Origin: an uncultured delta proteobacterium
Lineage (GTDB): Bacteria > Myxococcota_A > Polyangia > Polyangiales > Polyangiaceae
DNA length: 61,469 bases
Assembly (NCBI GenBank): GCA_903906315.1
Contig: CAIVJW010000245.1
Location: 1 to 61,469 of the forward strand
Direction: 5' to 3'
Below the pieces are notes generated by a model, which did not search any database, was not told the origin of the DNA, and saw only the letters and a program-made list of their open reading frames with translations. Positions 1-61,469 of this stretch are shown piece by piece. Positions within the stretch are counted from its first letter, which is position 1. Every line of letters starts with the position of its first letter. Both the position numbers and the translations under genes were made by a program.

Positions 1-154
1 CGGCGGCGGCGCGACGGGCGCCCGGGGCGTCATCGCGGGCGCCCGCGGCGCGCGCGGAGGTTCGTGGTTGCCGCCCCCCATGCCCGCAGACTACCACCGC
101 GCCGGAGCGACGCGCGCGCGCGGGTCGCCGACGATCGACGCCCGCCCCGCGCGG

Positions 155-829
155 TCAGTGCGCGCCGACCGGGACCTCGACCACGCCGCCGGGCGTCGGC
201 AGCTCGAAGTCGACCACCGCCTCCCAGGCCACCTTGTTCATCGCCGCGTCCTCCTTCGACGCGTAAACGGGCACGTTGACGCGGTACTTCGCCGCCGGGG
301 CAGACTGCGGCGTCTTGCAGTCGCAGCCGTCGACGGTCTTGCCGTACGTCAAGGTCACTCCCCCCCAACCCGTCTCTATCTCCTGCCCCGGATCGACGGC
401 GACGCCGTCATCCATGCACGCGCCGCAATCCATGCACCCGGGGCCGGACTGGCTGCAATCGACCATGCAGTCCCCGTGGATGGGCAGCGGAGCTCCCCAG
501 CCGTCCGCGCAGGCATAGACGTCGAGCTTCAGGTGGCATTCCTGACGGACGAACGCGGGCGCGCCGCCGTGGTTCGTCACCCGGAACGTCACGGCGTAGG
601 GCCCCGGGTCGGCCGTCGCGACCGCGCACTCGGCGGGCACCGTCGAGGTCGACGTGGTGGTGGTCGTGGTCGTGGTGGTCGGGTTCGTCACCGTGGTGGT
701 CGACCCGCCCCCCGCGCCCTGCCCGCCCTGGCCTCCGGTGGTGGCGGGCCGGTCGACGAGGACGTTGGCGTTGCAGGCGGCAAGGGCGGAGAAGGCGGCG
801 ACGACGACGACGGAAGTGATTCGGAGCAT
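155..829 (-). CDS. Secreted lipoprotein with poly-Thr linker and Cys-rich C-terminal domain (hypothetical)
   Basis: ATG at 829 with GAGAGG-like RBS upstream. N-terminal signal peptide MLRITSVVVVAAFSALAAC (lipobox). Gly/Thr-rich linker (TTTTTTTTTSTST), then a domain with about 12 Cys. The longer ORF upstream of this start is Arg-rich junk. Confidence 0.6.
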   Translation of the reverse strand: MLRITSVVVVAAFSALAACNANVLVDRPATTGGQGGQGAGGGSTTTVTNPTTTTTTTTTSTSTVPAECAVATADPGPYAVTFRVTNHGGAPAFVRQECHLKLDVYACADGWGAPLPIHGDCMVDCSQSGPGCMDCGACMDDGVAVDPGQEIETGWGGVTLTYGKTVDGCDCKTPQSAPAAKYRVNVPVYASKEDAAMNKVAWEAVVDFELPTPGGVVEVPVGAH

Positions 830-1239
830 GGGGACCTCTCGGGGCCGATTAGCGAGCTCGAGGCCGCACACGAACGCGCGGATTCGCGCCATGTTCGCAG
901 GTCGACGCGCGCGGCGCGAGCGCGCAGCCAGGCCCAGGCGGGTCGGCGCGCCGCGGTGGGGCCCTACCCTCGCCGCGAGCGCGAGCCCCTGGCCTTGCCG
1001 GCCGGATGGCGCCGGGACTTCCTGGCCGCCCAGCAGGCGGGCGGCCGGGGCGACCTCGTGACCGAGGCGCCGCGCGAGGGGTAAGTAGCTGCAAAGATTG
1101 CGTGGATGGCCTCGGACCCGGGAGGTGGACGCTGCGGCCCCGAGGGCCTTGCGATTCCCGCATCGCCGCCTTGACCGTGAGGTTGGAGCGGCGTATCCCG
1201 CGAGCCGCACGTCGTGTCGACGCAGGCTGGAGCACCCTG

Positions 1240-1995
1240 ATGCGCAAGAGCGGATGGCTGATCGGAGTCCTGGTGCTGCCCGTCGCGGCATGCAGCAACA
1301 GCAGCAACGGCGGCACGGAGGGTCAAGCGGGCAAGTCGGGGCTCTCCTCGACCCTCGTCCTGAGCGCGGCCACCGACGCCCAGAAGCTTCAGTTCTGCAA
1401 CTGGCTCGCGTCCGTCGCGCCGACCAACGCGTGCGGCGCGCCCTCCGCCTCGTCGGCGGACGGCGGGGCGCCGGCGGCGACCGACGGCGGGGCAAGCACG
1501 GCGACCGCCCAGTGCCTGGCTACCTTCACGAAGGTCACTGGGGACTGCACGGTGGAGGTGACCGAGCAGTGCTTCTCGAGCTGGGAGGCGTCGGGCTCCT
1601 GCCAAGCGCCCGCCACAGCGAGCTGCGTCGCCTACACCGCTTGCGTGCAGGCGACGCCTCCCACGAACGGCCCCGACACGCCAACGTCCTACAACTGCTA
1701 TCCCGCCGGGTCGCTGACCAGCGCCGGGACCATCGATGTCGAGCTGTGCAACGTTTCGGCGTTCGGGTGGTTGCCTGCCACGTACGACTTCTGCGGTGGG
1801 GGGAGCTATCCCGTGGGTCTGCCGGCTGTCGCCGTGCGGTGCAACAGCACCTACCCGAAGTGCAATGATTCGTGCTCGGCCTGCATCCTCGACGCTACCA
1901 CCATCAAGCCATCCGACCGATGCTTTGACAAGACCGGCAAACAGACCGTGAGCCCGTGCCTGCCTACCGGGCAGTGTCCATACCCCAACCCTTGA
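1240..1995 (+). CDS. Secreted Cys-rich lipoprotein (hypothetical)
   Basis: Start MRKSGWLIGVLVLPVAACSNSS (lipoprotein signal). Many Cys throughout. The reading frame upstream of this ATG is Arg/Pro-rich junk. Confidence 0.6.
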   Translation: MRKSGWLIGVLVLPVAACSNSSNGGTEGQAGKSGLSSTLVLSAATDAQKLQFCNWLASVAPTNACGAPSASSADGGAPAATDGGASTATAQCLATFTKVTGDCTVEVTEQCFSSWEASGSCQAPATASCVAYTACVQATPPTNGPDTPTSYNCYPAGSLTSAGTIDVELCNVSAFGWLPATYDFCGGGSYPVGLPAVAVRCNSTYPKCNDSCSACILDATTIKPSDRCFDKTGKQTVSPCLPTGQCPYPNP

Positions 1996-2408
1996 ACGGC
2001 AGTAGGAAGCTGACCTCCCGCCTCGGCCAGGACGGCGACCCCGTCAGCGTCGATTCGGATGGCTTCCGCGAAGGGACGACGAACCTTGGGCGGAATGCAA
2101 GCGGGTGCAGCGCCGTGCAGGGGTCGCCATTTCGCTGGGGTCTGGAGCGCCCGCCGCTCTGCAACCTGACGGACCCCCGTCGGCCACGATGAGGCCCTCG
2201 CGCGCGGCCTCCGTGATGGCGTGCTTGGGCCTCCTCCCGGCCGCGTGACGTCCACATGCACCGACCGCGGTCGAGGTTTCTCCAAAGCAGCTTCTCGGCG
2301 CGGCCCTCGTGCGCGGCGGGGCTTTGTGGGGTCGACCTGCGTGGACGGTAGGCGTCGAGGAAGGATGCGGGACCATTGCGAGGTGACCGCCCGTCGACAA
2401 GAACACGC

Positions 2409-2437
2409 TTGTCAAGCGTGCAGCGCTTCCGTACAAA
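2409..2437 (+). promoter_or_regulatory. Candidate sigma70-like promoter (-35 TTGTCA, 17-bp spacer, -10 TACAAA) overlapping palindrome GACAAG-N6-CTTGTC (2396-2413)
   Basis: Read directly from the sequence about 25 nt upstream of the GGGAGG RBS (2445-2450) of the repeat-peptide gene. Confidence 0.2.
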
Positions 2438-2462
2438 CAGGGGCCCAGGGAGGTTCCCCGTC

Positions 2463-2810
2463 ATGTCGAATACGCCGACCCGCCGCTCACTCATCGACCC
2501 CGCCACCGCCGCGCTGATCCTTGCGCCCTTCGCCCTCGGCGCCATCGCGGTCGAGGGGGGCTGCTCCTCCGACGAGACGGTCATCACCGCGACGGGCAGC
2601 GGCGGCGCCGGCGGCGGCGTCATGGCGATCATGGCCCAAGGCGGCGCGGGCGGCGGCGTCATGGCGATCATGGCCCAAGGCGGCGCCGGCGGCGCGGGCG
2701 GCGGCGTCTGGGCGATCGTGGCCCAGGGCGGCGCCGGCGGCGCGGGCGGCGGCGTCATGGCGATCATGGCCCAGGGCGGCGCCGGCGGCGCAGGCGGCAA
2801 GGGCGCGTAG
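2463..2810 (+). CDS. Small secreted repeat peptide; candidate precursor/substrate of the adjacent radical SAM/SPASM enzyme
   Basis: GGGAGG RBS 12 nt upstream of ATG. Tat-like leader TRRSLIDPATAALILAPFALGAIA with AxA cleavage site (AIA-VE). Core carries four tandem repeats GGAGG(AGG)GV[M/W]AI[M/V]AQ. Stop lies 6 nt before the radical SAM start. Confidence 0.6.
   Translation: MSNTPTRRSLIDPATAALILAPFALGAIAVEGGCSSDETVITATGSGGAGGGVMAIMAQGGAGGGVMAIMAQGGAGGAGGGVWAIVAQGGAGGAGGGVMAIMAQGGAGGAGGKGA
2601..2774 (+). repeat. Four tandem in-frame repeats (39-48 nt) encoding GGAGGG-VMAIMAQ / GGAGGAGGG-VWAIVAQ
   Basis: Near-identical DNA repeats ggcggcgccggcggcggcgtcatggcgatcatggcccaa... visible in the sequence. 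The antisense ORF 1964..3562 shows the mirror PPAPPAPPWAMIAMTPPP repeats. Confidence 0.8.
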
Positions 2811-2815
2811 GCCAG

Positions 2816-3898
2816 ATGTCCCTCGGCGTCGGCATCGAGGTCACCCGGCGCTGCAACTTCACCTGTCCGCATTGCTTCGTCGACGCGCGCTCGGCCAAGG
2901 GCAAGCCGCTCGGCGAGGCCGGCGGCGCGCCCGCGCCCGAATGGACGACGGCGGAGCTCGCGGCGCTCGTCCGTGATCTGGCCGCGTGCGGGACGACCGA
3001 CCTCTGCTGGTCGGGCGGAGAGCCGCTGCTGCGCGACGACCTCGAAGAGCTCACGCGTGAGGCTACGTCCAGGGGAATCTGCGTCTCGCTCGTGACGAAT
3101 GGCTCGCTCGCGACGCGCGATCGCCTCGCGCGCCTGCGGGCGAGCGGCCTCGCGACGGTGCAGATCAGCCTCGACGGCGCGACCCCCGAAGCCGCTGCGC
3201 GCATCCGGCGCGGGCCGAAGGCGGCCTTTCGTCGTGCGACCGAGGCGGCGCGCGCCGGCCTCGAGGCCGGCCTCGTGACACACCTCTGCTGCCTGTTGAC
3301 CCCGGAGACGGCCGCCGAGGTCGAGGACATGATCGCCCTCACGCGCGAGCTCGGCGTCCCCGTGCTCCGCTACGCCTCGTGGACGCCCGTCGGCCGCGCC
3401 GCGGGCGAGCGTTACGACGAGGACGCCTGGGCCTCGCCCTCCATTCGCCGGTTTCTCGAGGTCGCGCTCGGCGACCACGCCCCCGGCGTGCGCGTGCTCC
3501 TCGACTGCCCGCTCGGGCCGCACGCGGGCGCGCCGCGCTTTCGCTGCCGCGTCGGGCGTCACTCCATCTACGTCACGGCCGCCGGCGACGTCTTCCCGTG
3601 CACCGCGCTCATGTTCGACGCCTACCGCGCCGGAAACGTGCGAGAGCGGCCTCTCGCGGACATCGTCTTCGGCGCCGACATGTTCAAGGTGGAGCGCGAG
3701 ATCGCCGGGTCACTCCCCGGTGGGCGCTGCGGCACCTGCGGCCTCGTCGAGCACTGCCGCGGAGGCTGCCCCGGCAAGACGTACGCCGTCCACGGCGCCA
3801 TTCGCGGCGGCGAGGCCGACGGCGAGCAACCCGCCTGCTTGCTCGGCGTGCACGGCCTCGTGCGCGGGCCGCGCGGGGCACCCGGGCGTAGCGACTAG
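2816..3898 (+). CDS. Radical SAM/SPASM-domain peptide-modifying enzyme (anSME/PqqE/MftC-type maturase superfamily)
   Basis: N-terminal CNFTCPHC (Cx3Cx2C) radical SAM cluster motif. GGEPLL SAM-binding motif. C-terminal Cys-rich SPASM region (CPLGPH...C...CxxxGxxxxC...GRCGTCGLVEHCRGGCPGK). Confidence 0.85.
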   Translation: MSLGVGIEVTRRCNFTCPHCFVDARSAKGKPLGEAGGAPAPEWTTAELAALVRDLAACGTTDLCWSGGEPLLRDDLEELTREATSRGICVSLVTNGSLATRDRLARLRASGLATVQISLDGATPEAAARIRRGPKAAFRRATEAARAGLEAGLVTHLCCLLTPETAAEVEDMIALTRELGVPVLRYASWTPVGRAAGERYDEDAWASPSIRRFLEVALGDHAPGVRVLLDCPLGPHAGAPRFRCRVGRHSIYVTAAGDVFPCTALMFDAYRAGNVRERPLADIVFGADMFKVEREIAGSLPGGRCGTCGLVEHCRGGCPGKTYAVHGAIRGGEADGEQPACLLGVHGLVRGPRGAPGRSD

Positions 3899-3983
3899 GA
3901 GCGCCAAACGCCATCCGGCCAACTGGCTGGCTCGCAAAGCCGTGGAGCGGATGGCGAGGGAGCGAGAGGGGCGCCAAGAGCAC

Positions 3984-4126
3984 CAAGATCGCCAAGATCG
4001 CCAAGGGAAGATTGGGGGGGTGCCGCGAGCCTGCGCGTCCACGCAGGGCGCATCCGACGGCCGGCCTCCGGCCCCGAAGGGCCCAGCTCCTCCGTCTCGC
4101 TTGGCGTCCTTGGCGTCCTTGGCGCC
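3984..4126. repeat. Inverted pair of short tandem 9-mer repeats (ccaagatcg x2.5 at 3984-4006; cttggcgtc x2.5 at 4100-4126) in convergent intergenic region
   Basis: Direct inspection. The two arms are imperfect reverse complements and could pair as a long hairpin. No credible ORF in 3899-4373. Confidence 0.4.
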
Positions 4127-4373
4127 CTGCTCGGTCGATCCAGCCAGGGCGACGCCGCCCGCCGTACAGCAGCTATTCCAAGCTCCCAGCCACGTCCCGC
4201 AGAATGCGGACCCGATCCTCGCCTGATCCGCGAGGCGCGCTTCGGCCGCCCGTCCGCTTCGTCGTCCCCCGGCTCGTGGACGCAGATCACGACGCACTCA
4301 GCGCGAAGGATGACCTTCGCCGATCGAGGTCGTGCTGGTCGTTCCGTTCGCCTTGGACCGTCGAGGACGGCGG

Positions 4374-6068
4374 CTAGCCGCGCATCGCCGCGATCGCGAG
4401 CCCGAGGAGCTTTCCCCACGAGGGCGCGGCCTCGAAGCGCGTGATCCTCGCGCCGACCTCGGCGAGCGTCTTGTGGTCGGCGAACCAGACCGGCGTCGGG
4501 AAGATGCGGAACGGCGCGCGCACGACCGACTTCTGGGGGTGATCGAAGAGCAGCGCGTTGTGCACCACCCCCGTGCCCGATCGGATGTCCTCGGGCGGGT
4601 GGCCGGGGAACGCGCCCCAGGTCGTGTTGACGAGCGCGTAGAGGACGGCCGGCCAGCAGTTCACGCCGATCCCGCCGTAGCGCAGCTCGGCAATCGCGCG
4701 ATCGAAGGCCTCGGCGTGGTCGCGCTCGGTCGCGGGGTGGATGAAGACGCCGCACGAGAGCGTGCCCCAGCAGCGGTCGTTGGCGAACGCGACGGCCTTC
4801 TCGAGGAAGTCGGCCGGCCCGCTCGCGTCGAGCGAGACCTCCGCGATCACGCCGCAGAAGGCCTCGTTCGAGAGCGCGTACTCGCCCTCGGCCGCCGGCA
4901 CGTCGGGCAGCACCGTCCACGGCACGACGCCCTCGGCGTCCGCGCCGACCGCGTCGGCCTTCGGGTAGTGCTCGACGAAGGCGCGCCAGCGGTCCTTCGC
5001 GCCCGGGTAGTAGGCCTTGCGCGGCGGCGTCCGGGCGAGCGCCTCGCGCACCTTCGCCAGGAACGCGCCCTCCTGCGCCCAGCCCTTCGCGGTCACGAGC
5101 ACCTTGGCCGCGTTGCAGTTGAAGCTCGCGTTCTGCGCGACCATGCCCGCGACGTGCCGCGCCTGGAACGCTAGGTCGGCCTCCGACCACGCGCCGGGGA
5201 CGATCAGGATCGGCGTCACGCAGCCGAGCTCCGCGGTGAACGGGCGCGCGTTCAGGCGGTCGCCCGAGGCCTTGCGGCGCGCCTGATCGGCCGGGTCGCG
5301 GCCCCACACGATCGCGTCGTAGGTGCGGTCCGACCCCGTCACGTGCAGCGTGTCGATCTGCGGGTGATCGGCCAGGTGCGCGCCGACCTCGGCGCCGCCG
5401 TACACGACCGCAAGGAAGCCGTCGTCGATGAGCGCCCGGAACGCGCGCTCGAGGCGCGGGCCGACGTGCGCGTTCACCGGGTTCATCTTGAGGACGACGA
5501 CCTCGTCCTCGACGAACAGCTTGTGGATCACGTCCATCGGCGGGATGGACGACACGTTGCCGGCGCCGAGCACCAGCGCGACGCGGCCGCTCTCGCGCTT
5601 GTTCCGGTAGCAGGCGCCCTGCGTCGCCTCGGCGCCGGGCTCGATCCAGACCTCGCCGACGAAGCCCGTGAACAGGGCACGGTCCATCAGGTTCTGCGGG
5701 AAGACGCGCGCGATCTTCTGGCCGTGGCGCGTCTCGATCGAGACGGGCGGCGGGCGACCGTCGTGCTCGAGCGCGTCGATGAGCAGGCGCAGGTTGCGGA
5801 TCGTCGGGTACGGGCCGGCGACCCACTCCTCGCCCTCGAGCGGCTCGCCGCGCGCGATGCCCTTGAGCGCGCAGCCGCCCGCGACCCAATCGTCGGCGAC
5901 CTCGATCACGCCCTCGATGGCGCGGCGGAGGTAGTCGAGCCGCTGCGCAATGCCCACCACGAGCCACGCGTCCTTCTTCGAGGCGACGCGCGCGACGAGC
6001 TCGTCGACGCGGGCTTTCGGGGTCGGAGGGACGGGCGCGGGCGGCTCCTGGAACGCGGGGGACGGCAT
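4374..6068 (-). CDS. Aldehyde dehydrogenase family protein
   Basis: Start MPSPAFQEPP at 6068; upstream in-frame residues are Arg/Pro junk. ALDH-like region GAGNVSSIPPMDVIHKLFVEDEVVVLKMNPVN...ELGCVTPILIV (catalytic Cys region). Confidence 0.8.
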   Translation of the reverse strand: MPSPAFQEPPAPVPPTPKARVDELVARVASKKDAWLVVGIAQRLDYLRRAIEGVIEVADDWVAGGCALKGIARGEPLEGEEWVAGPYPTIRNLRLLIDALEHDGRPPPVSIETRHGQKIARVFPQNLMDRALFTGFVGEVWIEPGAEATQGACYRNKRESGRVALVLGAGNVSSIPPMDVIHKLFVEDEVVVLKMNPVNAHVGPRLERAFRALIDDGFLAVVYGGAEVGAHLADHPQIDTLHVTGSDRTYDAIVWGRDPADQARRKASGDRLNARPFTAELGCVTPILIVPGAWSEADLAFQARHVAGMVAQNASFNCNAAKVLVTAKGWAQEGAFLAKVREALARTPPRKAYYPGAKDRWRAFVEHYPKADAVGADAEGVVPWTVLPDVPAAEGEYALSNEAFCGVIAEVSLDASGPADFLEKAVAFANDRCWGTLSCGVFIHPATERDHAEAFDRAIAELRYGGIGVNCWPAVLYALVNTTWGAFPGHPPEDIRSGTGVVHNALLFDHPQKSVVRAPFRIFPTPVWFADHKTLAEVGARITRFEAAPSWGKLLGLAIAAMRG

Positions 6069-6164
6069 GGCCGCCGAGGGTAGCGCGCGCGGGGCGAACG
6101 GAGAATGGGGCGGACGTCGCCCGGGCTGTCTCGCCGCCCGGCGGGGTGGTAGCGTCGCGGCGCC

Positions 6165-7112
6165 ATGCAAGCGAACACCGCGACGTTCAAGGCGAGCGAC
6201 GGGCAGGACCTCTTCGTCTACGAGTGGCTCCCGGACGCCGCCGTCGCCACGAAGGGCCTCGTCCACGTCGCGCACGGCATGGGCGAGCACGCCGCCCGCT
6301 ACGCGCGCCTCGCCGAGGCGCTCACGGCCGCGGGCTTCGTGGTCTACGCAAACGACCACCGCGGCCACGGCAAGACGGCCGCGAGCGCCCAGGATCTCGG
6401 GTGGTTCGCGCCCACGGACGGCTTCCGCCGCGTGGAGCTCGACCTCGAGGAGCTGGTCAGTGACGAGAAGCGCCGGCACCCCGGACTGCCGGTCTTCCTG
6501 GTCGGCCACAGCATGGGCTCGTACTTGACCCAGCGCTTCCTCATCGAGCGCGGCGAGATCCTCTCGGGCGCGGTCCTGAGCGGCACCGGCGGCAAGCCGA
6601 GCCTGCTGGCGGCGGCCGGCCGCCTCGTCGCGCGCGCCGAGCGCCTGCGCGTCGGCGAGCGCGGCACGTCGAACCTCCTGCGCGACCTCTCGTTCGGCGC
6701 CTTCAACAAGCCATTCGAGCCCGGCCGCACCAGGTTCGACTGGCTGTCTCGCGACCCGGTCGAGGTCGACAAGTACGTGGCCGACCCGCTGTGCGGCTTC
6801 GACAGCACGACCTCGCTCTGGGTCGATCTCCTCGACGGGCTCGCCTTCATCGCCGACCCGGTCAAGCAGGCGCGCATCCCGAAGCACCTGCCGGTCTACG
6901 TCTTCGCCGGCAGCGAGGACCCGGTCGGCGAGAAGACCAAGAGCATCCTGCAGCTCCTCTCCGCCTACGAGCGCGCCGGCCTCACGCACGTGACCCACCG
7001 CTTCTACGACGGCGCGCGCCACGAGACGCTGAACGAGACGAACCGCGACGAGGTGACGCGGGATCTGCTCGCGTGGCTCGAGGCGACGATCGCGGCGAGC
7101 GGGCGCGCCTGA
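6165..7112 (+). CDS. Alpha/beta hydrolase (lysophospholipase/monoacylglycerol lipase-like)
   Basis: HVAHGMGEHAARY...HSMGS (GxSxG nucleophile elbow) with Asp/His downstream; typical lysophospholipase family layout. Confidence 0.85.
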   Translation: MQANTATFKASDGQDLFVYEWLPDAAVATKGLVHVAHGMGEHAARYARLAEALTAAGFVVYANDHRGHGKTAASAQDLGWFAPTDGFRRVELDLEELVSDEKRRHPGLPVFLVGHSMGSYLTQRFLIERGEILSGAVLSGTGGKPSLLAAAGRLVARAERLRVGERGTSNLLRDLSFGAFNKPFEPGRTRFDWLSRDPVEVDKYVADPLCGFDSTTSLWVDLLDGLAFIADPVKQARIPKHLPVYVFAGSEDPVGEKTKSILQLLSAYERAGLTHVTHRFYDGARHETLNETNRDEVTRDLLAWLEATIAASGRA

Positions 7113-7119
7113 TCGCGAT

Positions 7120-7138
7120 CGGGGCGCTGGCGGCCCCG
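7120..7138. terminator. Weak hairpin (CGGGGC-N7-GCCCCG) between convergent genes
   Basis: Seen in sequence in the 32-bp gap between convergent CDS ends. No U-tract. Confidence 0.2.
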
Positions 7139-7144
7139 GCGTGA

Positions 7145-7966
7145 CTAGAACAGGCGCAGCTGGTCGACCGCGCCCCGCGCGCCCGGCGGCGCGCCCGGCA
7201 GCGCGACGGGCGGCGGCGCAGCGGCGTCGAGGAGCAGCGGCGTCGACTGGGACGCCGCGTGCAGCGTGACGGCGCGGCCGGCGAGCGCGTCGCGCGCGAC
7301 CTCGAGCGCGATCGACGCCGCGTTGTTGGTCCCCGAGAGGTGCATCAGCACCACGGTGTGCGTCCGCGGCGAGAGCTCCCGCAGAAACGCGTGCGCCTGC
7401 TGGTTCGAGAGGTGGCCGCGCGCCGAGGCGATGCGCCGCTTGAGGTGCGCGGGGTACGGCCCGCGAGAGAGCAGCTCCGGGTCGTGGTTCGACTCGAGGA
7501 GGAGCACCTCGCACGCCGCGAGGTGGTCGGCGAGGCCGGGCGGCACCTCGCCGAGATCGGTCGCGATCCCCGCGCGGAGGCCTCCGCCCTCGACCACGAG
7601 CGAGACCTGCGCCGCGTCGTGCGGGATAGGCAGCGGCGCAATCGTGATCGCCCCGATCGCGAAGGGCTCGCGAGCGCCGAAGACGCGCACCCGGGGCGCC
7701 TCGGTCAGCCGCGCCACCCGCGCGGTCGCCTCGCTCACCCAGACCGGCACGTCGAGCTTGCGAGCGAGCTTCTGCGCGTGGCCGAGGTGGTCGTCGTGCG
7801 CGTGCGTGATCACGATCGCGTGCGGAGGCCCCCCGATCCCGCCGGCCTCGATCGCCCGCGCGATCACGCGAGGCCCCACGCCGGCGTCGACGAGCACGCG
7901 CGTGCCGCCGGCCTCGAAGATGGCGGCGTTGCCTCGGCTCCCGCTGGCGACGATGAGGACCTTCAT
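7145..7966 (-). CDS. MBL-fold metallo-hydrolase
   Basis: MKVLIVASGSRGNAA...VITHAHDDHLGH (HxHxDH metallo-beta-lactamase motif). Confidence 0.85.
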   Translation of the reverse strand: MKVLIVASGSRGNAAIFEAGGTRVLVDAGVGPRVIARAIEAGGIGGPPHAIVITHAHDDHLGHAQKLARKLDVPVWVSEATARVARLTEAPRVRVFGAREPFAIGAITIAPLPIPHDAAQVSLVVEGGGLRAGIATDLGEVPPGLADHLAACEVLLLESNHDPELLSRGPYPAHLKRRIASARGHLSNQQAHAFLRELSPRTHTVVLMHLSGTNNAASIALEVARDALAGRAVTLHAASQSTPLLLDAAAPPPVALPGAPPGARGAVDQLRLF

Positions 7967-8182
7967 GCGGGCTCGCGCCGCCGAGCATCCGCCGGGCGAC
8001 GTGCTCGGTCAACCGCGCGCGCGATGACGGCGCCCGCGCGCCGCGTGCGCGCCGAGCCCCGCGCGGCGCCGCCCTCGAAACGCGACGGGCGCGACGCGGC
8101 GGTCTTCTACCCAACATGCGGGGCCGAATCCGCGGAAACGACGGTTGACTCGGTCGCCGTCCGGGACGATTCGCTCCGCGCC

Positions 8183-9931
8183 ATGAATCGGTCTGCCGCC
8201 CTGCTCCTCCTCCTCACCGCGTGTGGATCCTCCTCGAGCGCCCCCTCGACGTCCTCCGAGGGCACCACGACGACGGGGAGCCTCGACGCGGGCGCGGGCG
8301 GCGGCGGCGCGACCGGCAGCGGCGGGTCGGGCGGCTCCACCGGCGCCGGCGGCGGAGGCGGCAGCGCGGACGCCGGGGCGGACGCCTCGCCCGCCGACAG
8401 CGGCGGCGACGGCGGCGAGCCCCTGGCGACGGGCTGCGCCGCGCCGATCGCGCTGGCCGTGCCCGGCGCCGACGCCACGGTGGTCGGCGACGGCACGCCC
8501 GCGAGCTGCACCTTCGCGGCGCTCGGGGCCGCCCTCGCCAAGGGCGGCTTCATCGCGTTCTCGTGCGGCGCAGCGCCCATCACGGTCGCGGTCCCGACGA
8601 CGCTCGAGCTGCCGACCGACCGCGACACGGTGCTCGACGGCGGCGGGCTCGTGACGCTCGACGGCGGCGGCACGACGCGCATCCTCGCGTGGAACCACCC
8701 CGACTACCGCAAGAACACGCACGTCCTGACGCTCCAGCGGCTGACGCTCCAGCACGGTCGCTCCGCCGGCAAGGAGCTTGTCCCGGCGCACCCCGCGCCG
8801 TGCTCGTCGGGCTTCGTCGACGGCGCCGGCGGCGCGATCTACATGCGCGACGGCAACCTGCGCGTCTTCGAGTGCACGTTCCTCGACAACCACGCCGAGG
8901 AGCTCGGCCCCGACGTCGGCGGAGGCGCGATCTACGTCGCTGGGTCGCAGAAGACCACGGTCTTCCGCAGCACGTTCAAGGGCAATGGCGCGAGCAACGG
9001 CGGCGCCGTCGGCATGCTGAACAGTGACCTCGAGGTCGTCGACTCGGCCTTCGAGGGCAACACGGCGACCGGGCACGGCGCCAACAGCGTCGACGCCGCG
9101 AAGTGCCCCTTCGAGAACAACCAGGTCGGGTCCGGGGGCAACGGCGGCGCGATCGCGATCGACGGCGGATCCGACGGCCCGGCGCTCTTCTGCGGCGTCA
9201 CGTTCGTCGGCAACCACGGCGGGATCGAGGCGCTCGGCGGCGCGCTGTTCCGCACGCCCGACCTCGCCAAGCAGACCACGACCCTCGATCGCTGCCTCTT
9301 CGACGGCAACCAGGCCGACGGCGCCGGCGGCGCGTACTTCCACAACTCGACGCTGATCGTCCGCGACACGACGTTCAGCAACCAGACCGCCAACGGCTTC
9401 GGCGCCCTGCAGAGCGACGGCAGCACCTTCGACTTCGTGAACGTCACCTTCTCGGGCAACGTCTCGCACAAGGCGCCGGGGGCGACGGTGGCCGCCTTCG
9501 GCGTCGACGGGAGGCTCCTCAATTGCACGTTCGCCGACGGCACGTGCGAGGGAGGCGACATGTTCGGCGCCGCCATCTTCGGCAGCCCGACGCTCACCAT
9601 CGACAGCTCGCTGTTCGTGAACAACACCGGGCAGAACCCGGGCGCGCCGATGCAATGCGTGGTCGGCGCGGGCACGACCGGGACTGGCAACCTGCAGTTT
9701 CCGAAGCAGAACCTGAAGGGCAACGACGACGCCCCCTGCGCGCCCGCCATCACGTTCGCCGACCCGGATCTCGGCGGCCTCGGGCATCACGGCGGGCCGG
9801 TGCCGACGCGGCTGGTGTCGGCGGGCAGCCCGGCGCTCGGCGCGGGGCAGGTGTGCGCCGCGACGGACGCGCGCGGCAAGCCCCGACCCGCGACCGGGTG
9901 CACGGCCGGCGCCACCGAAGGCAGCCCGTGA
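8183..9931 (+). CDS. Lipoprotein with right-handed parallel beta-helix (PbH1/pectate-lyase-like) repeats
   Basis: Signal MNRSAALLLLLTACGSS. Gly/Ser-rich linker. Repeated ...GGAIY..., ...GNxAxxGGAV..., NxTFSGN beta-helix rungs. The long 5' extension of the ORF (7259-8182) overlaps the MBL gene and is junk. Confidence 0.8.
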   Translation: MNRSAALLLLLTACGSSSSAPSTSSEGTTTTGSLDAGAGGGGATGSGGSGGSTGAGGGGGSADAGADASPADSGGDGGEPLATGCAAPIALAVPGADATVVGDGTPASCTFAALGAALAKGGFIAFSCGAAPITVAVPTTLELPTDRDTVLDGGGLVTLDGGGTTRILAWNHPDYRKNTHVLTLQRLTLQHGRSAGKELVPAHPAPCSSGFVDGAGGAIYMRDGNLRVFECTFLDNHAEELGPDVGGGAIYVAGSQKTTVFRSTFKGNGASNGGAVGMLNSDLEVVDSAFEGNTATGHGANSVDAAKCPFENNQVGSGGNGGAIAIDGGSDGPALFCGVTFVGNHGGIEALGGALFRTPDLAKQTTTLDRCLFDGNQADGAGGAYFHNSTLIVRDTTFSNQTANGFGALQSDGSTFDFVNVTFSGNVSHKAPGATVAAFGVDGRLLNCTFADGTCEGGDMFGAAIFGSPTLTIDSSLFVNNTGQNPGAPMQCVVGAGTTGTGNLQFPKQNLKGNDDAPCAPAITFADPDLGGLGHHGGPVPTRLVSAGSPALGAGQVCAATDARGKPRPATGCTAGATEGSP

Positions 9932-11841
9932 CGGCGCGCGCCTCGATCCGCCGACTGGCGATCGCGATCGCTTGCGCCGCGGCGCTCGCGCCGGGGAGCG
10001 CGCACGCGGTCGTCGAGCAGATGGACGGTACCGTGGTCCCCACGCAAGTCGGCGGCGGCACCTGCCCCGGCGTGATGAATAGCTGCGTCCAGACCGCGCT
10101 CAACGTCGGCGAGGGCCTCGCGGCGAACGCCCCGAACAACCCGCTCAAGGCGGTGTTCGACGCGCGCACGTCCCCGGAGATCTTCACGATCCCGAAGAAG
10201 AACGGCGTCTACGGCGCGCTCGTCGTCGACGACCTGCAGGAGGGCGCCGGCTACGAGAGCGCGTTCGGCTGGTACAACGTCGACGACCCCGCGTCGCTCT
10301 ACTCGATCACGCCGTGCACCGACGAGCCGGGCTCCTCGCGGGTCGTCGACTTCCAGGTGGAGCTCACCCTCGGCCACTACCTCGGCGGGTACATCGGCTT
10401 CTTCCTGGTCACGCCGGAGGGCGCGCCGGGCGGCGCGTGCGCCTCGCCCGCCAACATCGGCCACGCCTACTACACGGAGCAGGCGCGCAACGGCGACGGC
10501 AACTACGTCCACTACCTCGTCTACCACTCGAAGAAGGACCCGCTGGCGTACTACTTCGGCTTCGAGGATCTCTATCGCGGCGGAGACAACGACTTCGACG
10601 ACATGTTCCTGAAGGTGAAGGGGCTCGTCGCGCCGTGCGAGCCCTCGCCCGAGATCTGCAATGGCATGGACGACAACTGCGACGGTCTCGCCGACAACGC
10701 GCCCATCGACGCGGGCGGTCCGTGCGGCACCTCGGACCTCGGCGAGTGCCAGCTCGGCCTCGTGACGTGCCAGGCGGGAGTGCTCGCGTGCGTCGGCGAG
10801 AAGGGCCCGTCGAGCGAGATCTGCAATGGTCTCGACGACGACTGCGACGGCACCGTCGACGACGCCCCCGCCGACGTGGGCGTCGCGTGCGGCGTCGCGA
10901 TCGGCCTGTGTTCGCCCGGCACGAGCAGCTGCGCCGGCGGCGTCCTGCTCTGCACGGGAGCGAAGGGCCCCGCGTTCGAGGTCTGCAATGGCCTCGACGA
11001 CGACTGCGACGGCACCGTCGACGACGCGCCGGTCGACGCCGGCGGCCCGTGCGGGAGCAACGTCGGGGCGTGCAAGCCTGGCAAGCTCGCCTGCAGCGGC
11101 GCGAAGCTCGCCTGCGCCGGAGGCGTCGGGCCCGCGCCGGAGACGTGCAATGGCGCCGACGACGACTGCAATGGAGCGATCGACGACGGCGACCCCGAAG
11201 GCGGTGGCCCCTGCGGGTCGAGCGAGGGCGTGTGCAAGCAGGGCGCCCTGCACTGCCTCGGCGGGTCGCTCGTCTGCGTCGGCGGCTCGCCCCCGAGCGT
11301 CGAGGTCTGCAACGGGCTCGACGACGACTGCGACGGGAAGGCCGACGACGGCGCGACCTGCCCCGACGGCGCGACGTGCGTGTCCGGCGCGTGCTCGGTG
11401 AAGTGCAGCAAGGGCGAGTTCGCCTGCCCCGGCGCGCAGATCTGCGTCGACGGCTGGTGCCTGCCCGACCCCTGCGGCGACGTCACCTGCCCTGTCGGGC
11501 AAGTCTGCCAGGGGGGCGACTGCGTCCCAGGGCACGGCGGCGCGGGCGGAAGCGGCGGCGCGGGCGGGCACGGCGGAGGCCCGGCGACCGGAGGCGCAGG
11601 CGGCGCGGGCGGCGAGGGCGGCGAGGGCTCCGGCGGCGCCTCGAGCCCCTCGACCACCGGGTCGACCCCCGCATCCGCGCCCCGCCGCACGCCGATCGTG
11701 ACCCCGGAGGGCGGCGGAGTGGGCTGCTCGACCACGCCGAACAGTCCAATCCAGGACGCGGTCGGGATCGCGATCGCGGCGCTGGCGATCGCCGGCGGCG
11801 CGCGGCGGCGCGGGGCTCGCCGAAGGGCGAAGGCGTCGTGA
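9928..11841 (+). CDS. Secreted DUF4114-like domain protein with MopE-type putative metal-binding Cys repeats and MYXO-CTERM sorting signal
   Basis: GTG start overlapping the upstream stop (GTGA). Signal peptide ...AAALAPGSAHA. DNDFDDMFLKV motif. Six or more repeats EICNGxDDDCDG..D...GxPCG. C-terminus GCSTTPNSP...AIAALAIAGGARRRGARRR (GC-TM-RRR = MYXO-CTERM). Confidence 0.75.
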   Translation: MTARASIRRLAIAIACAAALAPGSAHAVVEQMDGTVVPTQVGGGTCPGVMNSCVQTALNVGEGLAANAPNNPLKAVFDARTSPEIFTIPKKNGVYGALVVDDLQEGAGYESAFGWYNVDDPASLYSITPCTDEPGSSRVVDFQVELTLGHYLGGYIGFFLVTPEGAPGGACASPANIGHAYYTEQARNGDGNYVHYLVYHSKKDPLAYYFGFEDLYRGGDNDFDDMFLKVKGLVAPCEPSPEICNGMDDNCDGLADNAPIDAGGPCGTSDLGECQLGLVTCQAGVLACVGEKGPSSEICNGLDDDCDGTVDDAPADVGVACGVAIGLCSPGTSSCAGGVLLCTGAKGPAFEVCNGLDDDCDGTVDDAPVDAGGPCGSNVGACKPGKLACSGAKLACAGGVGPAPETCNGADDDCNGAIDDGDPEGGGPCGSSEGVCKQGALHCLGGSLVCVGGSPPSVEVCNGLDDDCDGKADDGATCPDGATCVSGACSVKCSKGEFACPGAQICVDGWCLPDPCGDVTCPVGQVCQGGDCVPGHGGAGGSGGAGGHGGGPATGGAGGAGGEGGEGSGGASSPSTTGSTPASAPRRTPIVTPEGGGVGCSTTPNSPIQDAVGIAIAALAIAGGARRRGARRRAKAS

Positions 11842-14303
11842 GGCGGACCTGCGGGACGACGATCGGGCTCGCGGCCGCCTTCGCCGCGCTGCTCGCGCAC
11901 GCCGGCTGCGCGACGAACGCGGCCTGCGAGGGCTGCGACGGCGCCGGCGAGGGCGGGTCGGGCGGTCAGGCCGGCAGCGGGGGCAGCGGAGGGCACCTCG
12001 ACGCCGGCACCGGCGCGGGCGGCGAACAAGCCATCACGACGGGCTGCGACGCCGACACGAAGACCGACCCGAAGAACTGCGGCGAGTGCGGCCAGGTCTG
12101 CCAGATCCCCAATGCGTTCCCGTCGTGCTCGGACGGCCACTGCGGGATCGCGTCGTGCGCGCCGGCCTTCCTCGACCGCGACGGCGTCGTCGCCAATGGC
12201 TGCGAGTACCCGTGCGCGACCTCGAACGGCGGGGTCGAGGCGTGCGACGGCCTGGACAACGACTGCAACGGCGAGGTCGACGAGCTGACGGACAAGTCCT
12301 CCGACGCCGCGCACTGCGGCGCCTGCGGCCACGTCTGCCAGTACTCGAACGCGACCGGGCTATGCGCGGGCGGGGTGTGCGCGATGGGCCCGTGCTTCGT
12401 GGGCTTCAGCGACCTCGACGGCAGCGACGCCGACGGCTGCGAGTACGCCTGCACGCCGACGAACGGCGGCGTCGAGGTCTGCGACAACACCGACAACGAC
12501 TGCGACGCGGAGCTCGACGAGGGCTTCGACACCTCGTCCGATCCGCAGAACTGCGGCACCTGCGGCAACGATTGCTCGGTCTTCTTCCCGCACACGACGC
12601 CCGTCTGCGCGGCCGGCCTCTGCCAGCTCGGCCCGTGCGTGCCCGGCTTCCTCGACGCCGACGGGATCGCCGCGAACGGCTGCGAGTACGGCTGCGCCCC
12701 CACGAACGGCGGCGTCGAGATCTGCGACGGGCTCGACAACGACTGCAATGGTGCGCCCGACGACGGCGCGCTGCCGGGCGTCGGCGAGGTCTGCGGCGGA
12801 TCGAGCGTCGGCGTCTGCAAGCAGGGAATCGGCCAGTGCGCGGCCGGATCGATGGCCTGCGTCGGCGGCGTCGAGCCGGGCGCGGAGATCTGCGACACCC
12901 TCGACAACGACTGCGACGGCCAGGACGACGAGGGCTGCCCCGTGGTCGCCGTGACCGACACGCGCCTCGATCGCGGCGCCGGATCGAACGTCGGACAGGC
13001 GCCCTCGACGCAGCTCTCCGTCGCGGCGCGCGGCGACCTGATCGTCGCGGCGTACCTCGATCGTCGGGCCGGCAACGCCGACATCCGCGCGAGCGTGTCG
13101 CAGGATGGCGGCCTCACCTGGCCCGGCGCGGCCGACCTCGGCGTCGCGACGGCGGCCCTCGGCGAGGTCGATCCCTCGGTCGCCGTCGGCCTCGCGGGCG
13201 CCTACGTCGCGTACGCGTACTTCACCGGGCCGAGCAACCGGGACGTGTACCTCGGCCGCGCCGAGCCCCCCTTCTCGTCGTTCGCGGTGGCGCGAGCCGA
13301 CAAGGACCCCATCGGCACCGACGCCTTCTTCGTCCGAGCGGTCGTCGCGAAGCCCGGCGCCCCCGACGCCCTCGTCGTCGTCTGGGAGAGCCTCATCGCG
13401 AGCGGCGGCACGACCATCACCGACGTGTGGCTGCAGGCCTCGCTCGACGGCGGCCTCACCTGGCGGCCCAAGGACCTCCAGGTCAACGCGGTGACCGGCT
13501 TCGCCGAGCAGCCGGTCCTCGCGACCGACGACGCCGGACGCGCGTTCGTCGCGTGGCGCGATCGGCGTTCGGGCAAGTGGGCGGTCTACGCCGACGTGTT
13601 CGACGTCGCCACGGGCAAGCTCGGCGGCAACCACGCGGTGTCGGGCGGGCAGGCCGCCCAGGAGATCGCCATCGCGGCCGACGCGGGCGGGCCGAACGTC
13701 TACGTCGCGTGGACCGATCTCCGCGCCGCGACGCGCGCGATCCGCCTGAATCGCAGCACGAACGGCGGCTCGAGCTACCAGCCCGACGGGCAGGTCGTGA
13801 ACGTGGACTCGACCTTCGCGGACGCGAGCGCGCCCGCCCTCGCGTCGCGCGCGGGCTTCGTCGCCGTCGCGTGGGAGGACACGCGGAGCGGCCTCTCGGA
13901 CGTGCGCGTCAACACGTCCATGGACGCGGGCGCGACGTGGAGGGCCGCCTCGAGCCTCGCCGATCGCGGCGGCAAGCCGGGCGCGAACGGCGCCACGGGG
14001 CCGAGGATCGCGCTCGGCGCGAGCGACCGCGTCCTCGTCGCATGGGAGGACGCGCGCAGCGGTCAGCGCGACATCTACGCGAACCACTCGGCGGACCACG
14101 GCGCCACCTTCCAGCCGCTCGAGCTGCGCCTCGACGTCGGCGCGTTCGGCGCCCCGTCCCCGGCGGGCTTCGCCGACTCGCGGTCGCCCTTCCTCGTGAC
14201 GGACGCGAGCGGCGCGCGCGGCGTCGCCGTCTGGCTCGACTACCGGACGGTCGGCGGCATCACCGGCGCGAACGCCGACGTGTACGCGAACACCTTTCAG
14301 TGA
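11838..14303 (+). CDS. Secreted protein with MopE-type Cys repeats and BNR/Asp-box (sialidase-like beta-propeller) repeats
   Basis: GTG start overlapping the upstream stop (GTGA). Signal ...LAAAFAALLAHAGC. Repeats CDGLDNDCNGEVDE. Five or more Asp-box motifs (SQDGGLTW, SLDGGLTW, STNGGSSY, SMDAGATW, SADHGATF). Confidence 0.75.
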   Translation: MRRTCGTTIGLAAAFAALLAHAGCATNAACEGCDGAGEGGSGGQAGSGGSGGHLDAGTGAGGEQAITTGCDADTKTDPKNCGECGQVCQIPNAFPSCSDGHCGIASCAPAFLDRDGVVANGCEYPCATSNGGVEACDGLDNDCNGEVDELTDKSSDAAHCGACGHVCQYSNATGLCAGGVCAMGPCFVGFSDLDGSDADGCEYACTPTNGGVEVCDNTDNDCDAELDEGFDTSSDPQNCGTCGNDCSVFFPHTTPVCAAGLCQLGPCVPGFLDADGIAANGCEYGCAPTNGGVEICDGLDNDCNGAPDDGALPGVGEVCGGSSVGVCKQGIGQCAAGSMACVGGVEPGAEICDTLDNDCDGQDDEGCPVVAVTDTRLDRGAGSNVGQAPSTQLSVAARGDLIVAAYLDRRAGNADIRASVSQDGGLTWPGAADLGVATAALGEVDPSVAVGLAGAYVAYAYFTGPSNRDVYLGRAEPPFSSFAVARADKDPIGTDAFFVRAVVAKPGAPDALVVVWESLIASGGTTITDVWLQASLDGGLTWRPKDLQVNAVTGFAEQPVLATDDAGRAFVAWRDRRSGKWAVYADVFDVATGKLGGNHAVSGGQAAQEIAIAADAGGPNVYVAWTDLRAATRAIRLNRSTNGGSSYQPDGQVVNVDSTFADASAPALASRAGFVAVAWEDTRSGLSDVRVNTSMDAGATWRAASSLADRGGKPGANGATGPRIALGASDRVLVAWEDARSGQRDIYANHSADHGATFQPLELRLDVGAFGAPSPAGFADSRSPFLVTDASGARGVAVWLDYRTVGGITGANADVYANTFQ

Positions 14304-14456
14304 GGGCAGGCCGGCCCTCCGCGTGGGTCACGCCGCAGGAAGTCGAACGCGCGGTCGACTGGGGCGGCCATCGGCGCGAGGTCGTAGCGAGCGATCCCCT
14401 GCCCTCCCGGCGCCGCAGGTGTCCAGGCGGCTAGCGCGGCCGGGTCGAACCGAGGG

Positions 14457-15161
14457 TCAACCTCTGCCGCGGCCGAGGCGGAGGGGCACCGGGGCGCGGC
14501 CCGCCTCGACCTCGATCACCGCCGCGATCGCCGCCGGCCAGTACCCGTCGGGTGCGGCGACGAGCTCCTCGGCGCGGACGTCGGCCTCGTCGACGGCGCG
14601 CGTCCGCGCGTCGAGCCTGCGCGCGCGGGCCACCGGAATCCGGCCCGACAGCAGCTCGGCGGCGTCCGCCGGCGCGAGCGCGACGACGGCGTCGACCTCG
14701 ACCGGGTCGGGGCGGAGCGACGCGAACGACGCCTCGACGACCGCCGCGAAGACCTCCTGAATCTCGCGGTCGACGACGCCCGCCCGCGAGGCGTCCACGC
14801 GAAAGCGCACCCCGAGGCGCACGACGTCCTCGGGGCCGAGGGCGATCCCGATCTCCTCCTCGGACTCGCGCAACGCGTCCTCGATCCGCTCGCCGGCGCG
14901 CAGGTGCCCGGCGACGGCGACGTCGATCGCGCCGGGCCAGGTGTCCTTCGCGAGGCTGCGGCGCTGGAGGATCACGCGCACGCCGATCGCGGGGTCGCGC
15001 AGGACGACCCACACGTGCACGCTCCGGTGCCAGTCGCCGTCGCGATGGACGAGCGGGCGCGCCTTCGCGCGGCCGGTCGGGCGCCCCTCGGCGTCGCAGA
15101 GGTCGAAGAGCTCGCCGTCGTCCTGCGCGCCCACGCCGATCCCTACGGCTTGCACGAGCAC
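14457..15161 (-). CDS. NUDIX hydrolase
   Basis: Nudix box GHLRAGERIEDALRESEEEIGI. Start ambiguous (in-frame GTG at 15161, 15155 or 15134); the ATG at 15389 would overlap the upstream gene by about 250 nt and encodes Arg-rich junk. Confidence 0.7.
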   Translation of the reverse strand: MLVQAVGIGVGAQDDGELFDLCDAEGRPTGRAKARPLVHRDGDWHRSVHVWVVLRDPAIGVRVILQRRSLAKDTWPGAIDVAVAGHLRAGERIEDALRESEEEIGIALGPEDVVRLGVRFRVDASRAGVVDREIQEVFAAVVEASFASLRPDPVEVDAVVALAPADAAELLSGRIPVARARRLDARTRAVDEADVRAEELVAAPDGYWPAAIAAVIEVEAGRAPVPLRLGRGRG

Positions 15162-16612
15162 GTCAGCACAGCGCACGCGTCCGCCTGCGTCTGGCAAGCC
15201 GCCGACGCGACGTGCCCTGCTGCGAACACCACGTCCAGCGCGCCGGGCGCGCACGAGGTGCCCGTCAGGGCCTTGCAGCCGGGCAGATCGCTCAGGCAGT
15301 TCGTGCAGTCGCTCGCGCTCTTGCAGCACTCGGCAGTCGCGGTCGCGACCTTCGAATCGCAGCCTCCGCAATGCCAGGTGGTCGGGCACGGATCACAGGG
15401 GCCACCGCAATCGACCCCCACCTCTTCGCCGCCCTTCACGCCATCGTGACACCCACACTTCCCGGCGCCGTTGCACGTGTCGGTCCACGGAGCGTCGCAC
15501 TCCTTGTCCGCGTCGTCGCCGGCCTTCACGGGCGCGCACGTGCCGCTCGCGACGCCGGTGCGACCCGCTTCGCAGGCCAGGCACGCGCCCAGGCACGCGG
15601 CATCGCAGCAGAGCCCGTCCACGCAGTGCGACGACGTGCACTCGTCGCCGCCGCCGCAGCCGCCCCCGAGGGCGACCTTCGGAGCGCAGCCGCCCGGAGC
15701 ACAGTAGTGCCCCGCCGCGCACTGCGTCTTGCACGCGCCCTGCTGACACTTCCCGCAAGGGCTCGCCGCGCAGGCCGCGCCGTTCTTCGCCGGCGGGTGG
15801 ACGGTCCCGCCGCCGTTCGGATCACAGACGTCCTTCGTGCACACGTTGCCGTCGTCGTCGGGCGGCTTCGGCGCCCACATCGGGTTGCCGCCCGAGCAGT
15901 ACCCGAGGTGGCAGGCGTCCTGATTCGGCGGCGCGTCGCCGTCGTCGACCCCGACGCTCACGCCCCCCTTGCCGTCGCAGGTGCTCCCGAGGCAGTCGCC
16001 GTCGGTCGGGTCCGCGATCACCGACCCCGCCGGCGCGAACGTCGGACCGCAGGTGTGGTCGTCAGCGCAGTGCCAGGCCATGCACGCGCTGGGCTGGCCG
16101 CACTCCGCGTCGGCGTTGCAGCCGGTGCACACGCCCGAGGTGTTGCACGTGAGCTTGCCGCCCGGGCCGCACGGCGATCCGCCCGCGACGGCCTGATTGA
16201 CCGGCAGTCCGTCGACACACGCGTCGACCGTGCAATCGTTCTGGTCCTCGTGGACGTCGAGCGCGTCAGTCCGCGTGAACGCGACGCCCTTCCCATCGCA
16301 GACGACGATCGCGCAGTCCCCGGACGCCTGCGCGGCGACGGCCGTGCCGGGGGGCTCGGCCTGGAACGCGCACAGGCCGCCCTTGCACGCCCGGTGGCCG
16401 CACTCGCCATCGGCGCCGGCGCAGTCGGCCGGCTGCACGCACCCGGCGCTGCCGCCCCCGCCGCTGCCCGGCCCCGCCCCGCCCGTCGCCTGGAAGGGCC
16501 GGTCGAAGTCGGCGCCGATGACGTCGGCGCAGCCCCACGGCAACGCCGCGAGCGCCGCGAGCACCGCGAGCAGCGCCGACGGGCCACCGCCGATCGACCG
16601 GCGCGCGCGCAT
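15143..16612 (-). CDS. Secreted Cys-rich lipoprotein (hypothetical, >60 Cys)
   Basis: Signal MRARRSIGGGPSALLAVLAALAALPWGC. Extremely Cys-rich repetitive extracellular-type sequence. ATG shares one base with the stop of the upstream PEGA gene (TGATG). Confidence 0.75.
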   Translation of the reverse strand: MRARRSIGGGPSALLAVLAALAALPWGCADVIGADFDRPFQATGGAGPGSGGGGSAGCVQPADCAGADGECGHRACKGGLCAFQAEPPGTAVAAQASGDCAIVVCDGKGVAFTRTDALDVHEDQNDCTVDACVDGLPVNQAVAGGSPCGPGGKLTCNTSGVCTGCNADAECGQPSACMAWHCADDHTCGPTFAPAGSVIADPTDGDCLGSTCDGKGGVSVGVDDGDAPPNQDACHLGYCSGGNPMWAPKPPDDDGNVCTKDVCDPNGGGTVHPPAKNGAACAASPCGKCQQGACKTQCAAGHYCAPGGCAPKVALGGGCGGGDECTSSHCVDGLCCDAACLGACLACEAGRTGVASGTCAPVKAGDDADKECDAPWTDTCNGAGKCGCHDGVKGGEEVGVDCGGPCDPCPTTWHCGGCDSKVATATAECCKSASDCTNCLSDLPGCKALTGTSCAPGALDVVFAAGHVASAACQTQADACAVLTCSCKP

Positions 16613-17574
16613 CAGAAAGTGCTCCGCATCAGGACGAAGCTACCACCTGGGACGGGCCCACCGGTCCACGTCGTCGAGGTCGGCTTGCCCTTCGATCCGC
16701 CCACGAGGACGAGCACGAGGCCGGTCGCCGCGAGCGCCGCGCCCCCGACGAACGTGATCGTGCTCGCGGTCGAGAGCGCCTTGCCCGCGGTGGCCGCCTC
16801 GCGCGAGGCGTCGTTGCAGGTCGGCGTGCAGTTGTCGTCGACGAGGTGCTTCTTGTCGAGCGTGAGCGCGCCCGTGACGAGCCCGACCGCGAGGCCGGCG
16901 ACGCCGATCCCGCCGACCGCCCACCCGGCCGCGCGCAGCCCGGCACCGGGCCTCGACGGGCCCGGGTCGTCTTGGGGACGGGCGGCCCCCGGCTCGAACG
17001 GGCCGACCTCGAGCGAGATCGGACGGCGCTCCCCCTCCTCGAGCGTGAAGGCGCGCTCGACCTCCACGTGCCCTGGCGCGGTCACGACGATCACGTGTCG
17101 GCCGGGATCGAGCGGGTGGTCGCCCTCGACCTCGCCGCGAGCGAGCGGAGCGCCGTCGAGATCGACCCGCGCGGCCGCGGGAACCTCGGGGTCGATCCGC
17201 AGCGTCACGCGCGGGATCCGGCGCCGCACCCCGGCGAGGCGCTCCCGAGCGACGGCGACGCGCACGTCGGACGCCGGCAGGAGCGCGATGCCCTGCTGCC
17301 ACCGCGCGATGGCCGAGGTGAGCCGCCGCTGCCGCTCGTCGCAGTCGGCGAGGTTCAGGACCGTGCTCGCGCGGCGCACGAGCCGCAGGCTCGCCTCGAG
17401 ACGCGCGCAGCCGCCGGCCACGTCCCCGCGCTCGATCAGCCCGCGCCCCTCGCGAAACATCGCCTCGGCCTTCCGGTCGGCGCCCGGGTCGGCGTGCGCG
17501 GCCGGCGCCGGGCCCAGCGCGACCGCGAGGCCTATCGCGGAGCCGAGGAGCCCTCGCGCTCGAGCCGTGCCCAT
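16612..17574 (-). CDS. PEGA domain-containing membrane-anchored protein
   Basis: Start MGTARARGLLGSAIGLAVALGPAPAAHA (signal). PEGA-like region RVTLRIDPEVPAAARVDLDG...HVIVVTAPGHV. TM helix AAGWAVGGIGVAGLAVGLVTGAL. The upstream part of ORF 16612..18174 is junk. Confidence 0.7.
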   Translation of the reverse strand: MGTARARGLLGSAIGLAVALGPAPAAHADPGADRKAEAMFREGRGLIERGDVAGGCARLEASLRLVRRASTVLNLADCDERQRRLTSAIARWQQGIALLPASDVRVAVARERLAGVRRRIPRVTLRIDPEVPAAARVDLDGAPLARGEVEGDHPLDPGRHVIVVTAPGHVEVERAFTLEEGERRPISLEVGPFEPGAARPQDDPGPSRPGAGLRAAGWAVGGIGVAGLAVGLVTGALTLDKKHLVDDNCTPTCNDASREAATAGKALSTASTITFVGGAALAATGLVLVLVGGSKGKPTSTTWTGGPVPGGSFVLMRSTF

Positions 17575-17701
17575 TTCCGGCGAACTGCCCGCGGTCATCC
17601 GACGCCCCAGTCTACGCGCGAAGCGCCTGCCCAGACCATCCGGCTCCGTCAAGGTCGACAATGGGCGTGCATGACGCCCGCAATGCACGATACTCGGGCC
17701 C

Positions 17702-18394
17702 ATGACCGCTCGACGGCGTGACGTGCCCATCCTCCGAGCACGGGGACAGCGCACGGACCTCCAGGGCTCCCGCCCCCCCGCCCTCGGCGCGGCCCAGGCC
17801 TCCCCCCAGGGGTCCGGCGCAGCCCACGCGGACCTCGACCTCGCGATCGCCGCCGCGGCGGCCCACCTGTCCAGCCGGCCCCCGCCGCCTACGTCGGGCG
17901 TCACGCCCATGCGCGCCGGATCCCTCGGCTCCCCGGTCGACGAGCCGCGCGTCGCGACCCCGCAGCGTGCGCCCTCGACGACGCTACGTCCGGGGTGGAC
18001 CGACGACCTGCTCCTCGGCAACGGCCGCCTGGATCGGCAGCACAAGCGCTTCTTTCTGCACGCGCTGAAGCTCGCCGTCGCGTGCGAGCAGGACCGCGGC
18101 GCCGACGAGATCGAAGCGGCGCTGCGATTCCTCCGCGAGTACGCGAGCGCGCACTTCGCCGACGAGGAGCGCACGATGCACGAGGTCGCCTACCCGTACC
18201 TCGCGAGCCACGCGGAGGCCCACGCTTCGTTCCTGCTTCGCCTCGCCTCCCTGGAGCAGGATCTCGCCCGCGCGATCAACCCGCGCGCGCTGGCCCTGGA
18301 CATCTCCTACATGGCCGCGACCTGGTTCGCCGAGCACGTCCGCCAGGTCGACCGGATCCTCGCGCGCTTCCTCTCGCTGAACGAAGGGACGTAG
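17702..18394 (+). CDS. Bacteriohemerythrin-like protein with Pro/Arg-rich disordered N-terminus
   Basis: Hemerythrin motifs W..DLLLGNGRLDRQHKRFF...H...EE.MHEVAYPY...H..F. Alternative start ATG 17909. Confidence 0.7.
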   Translation: MTARRRDVPILRARGQRTDLQGSRPPALGAAQASPQGSGAAHADLDLAIAAAAAHLSSRPPPPTSGVTPMRAGSLGSPVDEPRVATPQRAPSTTLRPGWTDDLLLGNGRLDRQHKRFFLHALKLAVACEQDRGADEIEAALRFLREYASAHFADEERTMHEVAYPYLASHAEAHASFLLRLASLEQDLARAINPRALALDISYMAATWFAEHVRQVDRILARFLSLNEGT

Positions 18395-18441
18395 CCGCGC
18401 GGCGCCCCGGCCGCTTGACGGCCTCGCTTCCGCTTTCCAAG

Positions 18442-20142
18442 ATGCGGCTGCGGATGATGCGGTGGTCCCACGAAGCGCGCCGTTTCGCTGCCCTTCTCGG
18501 CGTCTTCGTGTCCGCGGGCCTGGGGATCACCTGGCTGGTCCTGCCGCCGGCCCCGGAGAAGGATCCCCCCCGCCCGCCCCCTCCGCTGCGGATCGCGGGC
18601 GCGGTCGTCTCGACGACGGGCGACGTGGTGGCGAACGCGCTCGACCTCGTGCGCCGCTACGCGACCGGCGACCTCGCGCTCGTCCTCCCGGACGGGACGA
18701 CCCGGGCCATCAAGCGCGCCGCCCTCGGCGTCGAGCTCGACCGGGTCCGCCTGGCCGATTTCATTCGCGACGCGCTCGCCGAGGGCGGCGCCGTCCGCCG
18801 CGCCCACGAGCGCAAGGCCGGCGCGGGCGCGCCCGTGGACGTACCGCTGCCGCTCACGGTCGACGCGAGCGTGGCCATCCCGAAGCTGCTCGAGCTCAAG
18901 ACCGCGCTCGACGCGAGCGCCACCGACGCCGTCGTCGATCTCGAGACCCGCAAGCTCAAGCCGGAGAAGGTCGGCTACCGCCTCGACGTCTACGGCACCC
19001 TGTCCCGCATCGACGCGGCGCTGCGCGAGGGCCGGGACAAGGTCGAGGCCGCGGTCGAGACGATCGAGCCCAAGCTCCGCGCCGCCGAGCTCGGCAACGT
19101 GAAGTTCGACCAGGTGCTGGGCTACTTCGAGACGCACTACTCGGTCGGCGGCAAGGCCAAGGAGCGCACCTACAACCTGCGGCTCGCGGCCTCGCGCCTC
19201 GACGGCGCGGTCGTGATGCCGGGCGGGGTGTTCGACTTCAACGCGGTCGTCGGCCCGCGCGACGAGGCGCACGGCTACCGCGTCGCGCCGGTCATCGCGC
19301 AAGGCGAGCTCGTCGACGGCCTCGGCGGCGGCACGTGCCAGATCTCCGGCACGCTGCACGGCGCGGTCTTCTTCGGCGGGCTCGACGTGGTCGAGCGCTA
19401 CCCGCACTCGCGGCCGAGCTACTACATCAAGCTCGGGCTCGACGCGACGGTGGTCTACCCCACGATAAACTTCAGGTTCAGGAACCCTTTCTCCTTCCCG
19501 ATCGTGCTGCACGAGACGGTCGCGAACGGCCTGGTGCGCGCCGAGATCCTCGGCCCCGAGCGCAAGCGCACCGTGACGTTCTTCCGCCGCATCGACGAGG
19601 TCGTCCCGTTCGAGGAGATCGAGCGCCCTTCGCCGAAGCTCCCCGAGGGCACGCGCGTCCTCGCGCAGCGCGGCATCCCGGGCTTCAAGACGACGAGCTC
19701 GCGGGTGGTGCGCGAGGGCGCCTACGCGGTGCGCACGCACTGGTCGGACGCATACCCGCCGACGACGCAGATCGTCAGCGTCGGCGCCGGCCCCAAGGAC
19801 GGCGAGGCGAAGGTCGTCGACGACCAGCACCCCGAGTACGTGGTCGACGAGTACCTCACGGTCACGCAGGGGCCCGACCTCCGCACGCCCGGCGTGGCGG
19901 GTCAGGAGCCGGGCGGCGGCACGGTCGAGGCGCGCGAGCCCGGGCGCACCGGGGGCTACGGCTGGACCGAGAAGGCCGGGCTGTCGAAGTTCAAGGGCAA
20001 GCCCGGCGAGGCCAGGGACGACGACCTCGGGCAGGCCGAGGGCGAGAGGGCACAGGCGAAGCCTGTGGCCAAGAAAGAAGATCCGCCCGAGGCGGACAAG
20101 GGCAAGAAGAAGAAGCGCAAGAAGAAGGGGGCCACGCCGTGA
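18442..20142 (+). CDS. VanW family protein with Lys-rich C-terminal tail
   Basis: Start MRLRMMRWSHEARRFAALLGVFV (TM anchor). VanW-like core (GGVFDFNAVVGPR...GGGTCQISGTLHGAVFFGGL). The N-terminal 150 aa of the ORF track entry are junk. Confidence 0.8.
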   Translation: MRLRMMRWSHEARRFAALLGVFVSAGLGITWLVLPPAPEKDPPRPPPPLRIAGAVVSTTGDVVANALDLVRRYATGDLALVLPDGTTRAIKRAALGVELDRVRLADFIRDALAEGGAVRRAHERKAGAGAPVDVPLPLTVDASVAIPKLLELKTALDASATDAVVDLETRKLKPEKVGYRLDVYGTLSRIDAALREGRDKVEAAVETIEPKLRAAELGNVKFDQVLGYFETHYSVGGKAKERTYNLRLAASRLDGAVVMPGGVFDFNAVVGPRDEAHGYRVAPVIAQGELVDGLGGGTCQISGTLHGAVFFGGLDVVERYPHSRPSYYIKLGLDATVVYPTINFRFRNPFSFPIVLHETVANGLVRAEILGPERKRTVTFFRRIDEVVPFEEIERPSPKLPEGTRVLAQRGIPGFKTTSSRVVREGAYAVRTHWSDAYPPTTQIVSVGAGPKDGEAKVVDDQHPEYVVDEYLTVTQGPDLRTPGVAGQEPGGGTVEAREPGRTGGYGWTEKAGLSKFKGKPGEARDDDLGQAEGERAQAKPVAKKEDPPEADKGKKKKRKKKGATP

Positions 20143-20223
20143 GCCCCGGGCGCGCCGAAATGGCGTGTTCCTAGTGGGAATCCACCGTTCAGTATTTGCC
20201 CACCATCGATCCTGTATTACACG

Positions 20224-20895
20224 ATGGGACCGAAGGGACATTATCCAACGGTGAAGCCGCGCACACGTTCCATCGATCCGCGCCGAGAGGTTCAGACCCA
20301 GCCGAAGCCCCCCGGCCCGCGGTCGCGCGTCGACCCGCGCGCCGAGCCCCTGGCCCGTCCGGACGGGCCGCCGCCGTCGAGCCGGGCGACCCCGCCGACC
20401 ATGCCCGCGGCAAGCCCGCGCACCCCGCAGAGGGGCCCCACGCCGCGCAGCGCGGGCCTCGCGCGGTCGGATTTCACGAGCGCGCTGCTGCCCGGCTGGA
20501 GCGAGGACCTCTGCGTGGGCAACGGCCAGATCGACCGCGAGCACAAGACGTTTTACCTCCGCGCGCTCCGCCTCGCGATCGCCTGCGAGGAGGGCCACGC
20601 CGTCGAGGAGATCGTGTCTGCGCTGCGCTACTTCGGCGAGTACGCGACCGCCCACTTCCGCACCGAGGAGGACCTCATGCGGGCCGTCGGGTTCCGCGAC
20701 CTCGCGACGCACTGCGCGGCGCACGCGGCGTTCGCCGGTCGCGTGGCCGGCCTCGAGGTGCAGATGGCGGCCCAGGGGGACGCGATGGCCATCGCGCGCG
20801 AGGTCGCGGCGATGACGGCCGAGTGGTTCAGCGGCCATATCCGCAACGACGACCAGGCGCTCGCCCGGTACCTCGAGGACACGAAGATCGGCTGA
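20224..20895 (+). CDS. Bacteriohemerythrin-like protein (paralog of 17702..18394)
   Basis: LLPGWSEDLCVGNGQIDREHKTFYL...H...EEDLM...H..H..F. Same layout: disordered Pro/Arg N-terminus plus hemerythrin domain. Alternative start 20401. Confidence 0.7.
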   Translation: MGPKGHYPTVKPRTRSIDPRREVQTQPKPPGPRSRVDPRAEPLARPDGPPPSSRATPPTMPAASPRTPQRGPTPRSAGLARSDFTSALLPGWSEDLCVGNGQIDREHKTFYLRALRLAIACEEGHAVEEIVSALRYFGEYATAHFRTEEDLMRAVGFRDLATHCAAHAAFAGRVAGLEVQMAAQGDAMAIAREVAAMTAEWFSGHIRNDDQALARYLEDTKIG

Positions 20896-20995
20896 CGGGC
20901 GCGGCGCGGCGCGCGGGCGGGCGCCGACGACGAAGGCCGGCGGGGGCGCGTCCCGCGACGACCCGACGAAAAGGGCACGTTGCACGCGCTCTCGG

Positions 20996-22369
20996 TTGTG
21001 TGCGAGCGTTCTGGCCATGCGAGGCAACCGCCCGCCGAACACCCCGGTGCCGCCGCCCCTCCACCGCGAGGCGCCCGCGCTCCTGCCTCCGCCCGCGCCC
21101 GCGCCTCACCCTCGCGAGGGCGCGCATGGGCGCCTGCTGCGCGGCGGCCACGGGCACGGCCGCCCGGGCGCCCCGATCGTCGCGCTCGCCATCACCGGCA
21201 GCATCGCCGCGTACAAGGCCGTCGAGATCGCGCGGCACCTGGTCCGCGCCGGCGCCCGCGTGATCCCCGTGATGACCCGGTCGGCGCGCGAGCTCATCGG
21301 CCCGGTCACGCTCAGCGGCATCACGGGCGAGCGCGTCTACACGGACATGTTCGACGAGTCGGTCCCCGGGGAGATCCACCTCGAGCTCGGCACCGCCGCC
21401 GACGTGGTGGTCATCGCGCCCGCGACCGCCGACGTGATCGCGCGCCTCGCGATGGGCCGCGCCGACGACCTGGTGACGGCGCTCGCCCTGTGCGCGCGCG
21501 GGCCCGTGCTCGCCGCGCCCGCGATGCACCCGCGCATGTGGGCGCACCCCGCCACGCAGCGCAACGTGGGCACGCTCGAGGCCGACGGCCGCGTCGAGCT
21601 CATCGGCCCGGTCGAGGGCGAGGTCGCGACCGGCGAGCGCGGCATGGGTCGGATGGCCGACCCCGCGGTCATCGCGGCCGCGGCGCTCGCGCGCGGCGGC
21701 AAGCGCGACCTCGCGGGGCTGCGCATCGTGGTGACGGCGGGGCCGACGATCGAGGACCTCGACCCGGTGCGCTACCTCGGCAACCGATCCACCGGCAAGA
21801 TGGGCTTCGCGGTGGCCGAGCGCGCGGCCGCCCGCGGCGCGCAGGTGACGCTCATCGCCGGGCCGGTCGAGCTGCCGACCCCGTTCGGCCTGCGGCGCGT
21901 GGACGTGCGGTCGACCCTGGCGATGAAGCGCGCGCTCTGGGAGGCGCTCGGCCAGGAGCTCGACCTCGCCGACGCGCTCGTGATGACGGCCGCGGTCGCC
22001 GACTACCGGCCCGCGGAGGAGCACCCCGTGAAGCGCAAGCGGTCGGCGGAGCCGATCGCGCTCGAGCTGGTCGCGAACCCGGATCTCCTCGCCGAGGTCG
22101 GCGCCGCTCGCCGGGGCCGGGCGCCGGTGCTGTGCGGCTTCGCGGTCGAGACCGACACCGACGAGGGCGTCGCCCGCGAGGGCGCGCGCAAGCTCGCCGC
22201 CAAGCGCGTCGACCTCATCGTCGCCAACCACGCGCGCGACTCGTTCGGCAAGGACGACGACCGCGCGACCATCCTTTCGCACGAGGGCGCCGAGGCGCTC
22301 GGGACGCTGCCGAAGACGGCGCTCGCGGACCGCATCCTCGATCGCGTCGCGGCGATCGCGCGGCGATGA
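20996..22369 (+). CDS. coaBC: Bifunctional phosphopantothenoylcysteine decarboxylase / phosphopantothenate-cysteine ligase
   Basis: Flavoprotein motif ALAITGSIAAYKAVE, PAMHPRMW, then CoaB ligase domain (GNRSTGKMGFAVA...). Start 20996 or 21017; no in-frame start closer to the domain. Confidence 0.85.
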   Translation: MCASVLAMRGNRPPNTPVPPPLHREAPALLPPPAPAPHPREGAHGRLLRGGHGHGRPGAPIVALAITGSIAAYKAVEIARHLVRAGARVIPVMTRSARELIGPVTLSGITGERVYTDMFDESVPGEIHLELGTAADVVVIAPATADVIARLAMGRADDLVTALALCARGPVLAAPAMHPRMWAHPATQRNVGTLEADGRVELIGPVEGEVATGERGMGRMADPAVIAAAALARGGKRDLAGLRIVVTAGPTIEDLDPVRYLGNRSTGKMGFAVAERAAARGAQVTLIAGPVELPTPFGLRRVDVRSTLAMKRALWEALGQELDLADALVMTAAVADYRPAEEHPVKRKRSAEPIALELVANPDLLAEVGAARRGRAPVLCGFAVETDTDEGVAREGARKLAAKRVDLIVANHARDSFGKDDDRATILSHEGAEALGTLPKTALADRILDRVAAIARR

Positions 22370-23184
22370 GCCCAGAAGACCCGCATCCCCCTGCCCCTTC
22401 CCCCGATCTCGGCGGCCAGGACGGCGAGGAGGACGACGCGCCTTCAGGCCCGCTCTTCCCGCCCAGCGAGGGGAAAGGGCGGTCGGCGGAACGGGGGCAG
22501 GCGATCGCGATCGCCGCGACCGTGACCCTGGCCGGCGCGCTCGCGGCGCGCGTCGGGCTCGACCCGGATCGCGGCGGGCAGCCGGTCGTGCTCGGCGCCT
22601 TCGGCCTCGCGTACGGCGCGCTCGCGATCGCGGCCGTCGTGCGGCTGCGCCGCCGGGGCGAGGCGTTCCTGCTCCGGCCCGCGTCCGGCGACATCAGCCT
22701 CGGCGCCGCGTCGGCCGCGCTGCTCTACGCGCTCGCGATGGCCTCGCGCCTCGCGATCGCCCCGCAGGGCACGCCGCGCGAGGCGTGGATCGTGCGCCTG
22801 TACCTGCAGCTCGGGGAGTCCGAGGCGCTGCACCTGCTAGAGCGACCGGAGGCCTCCGGCCCGATGCTCGGCGTCGCCGTGCTGCTCGTCGCGGCGGCCG
22901 AGGAGCTCGCGTGGCGCGGGCTCGTGTTGCGATCGCTCGAGTCCGCGTTCGGCACCCGCCGCGCGGTGGCGATCTCGCTCGCGCTCTACGTGATCGCGAA
23001 CGCGCCGAGCGCGATGCTGCTGCGCGACCCGACCGCGGGACCGAACCCGCTGCTCGTGATCGCTGCGCTGGGCGGCGGCCTCGTGTGGACAGGCCTCTAC
23101 CTGCGACGAGGCCGCCTGTTGCCGGCGGTCTTCTCCCACGCCCTCTTCACGTGGGCGATGGTCGAGTTCCCGCTCTGGCATTGA
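22366..23184 (+). CDS. CPBP family intramembrane glutamic endopeptidase (CAAX protease-like)
   Basis: ATGA overlap with coaBC stop. Motifs EELAWRG and FSHALFTW in a multi-TM protein. Confidence 0.8.
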   Translation: MSPEDPHPPAPSPDLGGQDGEEDDAPSGPLFPPSEGKGRSAERGQAIAIAATVTLAGALAARVGLDPDRGGQPVVLGAFGLAYGALAIAAVVRLRRRGEAFLLRPASGDISLGAASAALLYALAMASRLAIAPQGTPREAWIVRLYLQLGESEALHLLERPEASGPMLGVAVLLVAAAEELAWRGLVLRSLESAFGTRRAVAISLALYVIANAPSAMLLRDPTAGPNPLLVIAALGGGLVWTGLYLRRGRLLPAVFSHALFTWAMVEFPLWH

Positions 23185-23790
23185 CTACTTCGCCGGCGCG
23201 GTGCGCTCGGCGAGGTACTTCGCGACGATCTTGCCGCCGATCGTCCCGCACGCCGACAACCGCTGCGTGGTCGAGAAGCCGCCCGCGGCCGGCTGCACCT
23301 GGATCGCGTCGATCGGGCGGCCGTCGGGCGTCGTGATCTGCACCTCGTACTTCACCTGGCCGGGGCCCGAGGCGACACCGACGTAGAAGCCCGGCTCGAC
23401 CCAGCCGACGCGCACGTGAATGAGGAACGGCGCCGCGTTCGGCCCCGTGGCCGGCACGACCTTGATGCCCTCCTCGGCGGCGGCCTCGGTGAGGCCCTCG
23501 AGGAACTTCGCGTTGACCGCGACCTTGTCCTGCGCCCAGTTCCCGCGGAACTCGGCGTCCTTCTCGCCGAGGTAGGCGCCCTCTTCCTTGTCGCCGACGC
23601 GGAGATTGGCAAACTCGATCGGCTGCACGGCGAACGCGCGCTGGCCGAGGAACGGGTTCGGGTTCGCCTGACCGAGCACGATCCACTTGGGACCGCAGCC
23701 GGCGAGCGACAGGAGGGCAATGGGCGCGAGGGCGAGCAGGGTTCGTCGGAGCATGCCCCGCATGAGAGCGCGAGGCCTGGCGAGTGGCAA
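23185..23790 (-). CDS. Lipoprotein (hypothetical)
   Basis: MRGMLRRTLLALAPIALLSLAGC lipobox; start may be at 23763/23754 instead of 23790. Confidence 0.6.
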   Translation of the reverse strand: MPLARPRALMRGMLRRTLLALAPIALLSLAGCGPKWIVLGQANPNPFLGQRAFAVQPIEFANLRVGDKEEGAYLGEKDAEFRGNWAQDKVAVNAKFLEGLTEAAAEEGIKVVPATGPNAAPFLIHVRVGWVEPGFYVGVASGPGQVKYEVQITTPDGRPIDAIQVQPAAGGFSTTQRLSACGTIGGKIVAKYLAERTAPAK

Positions 23791-23843
23791 CCCTCAGAGA
23801 ACGTGCCTCGCCGACCTCTCGGGCCGGCGAGGCGCGGCCGGGA

Positions 23844-24593
23844 TCAGCCCTCGAGGCGGGCGATCTCCTCGTCGGAGATGTCGAAGTCGGCGTAGACGTT
23901 CTGCACGTCATCGTGGTCGTCGAGCGTGTCGGTGAGCTGGAGGCACACCTCGGCGTCGCGGCCCACGACCTGCTTCTTGTTCTTCGGGATGAAGGCCGGG
24001 CCGCTCGACTTGACCGCGACCTTGGCCTCCTCGAGCGCCTTGATCACCGTCTCGAGGTCCGGCACCGGCGAGGTGATCGTCCAGTAGTCGCCTTCGAGCT
24101 GGTAGTCCTCGGCGCCGGCGCCGACCGCGATCTCCATCAGCTGGTCGTCGGTGGCCGCTTCCTTCGGGACCGTGAGCAGGCCCTTGCGGTCGAAGGCCCA
24201 CGCCGCCGTGCCGCCCGCGCCCATCGCGCCGTTGTTCTTCTCGAACACCTTGCGGATCTCGGCGACCGTGCGGTTCTTGTTGTCGGTCATCACCTCGACC
24301 AGGAACAACGTGCCGCCGGGGCCCGTGCCCTCGTAGAGGATCTCCTCGTAGTTGACGCCCTCGATCTCGCCGGTGCCACGCTGGATGGCCCGCTTGATCG
24401 TGTCGGCCGGCATCGCGTCGCCCTTGGCGTCGTTGACCGCCTTGCGCAGGCGCGGGTTGCCGTTGATGTCACCGCCGCCCATGCGAGCCGCGACGGTGAT
24501 CTCCTTGATGAGCTTCGTGAAGAGCTTGCCGCGCTTGGCGTCGAGCGCGCCCTTCTTCCGCTTGATCGTGGCCCATTTCGAGTGGCCGGACAT
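23844..24593 (-). CDS. yebC: YebC/PmpR family DNA-binding transcriptional regulator
   Basis: MSGHSKWATIKRKKGALDAKRGKLFTKLIKEI... (highly conserved YebC N-terminus). Confidence 0.9.
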   Translation of the reverse strand: MSGHSKWATIKRKKGALDAKRGKLFTKLIKEITVAARMGGGDINGNPRLRKAVNDAKGDAMPADTIKRAIQRGTGEIEGVNYEEILYEGTGPGGTLFLVEVMTDNKNRTVAEIRKVFEKNNGAMGAGGTAAWAFDRKGLLTVPKEAATDDQLMEIAVGAGAEDYQLEGDYWTITSPVPDLETVIKALEEAKVAVKSSGPAFIPKNKKQVVGRDAEVCLQLTDTLDDHDDVQNVYADFDISDEEIARLEG

Positions 24594-24905
24594 GCCTTCT
24601 GACTCCGTGCTGGGGGGACCCCCCCTAGAAAGGGAGCGCGTAGGCTAATCAGGGAGGCGGGTCGAGGCAACCACCTCACCCCCCTCCGCGTGCGGGGAAC
24701 GCCGGACCCGCGCTTTCGGGGCCCCCTCTCGCGGAGAGCGAGGGGGCCGGGGGATGAGGCCCGCGGCGTCAGCGGCACACCGTGACCCAACCCGCGGCGC
24801 AGCGACCGGACCGCGATCGGGTCGATTTGCCTGCAAATGAGGCATTCCAGGTCGACCAAACGGCTGGCCCCGACCTTGCGTTGGCTCACCGCCAGAGAGG
24901 CCACC

Positions 24906-27062
24906 ATGAACATCGCCAGCCACCTCCGCGGATCCCTCGTCGTCCTGTCCACCGCCGGTTTGATCGCGTGCAGCAGCAGCCCGACCTCCAGCGAGAGGGT
25001 CACGGCGCTCGCGAGCGAGCTGTCCGTCCTCACGCCGCTCGCCACCTGCGGCGAGCTCGAGGGCGCGATCCGCGCGATGGCGCTGCGCGAGATGCACCAG
25101 ACCATCAACACGCAGGAGGAGAGCCTCCTGCGGATCGCGCAGGCCGAGTGCAGCTCGTACGGCTACGCCGACAGCCAGAACGCGCCGTCCGCGGCCGGCG
25201 GCGCTGCGGCCGAGGACTCGGGCGGCGCGCCGAAGTCGGCCACGGGGACCAACAACCAGGTCTCCGGCGTCGACGAGGCCGATTTCGTGAAGAACGACGG
25301 CAAGTACCTCTACGTCGTGAGCGGCGGCGCGCTCCGCATCCTGCGATCGTGGCCCGCCGCGTCCACCGCCGCGGTGGCCGAGGTCCCGATCGAGGGAACG
25401 CCGAAGAAGCTCTTTCTCGATGGCGATCGCGTGCTCGTCTACGTCTCGGTGCCCGCGCCCGCGAGCGGCGGGAGCGACCCCGGCGCGTACGGCGGCGCCC
25501 CCGGCGGCCCGGGCTACGGGGGCGGGTCGATCGAGTGCACGTACGGCTACGGCTGCGACTTCCGCGGCGACGGGACGGCGACGCGCCTCCTCGTCTTCGA
25601 CGTGAAGGACCGCACGAGCCCCACGAAGGTGCGCACGATCGATCTGTCCGGATCGCTCGTCGCCGCGCGCAAGATCGGCCACGCCGTGCACACGGTGGTG
25701 TCGCAGGCCATGAGCCCGTTCCCGGGCCTCCAGTACTCGCCGACGAGCCTCGGCAACGGGCTCGGCTACGGGCTCGGCTGCGGCATGAGCGACGACCAGC
25801 TCGTCGACGCGCTCGCGGCGTTCGAGCGGCTACGCACGGAGAACGCGCGCATCATCCAGCAGACGCCGCTCACGGGCGTGCTGCCCTCGGTCACCGACTC
25901 GGCCGGGGCTTCGCCCGTCGCGGACTGCCAGAACTACTACCGCGCCGCACTCGGCGACGGCGGCGAGATCCTCTCGATCGTCTCGCTCGACATGAGCCAG
26001 GAGAAGCCCGCGAACGCCGCGTCGGTGCTCAGCCGCGCGGGCGCGGTCTACGCCTCGGCGTCGTCGCTCTACGTGTCGGTGCCGCACGACTTCGCCGGGT
26101 ACGCGGACTACTACGCGGCCTACGGACAGCAGGAGGTGAGCACCGTGCACCGCTTCCGCATCAGCGACGACGCCGGCGCGACGGCGTACGCCGCGAGCGG
26201 ATCGGTGCCGGGGCGCGTGCTCAACCAGTTCGCGATGGACGAGCTCGACGGCCGCCTGCGCATCGCCACCTCGAGCGGCCACGTGCCCGACCCGGACGTC
26301 GACAACACCCTCACCGTGCTCCGCCAGAACGGCGACGCGCTCGAGCCGACCGGCGCCGTCTCGGGCTTCGCGAAGGGCGAGGACATCCGATCCGTGCGCT
26401 TCGAGGGCACCGCGGCGTACGTGGTGACGTTCAAGAAGACCGACCCGCTGTGGGCGTTCGACCTCTCCGACCCGGCGAACCCGCGCATCGCGGGCGAGCT
26501 CCAGATCCCGGGCTTCTCCACGTACATGCACAAGATGGACGACGGGCACCTGCTCACCATCGGCTACGACGCGAACGACCACGGCGACTTCGCGTTCTTC
26601 GACGGCGTCCTCCTGCAGATCTTCGACGTGTCGAACCCGACGACGCCGACGCTCGTCCAGAAGACCAAGATCGGCACGCGCGGATCGAGCTCCGAGGCGC
26701 TGACGAACCACCTCGCGTTCACCTACGCCGCCGACCGCGGGCTGCTCGCGCTGCCGATGACGATCTGCGAGGGCGGCGGCGACGGGAGCTACGGCACGGA
26801 CATGACGTTCTCCGGGCTCATGGTCTTCGGCGTCGACGTGGCAAAGGGCTTCACCGAGCTCGGCCGCGTCGCGCACCCGACCGGCCCCGACGGCACCGGC
26901 TACGACTCCGGCGCGTGCGGCAACTGGTGGACGAACGCGTCGTCCGAGGTCAAGCGCAGCATCTTCATGGACGACTTCGTCTATTCGATCTCGGAGTCGG
27001 TCGTGAAGGTGCAGGCCGTGTCGAAGCTCGGCAGCGATCTCGCCAGCGTGCCGCTCGACTGA
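24906..27062 (+). CDS. Secreted beta-propeller domain-containing lipoprotein (PF09826-like)
   Basis: AGAGAGG RBS. Signal MNIASHLRGSLVVLSTAGLIAC. Beta-propeller family blocks (GVDEADFVKNDGKYLYVV, LWAFDLSDPANPRIAGELQIPGFSTYMH, LLQIFDVSNPTTPTL). Confidence 0.8.
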   Translation: MNIASHLRGSLVVLSTAGLIACSSSPTSSERVTALASELSVLTPLATCGELEGAIRAMALREMHQTINTQEESLLRIAQAECSSYGYADSQNAPSAAGGAAAEDSGGAPKSATGTNNQVSGVDEADFVKNDGKYLYVVSGGALRILRSWPAASTAAVAEVPIEGTPKKLFLDGDRVLVYVSVPAPASGGSDPGAYGGAPGGPGYGGGSIECTYGYGCDFRGDGTATRLLVFDVKDRTSPTKVRTIDLSGSLVAARKIGHAVHTVVSQAMSPFPGLQYSPTSLGNGLGYGLGCGMSDDQLVDALAAFERLRTENARIIQQTPLTGVLPSVTDSAGASPVADCQNYYRAALGDGGEILSIVSLDMSQEKPANAASVLSRAGAVYASASSLYVSVPHDFAGYADYYAAYGQQEVSTVHRFRISDDAGATAYAASGSVPGRVLNQFAMDELDGRLRIATSSGHVPDPDVDNTLTVLRQNGDALEPTGAVSGFAKGEDIRSVRFEGTAAYVVTFKKTDPLWAFDLSDPANPRIAGELQIPGFSTYMHKMDDGHLLTIGYDANDHGDFAFFDGVLLQIFDVSNPTTPTLVQKTKIGTRGSSSEALTNHLAFTYAADRGLLALPMTICEGGGDGSYGTDMTFSGLMVFGVDVAKGFTELGRVAHPTGPDGTGYDSGACGNWWTNASSEVKRSIFMDDFVYSISESVVKVQAVSKLGSDLASVPLD

Positions 27063-27125
27063 CCCGAAGCCCGGCCCGGAGCCGCCGGCGCGCGCGGCCC
27101 GGACCTTTCGGCTATACAGGGCGCC

Positions 27126-28865
27126 ATGCACCACGAGGTGCCCATCTTCCTGCTCTCGCTCGCGGTGCTGCTCGGGTCCGCGCGCCTGCTCGGAGCCCTC
27201 GCCGCGCGCCTCGGCCTGCCCGCGGTGGTCGGCGAGATCCTGGCGGGGCTCCTCGCGGGCAAGACGGTGCTCGGGCGCGCCTTCCCGGGCGCGTTCGCGT
27301 GGCTCTTCCCCGAGGGGCCGGCGCAGACCCTGCTCGCTGGCTACACGACGGTCGCGGTGGTGCTGCTGCTCGTGGTCGCCGGCACCGAGATCGACCTCAC
27401 CGTCGTGCGGCGTTCGGGCCGCGTGGTGGGCCTCACGAGCGTGCTCGGCATGGTCGTGCCGTTCGCGATCGGCTACGGCACGGGGCTCGTCCTGCCGGCG
27501 AGCGACCTCGCCGACCCGTCGCGCCGCGTCCTGCACGCGGCCTTCCTCGGCATCGCGCTCTCGATCTCGGCGCTCCCGGTCATCGCGCGCACGCTGCTCG
27601 ATCTCGGCCTCTTCAAGACCGACTTCGGCCTCATCGTGATCGGCTCCGCGGTCGTGAACGACCTCGCGGGGTGGCTCGGCTTCAGCGTGCTGGCGCGGGA
27701 GTTCACCGCGACCAAGGCGACGGGCGCGGGCCCGCTCGCGCTGTCGGTCGGGCTCACGGTCGCGTTCGTGGTCGGCACGCTGCTCGTCGTGCGGCCGCTC
27801 GTCGACCGGGCGCTCGCGCGGATGGAGGCGGCCGCACACGGCCACGAGGCGCAGAGCGGCGACGTGCTCTCGATGGTCATGGTGCTGGCGCTCCTCGGCG
27901 CGACCGTGACGCAGGCGCTCGGCATGCACGCGGTCTTCGGCGGCTTCGTCATGGGCCTCGCGATCGGCGACTCCAAGCGCCTGCGCGAGCACACCCGCAA
28001 CGTGCTGCACGAGTTCGTGACCCACGTCTTCACGCCCGTCTTCTTCGCGACGATGGCGCTGCGGATCGACTTCGTCGCCGCGTTCGACGCGCGCCTCATC
28101 GCGATCGTGCTCGCGATCGCCTGCGTCGCGAAGGTGCTCGGGTGCGCCGCCGGCGCGCGGCTCGCCGGCGTCGCGTGGCGCGAGTCGTTCGCCATCGGCT
28201 TCGGAATGAACTCGCGCGGCGCGATGGAGATCCTGCTCGCGGTGCTGGCGATGGAGGCGGGGATCATCAACATGCGCCTCTTCGTCGCGCTCGTCGTGAT
28301 GGCCGTCGTCACGTCGCTCCTCTCGGGGCCGGCGATGTCGGCGCTCCTGCGCGGGCCGCCGGGGCCGGTCGCTCAGCTCCTGCGGGCCGGGCGCGTGATC
28401 GTCGACGTCGAGGCCGAAACCCCAGCCGACGCCGTCCGCGCGCTGGCGGGGCCGCTCGCCGCGCGGCTCGGCCGACCGGGGGACGCGGAGCTCTTCCTCC
28501 GCGTGGCGCTGGCGCGCGAGGACCTGTCGAGCACGGGCCTCGGGGACGGGGTCGCCATCCCGCACGCCGAGATCGACGACCTCGCGGGCCCCGCGCTCGC
28601 GTTCGGCCGGATGAAGACCGGCGTCGACTTCGACGCCCCGGACGGAGCGCCCGTGCGGCTCGTGTTCCTGCTCCTCATCCCGAAGAGCCAGTACACGCGC
28701 GAGCTGCAGGTGCTGGCGGCCATCGCGCGGCTCGCGATCGTGCCGGAGGTCCGCGCGGGCCTGCTGGCCGCGCCCGACGAGGCCGGGATCCACGCGCTCT
28801 TCGACCGCGTCGACCGGGCGCCTACCCGCCTCGGCCCGAAGAGCGACGCTCCCGCCGCCGCCTGA
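27126..28865 (+). CDS. Cation:proton antiporter (CPA2/Kef-type) with C-terminal PTS EIIA-type-2-like regulatory domain
   Basis: Twelve or more TM helices with the typical Na+/H+ exchanger N-terminus. C-terminal GDGVAIPHAEIDDL motif (EIIA-2 like). Confidence 0.85.
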   Translation: MHHEVPIFLLSLAVLLGSARLLGALAARLGLPAVVGEILAGLLAGKTVLGRAFPGAFAWLFPEGPAQTLLAGYTTVAVVLLLVVAGTEIDLTVVRRSGRVVGLTSVLGMVVPFAIGYGTGLVLPASDLADPSRRVLHAAFLGIALSISALPVIARTLLDLGLFKTDFGLIVIGSAVVNDLAGWLGFSVLAREFTATKATGAGPLALSVGLTVAFVVGTLLVVRPLVDRALARMEAAAHGHEAQSGDVLSMVMVLALLGATVTQALGMHAVFGGFVMGLAIGDSKRLREHTRNVLHEFVTHVFTPVFFATMALRIDFVAAFDARLIAIVLAIACVAKVLGCAAGARLAGVAWRESFAIGFGMNSRGAMEILLAVLAMEAGIINMRLFVALVVMAVVTSLLSGPAMSALLRGPPGPVAQLLRAGRVIVDVEAETPADAVRALAGPLAARLGRPGDAELFLRVALAREDLSSTGLGDGVAIPHAEIDDLAGPALAFGRMKTGVDFDAPDGAPVRLVFLLLIPKSQYTRELQVLAAIARLAIVPEVRAGLLAAPDEAGIHALFDRVDRAPTRLGPKSDAPAAA

Positions 28866-28919
28866 CCCGGCCGCCAGCGACGCAGGCGTTTCGGCACGCG
28901 GTTCGCAGCAAGACCTCCA

Positions 28920-30290
28920 ATGGTCGCGAGTCGCAAGCTGGAGCCGGTCGAAGGGGGCCTGTTTCCGTTGAACGTGTCTCGTCGCGAGACACGTGAGACC
29001 AACGACCTGTGGGAAGCGGCCGCGCTGAGGCATCCCCCGCCTCCTTCGGAGGTACACCTGGTCCCTCAGGAGCGCAGGCGGGAGCGGGCCGTGCTCCGCG
29101 CGCTCGTGGTCGACCGGGACGGCGACCGCCGCGCCGCGATGCAGATGATGCTCGAAAAGGAGCGCTTCGTGGTCGACGGCGCCGCCACCGACGGCGCGGC
29201 GCGGTACGCGCTCGAGCGCGGCCGCTACGATCTGCTCTTCGTCGACGTCAGCGGCGAGCGCGAGCGGGGGCTGTCGCTCATCGAGCACGCGAAGACGCCG
29301 CGCGCGCGGGTCACGACGCCGGTCGTGGTCGCGACGGGCAACGCGGGCGAGCCGGAGACGATGTTCCAGACGCTCCGCGCGGGCGCGCACGAGTACCTGC
29401 CGCACCCCGACAAGCCGTGCGAGCGCGCGGGCTGCGGGTCGTGCGAAGCCCACGGCTGGTGCCGCCTGCCCGAGCGGCTGAGCGCCGCGGCGAACATCTG
29501 CGGCCAAATGCGCGCGATCGACGAGGAGGCCGCCGCGATCGTCGACGAGGTCGACGCCCTGAGGGACGAGCTCCACGCGCCGAGCAGCATCCCCTCGAGC
29601 GGCATGCAGGTCGGGCCCGTGCGCCACGGCAGCGTGCGCGCGACGGGTCTCGTGACGGCGGTCGGCGCCCAAGGCAGCGACGCCTTCGCCGTGGTGAGCG
29701 ACGATCTCGGGCGGACGACGGCGGTGGTGATCGACCTCGGGCAGCGCGGGCTCTCGGCGGCGCTGCGGCTCGCCTCGGCGCGCGTCGCCGCGACGACCGC
29801 GCTCGAGCGCGGCAAGAGCCTGCCCGAGGCCGCGGAGGCCGTGGCCGAGGCGTGCGAGGGCGACGGCGACCGGCCGGCCCGGCCCGGGCTCACGCTGGTG
29901 CGACTGACGCCGGGGGCGCGGCTCGTGGAGGTGCTCTGCGCGGGCATGCCCGCGGTCGTCGGCTCCAGCGCGGCGGGCGAGCTGCGCACGTTCGTGAGCA
30001 GCGGCCAACGCCTCGAGGCGCGGCGCGCGCGGCTCACGGAGGTGCGCCGGGACGTCGTGCGCCCGGGCGAGGCGTTCCTGCTCGCGTCCGACGGCCTCAC
30101 GCTCGGCGCGCTCGACGCGGAGACGGCGGAGACGCTGGCGCGGCGCATCACGTTCGACCGCAACGGAGCGAGCATGGCCTCGGCGACCACGCGGCACCTC
30201 AAGGCGCTGATGCAGGAGGCGCTCGGCGGCGCGGCGCGGACGAACGACGACGCCTCGCTGGCCTTCGTGACCCTCGACGACGACGGTTGA
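28920..30290 (+). CDS. Response regulator receiver domain fused to PP2C/SpoIIE-type phosphatase
   Basis: Receiver domain LVVDRDGDRRAAMQMMLEKERFVVDGAATDGAARYALERGRYDLLFVDV. C-terminal PP2C-like region ending DASLAFVTLDDDG. Start uncertain. Confidence 0.75.
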   Translation: MVASRKLEPVEGGLFPLNVSRRETRETNDLWEAAALRHPPPPSEVHLVPQERRRERAVLRALVVDRDGDRRAAMQMMLEKERFVVDGAATDGAARYALERGRYDLLFVDVSGERERGLSLIEHAKTPRARVTTPVVVATGNAGEPETMFQTLRAGAHEYLPHPDKPCERAGCGSCEAHGWCRLPERLSAAANICGQMRAIDEEAAAIVDEVDALRDELHAPSSIPSSGMQVGPVRHGSVRATGLVTAVGAQGSDAFAVVSDDLGRTTAVVIDLGQRGLSAALRLASARVAATTALERGKSLPEAAEAVAEACEGDGDRPARPGLTLVRLTPGARLVEVLCAGMPAVVGSSAAGELRTFVSSGQRLEARRARLTEVRRDVVRPGEAFLLASDGLTLGALDAETAETLARRITFDRNGASMASATTRHLKALMQEALGGAARTNDDASLAFVTLDDDG

Positions 30291-30379
30291 GCTGATTGCC
30301 CCGACGCGCGCGCTGCCCGCGGGCAGGCGCCCTCGGGGATGGCTCCTTTCCGGCCGACGACCGTGATAGGCCGGGAGCC

Positions 30380-31231
30380 ATGACGACCGAGACGGGCCGA
30401 ACCGAGCCGCTCCCGCCCGAGGCGGCCAGCGATCACGCCGCCGACGAGGCGGGACCGACCGCCGAGGCTGCGGAGCCCGAAGGCCAGCCCGCGGCTCCCA
30501 CGGAGCCGATCGCGGAGCCAGAGGACCAGCCCGCGGCTCCCACGGAATCGACCGCGGAGGCCGACGACGAGGCCGCGCAGGAGGCGCCGACCCTCCCGCC
30601 CCCGGAGCCGATCGCCGCCGTGCTCCACGAGCCCGAGCTGCCGCCCGCCGACCTCGTCCCGCCGCCGAGCATCGGGCCCGCACCCCGCTGGCTGCCCGCG
30701 CCCGCGAGCCTCGAGATGGAACCGACCGAGGGGCCGGTGCTCGCCGAGACGCGCGTGACGCTGCGCGGAGATCACCTGTACCGCGAGTCGATCGTGCGGT
30801 TCGACGGGCTCATCGCGATGCCGATCGGGGCCGCGCCGCCGCGCGAGCTCACCGTGCGCACGCCCCTCCGCGACAAGCCGGGCGCGGTCGAGGTGACGGT
30901 GCAGAACCCGGGCGCTCCGCTCGTGGTGATCGCGCAGGCGTTCCGGTACGCGCCGCTGCCGCCGCCCGCGATCACGGGCGTGGCGCCGCACGCGGGCGCG
31001 CCGAAGGGCGGCACGGAGATCAGCGTCACGGGGCAGGGCTTCGTGGCGTGGAGCGTCGTCCTCGTGGACGGGGTGCGATCGGAGACGACGTTCGTCGACG
31101 CGCACACGCTCGACGCCCGCACGCCGCCCGGGAAGTCGGGCGCGATGGTGGACGTCGGCGTCGAGAACCCGGACGGCAAGCGCGCGCTCGCCCCGCGCGC
31201 GTTCGCGTACGACGAGCGCTACGCGCGCTGA
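30380..31231 (+). CDS. IPT/TIG domain-containing protein with acidic Pro-rich N-terminus
   Basis: GGGAG RBS before ATG 30380. Two IPT/TIG-like beta-sandwich segments (PVLAETRVTLRGDHL...; ITGVAPHAGAPKGGTEISVTGQGF...). Confidence 0.65.
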   Translation: MTTETGRTEPLPPEAASDHAADEAGPTAEAAEPEGQPAAPTEPIAEPEDQPAAPTESTAEADDEAAQEAPTLPPPEPIAAVLHEPELPPADLVPPPSIGPAPRWLPAPASLEMEPTEGPVLAETRVTLRGDHLYRESIVRFDGLIAMPIGAAPPRELTVRTPLRDKPGAVEVTVQNPGAPLVVIAQAFRYAPLPPPAITGVAPHAGAPKGGTEISVTGQGFVAWSVVLVDGVRSETTFVDAHTLDARTPPGKSGAMVDVGVENPDGKRALAPRAFAYDERYAR

Positions 31232-31314
31232 GGAGCCCGCAGGCCCCCGGGCGCTCCCCCTCCGATTGCGGGGGGAGGCGGAGACACGAGGCGCTTCCGA
31301 GCGCCCGGCAGGGC

Positions 31315-32529
31315 CTACAGCGCGTAGCCCGTCTCGCCGTGCTCGGTCGAGTCGAGGCCCTCGCGCTCGTCGGAGACGGCGACGCGCAGGCCGATCGTCT
31401 TGTCGATCGCCTTGAGCAACACCCAGGTGACGGCCGCGGCATAGAGGCCGACGGCGAGGATGCCGACGAGCTGCGGGACGAGCTGCATCGGGTTGCCGTA
31501 GAGCAGGCCGTCGCGGCCCGCGTCGTTGACGGACCTCGTCGCGAAGACGCCCGTCAGGAGGGCGCCGAGCGCGCCGCCGACGCCGTGCACGCCCCAGGCG
31601 TCGAGCGAGTCGTCGTAGCCGAGGCGCTCCTTGGCGACGACGGCGAGGTAGCAGACGACGCCGGCGGCCGCGCCGATGACGGCGGCGGCCCAGGGCGCGA
31701 CGAAGCCCGCGGCGGGTGTGATGCCGACGAGGCCGGCGACGAGGCCGGAGGCGACGCCGAGCGCCGTCGGCTTCTTGCGCTGCGCCCACTCGATCGCGAT
31801 CCAGCCGACCGCGCCGCCGGCCGCGCCGACGTGCGTGTCGAGGAGCGCGAGCGCAGCGAGGCCGTTCGATCCGAGGGCGCTGCCGGCGTTGAAGCCGAAC
31901 CAGCCGAACCACAGGATGCCCGCGCCGGTCAGGGTCATGGTGAGGTTGTGCGGGACGTGGCGCTCGTGCGGATAGCCGGTGCGCTTGCCGAGCACGACGG
32001 CGCAGACGAGCGCGGAGATGCCGGCCGCGAGGTGCACGACGGTGCCGCCCGCGAAGTCGAGCGCGCCGAGCTTCGCGAGCCAGCCGCCCTCGGCCCAGAC
32101 CCAGTGCGCGACCGGGTCGTAGACGAGCGTGGTCCAGAGCAGCGTGAACGCGACGTAGGCCGGGAAGCGCATGCGCTCGGCGAAAGCGCCGGCGATGAGG
32201 GCGGGCGTGATGACGGCGAACATCATCTGGAACGCGCAGAACGCGAGGTGCGGCACCGACCCCTTGGCCTCCGCCACGAGGCGCCCGAGCCCGACGTACT
32301 CGAAGCCGCCGATGAGGCCGCCGTGCGTCGAGCCGAAGGCCAGCGAGTAGCCGAAGAGCACCCACTGAAGCGTGACGAGCGGCAGGGCGCTGAAGGAGTG
32401 CATCAGCGTGGCCAGGACGTTCTTGCGCCGGACCATGCCGCCGTAGAACAGCGAGAGCCCCGGCGTCATGAACAGCACCAGCGCGGTCGCGACCAGGAGC
32501 CAGGCCGTGTCGCCCGTGTCGATCTTCAT
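31315..32529 (-). CDS. amt: Ammonium transporter
   Basis: MKIDTGDTAWLLVATALVLFMTPGLSLFYGGMVRRKNVL... canonical Amt/MEP family sequence. Confidence 0.9.
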   Translation of the reverse strand: MKIDTGDTAWLLVATALVLFMTPGLSLFYGGMVRRKNVLATLMHSFSALPLVTLQWVLFGYSLAFGSTHGGLIGGFEYVGLGRLVAEAKGSVPHLAFCAFQMMFAVITPALIAGAFAERMRFPAYVAFTLLWTTLVYDPVAHWVWAEGGWLAKLGALDFAGGTVVHLAAGISALVCAVVLGKRTGYPHERHVPHNLTMTLTGAGILWFGWFGFNAGSALGSNGLAALALLDTHVGAAGGAVGWIAIEWAQRKKPTALGVASGLVAGLVGITPAAGFVAPWAAAVIGAAAGVVCYLAVVAKERLGYDDSLDAWGVHGVGGALGALLTGVFATRSVNDAGRDGLLYGNPMQLVPQLVGILAVGLYAAAVTWVLLKAIDKTIGLRVAVSDEREGLDSTEHGETGYAL

Positions 32530-32684
32530 GCGAGAGGCGTAGCGCGCGGCTTGTTTCGCCTTCGTTTCGAGGGCGTGGCGGGGGCAATCCGCGTGGCGCG
32601 GGCCTCTCGCTGCGGGAGAGACCCCGGACCGAAGTCCGGGGCTGGGCCGCCAACGAGGCCGACCTCGCCGGGCTCGGAGTCCGG

Positions 32685-33035
32685 CTACGCGGTGCCGCGG
32701 AAGACGAGGTAGACGCCGGCGACGATGACCGCGATGCCGAGCAGGCGCAGGGGCGGCAGCGGCTCGCCCCAGAGGAAGTGGGCGAGGATGGGGACGAACA
32801 CGAAGACGACGGCCGTGGCCGGGTGCGCGATGGTGAGCGGCACCTTCCGCAGCACGTTCACCCAGAGCAGCATGCTGACGCCGAGGCTGCCGACGCCGAG
32901 GAAGAAGTACGGCGACAGGTAGGCCTTCACGACCGCCGCTGCCTCCGGCCCGGCGCCGGACATGGCGGCGCGCTTGAGCAGGACCTGCCCGGCCATGTTG
33001 AAGGCGATCGCGACGACGAGCAGGGCGTACGGCAA
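32685..33035 (-). CDS. Small multidrug resistance / EamA-like (DMT superfamily) 4-TM transporter
   Basis: 116-aa 4-TM protein, MPYALLVVAIAFNMAGQVLLKRAA... typical of SMR/ArnE-like. Confidence 0.7.
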   Translation of the reverse strand: MPYALLVVAIAFNMAGQVLLKRAAMSGAGPEAAAVVKAYLSPYFFLGVGSLGVSMLLWVNVLRKVPLTIAHPATAVVFVFVPILAHFLWGEPLPPLRLLGIAVIVAGVYLVFRGTA

Positions 33036-33097
33036 GCGCGGCCTCTTACCACGAGGCGCCGGCGCCGGGCGAGCCCGCAGAGCCGGCGCAAATCGCC

Positions 33098-34470
<1,373 letters not shown>

Positions 34471-34474
<4 letters not shown>

Positions 34475-36012
34475 GAACGGACCTCGAGAACGGGGGGGAG
34501 CGAGCGGACGGGGAGGAGGTCCTCGGGGAGGCTGACGCGGAAGATCGCGCCCGACGGCTTGGCCTCCGCGACCGCGATCGTGCCGCCCGCCTCGCGGACG
34601 ATGCCCTGGACGATGGCGAGGCCGAGGCCGCTGCCGCCCGACTCGCCCTTCGTGGTGAAGAACGGCTCGAAGAGGTGCTCGCGCTGCTCCTCGGGGACGC
34701 CGGGGCCCCGGTCCTCGACCTCGAGCACGACGCGCGCTGCGCCGTCGACGCCCTGCGGGCCGGCCTCGACGCGCAGGAACACCTCGCCGTCAGCCCCGCG
34801 CTGCGCCTCGGCGGCGTTCATGACCAGGTTGAACACGATCTGGAAGGTGCGGTCGGCGTCGAGCGCGACGCGCGCGACGGCGAGCGTCTTGTCGAGGTGG
34901 ACGCGGACGTTGCGGTGGCGGAGCTCCGGCGCGACGAAGCTCAGCGAGTCCTCGACGACGCGCACGAGGTCCGATCCGCGGCCGAGCGATCGCTGCGGCC
35001 GGGCGACGGCGAGGAGCTGGCCGACGACGCGGGAGATGCGCTCGGACTGCTTGGCGATGGTCTCGAGCTCGCCGCGCACCTTGTCGGGGACGTCGGGCAG
35101 ACCGGCGGCGCGCTGCGCGCGGCCGAGGATCACGTTGAGGGGCGAGCCGATCTCGTGGCCGAGCGACGCCGCGACCTGTCCGGCCGCCGCGAGCGCCTGC
35201 ATCTGCTGGAGGCGCCGCTCCATCAGCCCGCGCGCGGAAACCTCCGAGTCGAGCCGCCGGCGCGCCTCGACGAGCGACCTGGTCATGGCGTTGAACGCCG
35301 CGGCGAGGCGCGCGATCTCGTCGGCGCCTTCCTCCGGCACCTCGACCTCGAGGTCCCCCGCGGCGACGCGCTCGGCGCCACGCACGATGGCCTGCGCGGG
35401 CAGGCCCACGGTCACCCGCGTGACGAACGCGACGATGAAGAGGGTGAGCATGAGGAGCACGGCGCCCGAGAGCATCAGGCCGCGATCGAGGACGCCGAAG
35501 AGCTTGTCGGAGTAGGAGAGGTCGCGGACGATGACCGCGCACACGGTCTTGCGCTCGCCGCGACCGAGGGACGCGCGGCGCGCCACGCTGCGGACGAGCG
35601 TGAGCCGACCGAGCAGCCGGATGGGCTCCTCGACCTCGTCGCCGGTCAGCGCGCGGAGCGCCGCCTCGGCGAGCTCGGGCGGCGCGGGCTCGAGGTCCTT
35701 CGTCGCGAAGAGGAGGTGGCCCTCGACGTCGTAGAGGGCGAAGCCGAGGATGCGGTCGGCGTTCTTGGCCGCGACCTCCATCCGCTCGTGGAGGACGTCG
35801 ATCTCGCCGCGCTGCAGCGGGCCCTCGAGCGCCGCCTCGAAGAGGAACGTGTAGTCGCGGAGCTCGGCCTTGTCGTCCTCGAGGAGCACGGCCGAGCGGT
35901 GCTGGTGCGCGAGGACGCCGTACAGACCGAGCACGAGGGCGAGCGGGACGACGAGCAGGAACCAGAGCCGCCGGGCGAGCCCCATCCTGCTCTGGACCGT
36001 GCGCATCACCAT
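34471..36012 (-). CDS. Sensor histidine kinase (HAMP-HisKA-HATPase; NtrB/AtoS-like partner of the adjacent sigma-54 regulator)
   Basis: Start MVMRTVQSRMGLARRLWFLLVVPLALVLGLYGV (TM). H-box LASLGHEIGSPLN. G-boxes in HATPase domain. ATGA overlap with the regulator gene. The upstream 160 aa of the ORF track entry are junk. Confidence 0.8.
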
Positions 36013-36098
36013 ACGTCGGCAATGTCGCACAGGCCGCCGGGGCCCGGATACCCCGAGGAGCGGCGCGGGCCGGGCGCGCACCCGTGCGGGCGGATAGG

Positions 36099-37091
36099 AT
36101 GCGCGGCATGGTCGCGCTCGGCGAGATCGGTCCGAGCCTCGAGGCCGGCGGCGGCGCGGGATCGCCACGGCTGTGGGCCTTCGTCGCCGCGGCGCTCGCG
36201 GCGCTCCTCGGGGGCGGCGCCGTCGCGGTGCGCGCGCTCGAGGACGGGCCGAGGCCGCCGACCAGCCTCGGCCGCGCGCTCGCGCACCGCGACGCCCCCG
36301 CTCCGCGCGCGCCGGCCTCGAGCGAAGCGCTCGACCTCGCCGGATCCGGCAGCAACGTGCCGCTGTCGCGCGTGCTGGCGAAGGCGTTCTCGGAGCGATC
36401 GCCGGGCGTGCGCGTGGTCGTCCACGAGAGCATCGGATCGACCGGCGGGGTGCGCGCGACGCGCGACGGCCAGGTCGAGCTCGGGCTGGTGTCACGCCCG
36501 CTCACGGCCGACGAGGCGCGCCTCGGGCTCGTGATCGTGCCGCACGCGCGCGTCGCCGTCGTCCTCGCGGCCCACCCGGGCGTCCCCGAGGACCACCTCG
36601 CCGGATCCGACCTCGTCGCGCTCTACCGCGGCGAGCGAGCGCGCTTTCGCGACGGCGCGCCGGTCGTCGTGCTCCAGCGCGAGCGCGGCGACTCGAGCCA
36701 CCTCGCGCTCGCCGGCCTGATCCCCGGCTTCGGGGCCGCGAACGACGAGGCGCACCGCGCGGGCCGGTGGCGCGTGCTCTACCACGACCGCACCATGCAG
36801 GAGGCCCTCATGGCCACCGACGGCGCGATCGGGCTGTTCGATCTCGGCCAGATCGCCTCGCAGAACCTGCCGCTGCGGGTGCTGTCGATCGACGGCGTCG
36901 AGCCCACGCTGGAGAACGTGCGCGCGGGGCGCTACCGGTTCGTGAAGGACCTCGCGTTCGTGAGCGTGGGCGAGCCGCGCGGAGCCGCGGCCGCGTTCGT
37001 CGCGTTCGTGCGTTCGGCCGAGGGCCGCGAGGCGACGCGGCGCGCCGGCTACCTGCCGCTGCCCGACGACGAAGCCGAGGTGCGGCCGTGA
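36099..37091 (+). CDS. Periplasmic substrate-binding (PstS/PBP-like) domain protein
   Basis: Signal/TM RLWAFVAAALAALLGGGAVAV. PBP-like fold motifs (GSGSNVPLSRVLAKAF...). Alternative start 36108. Confidence 0.7.
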   Translation: MRGMVALGEIGPSLEAGGGAGSPRLWAFVAAALAALLGGGAVAVRALEDGPRPPTSLGRALAHRDAPAPRAPASSEALDLAGSGSNVPLSRVLAKAFSERSPGVRVVVHESIGSTGGVRATRDGQVELGLVSRPLTADEARLGLVIVPHARVAVVLAAHPGVPEDHLAGSDLVALYRGERARFRDGAPVVVLQRERGDSSHLALAGLIPGFGAANDEAHRAGRWRVLYHDRTMQEALMATDGAIGLFDLGQIASQNLPLRVLSIDGVEPTLENVRAGRYRFVKDLAFVSVGEPRGAAAAFVAFVRSAEGREATRRAGYLPLPDDEAEVRP

Positions 37092-38449
37092 AGCGGCTCG
37101 CCGTCGGGCGCACGCTGCGCGACCGGCTCGTGCCGATCGCCGCGCTGGTCTTCGCGGTGGTCACGCTGAGCGCGCCGCTCGCGATGTTCGCGCTGCGCCT
37201 GCACGGGCTGCGCTTCGTCGCGCGCACCACCGCGCGCAGCGTCGCCGAGCTCATCGCCCGCGAGGCCCAGGAGCGCCCCTCGCTCTGGAAGTACGACACG
37301 CTCAAGCTCGTCGACCACGTGCGCGCCTACCGCCTCCAGGCCGACGTCGTCGACGTCGAGGTCGTGGACCGGGACGGCGATCCGATCGGCGTCGGGCGCG
37401 CGGGCGGCGTGGCGGCGGGAGGCGAGCGCGAGCCCGCGGGCGCCGCGATCCCGCCCGCGGCCGCGCTGTGGGAGTCGGCCGCGATCGTGCTCGACAACGA
37501 TCGCGTCGGCGAGGTGTGGGTCGGCGTGTCGACGGCGCGGGCGCGGCAGAGCGCGCTGCTCCTGCTGCTGCCGTTCACGGCGCTCGGGCTCGTGCTCGCC
37601 GGGCTGCTCTACGCCGTGCCGATGCGATCGATGGCCGAGGCCGAGCGGCGCATCGTCGCGCTCGTGCGCGCGCTCGACGGCTCGCGCACGGAGCTCGCGA
37701 CCCTGAACCAGAGCCTCGAGCAGCAGGTCGCCCTCCGGTCCTCCGAGCTGACGCGCGCGAACGCCGAGCTCGTCCGCAAGGAGGAGCGCCTGCGGGAGCT
37801 GTCCGGCCGCGCCCTCGCGCTCTCGGAGAGCGAGCGGCGCGCGATCGCGCGCGAGCTGCACGACTCGGTCGGCCAGGCCCTCACCGCCGTCCGCATCCAC
37901 CTGACCCTGCTCGGCGCGCTCTCGGCCGACGGGTCGGCGAAGGCGACGCTTCGCATGGGCACCATCCTGACGCAGACCATCGGCCTGACCGACGAGACGC
38001 TCGAGGAGATCCGCCGGGCCGTCCTGCGCCTCGGGCCGGCGATCCTCGACGAGATCGGCCTCGCCGAGGCGATCGAGCGCTACTGCGACGATTTCGCCGA
38101 GCGCACGGGCGTCACCGTCCGCCACTCGATCGATCCCGGCGGCGCGCCGCTGTCGCAGAGCCTGGAGGGCACGATCTACCGCATCGTGCAGGAGGCGCTC
38201 ACGAACGTCGCGCGCCACGCGGGCGCGAGCGCGGTCGAGGTGAGCCTCCGCGCCGAGGGAAGCGCGTTCGTGCTCTCGATCGAGGACGACGGGCGCGGCT
38301 TCGCGCCGGGGTCGGCGGAGGCGTCGCGCGGCAACGGGATCGCGGGGATGCGCGAGCGCGCGGAGCTGTCGGGCGGGTCGCTCGCGATCACGTCGCGGCC
38401 GGGAGGCGGGACGCGCCTCGCCGTGGAGCTGCCGGTCGCGATCGCGTAG
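37088..38449 (+). CDS. Sensor histidine kinase, NarX/DesK-type (HisKA_3 + HATPase)
   Basis: GTG start overlapping the upstream stop (GTGA). Two TM segments. HisKA_3 H-box ERRAIARELHDSVGQALTAV. HATPase_c (GNGIAGMRERAELSGGSL). Confidence 0.8.
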   Translation: MKRLAVGRTLRDRLVPIAALVFAVVTLSAPLAMFALRLHGLRFVARTTARSVAELIAREAQERPSLWKYDTLKLVDHVRAYRLQADVVDVEVVDRDGDPIGVGRAGGVAAGGEREPAGAAIPPAAALWESAAIVLDNDRVGEVWVGVSTARARQSALLLLLPFTALGLVLAGLLYAVPMRSMAEAERRIVALVRALDGSRTELATLNQSLEQQVALRSSELTRANAELVRKEERLRELSGRALALSESERRAIARELHDSVGQALTAVRIHLTLLGALSADGSAKATLRMGTILTQTIGLTDETLEEIRRAVLRLGPAILDEIGLAEAIERYCDDFAERTGVTVRHSIDPGGAPLSQSLEGTIYRIVQEALTNVARHAGASAVEVSLRAEGSAFVLSIEDDGRGFAPGSAEASRGNGIAGMRERAELSGGSLAITSRPGGGTRLAVELPVAIA

Positions 38450-38528
38450 GCCGCCGAGGGTTCGGCGGCGGAGCGGGCGCGCGGCGAGCTTGCCGCCGCG
38501 AGCCCGCGCGGGGTAGGACGGCGCCGCG

Positions 38529-48957: not shown

Positions 48958-49992
48958 TCAGCGGTGGGGCAGCGCGCCGTGAAACTGCTTCATTCGCCCG
49001 AGGATCTTCCCGATCGAGAGCGGGAAGGTCATGTGCCCGCCCGGGATCCACTCGATCGGCGGGCGCCCCCACTCCTCCCACTGCTGCTTCACGAGCGGCG
49101 CCGTGATGTAGACGTCGTCGGTCGCCTGCACCCAGAGCTGCCGCTCGGGCGCGAGCTTCGGCTTCATCGTGCCGAGCCCGAGCCGCTGGAACAGCTCCTT
49201 CCTGCGCGCGGCGCCGATGCCGAAGCGCTCGAGGTCCGACTTCATGCGCCACAGGATGGGCGCCTCCTCGACGGCCTCGCCGAGCTTGAGGTGGCCGATG
49301 ATCGGCATGATGTAGTCGGGCGTCGGCTCGACGCAGGCGAGCGCCATGGTGAGCCCGCCGCCGAGGCTGAGCCCGGTCACGCCGATCTCCTCGTAGCCCT
49401 GCGTCTCGCGCAGCCACGCCATCAGGGTCCGCACGTCGATGACCGACTGTCGCACGGCCTCGACCGTGCGCACGAGGTCGGCGCTCCAGAAGAACTCGCC
49501 GTGGAAGAGGGCGCTCTTGGGGTTGCGGCTGCCGTGGAAGGGTAGCTGGATGTGGACGAGATCGACGCCGAGCTCGTCGTAGAGGCGCGGCAGGAGCAGG
49601 GCCTCCTCGACGCGCGGCCCGGGCTCGAGCCAGCCGTGGACGAAGAGCAGCGCGCGCTTGCGCTGACCGCTGCGCGGGTGGATGAAGCGCGCCGTGACGC
49701 GCTGGTTGAGCCAGTACTCGCCGGTGTGGCGCGCGCGGTAGTGCGGGCAGAGCACGACGTGCTGGCTGTGCCAGCGCAAGGTCTCGGTGATGCGCTTGGC
49801 GCCCATCACGAGGCGAGGCCGCCTCCGCACGACGTCGCGCGGCACGACCGGCACGGGGAAGATCACCTCGGGCGGCGCGTCGAGGTACGGGCCGAGGTCG
49901 TCGACGGTGTTCGTCCCGGCGCCGCGCCACCCGTGCAGGAGGTGCGAGCCGAGGCCCACGACGCGATCGACCGCTTCGCCGAAGGAGAGCAT
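48958..49992 (-). CDS. Alpha/beta hydrolase fold protein
   Basis: LFVHGWLEPG...GLSLGG (GxSxG) ...GGHMTF; typical alpha/beta hydrolase. Confidence 0.7.
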   Translation of the reverse strand: MLSFGEAVDRVVGLGSHLLHGWRGAGTNTVDDLGPYLDAPPEVIFPVPVVPRDVVRRRPRLVMGAKRITETLRWHSQHVVLCPHYRARHTGEYWLNQRVTARFIHPRSGQRKRALLFVHGWLEPGPRVEEALLLPRLYDELGVDLVHIQLPFHGSRNPKSALFHGEFFWSADLVRTVEAVRQSVIDVRTLMAWLRETQGYEEIGVTGLSLGGGLTMALACVEPTPDYIMPIIGHLKLGEAVEEAPILWRMKSDLERFGIGAARRKELFQRLGLGTMKPKLAPERQLWVQATDDVYITAPLVKQQWEEWGRPPIEWIPGGHMTFPLSIGKILGRMKQFHGALPHR

Positions 49993-50100
49993 CGGCTCAT
50001 TGGAGACGACCCGGGGGCCGCGGTCGAGGGGGAGGGGCGCGGGGCCGGTCGAGCCGGCCTGCCACCCCGCGTGGAGGCGGCTGCCGACGCCGCGCCGACC

Positions 50101-51120
50101 TCACGGGCTCGATCGAAAGCGCCGCGCGCGCCTCCTCGACGCGAGGACCGCGGCAGCGAGGGCGATCGACGCGATCGCGCCCGGCGACCGCACCGGGGCG
50201 CGGCGCGCGGAGCACTGGACGGCCACGTCGGGCGCCGCGTCGGCCTCGGCGATCGCGTCGGCCTCGGGCCCGGCTTCCGCGGACGACCCGGCGTCGCGGG
50301 CCGCGATCGGCTTCATCGTCGTCGCGGCCTGGCCGCCCGATCCGCCGCCGGCCCCCGCGCCGCCCGCGCCGCCCGCGCCCGCCGCCTCGTGCGCGGCGAT
50401 CTGCTGATCCAGCCAGTCGCGCACGAGGTCGACGCGCGCGACGAGCGATTGCCCCGACGTCACGGCCACGAGCGACCGCGGGATCGGCCCGGGCACGAGC
50501 GAGGGCCCGCCCGAGTCGCCCTCCTGACCCACGCCGGGGAACGTGAGGTAGTCGAAGGGGAAGGCGGCGACCGCCCCGTCCTGCACGGTGAGGGCGTCGC
50601 TCACGAAGAGGTCCTTCATCGACGGGAGGCCGTCGTCGATGCGCCCGACCTGCACGACCTGCGACCCATCGGGGAGCGGGGCGATCGCGATGGACGGGTA
50701 GGCGGCGAGATCGATCGACTCGTCGAGCAGGAGCAGGCCGACGTCGTGGACCTCCGGGGTGAGGTACTCCTGTGCGTGGCCCGCGTAGTCGTACGTCACG
50801 CCCGTCCATGCGTACGCGCCCTGCCCGTCGCCGGCGTAGGGCGCGAACACGCGCCACGAGGCGAAGCCGTCGACGCAGTGGCCCGCGGTGATCACCGCCC
50901 TGCGCGCGACCACCGCGCCCGTGCACATCGCGACGAGCTGCCCCGCCTCGTAGACGTTGACCAGCGCGGCCTCCTCGTACGCGTCCGCGCGCGTCCCGCC
51001 GACGATCGCGTCGGCGCGCGCGCCGATCGCCTCGGGGCCCGGCGCGCCGGCGCCGCACGCGGTGGTCGTCGCGATCGCGATCAGCGCGGCGAGGCGGGTC
51101 GGCAGGAGGTGAGTGGTCAT
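50101..51120 (-). CDS. Trypsin-like (S1 family) serine protease with MYXO-CTERM sorting signal
   Basis: Signal MTTHLLPTRLAALIAIATTTACGAG. IVGG...TAGHC (His), GDSGGP (Ser). C-terminus QCSARRAPVRSPGAIASIALAAAVLASRRRARR (GC-TM-RRR-type). Confidence 0.8.
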   Translation of the reverse strand: MTTHLLPTRLAALIAIATTTACGAGAPGPEAIGARADAIVGGTRADAYEEAALVNVYEAGQLVAMCTGAVVARRAVITAGHCVDGFASWRVFAPYAGDGQGAYAWTGVTYDYAGHAQEYLTPEVHDVGLLLLDESIDLAAYPSIAIAPLPDGSQVVQVGRIDDGLPSMKDLFVSDALTVQDGAVAAFPFDYLTFPGVGQEGDSGGPSLVPGPIPRSLVAVTSGQSLVARVDLVRDWLDQQIAAHEAAGAGGAGGAGAGGGSGGQAATTMKPIAARDAGSSAEAGPEADAIAEADAAPDVAVQCSARRAPVRSPGAIASIALAAAVLASRRRARRFRSSP

Positions 51121-51211
51121 GGCGTCCCGTGCGCGGCGCGGCGGCGCCCGCGCTCTCGGCCCTCTCGGGTGCCCCCGCGCGCGCCCGCATTCACGCGCGC
51201 GGCGCCGCGGA

Positions 51212-51874
51212 TCACTCCGCGATCGCGAACTCGGGGCACACCTCGAAGCCCGCGAGGCAGGGGAAGTCGAGCCCCTGGATGGCCGAAAGGACGCAGCCGG
51301 CGAGCGCCTGCGAGCCGGACTGCACGTCGGTGACGTGTCCCGAGGCGTCGAGCACGATCTTGAAGTCGCCCTGCGTCGTGAGCAGGTCCGAGCAGGCCGC
51401 GACCATGGCGTCGATCATGCGCTGCGCGTCCGAATGCGCCCCGCCCTGCGCGTAGGTGTAGATCGCGGGCGAGGCCGTCTCGACGCAGGCCGCCGCGAGC
51501 GCCGCGGTGGCCGCGTCGCTCTGCGCCTTGGCGGCGGCGGCTCCTGCGGGCGTGTCGCACGGGCGGAGCCCGACCATGCCGGCGTACACGTCGAGCGAGA
51601 ACGACGCGATCGGCGGGGGCTGCTCGGTCACCCCGATCCCCCCCGAGTAGCACGCGGCGCCCGCCGCGACCGCGGCCTGGATCGAGGCCTCGGTCGGCCG
51701 CGGCGGCGGGTCCGGGCACCCGCCCGTCGTGGTCGTGGTGGTGGTCGTCGTGGAGATCGTCGTCGTACCCGTGGTGCTCCTGCCCCCCGGGCGGTCGACC
51801 GCGACGTTGCCCCCGCAGCCGATCGGCGCAGCGGCCATCGCGAACGTGAGCGCGCTGGCCGCGGCCGATCGCAT
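51212..51874 (-). other. Lipoprotein-like module (signal peptide + poly-Thr linker + Cys-containing domain); either nested in-frame gene or fused C-terminal domain of the radical SAM ORF
   Basis: In-frame ATG at 51874 gives MRSAAASALTFAMAAAPIGCGGNVAVDRPGGRSTTGTTTISTTTTTTTTTGGC..., same layout as the lipoprotein at 155..829. Confidence 0.35.
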
Positions 51875-53488
51875 CGGCGCGAACATGCGCGCCGTCGCGG
51901 GCGCGGCGCGCAGGAGCGACGCCTCGATCCGCTCGAGATCGCCCTCGAGCTCCTTCGCGGGTCGCGCGAGCCCGCGCACGAGCGCCTCCGCGTCCGCGAA
52001 GCCGCCGCCGGCCTCGACGAGCGCGAGCGCGCGCCGGTAGCCGTCGACGTAGAGGTGGTTGACGCGCGCGCGCACGCCCTCGAGCCGCGGGCCGACGTCG
52101 CCGCGCAGCCGCTCGGGGTGCAGGCGCCGGGCGAGCGCGAGCGCGAGGTGCGCGTCGTGCGTGCGGTACGCGACGGAGTAGTCCCAGAACGCCTCGGCGC
52201 GCACGCGCGTGAAGACGTCGGCGAGGCGCGTCATGGCCTCGTCGGCGAAGGTGTAGCCGTAGCGAAGCGGGTTGCCGACGACGCGGCCCTCGGCCGTGAG
52301 CCGATCGTGCAGCCGGGTGCCGTGGTAGACCTGCATCTTCGTCGCCTCGAAGACGCCCGCGGGCACACGCTCGAGGAGATCGAGGCCGGCCGCGACGGTG
52401 GCGAGCGTCGACTCCGGGTGCACGATCATCAGGTTCGACACGGTCGTCACCCCGGCGTCGGAGAGCGTCTGCAGGAGCGCGAGCTCACGCGCGCCGGGCG
52501 CGGTGCGGCCGTAGGCGCGGGCCTCGCCCGGGGTCGCGAGCTCGAGGCCGATGAACAGGCGCACGAGGCCGACCTCGGCGAACGCGCGCGCGATCCGGGG
52601 CGTCACGCGGTCGGCGCGCAGCATCGCGCCGATGCCGAGCGCGCCGACGCCCCGCGCCCGCAGGCCCTCGCGCCACGCGGCGAGGTACGCGAGCGCGTCG
52701 TCCTCGCCGTACGGCAGAAGGTGCTCGTCGACGAAGTAGAAATAGCGCGCCCCGCGCGCGTGCCATAGCTCGGCCATCTCGTCGCACACGGCCTCGAGGT
52801 CGCGCCGCCGCACGCCGCCGACGCCGGCGATCGAGAGCGTGCGCGGCGCGTGACCGGCGCGCACGCCCTCGCGGCGCTCCTCGGTCTGCAGCGCGGCCGG
52901 ACCGCAGTACGCGCAGCGGCCGCGGCAGCCGCGCGACGCCGTCATGTGCGCGGCCGGGTGGCCGAGGATCTCGGGCAGCTCGTCACGCGAGGGGCGGAGC
53001 GCGGTCGGCCCGAGGTCGAGCACCGGCGCGGGCGGGCCGTCGCCCTCGCGCGTGGTGACGCCGGGCACGCCGAAGACGGCCTGCCCGCGGCCGACACGCG
53101 CCGCGATCTCGACGATCGGCGCCTCGCCCGCGAAGCGGACCACGCTGTGGAGCCACGGGTGCCGCGCGAGCAACCACTCGCGCGCGAGCGTCGCGAACGG
53201 CCCGCCGCACGTGACGTGCCCGCGAAACCCGGCGCGCGCGAGCGCCTCGCCGAGCGCGAGCGGCAGGACCGCCGATCCGCCGTCCGCGAGCGACAGGCCG
53301 ACCACGCCCGGCCGGGCGGCGAGGATGGCCACGACCGCGCGCGCGAGCTCGACCGCGTCGTTGACGTAGTGGACGGACACCGCGGTCCCGGCCTGCTCCA
53401 GCGCGGCGCGCAGGTACGCGAGCCCGAGGTTCTCGTTGTGCGGGAGACGACGACCGACGAGCGCGACGGCGGCTGCGGGGACGACCAT
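51212..53488 (-). CDS. B12-binding-domain radical SAM protein; ORF continues in frame into a lipoprotein-like C-terminal module
   Basis: N-terminal B12-binding-like region, then SRGCRGRCAYCG (Cx3Cx2C). rSAM similarity ends about residue 535. The same frame, with no stop, continues into MRSAAASALTFAMAAAPIGCGG + poly-Thr linker + Cys-containing domain. Confidence 0.7.
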   Translation of the reverse strand: MVVPAAAVALVGRRLPHNENLGLAYLRAALEQAGTAVSVHYVNDAVELARAVVAILAARPGVVGLSLADGGSAVLPLALGEALARAGFRGHVTCGGPFATLAREWLLARHPWLHSVVRFAGEAPIVEIAARVGRGQAVFGVPGVTTREGDGPPAPVLDLGPTALRPSRDELPEILGHPAAHMTASRGCRGRCAYCGPAALQTEERREGVRAGHAPRTLSIAGVGGVRRRDLEAVCDEMAELWHARGARYFYFVDEHLLPYGEDDALAYLAAWREGLRARGVGALGIGAMLRADRVTPRIARAFAEVGLVRLFIGLELATPGEARAYGRTAPGARELALLQTLSDAGVTTVSNLMIVHPESTLATVAAGLDLLERVPAGVFEATKMQVYHGTRLHDRLTAEGRVVGNPLRYGYTFADEAMTRLADVFTRVRAEAFWDYSVAYRTHDAHLALALARRLHPERLRGDVGPRLEGVRARVNHLYVDGYRRALALVEAGGGFADAEALVRGLARPAKELEGDLERIEASLLRAAPATARMFAPMRSAAASALTFAMAAAPIGCGGNVAVDRPGGRSTTGTTTISTTTTTTTTTGGCPDPPPRPTEASIQAAVAAGAACYSGGIGVTEQPPPIASFSLDVYAGMVGLRPCDTPAGAAAAKAQSDAATAALAAACVETASPAIYTYAQGGAHSDAQRMIDAMVAACSDLLTTQGDFKIVLDASGHVTDVQSGSQALAGCVLSAIQGLDFPCLAGFEVCPEFAIAE

Positions 53489-53685
53489 GGGCGGACCTCC
53501 TCGACGCAGGCTACGCGCATCGCGGCCGCGACGATGCGGCCACCGGCCGGACGGCGACCGGCCCTCGAAGGAGGGCGCTCACGCCGGCGGACACCATCAC
53601 CGGGCGGACCGGGGGCGCTCCGCCCGGCGCGGCGTTTCACGCCAGCCTTCCGCCCGCGGGCCGCTCGCGCTAAGTGCGCCCAACC

Positions 53686-55113
<1,428 letters not shown>

Positions 55114-55365
55114 GCGACCCCGCCGCGCGCTCGGCCCCTCGCCACCGCAAGCGCGCGCGAGCGGTCGGGCCGCGGCGCGCGCCCCGGTGGGCCCTCGCCG
55201 GTCCTTGCTCGCCACCTCGATCCCGCCGCCAGGCTCCCTCCGCGGAGCCCCGCCTCCGTCGTGCGCGCCGCCAGGTCGAGGCGCAACCCCCGCGGGCGGC
55301 CGTCGTCGCGTCGCCCCACCGGGGCGTTGCTCTGGCCGCCGTGCGTCGTGCTACCGTCCGCGACC

Positions 55366-56298
55366 ATGCTCGGCCGGGTGATCGTGATCGCGCTCAACAC
55401 CTACCGGGAGTCGGTGCGCGCGCGCATCCTCCTCGGGCTCGCAGGCGTCGCCTTCGCCGTCGCGTTCTACTCGATCGTCGTCGGCGCCTTCACGCTCCAC
55501 AACGGCGCGCGGGTGGTGAGCGACCTCGGCGCCGCGACGATCTCGGTCTTCAGCGTCGCCGTCGCCGTCGTGATCGGCGCGACGTCGCTCTACCGGGAGC
55601 TCGAGCAGAAGACGATCTTCCCCATCCTCGCGCGCCCGATCCGGCGCGGCGAGTACCTCGTCGGCAAGTACCTCGGCACGCTGCTGACGCTGGCCGTGTT
55701 CATCATGGCCGACGCCGCGCTCGTGCTGATCATCCTCGCAACGATGGCGGGCGCGTCGCTCGCGGTGGTCACGACGGTCGCCGTCGTCGCGGTCGCAGGC
55801 CTCGTGCTGCCCGGGCTGAAGTGGCCCTCGGCCTTCACGTTCGGCCCGATCCCGTGGGCGTTCGCGCTGCTCGCCGTCGCGACCGTCCTCGCCGGCAACG
55901 CGCCGGAGGAGCGCCGGGTCGTGCTCGCGTCGGGCGTGCTGACGCTGCTCGAGGTCGGCATCATCGCCGCCATCGCGACCCTGTTTTCGGCGTTTTCGAC
56001 GCCGTTCCTGTCGGCGCTGCTGACGATCTGGGTCTTCCTCATCGGCCGCTCGGCCGACTCGCTCGCCCGCCTGCCGGTCAAGACGTTCGGCCCGCTCCTG
56101 CACAACCTCGGGGTCCTGCTGTCAAAGGTGTTCCCCAACCTGCAGATCTACGTGCCGCCGCGGCCGCTCCTCACCGGCGAGGCGATGAACGGCACGCTCT
56201 CGTCGCACGTCGCCCTCGCGCTCGGCATGACCGTCGCGTGGGCGGTCGGTCTCCTCGCCACCGCGAGCTTCATCTTCAAGAAGCGCGACTTCCTGTGA
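55366..56298 (+). CDS. ABC-2 family transporter permease
   Basis: Six TM helices. MLGRVIVIALNTYRESVRARILLGL... typical ABC-2 (gliding-motility/lantibiotic-type) permease N-terminus. No ATPase gene adjacent. Confidence 0.7.
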   Translation: MLGRVIVIALNTYRESVRARILLGLAGVAFAVAFYSIVVGAFTLHNGARVVSDLGAATISVFSVAVAVVIGATSLYRELEQKTIFPILARPIRRGEYLVGKYLGTLLTLAVFIMADAALVLIILATMAGASLAVVTTVAVVAVAGLVLPGLKWPSAFTFGPIPWAFALLAVATVLAGNAPEERRVVLASGVLTLLEVGIIAAIATLFSAFSTPFLSALLTIWVFLIGRSADSLARLPVKTFGPLLHNLGVLLSKVFPNLQIYVPPRPLLTGEAMNGTLSSHVALALGMTVAWAVGLLATASFIFKKRDFL

Positions 56299-56954
56299 CG
56301 CGACGCGCCCTCGCGGTCCGCGCGCTGGGTGCGGCGGCCGTGCTGGGGCTGGCCATCGGCGCCGTCTCGCTGCGCGTGGTGGCCGCCGGCGAGGCCGAGA
56401 TCGCGTCCTCCACGGCCGCGCTCCGATCCGGCGACGCGCGCGAAGCCGTGGTCCACGCCCGCCGCGCCGCGGGGTGGTACGCGCCCGCCGCGCCGCACGT
56501 CCGGGTCGCGTACGGGCGCCTCGTCGCGCTCGCCTCGGCCGCGGAAGGGCTCGGCGACCGCGATCTCGCGCTCTTCGCCTGGCGCGCCGTGCGCACCGCC
56601 TCGCTCGAGACACGCTGGCTCTTCGGGGCCCCGCACGCCGACGACCGCGCCCGCGCCGACAGGGCCATCGCCCACCTCGAGGCCGCGTCGCCCCGCCCCC
56701 CCGGCAGCCGTGGGGACCCGGAGGCCGTCGTCCTGCGCAAGGCCCTCGAGGCCCTCGCCCGCGACGAGGCGCCGCGCACGGGCTGGGTCGCCGCGCTCGT
56801 GGCCGCGTTCGCGGCGTGGACGATCGGCGCGGGCGCGTTCGTCGCCCTCGGCGTCGACGCCTCGGGCCGCGTCGTCTCGCGCCGCGGCTGGCCCGCGGCC
56901 GGCGTCGCGGCCGCAGGCGTCGGGCTGTGGCTCGTGGCAATCTGGAGAGCCTGA
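56295..56954 (+). CDS. Hypothetical membrane protein translationally coupled to the ABC-2 permease
   Basis: GTG start overlapping the permease stop (GTGA). N-terminal TM, Ala/Arg-rich helical region, C-terminal TM helices. Composition is borderline against GC-driven junk. Confidence 0.45.
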   Translation: MTRRALAVRALGAAAVLGLAIGAVSLRVVAAGEAEIASSTAALRSGDAREAVVHARRAAGWYAPAAPHVRVAYGRLVALASAAEGLGDRDLALFAWRAVRTASLETRWLFGAPHADDRARADRAIAHLEAASPRPPGSRGDPEAVVLRKALEALARDEAPRTGWVAALVAAFAAWTIGAGAFVALGVDASGRVVSRRGWPAAGVAAAGVGLWLVAIWRA

Positions 56955-57066
56955 ACGATCTACCCTTCGCCCCCGATCCTGGCCGCCTTCGGCCTCTCAC
57001 CCCGCCGGAGGGCGCGTCCGCCTTGACGCGGGGCCGCATGGCGCCGGATTCTGCGTCCCCTTCCCC

Positions 57067-58173
57067 ATGGCCCGACTCATCCTCTCCAAGGACGGCCGCG
57101 AGCGCAGCATCGTGCTCGCCGCTGCGAGCGTGAGCCTCGGTCGGGCCCCGGACTGCACGATCGTGCTCGAGGACAACGCGGCGTCCAAGCGCCACTGCTC
57201 CATCGAGAAGGTCAAGGGCGCCTACGTCCTGCGCGACCTCGGCAGCACGAACGGCACCTTCCTGAACGAGCGGCAGGTCATCGCCGACATGCCGCTTCGC
57301 CACGGCGACGAGATCGTCGTCGGCGACACGCAGATTCGCTTCGAGGACGGCTACGCGGTGGGCTCGAGCATCGAGCCGCCAGCCGAGGGCGTCGTCCTGG
57401 CGCGGCTCAAGCTGCGCAAGCGGCCGGTCCTCGCCGCCGAGGCGCCGAAGCCGGCCTCGCTCCCGCCCACGACGCACGCCGGCGATCCGCCGAGCTCCGC
57501 GAAGCACCCGATCGACGGGCCGCCCGCCCCGGACACGGCGGTCAAGCCGGCGACGCCGGCCGAATCGAAACGCCAGTCGCTGCGGATGGCGCCCGTCGCA
57601 GGCCCGGCCTCGGCCGTGCCGCCCGCGCCCCACAGCCTCGCCGACCTGCTCGAGCCGATCGAGGCGACCACGCGCCTCGACAGCCTCCCCGAGCTCCTGC
57701 CGTGGGTCGAGCCCGAGGCCCCCCCACCCCCGCCCGATCGGCTGCTGGCGTTCTTCACGCTGACGCGATCGCTGCTCGCCGCGAGCGAGCCGGCCGATCT
57801 GCTCGAGGCCCTGCTCCGCGGCGCGCTGGCCCTCGCGCCGGTCGAACGCGGCGCGGTGTTCCGGATCGGCCCGGACGGCGAGCCCGTCGCCCAGCTCGCC
57901 TGCGATCGGCACGGGGTCGCGACGGCGGCGCCGGCCGCCGGGACGGTCGTCGAGAGCGTGGTGGCGCGCCGCGCGTCCGCGGTCGTTCAGGGCGCGAAGG
58001 GCGGCGATGCGGCCGCGATCCCGCTCGTCTTCCGCGCCGTGGTCCGGGGCGTCCTGTGGCTCGAGGCGCCGGCCGGCACGACGCTCGGCGACGCCGACGT
58101 CGACCTCCTCGCGCTCGCCGCCGCGCAGGCCGCGACCTTCCTCGCCGCGCTCGAACGGCCGACCGCGGGCTGA
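57067..58173 (+). CDS. FHA domain protein with C-terminal GAF-like domain
   Basis: FHA: SVSLGRAPDCTIVLEDNAASKRHCSIEKVKGAYVLRDLGSTNGTFLNERQV...GDEIVVG. Pro-rich linker. C-terminal GAF-like alpha/beta region. Confidence 0.75.
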   Translation: MARLILSKDGRERSIVLAAASVSLGRAPDCTIVLEDNAASKRHCSIEKVKGAYVLRDLGSTNGTFLNERQVIADMPLRHGDEIVVGDTQIRFEDGYAVGSSIEPPAEGVVLARLKLRKRPVLAAEAPKPASLPPTTHAGDPPSSAKHPIDGPPAPDTAVKPATPAESKRQSLRMAPVAGPASAVPPAPHSLADLLEPIEATTRLDSLPELLPWVEPEAPPPPPDRLLAFFTLTRSLLAASEPADLLEALLRGALALAPVERGAVFRIGPDGEPVAQLACDRHGVATAAPAAGTVVESVVARRASAVVQGAKGGDAAAIPLVFRAVVRGVLWLEAPAGTTLGDADVDLLALAAAQAATFLAALERPTAG

Positions 58174-58217
58174 CGCGTCGCCTTGACGCCCGCGCGCCCG
58201 GGGCGCAGGCCGGCCGC

Positions 58218-59186
58218 ATGATCGCGATCCAGGCGGAGGCACCGGGCGGCGTCGAGGTCCTGAAGCTCGTCGAGGTCGACACCCCGACGCCGGGCCCGGG
58301 CCAGCTGCTCGTGCGGGTCGGCGCCGCCGGCGTGAACTTCATCGACGTCTACCAGCGCACCGGGGTCTACCCGCTGCCGCGGCCGCTGCGCCTCGGCATG
58401 GAGGGCGCGGGCGTGGTCCTGGCCGTCGGGGCCGGCGTCACGTCGGCCGCGCGCGGCGACCGCGTGGCGTGGGCCAGCGGGCAAGGCGCGTACGCCACGC
58501 ACGCGATCGTCGAAGCCTCGCGCGCCGTGCCCGTCCCGGCCGCCCTCGACGAGGCCTCCGCGGCCGCGCTCGTCCTCCAGGGCATGACGGCGCACTACCT
58601 CGCGACCTCGACGTTCCCGCTGAAGCCCGGCGACACCTGCGTCGTGCACGCGGCGGCCGGCGGCGTGGGCCTCCTGCTCTGCCAGCTCGCCAAGCGCGCG
58701 GGCGCGTTCGTGATCGGCACGGCGAGCACGGCGGAGAAGGCCGCGCTCGCCCGCGGCGCCGGCGCCGACGAGGTCGTCCTCTACCGCGAGGCCAACTTCG
58801 CCGCCGAGGCGCGGCGGCTCACCGGCGGCCGCGGCGTCGACGTCGTCTACGACTCGGTCGGGCGCGACACTTTCGACGGCAGCCTCGCGTGCCTCCGGCC
58901 GCGCGGCCTGCTCGCCCTCTACGGCCAATCGAGCGGCGCCGTCGCGCCCTTCGACCCGCAGCGGCTGAACCAGGGAGGGTCGCTCTTTCTCACCCGCCCG
59001 ACGCTCGGCCACTACACGGCCAGCCGCGAGGAGCTGCTCGGCCGCGCCGACGCGATCTTCGGAGGGGCCGCGCGCGGCGAGCTGCGCCTGACGATCGGCG
59101 GCACGTTCCCGCTCGGCGACGCCGCCGAGGCCCACCGGCGGCTCGAGGCGCGCGCGACGACGGGCAAGCTGCTGCTCCTGCCGTAG
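58218..59186 (+). CDS. qor: NADPH:quinone oxidoreductase (zinc-type ADH superfamily)
   Basis: MIAIQAEAPGGVEVLKLVEVDTPTPGPGQLLVRVGAAGVNFIDVYQRTGVY...AAGGVGLLLCQLAK, classic Qor sequence. Confidence 0.85.
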   Translation: MIAIQAEAPGGVEVLKLVEVDTPTPGPGQLLVRVGAAGVNFIDVYQRTGVYPLPRPLRLGMEGAGVVLAVGAGVTSAARGDRVAWASGQGAYATHAIVEASRAVPVPAALDEASAAALVLQGMTAHYLATSTFPLKPGDTCVVHAAAGGVGLLLCQLAKRAGAFVIGTASTAEKAALARGAGADEVVLYREANFAAEARRLTGGRGVDVVYDSVGRDTFDGSLACLRPRGLLALYGQSSGAVAPFDPQRLNQGGSLFLTRPTLGHYTASREELLGRADAIFGGAARGELRLTIGGTFPLGDAAEAHRRLEARATTGKLLLLP

Positions 59187-59196
59187 GCGGCGCGCC

Positions 59197-59433
59197 CTAC
59201 CCCTCGGTGGCCCCCGGGGACTTGCGAGCGCGCAGCCGCTTCACGAGGTGCTGGACGCCCCGCGGGATCCAGATCTGCACGAGCGGGATCACCAGGCTCA
59301 CGATCATCGCGAGGAAGGCCCACGCGGCCCAGAGGCCGTCGCGCGTGATGACCCAGCCCATGAAGCAGACGTTCGCCACGAGCATGCACGCGGCCCCCGA
59401 GATCACCATCGTCTTTTCGGGCCGCAGCTTCAT
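59197..59433 (-). CDS. Small (78 aa) two-TM membrane protein (hypothetical)
   Basis: MKLRPEKTMVISGAACMLVANVCFMGWVITRDGLWAAWAFLAMIVSLVIPLVQIW; the upstream part of the ORF is junk. Confidence 0.4.
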   Translation of the reverse strand: MKLRPEKTMVISGAACMLVANVCFMGWVITRDGLWAAWAFLAMIVSLVIPLVQIWIPRGVQHLVKRLRARKSPGATEG

Positions 59434-59700
59434 GGAAGTGGCGCCGACGATACCACGCGCGGCGCCGACGCCGCGCCCCGCTTCGCTCGAGGCGGCAGGC
59501 GGCGCGCGCGGCGATGCGGGGGGGGTCGCCTTGCGCGATCGCCCCCGTGGAGCTAGCGTGCGCGGCTCACGTGACTGGGCTCGCGAGCGCGCTCGCAGCC
59601 CGGCGTCGCGCGGCCCACCAAGACGGGTCGGCGCGGCCCGGAACGGTGCGCACGGCGATGGACGCCGCACAGCCCGTCACGAGGACGCCGCCCGAAAGGC

Positions 59701-61251
<1,551 letters not shown>

Positions 61252-61339
61252 ACGAGCGCACCCCTCCCGCCGCGTGACCCTCGCGGCCAGGGTGCCCGCG
61301 AGTTGGCGCGATCGCCCCGCGTCGCGTAGGGTCTCGACG

Positions 61340-61469: not shown

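Follow-up and report, generated by a model that had tools for sequence, protein, structure and literature searches.

A small ORF encoding a tandem-repeat protein and, immediately downstream on the same strand, a gene for a radical SAM/SPASM enzyme very likely make up a protein-modification system that has not been described; that a modification takes place is inferred, and its chemistry was not identified. The gene pair itself was shown in the window, that is, the whole 61,469-nt stretch of DNA that was analysed. The small ORF, as read from the sequence and its translation, specifies a 115-aa putative substrate (precursor) protein. The features in and around it were as follows.

2396 to 2437, plus strand: upstream region with inverted repeats and a sigma-70-like pair (putative, read directly from the sequence)
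2447 to 2453, plus strand: RBS AGGGAGG, 9 nt 5' of the ATG at 2463 (read from the sequence)
2463 to 2810, plus strand: small ORF, with a GC3 of 0.948, an independently called start and an architecture matching that of the L161 ORF
2463 to 2564, plus strand: signal-like N-terminus, aa 1 to 34 (inferred from hydropathy and from comparison with relatives)
2601 to 2798, plus strand: tandem DNA array of four repeats and Gly/Ala linkers (TRF)
2616 to 2639, plus strand: motif unit 1, G-V-M-A-I-M-A-Q
2655 to 2678, plus strand: motif unit 2, G-V-M-A-I-M-A-Q
2703 to 2726, plus strand: motif unit 3, G-V-W-A-I-V-A-Q, the variant unit
2751 to 2774, plus strand: motif unit 4, G-V-M-A-I-M-A-Q

The strong RBS and the high GC3 support the small ORF as a real gene, in the absence of expression evidence; GC3 was 0.908 for the radical SAM gene and 0.59 to 0.79 for the frames overlapping the small ORF. 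From the TAG of the small ORF to the ATG of the radical SAM gene, there is a gap of 5 nt, with both genes on one strand. The same small-ORF ATG was chosen by an independent gene caller (P0270) on further contigs from this organism, and the closest relative, L161, has the same ggaggttcc...ATG arrangement before its motif ORF. When the window was translated in six frames (115,917 aa), the loose form of the motif occurred five times, with 4/5 inside the small ORF. A long minus-strand ORF at 1964 to 3562 and overlapping plus-strand frames were rejected as high-GC artefacts, with GC3 values of 0.59 to 0.79 against 0.95 for the small ORF. For the gene pair, there is no experimental or expression evidence.

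Upstream, the inverted repeats GACAAG-n6-CTTGTC (2396 to 2413) and AAGCG-n5-CGCTT (2414 to 2428) are overlapped by a putative sigma-70-like pair, TTGTCA (2409 to 2414) and TACAAA (2432 to 2437), separated by 17 nt, whose function is inferred. A promoter/terminator consensus scan detected none for the cassette, and this pair was missed because its -10 hexamer does not end in T. The region at 2396 to 2437 is not conserved in L161, and nothing was found with Rfam and tRNA scans.

Over the array, TRF reported periods of 39 nt (96% matches) and 48 nt (92% matches). The first two linkers of the small ORF are GGAGGG and the last two GGAGGAGGG, and the repeat region lacks Cys. A peptide representing the repeat motif is GGGVMAIMAQGG. 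NCBIfam and Pfam searches with the small ORF and the precursors of six relatives gave no family, with only subthreshold noise such as LysM and SpoVM, and when the small ORF was used for a whole-protein homology search, the sole match was its own 70-aa variant. Because short repetitive precursors are invisible to whole-protein searches, synteny was used to find relatives of the small ORF.

The layout claimed by the sequence-only reading was confirmed in the sequence, apart from minor corrections: the 115-aa ORF with a strong RBS, its four units with one VWAIVAQ variant and their repetition at the DNA level (sequence and TRF), and the CNFTCPHC cluster, GGE motif and Cys-rich SPASM domain of the enzyme (sequence and Pfam). 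Its gap of 6 nt was corrected to 5 nt, its GGAGGG linker applies to the first two linkers only, and position 2396, from which it had counted the pair, is not the ORF start and instead marks the start of the small upstream inverted repeat.

The features of the enzyme gene were as follows.

2816 to 3898, plus strand: radical SAM/SPASM enzyme, 360 aa, putative maturase (Pfam PF04055 and PF13186)
2852 to 2875, plus strand: radical SAM [4Fe-4S] ligands C13-x3-C17-x2-C20 (C13-N-F-T-C17-P-H-C20), invariant in 28/28 family members
3014 to 3022, plus strand: SAM-binding motif G67-G68-E69 (S66-G-G-E69) at the end of predicted strand beta2, invariant in the family alignment
3287 to 3289, plus strand: Cys158, family-specific, outside the cluster motifs and in predicted strand beta5, present in 28/28 members
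3506 to 3838, plus strand: SPASM region with eight Cys (Pfam and family alignment), invariant in 28/28 members

The enzyme belongs to the SPASM subfamily of the radical SAM superfamily, with scores of 91.3 bits for PF04055 Radical_SAM (gathering cutoff, 29.5) and 35.3 bits for PF13186 SPASM (gathering cutoff, 21.5). Twelve Cys are invariant across the 28 members, namely three of the radical SAM cluster, eight of SPASM and C158; the position aligned with C158 is Asn in PqqE and Ala in SkfB. The SPASM Cys (C231, C244-x12-G-x4-C262, C305-x2-C308-x5-C314-x3-C318 and C341) suffice, as inferred from the sequence, to ligate two auxiliary [4Fe-4S] clusters. No N-terminal RRE domain is present, as the cluster motif already begins at residue 13. 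An AF2 model of the enzyme (pLDDT 84.9) matched PqqE, SkfB, SuiB and anSME best, and by sequence and structure together the nearest relatives were PqqE, SkfB, CteB, SuiB and anSME, all of which are two-electron oxidising SPASM enzymes. In the radical SAM superfamily, however, chemistry is not predicted by neighbours in fold or sequence.

No curated NCBIfam cutoff was reached, the AhbD, NirJ, PqqE, MftC and StsB models scoring 100 to 135 bits against cutoffs of 265 to 650. The PqqE model (TIGR02109) gave 110.6 against 381, MftC (TIGR03962) 112.7 against 265, StsB (NF045574) 133.5 against 625, and the AhbC, AhbD and NirJ models 103 to 120 bits against 500 to 650. Assignment as a sactipeptide or ranthipeptide maturase was rejected on the StsB score and the lack of Cys donors in the repeat region, and assignment to the heme and heme d1 enzymes (AhbC, AhbD and NirJ) on scores under the cutoffs and the lack of a tetrapyrrole gene context.

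PqqE and MftC were the best full-length matches, with both models aligning end to end; the PqqE structure 6C8V gave an E value of 6e-33 with the family profile and ranked first in Foldseek. The SPASM domain of both is complete, with two auxiliary clusters, as is inferred for the window enzyme. However, they need the chaperone PqqD or MftB and act once, on a Tyr site of a short peptide, whereas the window system has no chaperone gene, multiple sites and a dispensable Tyr. Membership of the PqqE/MftC group was rejected, as scores fell under the equivalog cutoffs and no PqqD-family gene was present among the called neighbours. A likeness was also seen to anSME, which is a compact SPASM enzyme (about 370 aa), lacks an RRE and had the highest TM-score to the model (0.71). 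It is known that anSME recognises a short motif within a protein and acts in the cytoplasm on a substrate bearing an export signal. It differs in its target motif C/S-x-P-x-R, which is absent here, in an identity of only 17 to 19% and in acting at a single site rather than on tandem repeats.

Coupling of enzyme and motif was shown family-wide. The enzyme family is tight (about 64 clusters, 45 to 77% identity) and comes mostly from Myxococcota MAGs. A motif-bearing ORF was adjacent and on the same strand in the window and at 15 of the 17 related loci, which makes 16 of 18 distinct loci: the window, L161-163, L164, L001-L008, L081, L082, L107, L165 and L166; at L168/L083 and L169/L170, no recognisable motif ORF was present within 6 kb. 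A metagenome scan added at least four close loci. The motif recurs beside the enzyme even though neither the flanking genes nor the nucleotide sequences are related between loci. In L161, where the enzyme is 77% identical, the motif A-I-A-I-M-A-P keeps the I-M-A core with a different linker composition, and the ORF is built like that of the window, with Cys after a hydrophobic region, then an S/T spacer, four motifs and GGKGA at the end. Some loci encode two enzymes, and of the two it is the window-type one alone that accompanies the I-Phi-P-P motif at every locus. Splicease activity (X-Y-G motifs) was considered in view of the MYGIFP relatives and of this second enzyme, and was rejected: the window has neither Tyr-Gly nor that second enzyme.

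The called neighbours included an aldehyde dehydrogenase, a hydrolase and an MBL-fold protein. Among them there was no PqqD-like gene and no heme d1, alternative-heme or sulfatase gene, and no conserved protease or transporter was found near the enzyme across the loci examined. Dedicated proteases and transporters are frequent in RiPP clusters without defining them. The general criterion for such a cluster, a ribosomal precursor adjacent to a modifying enzyme, was met at the 16 loci, with actual modification inferred. The term "RiPP-like" used in the sequence-only reading must be read broadly, as the partner in most relatives is a protein of 90 to 290 aa and not a small peptide. The central claim of that reading, a precursor/maturase pair of an undescribed class, was supported by both the NCBIfam and the synteny outcomes: the enzyme did not fall in a non-peptide subfamily, and its homologues were syntenic with motif-bearing repeat ORFs. 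Its exclusion of sacti-, ranthi-, strepti- and daro-type chemistries also appeared reasonable for a core without Cys and without a conserved aromatic residue.

It could be objected that the small ORF is not a substrate at all, being either spurious in GC-rich repeats or an unrelated secreted protein, and that the enzyme, like AhbD/NirJ or anSME, acts on a cofactor or a different protein. In favour of this, the heme enzymes AhbD and NirJ score like peptide maturases in NCBIfam, the small ORF retrieves nothing but itself in the whole-protein search, two family loci have no motif ORF, and no conserved protease or transporter lies nearby. Against it, the heme and cofactor models are all far under their cutoffs, heme d1, alternative-heme and sulfatase genes are missing from the called neighbours, the motif stands beside the enzyme in 16/18 loci, and the ORF has its strong RBS and GC3 of 0.948. 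This explanation was regarded as very unlikely.

The core shared by the motif ORFs is hydrophobic-x-Ile/Val-[M/L/I/V]-[P/A]-[P/Q], in one to eight copies per ORF, and its form in the window is V-[M/W]-A-I-[M/V]-A-Q. In 57 curated motif instances from 16 loci, the anchor residue was Ile in 53 and Val in 4; the table is partly circular, since positions 0 to +2 were fixed by the regular expression that anchored the instances. The linkers are unrelated between loci (G/A, G/Q, PGTGHD, RDAG and KKDD), as are the N-terminal regions, which comprise lipoprotein-type signals, a helical domain or a short leader. Because the N-termini are unrelated and the linkers differ, it is the motif and not the leader that travels with the enzyme.

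An aromatic residue (Tyr, Trp or Phe) at position -1 or -2 was found in 39/57 instances, raising the alternative of an aromatic-to-aliphatic C-C cross-link of the triceptide or Ile-Trp type, joining Tyr/Trp at -1/-2 to Ile. The modification would then be confined in the window to the single V-W-A-I-V-A-Q unit, leaving the Met units silent. PqqE and MftC, the nearest characterised enzymes by sequence, offer further support, both being known to act on Tyr, and repeat precursors, Gly-rich ones included, are typical of triceptide systems. Triceptides of the XYE, GRR and FXS types likewise combine radical SAM/SPASM enzymes with repeated short motifs, some of them Gly-rich (PMC11499958 for the enzyme class). 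However, the aromatic residue was absent in 18/57 instances, including 3/4 window units, 4/4 in L161 and 6/7 in L005, and these were otherwise as well conserved as the rest. The aromatic-Ile distance also varied, from adjacent in P-I-Y-I-L-P-P to i+2 in I-Y-A-I-M-P-P, and no triceptide-enzyme model was among the 25 best NCBIfam matches. A cross-link of this type appeared unlikely. Triceptide membership as such was rejected, since it requires a position-1 aromatic, missing in those 18 instances and present as Trp in just one of the four window units. P-I-Y-I-L-P-P is the motif of L003.

The explanation preferred, and on balance favoured as a whole by a modest margin, is that the repeat protein is the substrate of a motif-directed Ile maturase and is then exported; the ORF as substrate, Ile as the site and the type of reaction are inferred only. 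The small ORF product of this two-gene cassette would be a largely disordered repeat protein, recognised by the downstream enzyme through the short motif itself and not through a leader peptide. The absence of both an RRE domain and a PqqD-like neighbour gene supports such leader-independent recognition. At each repeat, reductive cleavage of SAM would yield a 5'-deoxyadenosyl radical, which would abstract hydrogen from the near-invariant Ile or an immediate neighbour. The preferred outcome is a two-electron oxidation, with a change of -2 Da per repeat and the electron removed via the two auxiliary clusters, leaving the Ile side chain either unsaturated or with a new C-C bond. This oxidative outcome, in favour of which the two-electron oxidising chemistry of the nearest relatives counts, was nevertheless judged less likely than not. 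The product cannot be predicted and may be oxidative (-2 Da), epimerised or something else, no evidence having identified the reacting atom.

The cyclopropyl synthases TvgB/TvgA and TigE/TigB of the poly-cyclopropylglycine RiPPs are similar systems, in that a radical SAM/SPASM enzyme again lies beside a precursor with tandem short motifs, TVGG and TIGSVS (PMC9062424 and PMC10878394). As in the window motif, the only conserved reactive residue is Val/Ile, with no Cys or aromatic partner, and TigE was active on a leaderless three-repeat peptide (PMC9062424 and PMC10878394). In these enzymes (RadicalSAM.org cluster 1-1-201:AS65), a GYW motif is strictly conserved, its essential Tyr ligating auxiliary cluster I (PMC10878394). 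Membership was rejected, GYW being absent in 28/28 aligned members of the window family. TigE (8VPO, 472 aa) also has an N-terminal RRE whereas the window enzyme has none, the similarity of 8VPO to the window family is 36 bits over the core only, and transporter, peptidase and oxidase genes are found in the tvg and tig clusters but not in the window cassette. The missing motif weighs against the preferred explanation, as GYW is needed by the only known enzymes that form intraresidue C-C bonds at Ile/Val (PMC10878394).

A possible but rather unlikely alternative keeps the same pair and target, with a redox-neutral epimerisation of Ile/Val to the D-form, as performed by EpeE/YydG on EpeX, that would make the exported Gly-rich protein protease resistant or conformationally locked. 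The substrate residues of EpeE/YydG are Ile and Val in a ribosomal peptide, from which it abstracts the C-alpha H (PMC13012085). In support, the sole near-invariant residue of the motif is Ile/Val with no conserved reaction partner, Ile and Val are precisely what known radical SAM epimerases target, with a Cys thiol of EpeE re-donating the hydrogen (PMC13012085), and the family has one extra invariant Cys, C158. Against this, the EpeE match was distant (38.9 bits, N-terminal region only; Foldseek rank 44, TMq 0.41), and the T-SPASM domain of EpeE contains just one auxiliary cluster (PMC13012085), whereas the window family keeps all eight SPASM Cys. The H-donor Cys223 of EpeE lies on a loop (PMC13012085), but C158 is in the predicted barrel strand beta5 rather than in a flexible loop beyond the substrate. 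Strand beta5 of radical SAM enzymes lines the SAM adenine pocket.

To return to the preferred explanation, modification would take place in the cytoplasm, after which the RR-containing signal with its Cys would mediate membrane translocation of the product, which may become a lipoprotein. The N-terminus of the small ORF comprises T-R-R-S-L-I-D, a hydrophobic stretch at aa 13 to 30, A-I-A/V-E-G-G and Cys34. An n-region, a hydrophobic region and then Cys were found in six precursors, with RR in 5/6; the RR of L161 belongs to a start that is not in frame with its repeats. In L002, L081, L082 and L166, the n-region and hydrophobic region are followed by L-G-G-C, L-G-S-C, A-P-G-C or V-A-G-C. The window lipobox V-E-G-G-C has Glu at -3 and is atypical against [LVI][ASTVI][GAS]C, and A-I-A before Cys34, inferred from the sequence to be an alternative signal peptidase I site, is equally possible. 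The "Tat leader" claimed earlier was upheld only as a plausible reading of T-R-R-S-L-I-D (Tat consensus S/T-R-R-x-F-L-K) and the hydrophobic stretch after it; the export route is inferred.

Radical SAM/SPASM enzymes with repeat precursors have recently yielded new chemistry, including cyclopropylglycine and strained cyclophanes. New here is an enzyme family without a matching curated model, and neither this family nor its motif strings were described in the literature searched (keyword and full text). The motif has no nucleophile and no obligatory aromatic residue, and therefore the product is likely an aliphatic side-chain modification or a stereochemical change. The enzyme/motif pair is compact and testable (a 360-aa enzyme and an 8-residue motif), and with no source of the family known beyond uncultured Myxococcota-type MAGs, it can be reached only by gene synthesis. 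A bolder reading, offered only as a possibility, is that the enzyme introduces a modification not yet seen in proteins, on the unactivated aliphatic Ile of hydrophobic-x-I-hydrophobic-[P/A], acting directly on the tandem motifs of full-length exported or lipid-anchored proteins without a leader or RRE. Part of the family pairs with signal-bearing, lipoprotein-like proteins, which would extend this chemistry from secreted peptides to envelope proteins; if the bolder reading is true, this would be a protein-level radical SAM modification of the Myxococcota cell envelope and not a small-molecule RiPP.

The cassette consists of two closely spaced genes on the same strand, with a ribosome-binding site ahead of the first:

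2447-2453, + strand: ribosome-binding site AGGGAGG, 9 nt before the ATG at 2463
2463-2810, + strand: small ORF of 115 aa, ATG at 2463 and TAG at 2808-2810
2816-3898, + strand: radical SAM/SPASM ORF of 360 aa, ATG 5 nt past the small-ORF stop

The sequence-only reading had paired a repeat ORF with a radical SAM/SPASM gene, and this held apart from minor points: 5 nt, not 6 nt, separate the two genes, position 2396 begins an upstream inverted repeat rather than the ORF, and the linkers are 6, 6, 9, and 9 residues long. The small protein reads MSNTPTRRSLIDPATAALILAPFALGAIAVEGGC-SSDETVITATGS-(GGAGGG-VMAIMAQ)x2-GGAGGAGGG-VWAIVAQ-GGAGGAGGG-VMAIMAQ-GGAGGAGGKGA, and its repeats are also present in the DNA (2601-2798; periods of 39 and 48 nt, 92 to 96% matches by Tandem Repeats Finder). 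The G+C content of the window is 73.9%. GC3 was 0.948 for the small ORF (leader part and repeats alike), 0.908 for the radical SAM gene, and 0.59 to 0.79 for frames overlapping the small ORF. On further contigs from this organism, an independent gene caller also picked the ATG at 2463 (library protein P0270), and four of the five matches to a loose form of the motif in the 115,917-aa six-frame translation of the window fell within this ORF. Codon composition, start call, and motif concentration together establish it as a real coding frame.

Further assemblies from this organism (ENA ERZ1426679 and related; P0270) encode an otherwise identical small protein that has one repeat and 70 aa, compared with four and 115 aa here. 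Either collapse in short-read assembly or true copy-number variation of the motif array could account for this.

The enzyme carries C13-x3-C17-x2-C20, S-G-G-E at residues 66 to 69, and a full SPASM cysteine set, and scored over the Pfam gathering scores for both Radical_SAM (91 bits) and SPASM (35 bits). It fits no curated family, its best NCBIfam matches all being far under the curated cutoffs.

Best NCBIfam matches of the enzyme (bits; curated cutoff)
StsB: 133; 625
TIGR04347 (haloarchaeal pseudo-SAM family): 122; 525
TIGR04053: 120; 395
AhbD: 120; 500
MftC: 113; 265
PqqE: 111; 381
NirJ: 104; 515

Among 5.8 billion proteins searched, the close family comprised approximately 64 clusters (290 to 810 bits, 45 to 77% identity), below which scores fell to <200 bits; source names were generic only (“radical SAM protein with 4Fe4S-binding SPASM domain”). 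A library clustered at 50% identity contained a single representative for the entire close family (P0007, 546 bits); next under the family profile came P0121 to P0123 (736 to 854 aa, 320 to 367 bits), each made up of two radical SAM/SPASM modules with a Lys/Pro-rich linker between them. The genomes with close relatives were MAGs, mostly labeled Myxococcales/Myxococcota, with one Pseudomonadota and one Anaerolineales; no cultured organism was found among these records, all relatives being metagenomic.

An alignment of 28 members had a mean column identity of 54% and 12 invariant cysteines, namely, three of the radical SAM cluster, eight of the SPASM domain, and Cys158, which is family specific (the aligned residue is Asn in PqqE and Ala in SkfB). 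The AlphaFold2 model built from it (mean pLDDT, 84.9) predicted a partial TIM barrel from residue 3, leaving no room for an N-terminal RRE, and placed Cys158 in strand beta5. The nearest solved structures were PqqE, SkfB, SuiB, and anSME (TM-scores of 0.63 to 0.71), with EpeE far lower in the list (TMq, 0.41). The sequence profile agreed with this ranking (PqqE, full length, E of 6e-33; SkfB; CteB; EpeE, 38.9 bits; TigE [8VPO], 36 bits).

The decisive evidence for coupling of enzyme and motif was synteny, a check proposed by the sequence-only reading. Every close-family locus with available DNA was taken, and only 18 distinct loci were readable; in 16, a same-strand ORF with the short motif core (hydrophobic-x-Ile/Val-[M/L/I/V]-[P/A]-[P/Q]) adjoined the enzyme gene, mostly 8 to 100 nt 5' of it and 3' in three cases. 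No recognizable motif ORF was found within 6 kb at loci L168/L083 and L169/L170.

Motifs in ORFs adjoining the enzyme, by locus
L161-163: A-A-A-I-L-A-P, A-I-A-I-M-A-P x3; enzyme 77% identical, window-like layout, also GGKGA end
L164: P-Y-P-I-M-A-P; enzyme 75% identical
L002, L081, L166: [I/L/V]-[Y/W]-A-[I/V]-[M/L/V]-P-P x4-5; lipoprotein-type signals
L082: I-Y-A-V-M-P-P, V-Y-Y-I-M-A-Q, I-Y-Y-V-M-A-W
L001: G-P-x-[Y/F/G/N]-I-[M/L/I/V]-[P/A]-P x8
L005: G-P-I-[N/G/A/Y]-I-[I/L]-A-x-P-P x7
L003, L004, L006, L008, L107: P-I-Y-I-[L/M/I]-[P/A]-P x2-4
L007, L165: one copy each; in L165, a 46-aa peptide ending G-I-Y-Y-I-L-P-I-D-K

Outside the motif these proteins were unrelated: six loci had a signal peptide plus Cys, five a conserved helical domain (approximately 100 aa), one a LysM-like start, and one a short leader. 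Linkers ranged from G/A to PGTGHD, RDAG, and KKDD, and the flanking genes differed wholly from locus to locus. The motif is what accompanies the enzyme; the rest of the protein, the linkers, and the flanks vary.

A short basic C-terminal tail (GGKGA, KVKK, KGKK, KRTRK, GGKKK, DTKKK, or RKRTRRKDG) closed nearly all motif proteins, with those of the window, L161, L001, L003, L004, L006, L008, and L107 as the cases. In L161 (5590-5660), and also L162 and L163, the ribosome-binding site, ATG, and “MARKTRRS” are kept, but 7 nt are missing compared with the window, so that this start is not in the frame of the hydrophobic region and repeats; no canonical start was present in the repeat frame ahead of an internal ATG. 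A frameshifted or decaying gene and a common assembly error are both possible.

Curation gave 57 motif instances, anchored on the aliphatic pair.

Residues at each motif position (57 instances)
-2: I (23), Y (17), M (6), L (4), W (3)
-1: A (23), Y (22), G (4), N (4), P (3)
0: I (53), V (4)
+1: M (24), L (19), I (9), V (5)
+2: P (30), A (25)
+3: P (38), Q (6)

Restriction at positions 0 to +2 is partly built in, as these belonged to the anchoring pattern; that pattern accounts for neither the Ile:Val ratio nor the variability seen at -1 and -2. In the core there was neither a conserved nucleophile nor a conserved partner residue, with Cys, Ser, Thr, Lys, Asp, and Glu all absent. An aromatic was lacking in 18 of the 57 units, among them three of the window's four.

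The data show two translationally close genes, an RRE-less SPASM enzyme complete with three clusters, and coupling to the motif across the family; the mechanism that follows is inferred. As RRE and PqqD-like gene are both missing and the leaders share no relationship, the enzyme would bind the motif itself. The 5'-deoxyadenosyl radical would take hydrogen from the near-invariant Ile or an immediate neighbor, and the reaction would recur at every repeat unit, in the cytoplasm, ahead of export of the signal-bearing protein. The lack of a conserved partner and the missing aromatics favor a change that does not extend beyond the Ile region. A cross-link from the aromatic to Ile, possible only in Tyr/Trp units, is ranked third and considered unlikely on account of the units without an aromatic.

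The nearest enzyme relatives are two-electron oxidizing SPASM enzymes. Since all eight SPASM cysteines are also kept, an oxidative outcome of -2 Da, a new C-C bond or unsaturation, is the leading option, held with rather less than even confidence; the reaction type is inferred, with no expression or product data. Epimerization ranks second, with low confidence. In the epimerase EpeE, the loop residue Cys223 re-donates hydrogen (PMC13012085). Strand beta5 generally lines the SAM pocket in radical SAM folds, so that Cys158, predicted to lie there, is not an obvious equivalent.

Assignment as a cyclopropyl synthase was rejected. TvgB acts on TVGG repeats. In TIGSVS repeats, TigE turns Ile into methylcyclopropylglycine, and it works on a leaderless three-repeat peptide (PMC10878394). 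The GYW motif, whose Tyr ligates auxiliary cluster I, is essential in these enzymes (PMC10878394) but absent from 28/28 family members, as is the RRE of TigE. By analogy, the system may nevertheless operate like them without being one.

Export signals may be present in the window protein, where T-R-R-S-L-I precedes a hydrophobic segment (residues 13 to 30) that is followed by A-I-A-V-E-G-G-C; the same layout recurs in L002, L081, L082, and L166, ending L-G-G-C, L-G-S-C, A-P-G-C, or V-A-G-C, and RR occurs in the n-region of five of the six signal-bearing precursors. These shared features make twin-arginine, lipoprotein-type export of the already modified protein plausible, an inference from sequence alone; such export would parallel anSME substrates. 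In the window protein, Glu at -3 is atypical for a lipobox, and cleavage by signal peptidase I at an A-x-A site is an alternative.

Other features of the window were as follows:

155-832, - strand, and 1237-1992, + strand: two Cys-rich proteins directly upstream of the cassette, lipoprotein-like N termini (...SALAAC..., ...PVAAC...)
2396-2437: inverted repeats GACAAG-n6-CTTGTC and AAGCG-n5-CGCTT, overlapping a -35/-10-like pair (TTGTCA-17 nt-TACAAA) approximately 26 nt 5' of the ATG
43214-44134, - strand; 51212-53488, - strand; 38529-40610, + strand: two more radical SAM genes (one with a B12-binding domain) and a PLP-dependent decarboxylase with a tyrosine-decarboxylase C-terminal domain

The Cys-rich proteins had no Pfam match and are not kept beside the enzyme in relatives. 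The element at 2396-2437 may be a promoter or operator; the pair was absent from the consensus promoter scan output, and the element is not kept in L161. No link of the cassette to the radical SAM and decarboxylase genes, all 35 to 50 kb away, was evident.

Five loci (L007, 3138-4217; L003, L004, L006, and L008, upstream of the precursor) carry a second, different radical SAM/SPASM gene, across the precursor from the window-type gene. These second enzymes share approximately 52% identity among themselves and 29% with the window type, and their best NCBIfam matches (GDL-motif maturase, 201 bits; nif11-class maturase 3, 194 bits) were under cutoff. The precursors at these loci also contain K-Y-[M/G/A]-V-x-P-P, a repeat of another kind that may be the target of the second enzyme. 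At L165 (786-7351), the enzyme gene is clustered with several radical SAM genes; the cluster encodes a B12-binding radical SAM protein (781 aa), a VWA protein, and another radical SAM protein, of 453 aa. Its 46-aa downstream peptide combines a Cys-rich stretch, CFFADCDDC, with its single C-terminal motif.

A radical SAM/SPASM maturase with a multicore repeat precursor is already known as a general kind. No curated Pfam or NCBIfam model is specific to the enzyme family, none covers any precursor, and the literature searched held no description of the family, its motif, the leader-independent layout, or the signal-bearing substrates (most subscription journals were not covered; this is absence of evidence only). 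More distant enzyme relatives (L009 to L011 and L012 to L013) also have repeat proteins upstream of the enzyme gene, with 8 to 10 copies of R-M-M-Y-G-I-F-P-V-A-P-S-P-Y-G-G at 38% identity and 9 copies of K-[I/L]-A-P-[D/E]-P-P-D at approximately 30%; below approximately 30%, no flanking repeat proteins were found. Inferred likewise from sequence, repeat-protein modification seems to extend to a clade wider than the close family.

What the first reader, a model, noticed from the sequence alone, without database searches (positions are those of the whole stretch)
2463..2603. Precursor leader looks like a Tat signal with AxA cleavage: maturation before export of a folded or modified product
The N-terminus TRRSLIDPATAALILAPFALGAIA-VEGG has a twin-arginine-like n-region (T-R-R-x-L-I), a hydrophobic core and an AIA signal-peptidase-I site. 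Tat exports substrates that are folded or modified in the cytoplasm. This is the logic used by QhpC, which is rSAM-crosslinked by QhpD before export. Here it suggests the repeat domain is modified by the adjacent rSAM and then secreted as a 90-aa Gly-linked multi-helix product, not cleaved into small peptides.
Basis: inference. Interest (0 to 1): 0.6.

Follow-up and report, generated by a model that had tools for sequence, protein, structure and literature searches.

The report
Export signal on radical-SAM repeat protein
The start of this small repeat protein is a real export signal, but relatives show it is most likely a lipoprotein signal with a conserved cysteine, not a proven Tat signal with an AxA cut, so the protein would be modified by the adjacent radical SAM enzyme and then tethered to the membrane.

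Summary
ORF 2463-2810 starts at a well-supported ATG and encodes T-R-R-S-L-I, an 18-residue uncharged core, A-I-A, then E-G-G-C34.

- **Family:** the adjacent rSAM/SPASM enzyme belongs to an uncurated, mostly Myxococcota family. It sits next to precursors carrying repeated hydrophobic cores such as PIYILPP, IYAIMP and here VMAIMAQ.
- **Signals:** most precursor types have no signal. I found 13 that do.
- **Cysteine:** a Cys directly follows the hydrophobic core in 12 of 13, and 10 of 13 pass a lipobox pattern. AxA is present in only 3.
- **Twin arginine:** RR is kept in 11 of 13. The extended Tat motif is kept only in the window.
- **Tat tests:** curated Tat-signal HMMs hit none of the 14 N-termini tested but 5 of 6 E. 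coli controls. The window's core is as hydrophobic as Sec-type signals nearby. RR occurs in 3 of 9 other signals in this 74% GC window.
- **QhpC analogy:** QhpC is exported by an ABC transporter, not Tat.

Best reading: cytoplasmic rSAM modification, then general-pathway export as a lipoprotein, like the MNIO "DAG-RiPPs". The window's own lipobox is flawed (Glu at -3), so AIA cleavage remains possible.

The parts
2448..2453 (+). Shine-Dalgarno-like GGGAGG, 9 nt upstream of the ATG
   Evidence: Read. The same GGAGGTTCC context precedes the ATG of the closest relative, L046.
2463..2810 (+). Precursor gene, 115 aa plus stop: export signal, Ser/Thr/Gly linker and four Gly-flanked hydrophobic heptads
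   Evidence: ORF. GC3 is 0.948. The same product was called on another contig. No Pfam or NCBIfam match.
2463..2498 (+). n-region M1-D12, holding T6-R7-R8-S9-L10-I11 (RR codons 2481-2486)
   Evidence: Matches the TatP-style pattern but no Tat-signal HMM.
2499..2552 (+). h-region P13-V30, 18 uncharged residues
   Evidence: mean Kyte-Doolittle 1.98 and best 10-residue window 2.43. This lies within the range of the other signals in the window (2.2-2.8).
2541..2549 (+). A27-I28-A29, a candidate signal peptidase I site (cut after A29)
   Evidence: AxA near the end of the core is kept only in L046 and L058.
2553..2564 (+). E31-G32-G33-C34, a lipobox-like element; Cys34 is the only Cys and is invariant in alignments A2 and A3
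   Evidence: Cys invariant. Cys follows the core in 12 of 13 and 10 of 13 pass a PS00013-like pattern. The window fails that pattern only because of Glu at -3.
2565..2618 (+). Linker S35-G52 (SSDETVITATGSGGAGGG), typical of what follows the lipid-modified Cys in lipoproteins of this window
   Evidence: Compared with the window lipoproteins C-SSSPTSS, C-SNSSNGG and C-GSSSS.
2619..2774 (+). Four hydrophobic heptads (VMAIMAQ three times, VWAIVAQ once) separated by Gly/Ala runs; the presumed rSAM target sites
   Evidence: Tandem array 2601-2798 with periods 39 and 48. Equivalent cores sit next to homologous rSAMs: AIAIMAP, PYPIMAP, IYAIMP, PIYILPP, VYALMP, YYIMAW.
2816..3898 (+). Radical SAM/SPASM enzyme, 360 aa, starting 5 nt after the precursor stop; no signal peptide and no N-terminal RRE (CxxxCxxC at residues 13-20)
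   Evidence: Pfam Radical_SAM at 9.7e-26 and SPASM at 1.5e-8. Below the cut-off of every NCBIfam family. Full SPASM Cys set is invariant in alignment A1. About 65 homologue clusters at 45-53% identity and two at 75-77%.

Best explanation
Residues 1 to about 33 form a cleavable export signal on the substrate of the adjacent cytoplasmic radical SAM/SPASM enzyme.

Proposed sequence of events:
1. The two genes are co-translated (5-nt gap).
2. The rSAM modifies each hydrophobic heptad of the repeat domain in the cytoplasm. The chemistry is unknown. It probably recognises the repeated core itself, because the enzyme has no RRE and the family's precursors have unrelated N-termini.
3. The general export machinery then takes the protein across the inner membrane. 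I rate Sec about 0.6 and Tat about 0.3.
4. Most likely the protein is processed as a lipoprotein, with diacylglyceryl transfer to Cys34 and signal peptidase II cleavage before it. This would give an 82-residue, Gly-rich, membrane-tethered repeat protein.

This would be the radical SAM counterpart of the MNIO-made 'DAG-RiPPs'. For this particular copy I rate lipoprotein processing about 0.55 and SPase I cleavage after AIA about 0.35. The latter would give a soluble 86-residue product.

Shown: gene structure, signal anatomy, the rSAM-precursor pairing across loci, and the conservation pattern. Inferred: modification, order of events, export route, lipidation.
For: - **Start and translation of the leader:**
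- **The rSAM is cytoplasmic and complete:**
- **Pairing:** homologous rSAMs in more than 20 loci lie next to ORFs carrying the same kind of repeated hydrophobic core, whatever the rest of the protein looks like.
- **Signal conservation:** among 13 signal-bearing precursors from at least three rSAM clades, a Cys directly follows the hydrophobic core in 12, and 10 satisfy a PS00013-like lipobox pattern. The thirteenth has a MYXO-CTERM-like sorting tag instead (17.5 bits against a cut-off of 20), so it is also cell-envelope targeted.
- **Local style:** the residues after Cys34 (SSDET) resemble other lipoproteins of the window. The only family-library hit of the window's N-terminus is a weak match to a lipoprotein signal (YgdI/YgdR, E 0.07).
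- **No dedicated machinery:** no conserved protease or transporter nearby.
- **Precedents:** DAG-RiPPs carry an SPII signal, a cytoplasmic modifying enzyme and a triacylated Cys (PMC13056109). Bufferins are modified in the cytoplasm, exported by Sec, and their signal is dispensable for modification (PMC11626156).
Against: - The window's own lipobox is non-canonical. Glu at -3 fails the PS00013-like pattern, and a good AxA site lies five residues upstream.
- No signal-peptide predictor (SignalP, LipoP, TatP) could be run.
- RR-S is kept in most signal-bearing relatives (11 of 13 keep RR), and the signals are long (31-34 residues or more). Both features lean towards Tat.
- Most family precursors have no signal at all, so export is not intrinsic to the system.
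- The closest relative's N-terminus needs a 1-nt frame repair.
- Nothing shows that the rSAM actually modifies this protein.
Confidence: 0.55

Rival explanations
1. The leader is a Tat signal cut by signal peptidase I after A27-I28-A29. The rSAM-modified repeat domain is exported by TatABC and released as a soluble periplasmic or secreted protein of about 86 residues.
For: - T-R-R-S-L-I matches the TatP-style pattern, and RR lies 4 residues from the hydrophobic core.
- The signal is long: 29 to 33 residues, against 13 to 28 for the other signals in the window.
- RR is kept in 11 of 13 signal-bearing relatives, against 3 of 9 unrelated signals in the window. Fisher p = 0.026, but the relatives are not independent.
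- AIA is a good -3/-1 site, and Glu at -3 spoils the lipobox of this copy.
Against: - TIGR01409 and PF10518 hit none of the 10 family N-termini scanned against both libraries at E<=10, and TIGR01409 none of four more, against 5 of 6 E. coli Tat controls.
- The extended motif is present in 1 of 13. RR+2 is Asp in L046, L134 and L058. RR is replaced by RQ or KR in two.
- RR lies 12 to about 30 residues from the core in the L002-type, L060 and L058 precursors.
- The hydrophobicity of the window's core (best 10-residue window 2.43) is Sec-like. There is no basic c-region residue.
- AxA is kept in only 3 of 13, while Cys is kept in 12 of 13.
- Sec-exported, cytoplasmically modified RiPPs exist, so Tat is not needed.
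- Exposed hydrophobic heptads in an unstructured Gly-rich chain are poor Tat cargo. This last point rests on general knowledge of Tat proofreading and was not tested here.
Confidence: 0.13
2. This is a Tat-routed lipoprotein, the Tat/SPII class. The RR motif directs the modified protein to Tat, and Cys34 is then lipidated and cut by signal peptidase II.
For: It combines the two conserved features, RR in 11 of 13 and Cys in 12 of 13. The L002-type signals have Tat-like, weakly hydrophobic, Gly/Ser/Thr-rich cores, with a best 10-residue window of 1.3-1.6 and a Gly/Ser/Thr fraction of 0.4. Tat-dependent lipoproteins are an established class in high-GC bacteria and haloarchaea. That last point is from my own knowledge.
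Against: The Tat-signal HMMs are negative, as for the rival above. In the L002-type signals, four charged residues separate RR from the core. The window's own core is strongly hydrophobic.
Confidence: 0.17
3. The N-terminus is not an export signal. It would be a RiPP leader or an uncleaved membrane anchor that presents the repeats to the rSAM, and the product would stay at or inside the cytoplasmic membrane.
For: - The N-terminal 35 residues of the L002-type precursors are better conserved than the rest of the protein, as leaders usually are.
- Many family members are clearly not exported: L001, L003-type, L057 and L131. In L135 the repeats precede a TM segment.
Against: - The rSAM has no RRE.
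- Signal-less relatives share nothing with this N-terminus, so the enzyme does not need it.
- An 18-residue core broken by Pro and Gly and followed by small residues and Cys is signal-like rather than TM-like.
- One relative swaps the lipobox for a MYXO-CTERM-like tag, which only makes sense outside the cytoplasm.
Confidence: 0.1

Closest known systems
DAG-RiPPs (RiPP-lipoprotein hybrids such as DybA/DybH and NedA; PNAS 2026, PMC13056109)
   Same: A small precursor carries an N-terminal signal whose invariant Cys follows the hydrophobic core. The modifying enzyme has no signal, so modification precedes export. No dedicated protease or exporter is present. The predicted product is a lipid-anchored modified peptide.
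   Different: The modifying enzyme there is an MNIO (DUF692) acting on Cys motifs. Here it is a radical SAM/SPASM enzyme acting on Cys-free hydrophobic heptads. 'Radical SAM' does not occur in that paper. Lipidation is unproven here, and the window's lipobox has Glu at -3.
Bufferins (BufA/BufB/BufC; PMC11626156)
   Same: The RiPP precursor has a general-pathway signal peptide instead of a classical leader. Modification is cytoplasmic, export follows, and the signal is dispensable for modification.
   Different: Bufferins use a Sec/SPase I signal, MNIO chemistry on Cys, a folded copper-binding product and a different protein family.
QhpC/QhpD of quinohemoprotein amine dehydrogenase
   Same: An rSAM/SPASM enzyme modifies a small protein in the cytoplasm before it reaches the periplasm.
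   Different: The QhpC leader is not a signal peptide. It is cut by the protease QhpE in the cytoplasm, and export uses the ABC transporter QhpF, not Tat. QhpD makes Cys-to-Asp/Glu thioethers, whereas this protein has one Cys. No protease or ABC transporter is present here.
Anaerobic sulfatase-maturing enzymes with exported sulfatases (own knowledge, not tested here)
   Same: An rSAM/SPASM enzyme modifies a signal-peptide-bearing protein in the cytoplasm before general-pathway export. This includes lipoprotein sulfatases in Bacteroides.
   Different: anSME makes a single formylglycine in a folded enzyme, not a repeated short motif. No sequence relationship beyond the superfamily was seen.
TIGR04133 'rSAM_w_lipo' radical SAM/SPASM family (NCBIfam)
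   Same: This is a curated rSAM/SPASM family named for its association with a lipoprotein partner. It appears in the hit list of the window's rSAM.
   Different: The score is 93 bits against a cut-off of 425, so the window's enzyme is not a member. The window's precursor matches no NCBIfam model. That family is itself uncharacterised.
PqqE, MftC, StsB and SkfB type SPASM peptide maturases
   Same: These are the best sequence relatives: StsB 133 bits, MftC 113, PqqE 111, and PDB entries 6c8v (PqqE) and 6efn (SkfB) at about 1e-12. The window's enzyme has a full SPASM with two auxiliary-cluster Cys sets.
   Different: All scores are far below the family cut-offs. There is no partner RRE protein. 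The substrate motif is different and the chemistry is unknown.

Membership tests
Tat (twin-arginine) signal peptide | Consecutive arginines in the n-region | tested here: met
   R7-R8 are present. RR is present in 11 of 13 signal-bearing relatives. The base rate is high: 3 of 9 other signals in this window also have RR.
   The window matches (T-R-R-S-L-I), but it is the only one of 13 relatives that does. Two of 9 unrelated signals in the window also match.
Tat (twin-arginine) signal peptide | Match to the curated Tat-signal profiles TIGR01409 and PF10518 | tested here: not met
   No hit at E<=10 in either library for the 10 family N-termini scanned against both, nor in TIGR01409 for four more scanned against NCBIfam only. 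Positive controls: 5 of 6 E. coli Tat signals hit TIGR01409 (4 above cut-off) and 5 of 6 hit PF10518. The profiles are not fully sensitive.
Tat (twin-arginine) signal peptide | An h-region less hydrophobic than Sec signals, and a basic 'Sec-avoidance' residue in the c-region | tested here: not met
   The window's best 10-residue Kyte-Doolittle mean is 2.43. The c-region holds Glu and no Lys or Arg.
Tat (twin-arginine) signal peptide | Export depends on TatABC and on the RR pair | not testable with these tools
   This needs a tat mutant or an R7K/R8K reporter assay.
Sec/SPase I signal peptide (AxA cleavage) | Small residues at -3 and -1 shortly after the h-region | tested here: met
   A27-I28-A29 then Val30. 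The site is kept only in L046 and L058, so 3 of 13 in total.
Bacterial lipoprotein signal (SPase II, lipobox) | Cys immediately after the h-region, within the first 35 residues, with Lys or Arg in the first 7 | tested here: met
   Cys34 and R7 are present. Cys is invariant in alignments A2 and A3 and present in 12 of 13 signal-bearing precursors.
   The window has V-E-G-G-C, and Glu at -3 fails the pattern. Ten of 13 relatives pass, for example LALGGC, VVAGC, SALGC and VVAC.
Bacterial lipoprotein signal (SPase II, lipobox) | Diacylglyceryl modification of the Cys and globomycin-sensitive cleavage | not testable with these tools
   This needs lipid labelling, mass spectrometry or a globomycin experiment.
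DAG-RiPP (RiPP-lipoprotein hybrid) | An SPII-type precursor encoded next to a signal-less modifying enzyme | tested here: inconclusive
   Adjacency and the signal-less enzyme are shown. The SPII signal is clear in relatives but flawed in the window's copy.
DAG-RiPP (RiPP-lipoprotein hybrid) | The modifying enzyme is an MNIO, as in all members described so far | tested here: not met
   The enzyme is Radical_SAM plus SPASM. The paper has no radical SAM example.
QhpC/QhpD system | A dedicated leader protease (QhpE) and ABC exporter (QhpF), with multiple Cys for thioether bonds | tested here: not met
   No protease or ABC transporter is found nearby or conserved across loci. The precursor has a single Cys. 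The system is defined in PMC7876137.
Curated rSAM/SPASM maturase families (StsB, MftC, PqqE, GeoRSP, TIGR04133 and others) | Score above the family's curated cut-off | tested here: not met
   The best is StsB at 133.5 bits against 625. MftC scores 112.7 against 265, and TIGR04133 scores 93 against 425.

The most novel reading that the evidence does not exclude
The window encodes a member of an undescribed, mostly myxobacterial family of radical-SAM-matured repeat proteins. The enzyme would recognise a short hydrophobic core directly, without a leader or RRE. Several lineages would have fused the substrate to a lipoprotein signal, giving the first radical SAM class of RiPP-lipoprotein hybrids ('rSAM DAG-RiPPs'). 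These might be routed by Tat in some lineages.
Probability: 0.4. Interest if true: 0.65.

Novelty: new variant of a known kind. Interest (0 to 1): 0.5.

Why it matters
If correct, it takes the newly described idea of RiPPs that use the housekeeping lipoprotein pathway from MNIO enzymes to the much larger radical SAM/SPASM superfamily.

It also gives a compact two-gene system for asking how cytoplasmic modification is timed against export, and whether Sec or Tat carries a cross-linked or otherwise modified unstructured chain.

The family offers natural controls. The same enzyme-core pair occurs with no signal, with a classical short leader, with a lipobox, or with a MYXO-CTERM-like tag. The chemistry installed on a Cys-free aliphatic heptad (VMAIMAQ, PIYILPP) is unknown and could be new.

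The specific Tat/AxA claim matters less. It is a routine prediction question that SignalP and a reporter fusion would settle.

Tried and rejected
- **Direct homology search with the precursor.** The word-indexed 5.8-billion-protein search and the exhaustive 1.84-billion-protein phmmer search found only the same protein with one repeat (P0001) and one low-complexity hit (P0112). Relatives had to be reached through the rSAM and through a profile of signal-bearing precursors.
- **Family libraries.** Pfam and NCBIfam gave nothing for any precursor.
- **Promoter and terminator scan.** Nothing in 1900-4400.
- **Literature.** A search for radical SAM precursors with Tat signals found no paper. Searches for rSAM/SPASM with lipobox, and for Myxococcota rSAM repeat precursors, found nothing relevant.
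- It failed on every sequence because of charged residues in the long n-regions, so I discarded it as uninformative.
- **A downstream start codon.** Considered and rejected on the GC3 step, the Shine-Dalgarno-like sequence, and the absence of an in-frame start before Met54.
- **Chance adjacency of the rSAM.** Considered and rejected because the pairing recurs in more than 20 loci.
- **Membership in StsB, MftC, PqqE or TIGR04133.** Rejected on curated cut-offs. I recalled the GRRM system as a lead; its model was not among the 25 best families shown.
- **The rSAM tree.** This is an unsupported NJ sketch. I use it only to say that signals occur in more than one clade.

Full report
**1. What is in the sequence**

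Window 2463-2810 (+) is a 115-aa ORF: MSNTPTRRSLIDPATAALILAPFALGAIAVEGGCSSDETVITATGSGGAGGG, followed by four heptads (VMAIMAQ, VMAIMAQ, VWAIVAQ, VMAIMAQ) separated by Gly/Ala runs, ending in GGKGA. The heptads come from a 39/48-bp tandem array at 2601-2798.

R7-R8, the 18-residue uncharged core P13-V30 and A27-I28-A29 are all present.

The leader is translated:
- GC3 is 0.936 over the leader and 0.948 over the ORF, against 0.69 for the in-frame stretch just upstream.
- GGGAGG lies 9 nt before the ATG.
- There is no in-frame ATG, GTG or TTG before Met54.
- The same 115-aa product was called on an independent contig.

It is the only Cys in the protein and lies four residues after AIA, in the context V-E-G-G-C-S-S-D-E.

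Five nucleotides after the stop, a 360-aa radical SAM/SPASM enzyme begins at 2816 and runs to 3898. It has no signal peptide and no room for an N-terminal RRE, because its CxxxCxxC motif is at residues 13-20. It has a full, invariant SPASM cysteine set. It scores far below the curated cut-off of every NCBIfam rSAM family: StsB 133 against 625, MftC 113 against 265, TIGR04133 'rSAM_w_lipo' 93 against 425. Its closest solved relatives are PqqE and SkfB at about 1e-12.

**2. Relatives**

The precursor is almost an orphan by sequence. Two very large searches found only a one-repeat version of itself, P0001, probably an assembly collapse.

The rSAM has about 65 homologue clusters at 45-53% identity and two at 75-77%. 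I fetched their loci from genomes, which were mostly Myxococcota MAGs, from metagenomes, and by exact look-up.

In more than 20 loci an ORF directly next to the rSAM carries the same kind of short hydrophobic core, usually repeated. Examples are AIAIMAP (L046), PYPIMAP (L048), P-I-Y-A-I-M-P (L002 type), GPIYILPP, GPLYIMPPPG, KYMAPGPIYILPPGGGGG, VYALMP, YYIMAW, GPVYIISKPP and GIYYILP.

The rest of the precursor varies widely:
- a LysM-like N-terminus (L001);
- long proteins with a helical middle domain and two repeat types, flanked by two rSAM paralogues (L003, L004, L006, L008);
- a classical short leader plus one core (L131);
- repeats preceding a TM segment (L135);
- proteins with N-terminal export signals.

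No protease or transporter is conserved. None of the precursors matches Pfam or NCBIfam.

I conclude that the rSAM and the core motif form the functional pair. The enzyme probably reads the core itself rather than a leader. This is an inference from the missing RRE and the unrelated N-termini.

**3. The signal-bearing subset**

I assembled 13 signal-bearing precursors:
- the window;
- L046 (its rSAM is 77% identical);
- seven 'L002-type' proteins, P0105-P0111, found with a profile search;
- L134, L059 (the same as L136), L060 and L058.

*Cysteine and lipobox.* A Cys directly follows the hydrophobic core in 12 of 13, and it is invariant in alignments A2 and A3. Ten of 13 satisfy a PS00013-like lipobox pattern, for example LALGGC|GSSDD, VVAGC|GSSSG, SALGC|KSSS and VVAC|GGST. 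The exception, L058, has an SPase-I-like end and a C-terminal MYXO-CTERM-like tag (17.5 bits against a cut-off of 20). It is therefore also envelope-targeted.

*AxA.* An AxA near the end of the core is present in only 3 of 13.

The residues after Cys34 in the window (SSDET) resemble other lipoproteins in the same window. The only library hit of the window's N-terminus is a weak match to a lipoprotein signal (YgdI/YgdR, E 0.07). The lineage-wide state is therefore a lipoprotein signal.

The window's own copy is imperfect. Glu at -3 breaks the pattern, and a good AxA site lies five residues upstream. For this copy I rate signal peptidase II about 0.55 and signal peptidase I about 0.35.

**4. Tat or Sec**

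For Tat:
- T-R-R-S-L-I fits the TatP-style pattern.
- RR lies 4 residues from the core, and the signal is long.
- RR, usually as R-R-S, is kept in 11 of 13. Two have RQ or KR instead.
- The L002-type cores are weakly hydrophobic and rich in Gly, Ser and Thr.

Against Tat:
- The curated profiles TIGR01409 and PF10518 gave no hit at E<=10 for the 10 family N-termini scanned against both libraries, and TIGR01409 none for four more scanned against NCBIfam only. With the same tool, 5 of 6 E. coli Tat signals hit each profile.
- The extended motif is present in only 1 of 13. RR+2 is Asp in L046, L134 and L058.
- RR lies 12 to about 30 residues from the core, with charged residues in between, in the L002-type, L060 and L058 precursors.
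- The window's own core is as hydrophobic (best 10-residue Kyte-Doolittle mean 2.43) as the other signals in the window (2.2-2.8). There is no basic c-region residue.
- RR is common in this 74% GC sequence: 3 of 9 other signals have it and 2 fit the pattern.

Tat is also unnecessary for the logic. Bufferins are modified in the cytoplasm and leave by Sec, with the signal dispensable for modification (PMC11626156). DAG-RiPPs use the ordinary lipoprotein pathway (PMC13056109).

The QhpC analogy is wrong on the export route. The QhpC leader is removed by QhpE in the cytoplasm, and export uses the ABC transporter QhpF (PMC7876137).

I put Tat at about 0.3 overall: about 0.13 with AxA cleavage and about 0.17 with the lipobox.

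**5. Mechanism proposed**

1. Precursor and rSAM are co-translated.
2. In the cytoplasm the rSAM modifies each heptad. The chemistry is unknown. Candidates are a carbon-carbon cross-link within the core, since most relatives have Tyr, Trp or Phe two residues before an aliphatic residue, or epimerisation of aliphatic residues. The window's cores mostly lack an aromatic residue, so I do not commit to either.
3. The signal takes the whole repeat domain across the inner membrane.
4. Cys34 is lipidated and the signal removed. This leaves an 82-residue, Gly-rich, membrane-tethered protein that displays four modified hydrophobic patches.

Only the gene anatomy, the pairing and the conservation pattern are shown. 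The rest is inferred.

The family core is bracketed by prolines and often contains them.

**6. Comparison and novelty**

In logic the system is closest to DAG-RiPPs, but the enzyme is a radical SAM/SPASM protein rather than an MNIO, and that paper has no radical SAM example. It is not a member of any curated rSAM or precursor family. I found no paper describing it.

I rate it a new variant of a known kind. The specific Tat/AxA claim is a weakly supported prediction. The more interesting finding is the undescribed rSAM-repeat family and its lipoprotein-type members.

Noticed in passing
window 2601-2798; P0001 on L049 and L050: The same gene occurs with four heptads (115 aa; the window and a 4120-bp contig) and with one heptad (70 aa, three short-read contigs). 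This is probably k-mer collapse of the 39/48-bp tandem array, so the true repeat number is uncertain.
   Followed up: partly
L046 about 4610-4992: In the closest relative, the ATG with the same GGAGGTTCC Shine-Dalgarno context is 1 nt out of frame with the rest of the precursor. Adding one base gives MARKTRRIDAAS... This is either an assembly error or a real frameshift. The gene caller only found a 47-aa fragment.
   Followed up: partly
L003, L004, L006, L007, L008 (upstream of the precursor): A second rSAM paralogue flanks the long precursors of L003, L004, L006 and L008, which carry two different repeat types (AAKYMVVP near the N-terminus and PIYILPP at the C-terminus). L007 has the paralogue too, but I saw only one core in its precursor. 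This suggests one enzyme per motif.
   Followed up: no
L058 4029-4646: The precursor lies downstream of the rSAM, with five VYALMP(P/A)MD repeats and a C-terminal GGSC-TM-RKRRRR tail. The tail matches MYXO-CTERM just below cut-off (17.5 bits against 20).
   Followed up: partly
L131 3711-3851 and 1104-2465: This is a low-GC member with a classical short precursor (MEKKDLKDILSMIKEKLERDAEAGCFFADCDDCPQDGIYYILPIDK) downstream of the rSAM, and an additional 453-aa rSAM upstream.
   Followed up: no
L135 3140-4552: A 470-aa protein in which GPVYIISKPPGD and GPINIIAKPPDG repeats precede a TM segment and a large C-terminal domain. The core motif is therefore not confined to small peptides.
   Followed up: no
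window 2396-2437: A near-consensus promoter-like pair, TTGTCA-17 nt-TACAAA, lies at 2409-2437. A 6-bp inverted repeat, GACAAG/CTTGTC, lies at 2396-2413. Both are just upstream of the Shine-Dalgarno-like sequence. I read them by eye; the tool's stricter scan reported nothing.
   Followed up: partly
window 155-829 (-) and 1240-1995 (+): Two divergently arranged, Cys-rich predicted lipoproteins with no significant Pfam family lie just upstream of the cassette. They are not conserved next to the rSAM in other loci.
   Followed up: partly
window 8183-9931 (+): A predicted lipoprotein (MNRSAALLLLLTAC...) with a Gly/Ser-rich linker and a right-handed beta-helix domain (Pfam Beta_helix, 5.8e-13).
   Followed up: no

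Follow-up and report, generated by a model that had tools for sequence, protein, structure and literature searches.

A conserved gene fusion in uncultured Polyangia joins a B12-dependent radical SAM enzyme to an internal lipoprotein-type signal and a TonB-like domain

Radical SAM enzymes are usually regarded as soluble cytoplasmic catalysts, and lipoprotein signals as strictly N-terminal. Among class B radical SAM enzymes, OxsB, TsrM, CysS, TokK, MgmA, HpnR, TIGR04072, ApyD and BchE are not known to possess a lipobox, a membrane segment or a domain in the periplasm. In OpuA and GlnPQ, two ABC importers of Lactococcus, the permease continues at its C-terminus into a fused substrate-binding (lipo)protein, and TonB and TolA share with GltG and GltJ an N-in/C-out architecture. 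In GltG and GltJ (PglI and AgmX) from the Agl-Glt gliding machinery of Myxococcus xanthus, the chain runs from a cytoplasmic domain through one membrane crossing and a linker to a TonB-like domain in the periplasm (PMC11761067).

In the window, a stretch of 61,469 nucleotides from an uncultured member of the Polyangiaceae, an open reading frame was found that joins a B12-binding radical SAM enzyme to a lipoprotein-type signal and a putative exported domain (Table 1). Literature searches combining radical SAM enzymes, lipoboxes, internal signals, polyproteins and TonB gave no description of this architecture.

Table 1. Features of the fusion gene and the evidence for each
Feature	Residues	Position	Strand	Basis or remark
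Whole ORF (B12-rSAM enzyme, internal lipoprotein-type signal, linker and putative exported domain)	758 aa + stop	51212..53488	minus	
Cobalamin (B12)-binding domain	19-128	53105..53434	minus	Pfam PF02310, 42.1 bits (gathering score 32.1)
Radical SAM core	184-365	52394..52939	minus	Pfam PF04055, 41.8 bits (gathering score 29.5)
CX3CX2C [4Fe-4S] cluster motif	C188/C192/C195	52904..52927	minus	Read from sequence
Helical C-terminal extension of the enzyme	417-527	51908..52240	minus	AF2 secondary structure, pLDDT >90
Internal lipoprotein-type signal peptide/membrane segment (MFAPMRSAAASALTFAMAAAPIGC)	535-558	51815..51886	minus	Conservation and lipobox patterns
Codon of the lipobox cysteine	Cys558	51815..51817	minus	Proposed lipidation (diacylglycerol) and LspA cleavage site
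Low-complexity linker (poly-Thr/Gly)	559-588	51725..51814	minus	Read from sequence; pLDDT <50
Predicted exported 8-Cys alpha/beta domain	589-758	51215..51724	minus	AF2 pLDDT 95.3
TonB_C-superfamily subdomain (AgmX/PglI = GltJ/GltG type)	692-744	51257..51415	minus	Profile homology

One reading frame conserved across the family

The first-pass annotation had reported that the ORF reads without a stop from the radical SAM part into a lipoprotein-like module, and indeed no internal stop interrupts its 758 codons. GC3 is 0.93-1.00 in the ORF's frame, junction and tail included, showing that the frame is continuously coding and ruling out a frame change at the junction. The AF2 model of the full-length protein reached a pLDDT of 89 and a pTM of 0.80.

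At least 120 homologues with 41-72% identity were found in Polyangia/Myxococcota MAGs; nearly all are 745-845 aa long and cover 99-100% of the whole ORF, and more than 110 keep one unbroken frame over the junction. At the genome level, most of about 40 species-level loci have the continuous ORF and the nine tail cysteines; one locus is frameshifted (L019) and two are truncated (L050 and L054). A split arrangement, in which the radical SAM gene is followed by an adjacent lipoprotein gene, was not found among the homologous loci. In the comparison that the annotation had named as the way to separate its options, homologous loci show the same continuous ORF and a conserved junction, indicating that the gene is a genuine fusion conserved in many uncultured myxobacteria, the last of the three options that the annotation had offered.

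A profile of the C-terminal domain gave 314 matches among cluster representatives, and single genomes encode several paralogues, all of them bearing a tail of their own. The internal lipobox recurs in more distant tailed B12-rSAM relatives, which are 27-40% identical and come from MAGs assigned to three other phyla (labels Planctomycetota, Verrucomicrobia, Victivallales and Armatimonadia); tail-less relatives lack it. The tail-less proteins are 540-590 aa long, in agreement with the annotation's view that about 535 residues is a normal length for the radical SAM part; a conserved gene of 240-277 aa, which is unrelated to the tail and does not encode a lipoprotein, lies downstream of them. No flanking ORF family is common to more than five of the 43 loci of the fusion gene, and three further look-ups likewise showed no conserved gene neighbourhood, in keeping with a self-contained unit.

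The enzyme part and the C-terminal domain

Its domain and fold matches identify the N-terminal part of 530 residues as a radical SAM enzyme of class B (cobalamin-dependent). The cluster motif is intact, and its three cysteines (C188, C192 and C195) are invariant across 110 homologues. The best structural matches of this part in Foldseek were OxsB (E 1e-19), TsrM (5e-16), CysS (8e-16), MgmA (1e-15) and TokK (6e-14), all of which likewise have an N-terminal B12-binding Rossmann domain and a radical SAM barrel with CX3CX2C; the protein from the window also has a predicted membrane segment, a lipobox-type Cys and a predicted periplasmic domain, none of which is known from them. The C-terminal extension of the enzyme, conserved in the family, consists of four long helices and leads to the membrane segment. 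Against PDB sequences, phmmer gave no match, and a profile search gave only weak matches to OxsB, AprD4 and MgmA. When the whole protein was compared with the curated NCBIfam families, none reached its cut-off and all scores were far below: the best was TIGR04072 'rSAM_ladder_B12' (41.7 bits, cut-off 360), with HpnR at 35.4 bits (cut-off 650) and ApyD at 34.5 bits (cut-off 750), and RiPP C-methyltransferases also appeared beside ApyD among the weak matches. By HMM, HpnR, TIGR04072, ApyD and BchE are among the closest known systems, and membership in the named families HpnR, TIGR04072 (ladderane-type), ApyD, BchE and BzaD was rejected.

Beyond the helical extension, which ends at about residue 527, the chain continues as ...RMFAPMRSAAASALTFAMAAAPIGC(558)GGNVAVDRPGGRSTTGTTTISTTTTTTTTTGG, followed by a domain of 170 residues with eight cysteines (C591, C613, C644, C668, C699, C732, C744 and C751). 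A poly-Thr linker and a Cys-containing domain had also been recognized in the first-pass annotation. The length and composition of the linker differ among homologues. Cys558 and the eight domain cysteines are all present in 103 of 110 proteins, C644 and C751 are lost together in six of six cases, and the extreme C-terminus (FPCLAxFEVCPEYxIAE) is very conserved. The predicted disulfides include C644-C751 and C699-C732. At least 15 stand-alone homologues of the tail domain are lipoproteins with N-terminal SPII signals, and no related radical SAM gene adjoins them; at one such locus (L088), an unrelated 454-aa B12-rSAM gene lies beside the lipoprotein gene on the opposite strand.

For the last subdomain of the tail (residues 692-744), the best fold matches are TolA-III and the C-terminal domains of TonB. 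The profile of the tail domain matched one protein, P0240, at E 2e-12 in five stretches; P0240 has five AgmX/PglI / TonB_C repeats and scores 141 bits against NF033768 and 60.5 bits against PF03544. In hhalign, the last subdomain of the tail aligned with the repeat at a probability of 94.5% (E 8e-8), with C699 and C732 falling on the two cysteines of the repeat. Searched directly, the tail had no Pfam or NCBIfam match, PF03544 and NF033768 included, at E up to 1-10, nor did 40 tail homologues; the sole match among the tails of distant relatives was a sub-threshold TonB_C hit (E 0.16). By profile comparison, then, the last tail subdomain belongs to the TonB_C / AgmX-PglI superfamily. Homology to this periplasmic domain, the eight conserved cysteines with their co-varying pair, and the stand-alone lipoprotein versions together suggest that the tail domain is exported. 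An auxiliary-cluster domain of the SPASM/twitch type was rejected as an account of the eight cysteines, given their wide spacing, the TonB-like alpha/beta fold and the preceding signal and linker.

The internal signal and its relation to known architectures

Between the two parts, the position of Cys558 is Cys in 109 of 110 homologues, and the residue before it is Ala, Gly or Ser in 106 of these 109. A basic residue (R/K) stands at position 540 in 98 of 110, P538 and F549 are nearly invariant, as are A542 and A543, and the uncharged run is mostly 13-18 residues long in the family (17 residues after R540 in the window's protein). The net charge around the segment is +2.3 before it and -3.2 after it. 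The PROSITE and G+LPP lipobox patterns match at the junction in 74 and 70 of 110 members, respectively, compared with 27 and 9 matches in 80,838 residues elsewhere, so that the predicted lipobox is strongly enriched at this site. The signal had been described as textbook in the first-pass annotation; the family consensus does conform, but in the lipobox of the window's protein (A-P-I-G-C) a Pro occupies position -3 of the expected [LVI][ASTVI][GAS]-C, so that neither strict pattern matches, as is also the case for about one third of the family. The genuine N-terminal lipoprotein signals in the same window resemble the internal segment. The n-region lacks a twin-arginine, and Tat export was therefore rejected. 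Taken together, these features suggest that Cys558 is probably lipidated and that the module behind the enzyme is probably cut off by signal peptidase II.

Like lipoprotein precursors of the Lgt/LspA/Lnt pathway, the junction region comprises a basic n-region, an uncharged h-region, [A/G/S]-Cys, a disordered tether and a folded domain. Unlike ordinary precursors, the signal lies about 535 residues into the chain, behind a folded cytoplasmic enzyme; Cys558 is residue 558 of 758, outside the usual N-terminal position, in which the Cys lies within about the first 35 residues. A further difference is the strong sequence conservation of the signal's first half: from the n-region to the middle of the hydrophobic segment (PMRAAAA..F), conservation goes far beyond the needs of a disposable signal peptide, suggesting that the segment has a lasting role as a membrane anchor, which would fit an uncleaved protein equally well.

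The annotation's premise that an internal signal in a cytoplasmic Fe-S enzyme makes little sense is wrong, as the N-in/C-out topology of GltG/GltJ, TonB and TolA shows. The C-terminal subdomain is homologous to that of AgmX/PglI (GltJ/GltG), including its two cysteines. Different from GltG and GltJ, in which the cytoplasmic part is made of FHA, ZnR or GYF modules, the cytoplasmic part here is an enzyme, a conserved lipobox Cys closes the membrane segment, and the tail domain has an extra four-Cys N-terminal subdomain and two further cysteines; unlike TonB and TolA, with their 'SHLS' motif, the membrane segment has no His. An enzyme on the cytoplasmic side and a conserved lipobox are what make the protein unusual. 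No motor genes of the ExbBD, TolQR or AglRQS type were found in the neighbourhood. The fusion is also akin to OpuA and GlnPQ, where a once-separate exported (lipo)protein stands behind another protein and its signal is reused as a membrane-crossing segment. In those importers, however, the upstream partner is an integral membrane protein and the function of the pairing is obvious, whereas here it is an Fe-S/B12 enzyme of soluble type and the lipobox is retained.

Candidate explanations and their meaning

That an error or a recent mutation deleted the stop between a radical SAM gene and a downstream lipoprotein gene, the annotation's first option, is refuted by the conservation. Apart from the oddity of the architecture nothing speaks for it; some MAG assemblies do carry frameshifts (L019), but upwards of 110 independent sequences, as little as 41% identical and obtained with various assemblers from many samples, share the continuous ORF, the two parts never occur as separate adjacent genes at homologous loci, and the divergence of the homologues excludes a shared contaminant as the cause of the fusion. 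It is very improbable that the lipoprotein is initiated independently at Met535 or Met539, besides or instead of the full-length protein, as the annotation's nested gene would be. The window offers ATG codons at 51886 and 51874, 99 of 110 members have M, L, V or I at residue 539, and a few database entries begin at exactly this Met (e.g. P0177), although these may be truncated gene calls. Yet Met539 is present in only 66 of 110 proteins, and only 22 of 36 genome loci have ATG or GTG at codon 539, the other 14 having a non-start codon (CTC, CTG, CTT, ATT, GTA, ACC or ACT); SD-like motifs upstream of this codon, found at 5 of 36 loci against a background of 17%, are not enriched. Moreover, no stop parts the two halves in the family except at the frameshifted and truncated loci, and immediately before residue 539 the sequence F-[A/S]-P is conserved at the protein level. 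Scarcely more credible is an enzyme-substrate fusion analogous to the self-methylating borosin precursors, in which the radical SAM enzyme would modify its own tail while this is still in the cytoplasm, whether or not export follows. The absence of a conserved partner gene, the several paralogues each with a tail of its own, the highly conserved, Cys-containing C-terminus and the existence of peptide-modifying B12-rSAM enzymes such as ApyD and the RiPP C-methyltransferases would all suit it; however, a signal emerging ahead of the tail would normally route the tail via Sec and so remove it from the active site in the cytoplasm, the folded, TonB_C-like tail with its cysteines of disulfide type is no short core peptide, and the same domain occurs alone, away from any related radical SAM gene.

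The most serious alternative, though in our view a less likely one, is an uncleaved bitopic inner-membrane protein, in which a permanent signal-anchor and the linker would tie the enzyme covalently to the periplasmic TonB-like domain; this domain would localise or regulate the enzyme via an envelope partner, and Cys558 would be used otherwise or be lipidated without cleavage. GltG and GltJ are built in just this way, with a TM helix and a disordered linker between their cytoplasmic and TonB-CTD-like domains (PMC11761067). The near invariance of P538, A542, A543 and F549 suggests a lasting structural role, one member (P0120/L057) keeps the fusion after losing the Cys, and the members that fail the strict lipobox patterns point the same way. 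Against it, recognition by Lgt and LspA is the only known reason for [A/G/S]-Cys to be kept at the segment's outer end in 106-109 of 110 members and in the relatives from other phyla. The eight domain cysteines form an even set with a co-varying pair, so that Cys558 is left unpaired; the same domain, where it stands alone, is a predicted lipid-anchored lipoprotein; and the uncharged run is short for a stable TM helix.

We lean, by a modest degree, towards one gene encoding a bipartite cell-envelope precursor of N-in/C-out orientation, in which the B12-rSAM enzyme would be cytoplasmic and the TonB-like module exported. The hydrophobic segment would insert through Sec, leaving the enzyme on the cytoplasmic face, while the C-terminal domain would be translocated and form four disulfides. 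Lgt would then attach diacylglycerol to Cys558, and signal peptidase II would cut the chain ahead of this residue, such that a single translation product would yield a tail-anchored (C-terminal) B12-rSAM enzyme and a lipoprotein in a 1:1 ratio at the same membrane site. The TonB-like domain of the lipoprotein may bind the beta-strand 'box' of an envelope partner, as in TonB, TolA and GltG/GltJ, and the enzyme would most likely methylate, or otherwise radically modify, a membrane-proximal substrate. More tentatively, and with rather less confidence than an even chance, we propose a natural bacterial 'polyprotein' that is cut internally by the lipoprotein signal peptidase, with a signal peptide 535 residues into the chain directing the export, lipidation and release of a TonB-like lipoprotein and staying behind as the C-terminal anchor of the enzyme. 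Myxococcota would have conserved this design, and MAGs labelled Planctomycetota, Verrucomicrobiota and Armatimonadota would employ it with different tails. If true, radical chemistry in the cytoplasm would be coupled to a binding module in the periplasm by an envelope-spanning process not recognised so far.

This family, which counts several hundred proteins, bends both rules, the soluble nature of radical SAM enzymes and the N-terminal position of lipoprotein signals. Processing of the internal lipobox, should it occur, would represent, as far as we have found, a new route of making lipoproteins and a new mode of tail-anchoring an enzyme; genome annotation and lipoprotein predictors confined to the N-terminus would then overlook a whole class of such proteins. 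Without processing, the protein would still be, as far as we have found, the first B12-rSAM enzyme built like TonB or GltG, pointing in uncultured Polyangia to a partner in the outer envelope that is linked with cytoplasmic radical (methyl-transfer) chemistry. Either way, the fusion offers a direct experimental handle on an uncharacterised clade of B12-rSAM enzymes.

Reading frame and enzyme part

The fusion ORF carries B12-binding and Radical_SAM domains and, past a helical extension that reaches to about residue 527, continues in frame through RMFAPMRSAAASALTFAMAAAPIGC(558)GGNVAVDRPGGRS and a poly-Thr/Gly linker into a 170-residue region with eight cysteines. GC3 in this frame stays at 0.93-1.00 through junction and tail, in DNA of 75% GC, indicating one frame that is continuously coding and confirming the first-pass annotation of a stop-free radical SAM (rSAM) ORF running into a signal, a linker and a Cys-containing domain. 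The same 75% GC also produces shadow ORFs of great length, on both strands, that run across the real genes; these are Arg/Ala/Pro-rich, have no homologues of their own except in the overlaps and should not be taken for genes.

Features of the fusion gene and its surroundings
Feature	Position	Strand	Remark
Whole fusion ORF	51212..53488	-	758 codons without interruption; read from window sequence
B12-binding domain	residues 19-128		above gathering score (Pfam)
Radical_SAM domain	residues 184-365		above gathering score (Pfam)
CX3CX2C cluster motif	C188/C192/C195
Trypsin-like serine protease gene, next downstream	50101-51120	-	Pfam Trypsin
Region with shadow ORFs	48019-56954	both
Shadow ORF example	52942-55215	-	757 aa
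Shadow ORF example	53436-56954	+	1172 aa
Match in closest species-level homologue, L019 (CAVQUB010000020.1)	4001-6284		70% identity

In the rSAM domain, the catalytic Cys residues do not vary among 110 aligned full-length members, and the full-length AlphaFold2 model resembles the solved cobalamin-dependent rSAM enzymes OxsB, TsrM, CysS, MgmA and TokK. Every score against the curated NCBIfam families was far under its cut-off, and PDB sequence searches gave weak matches only. The enzyme part belongs to the class B rSAM enzymes and forms an uncharacterised clade among them; its reaction would probably be the transfer of a methyl group to an unactivated carbon.

Conservation of the fusion

Searching 5.8 billion proteins brought up 190 relatives; among the 120 listed, coverage was 99-100% in nearly all, with identities of 41-72% and lengths of 745-845 aa, and all came from metagenomes or MAGs labelled Polyangiaceae, Byssovorax, Sandaracinaceae, Myxococcales or 'Deltaproteobacteria'. 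When one genome per species was scanned, the fusion gene turned up in about 40 Polyangia/Myxococcota MAGs. Read at the DNA level, most loci have an unbroken ORF with nine Cys past residue 540, the exceptions being L019 (frameshifted) and L050 and L054 (truncated). At the junction, P538, A542, A543 and F549 are nearly invariant among the 110 members, so that this segment is kept as protein. The homologues, the continuous genomic loci and the conserved junction rule out the sequencing or assembly error, or lost stop, that had been considered as the source of the fusion. In L019 the frame is broken within the tail (the ORF has 743 aa where 761 were matched, and no more than four tail Cys), probably by an assembly indel error and not by a real split.

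An independently initiated lipoprotein gene nested within the ORF, also proposed earlier, would start at residue 539. This residue is Met in only 66/110 members, and its codon at 36 genome loci is ATG in 19, GTG in 3 and a non-start codon (CTC, CTG, CTT, ATT, GTA, ACC or ACT) in 14; upstream SD-like motifs occur at 5/36 loci versus 17% of control positions. A nested gene is therefore unlikely, and the comparison of orthologues bears out the remaining proposal, a genuine fusion.

The fusion gene looks like a self-contained unit: across 43 loci compared, no flanking ORF family was common to more than five, those five being close relatives in synteny, and none of the window neighbours (a trypsin-like lipoprotein, an alpha/beta hydrolase, an M20 peptidase and an ABC-2 permease) recurs at other loci. 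The trypsin-like gene, not kept beside the fusion gene in other genomes, has an N-terminal lipoprotein signal (..LAALIAIATTTAC) and a Gly/Ala-rich C-terminal region whose end, a hydrophobic stretch plus RRRARRFRSSP, resembles a C-terminal sorting or anchor tag.

Junction, tail and predicted processing

The 'textbook' lipoprotein signal of the first-pass annotation holds in part: a signal-type segment is present, but the window's own lipobox, with Pro at -3, matches neither PROSITE nor G+LPP in their strict form. Across the family, the hydrophobic stretch follows an Arg or Lys in 98/110 members, the uncharged run ahead of the Cys is mostly 13-18 residues, and the lipobox Cys occurs in 109/110; of these 109, 106 have Ala, Gly or Ser just before it. 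Two lipobox patterns are matched at the junction in 74/110 and 70/110 members, and in the other 80,838 residues of these proteins only 27 and 9 times. Other genes of the window have ordinary N-terminal lipoprotein signals that resemble the junction (e.g. MTTHLLPTRLAALIAIATTTAC, next gene downstream). Basic residues, a hydrophobic stretch, [A/G/S]-Cys, a linker and a variable tail recur in tailed B12-rSAM relatives of 27-40% identity, including MAG loci labelled Phycisphaerae/Planctomycetota, Verrucomicrobia, Victivallales and Armatimonadia, and no such segment is found in tail-less relatives of 540-590 aa. Junction conservation, lipobox enrichment and this distribution therefore indicate that selection maintains a lipobox, beyond a mere hydrophobic helix.

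AlphaFold2 with the family alignment gave a pLDDT of 89 for the whole protein, with low confidence only at 547-588 (segment end and linker), and 95.3 for the tail modelled by itself, an alpha/beta domain. All nine cysteines, the lipobox Cys and eight in the tail, occur in 103/110 members, and C644 and C751 are lost jointly in every sequence without either (n=6), the mark of a disulfide; this pairing would give the domain an even Cys set, leaving Cys558 unpaired. The tail profile had 314 matches among 1.84 billion cluster representatives, including P0240 (E 2e-12, five stretches), a 509-aa protein of five AgmX/PglI C-terminal domain repeats (NF033768, 141 bits; TonB_C PF03544, 60.5 bits). P0240 is secreted, has a Cys pair in each tandem repeat and bridges the tail to the TonB_C superfamily. 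In profile-profile comparison, residues 692-744 aligned with a P0240 repeat (probability 94.5%, E 8e-8), placing C699 and C732 on the repeat's two cysteines; for this kinship, sequence is the stronger line of evidence and fold the weaker. The whole tail domain also stands alone in at least 15 cluster representatives (206-378 aa) with ordinary N-terminal lipoprotein signals such as MTLNRRRTLALLLAVAGC and ...TLLAAALLAGC, and no related rSAM gene adjoins them. From these stand-alone versions, the tail is predicted to be a genuine periplasmic lipoprotein module.

Our data show a fusion in which a B12-rSAM enzyme, predicted to be intact, is joined through a conserved lipoprotein-type signal to a periplasm-type, TonB_C-like disulfide domain; that the fusion is real and its tail exported is very probable. 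By the positive-inside rule, the net charge, +2.3 over the 15 residues preceding the segment and -3.2 over the 30 following it, predicts an N-in/C-out orientation. The junction segment would insert accordingly oriented, the tail would be exported and then oxidised, Cys558 would be lipidated, and signal peptidase II would cut the chain into a tail-anchored enzyme on the cytoplasmic side and a periplasmic, TonB-like lipoprotein. We lean slightly towards this course of export, lipidation and cleavage. Its main rival is a protein that stays uncleaved and bitopic, modelled on the bitopic design of the Myxococcus xanthus gliding proteins GltG/GltJ (PMC11761067); that the junction segment is so strongly conserved in its first half speaks for this protein, whereas the conserved lipobox, the unpaired Cys558 and the stand-alone lipoprotein homologues of the tail speak against it, making it a rather unlikely reading. 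Neither an rSAM enzyme of this architecture nor an internal lipobox was found described in the literature; the parts of the protein are all of known types, and what is new is how they are combined.

Relatives and paralogues

In distant tailed relatives from MAGs of Planctomycetota, Verrucomicrobia and Myxococcota (L059, L060, L061, L063, L064, L068, L075, L082), the tails past residue ~530 bear H-x-C-E-M-A-P, a short motif that also takes the forms TEMAP and HMCEL, both right after the lipobox Cys in the Pro-rich linker and at the very C-terminal end, so flanking a TonB_C-like unit; its His/Met/Cys content suggests metal binding or a role as a recognition tag. Tail-less relatives of ~580 aa from Syntrophorhabdales, Syntrophobacterales and Ca. 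Brocadia (L058, L065, L072, L073, L076, L080) each have, just downstream, a conserved gene (240-277 aa; e.g. L065:5828-6640; start ..IKNRDWVEPAHPV(I/L)VE..) that lacks a signal peptide and may encode a partner or substrate of this sister clade.

Second-tier paralogues of ~680-710 aa and 33-41% identity (L044-L047, L051, L052, L055, L062) have the same internal lipobox and a shorter tail of the TonB_C-like unit only, ending in W-Q-E-C-[VL]-[VI]-C-[MLI]-[WF] or in comparable C-termini that are hydrophobic and rich in Cys. Several single genomes hold 3-6 paralogues of the fusion gene, as in the MAGs JACRCX01 (L020, L029, L030, L046, L050, L053), CBDCTZ01 (L011, L013, L049) and JBNLED01 (L033, L034, L043, L048), and within single MAGs every paralogue has its own diverged tail, suggesting several parallel enzyme/tail pairs per cell.
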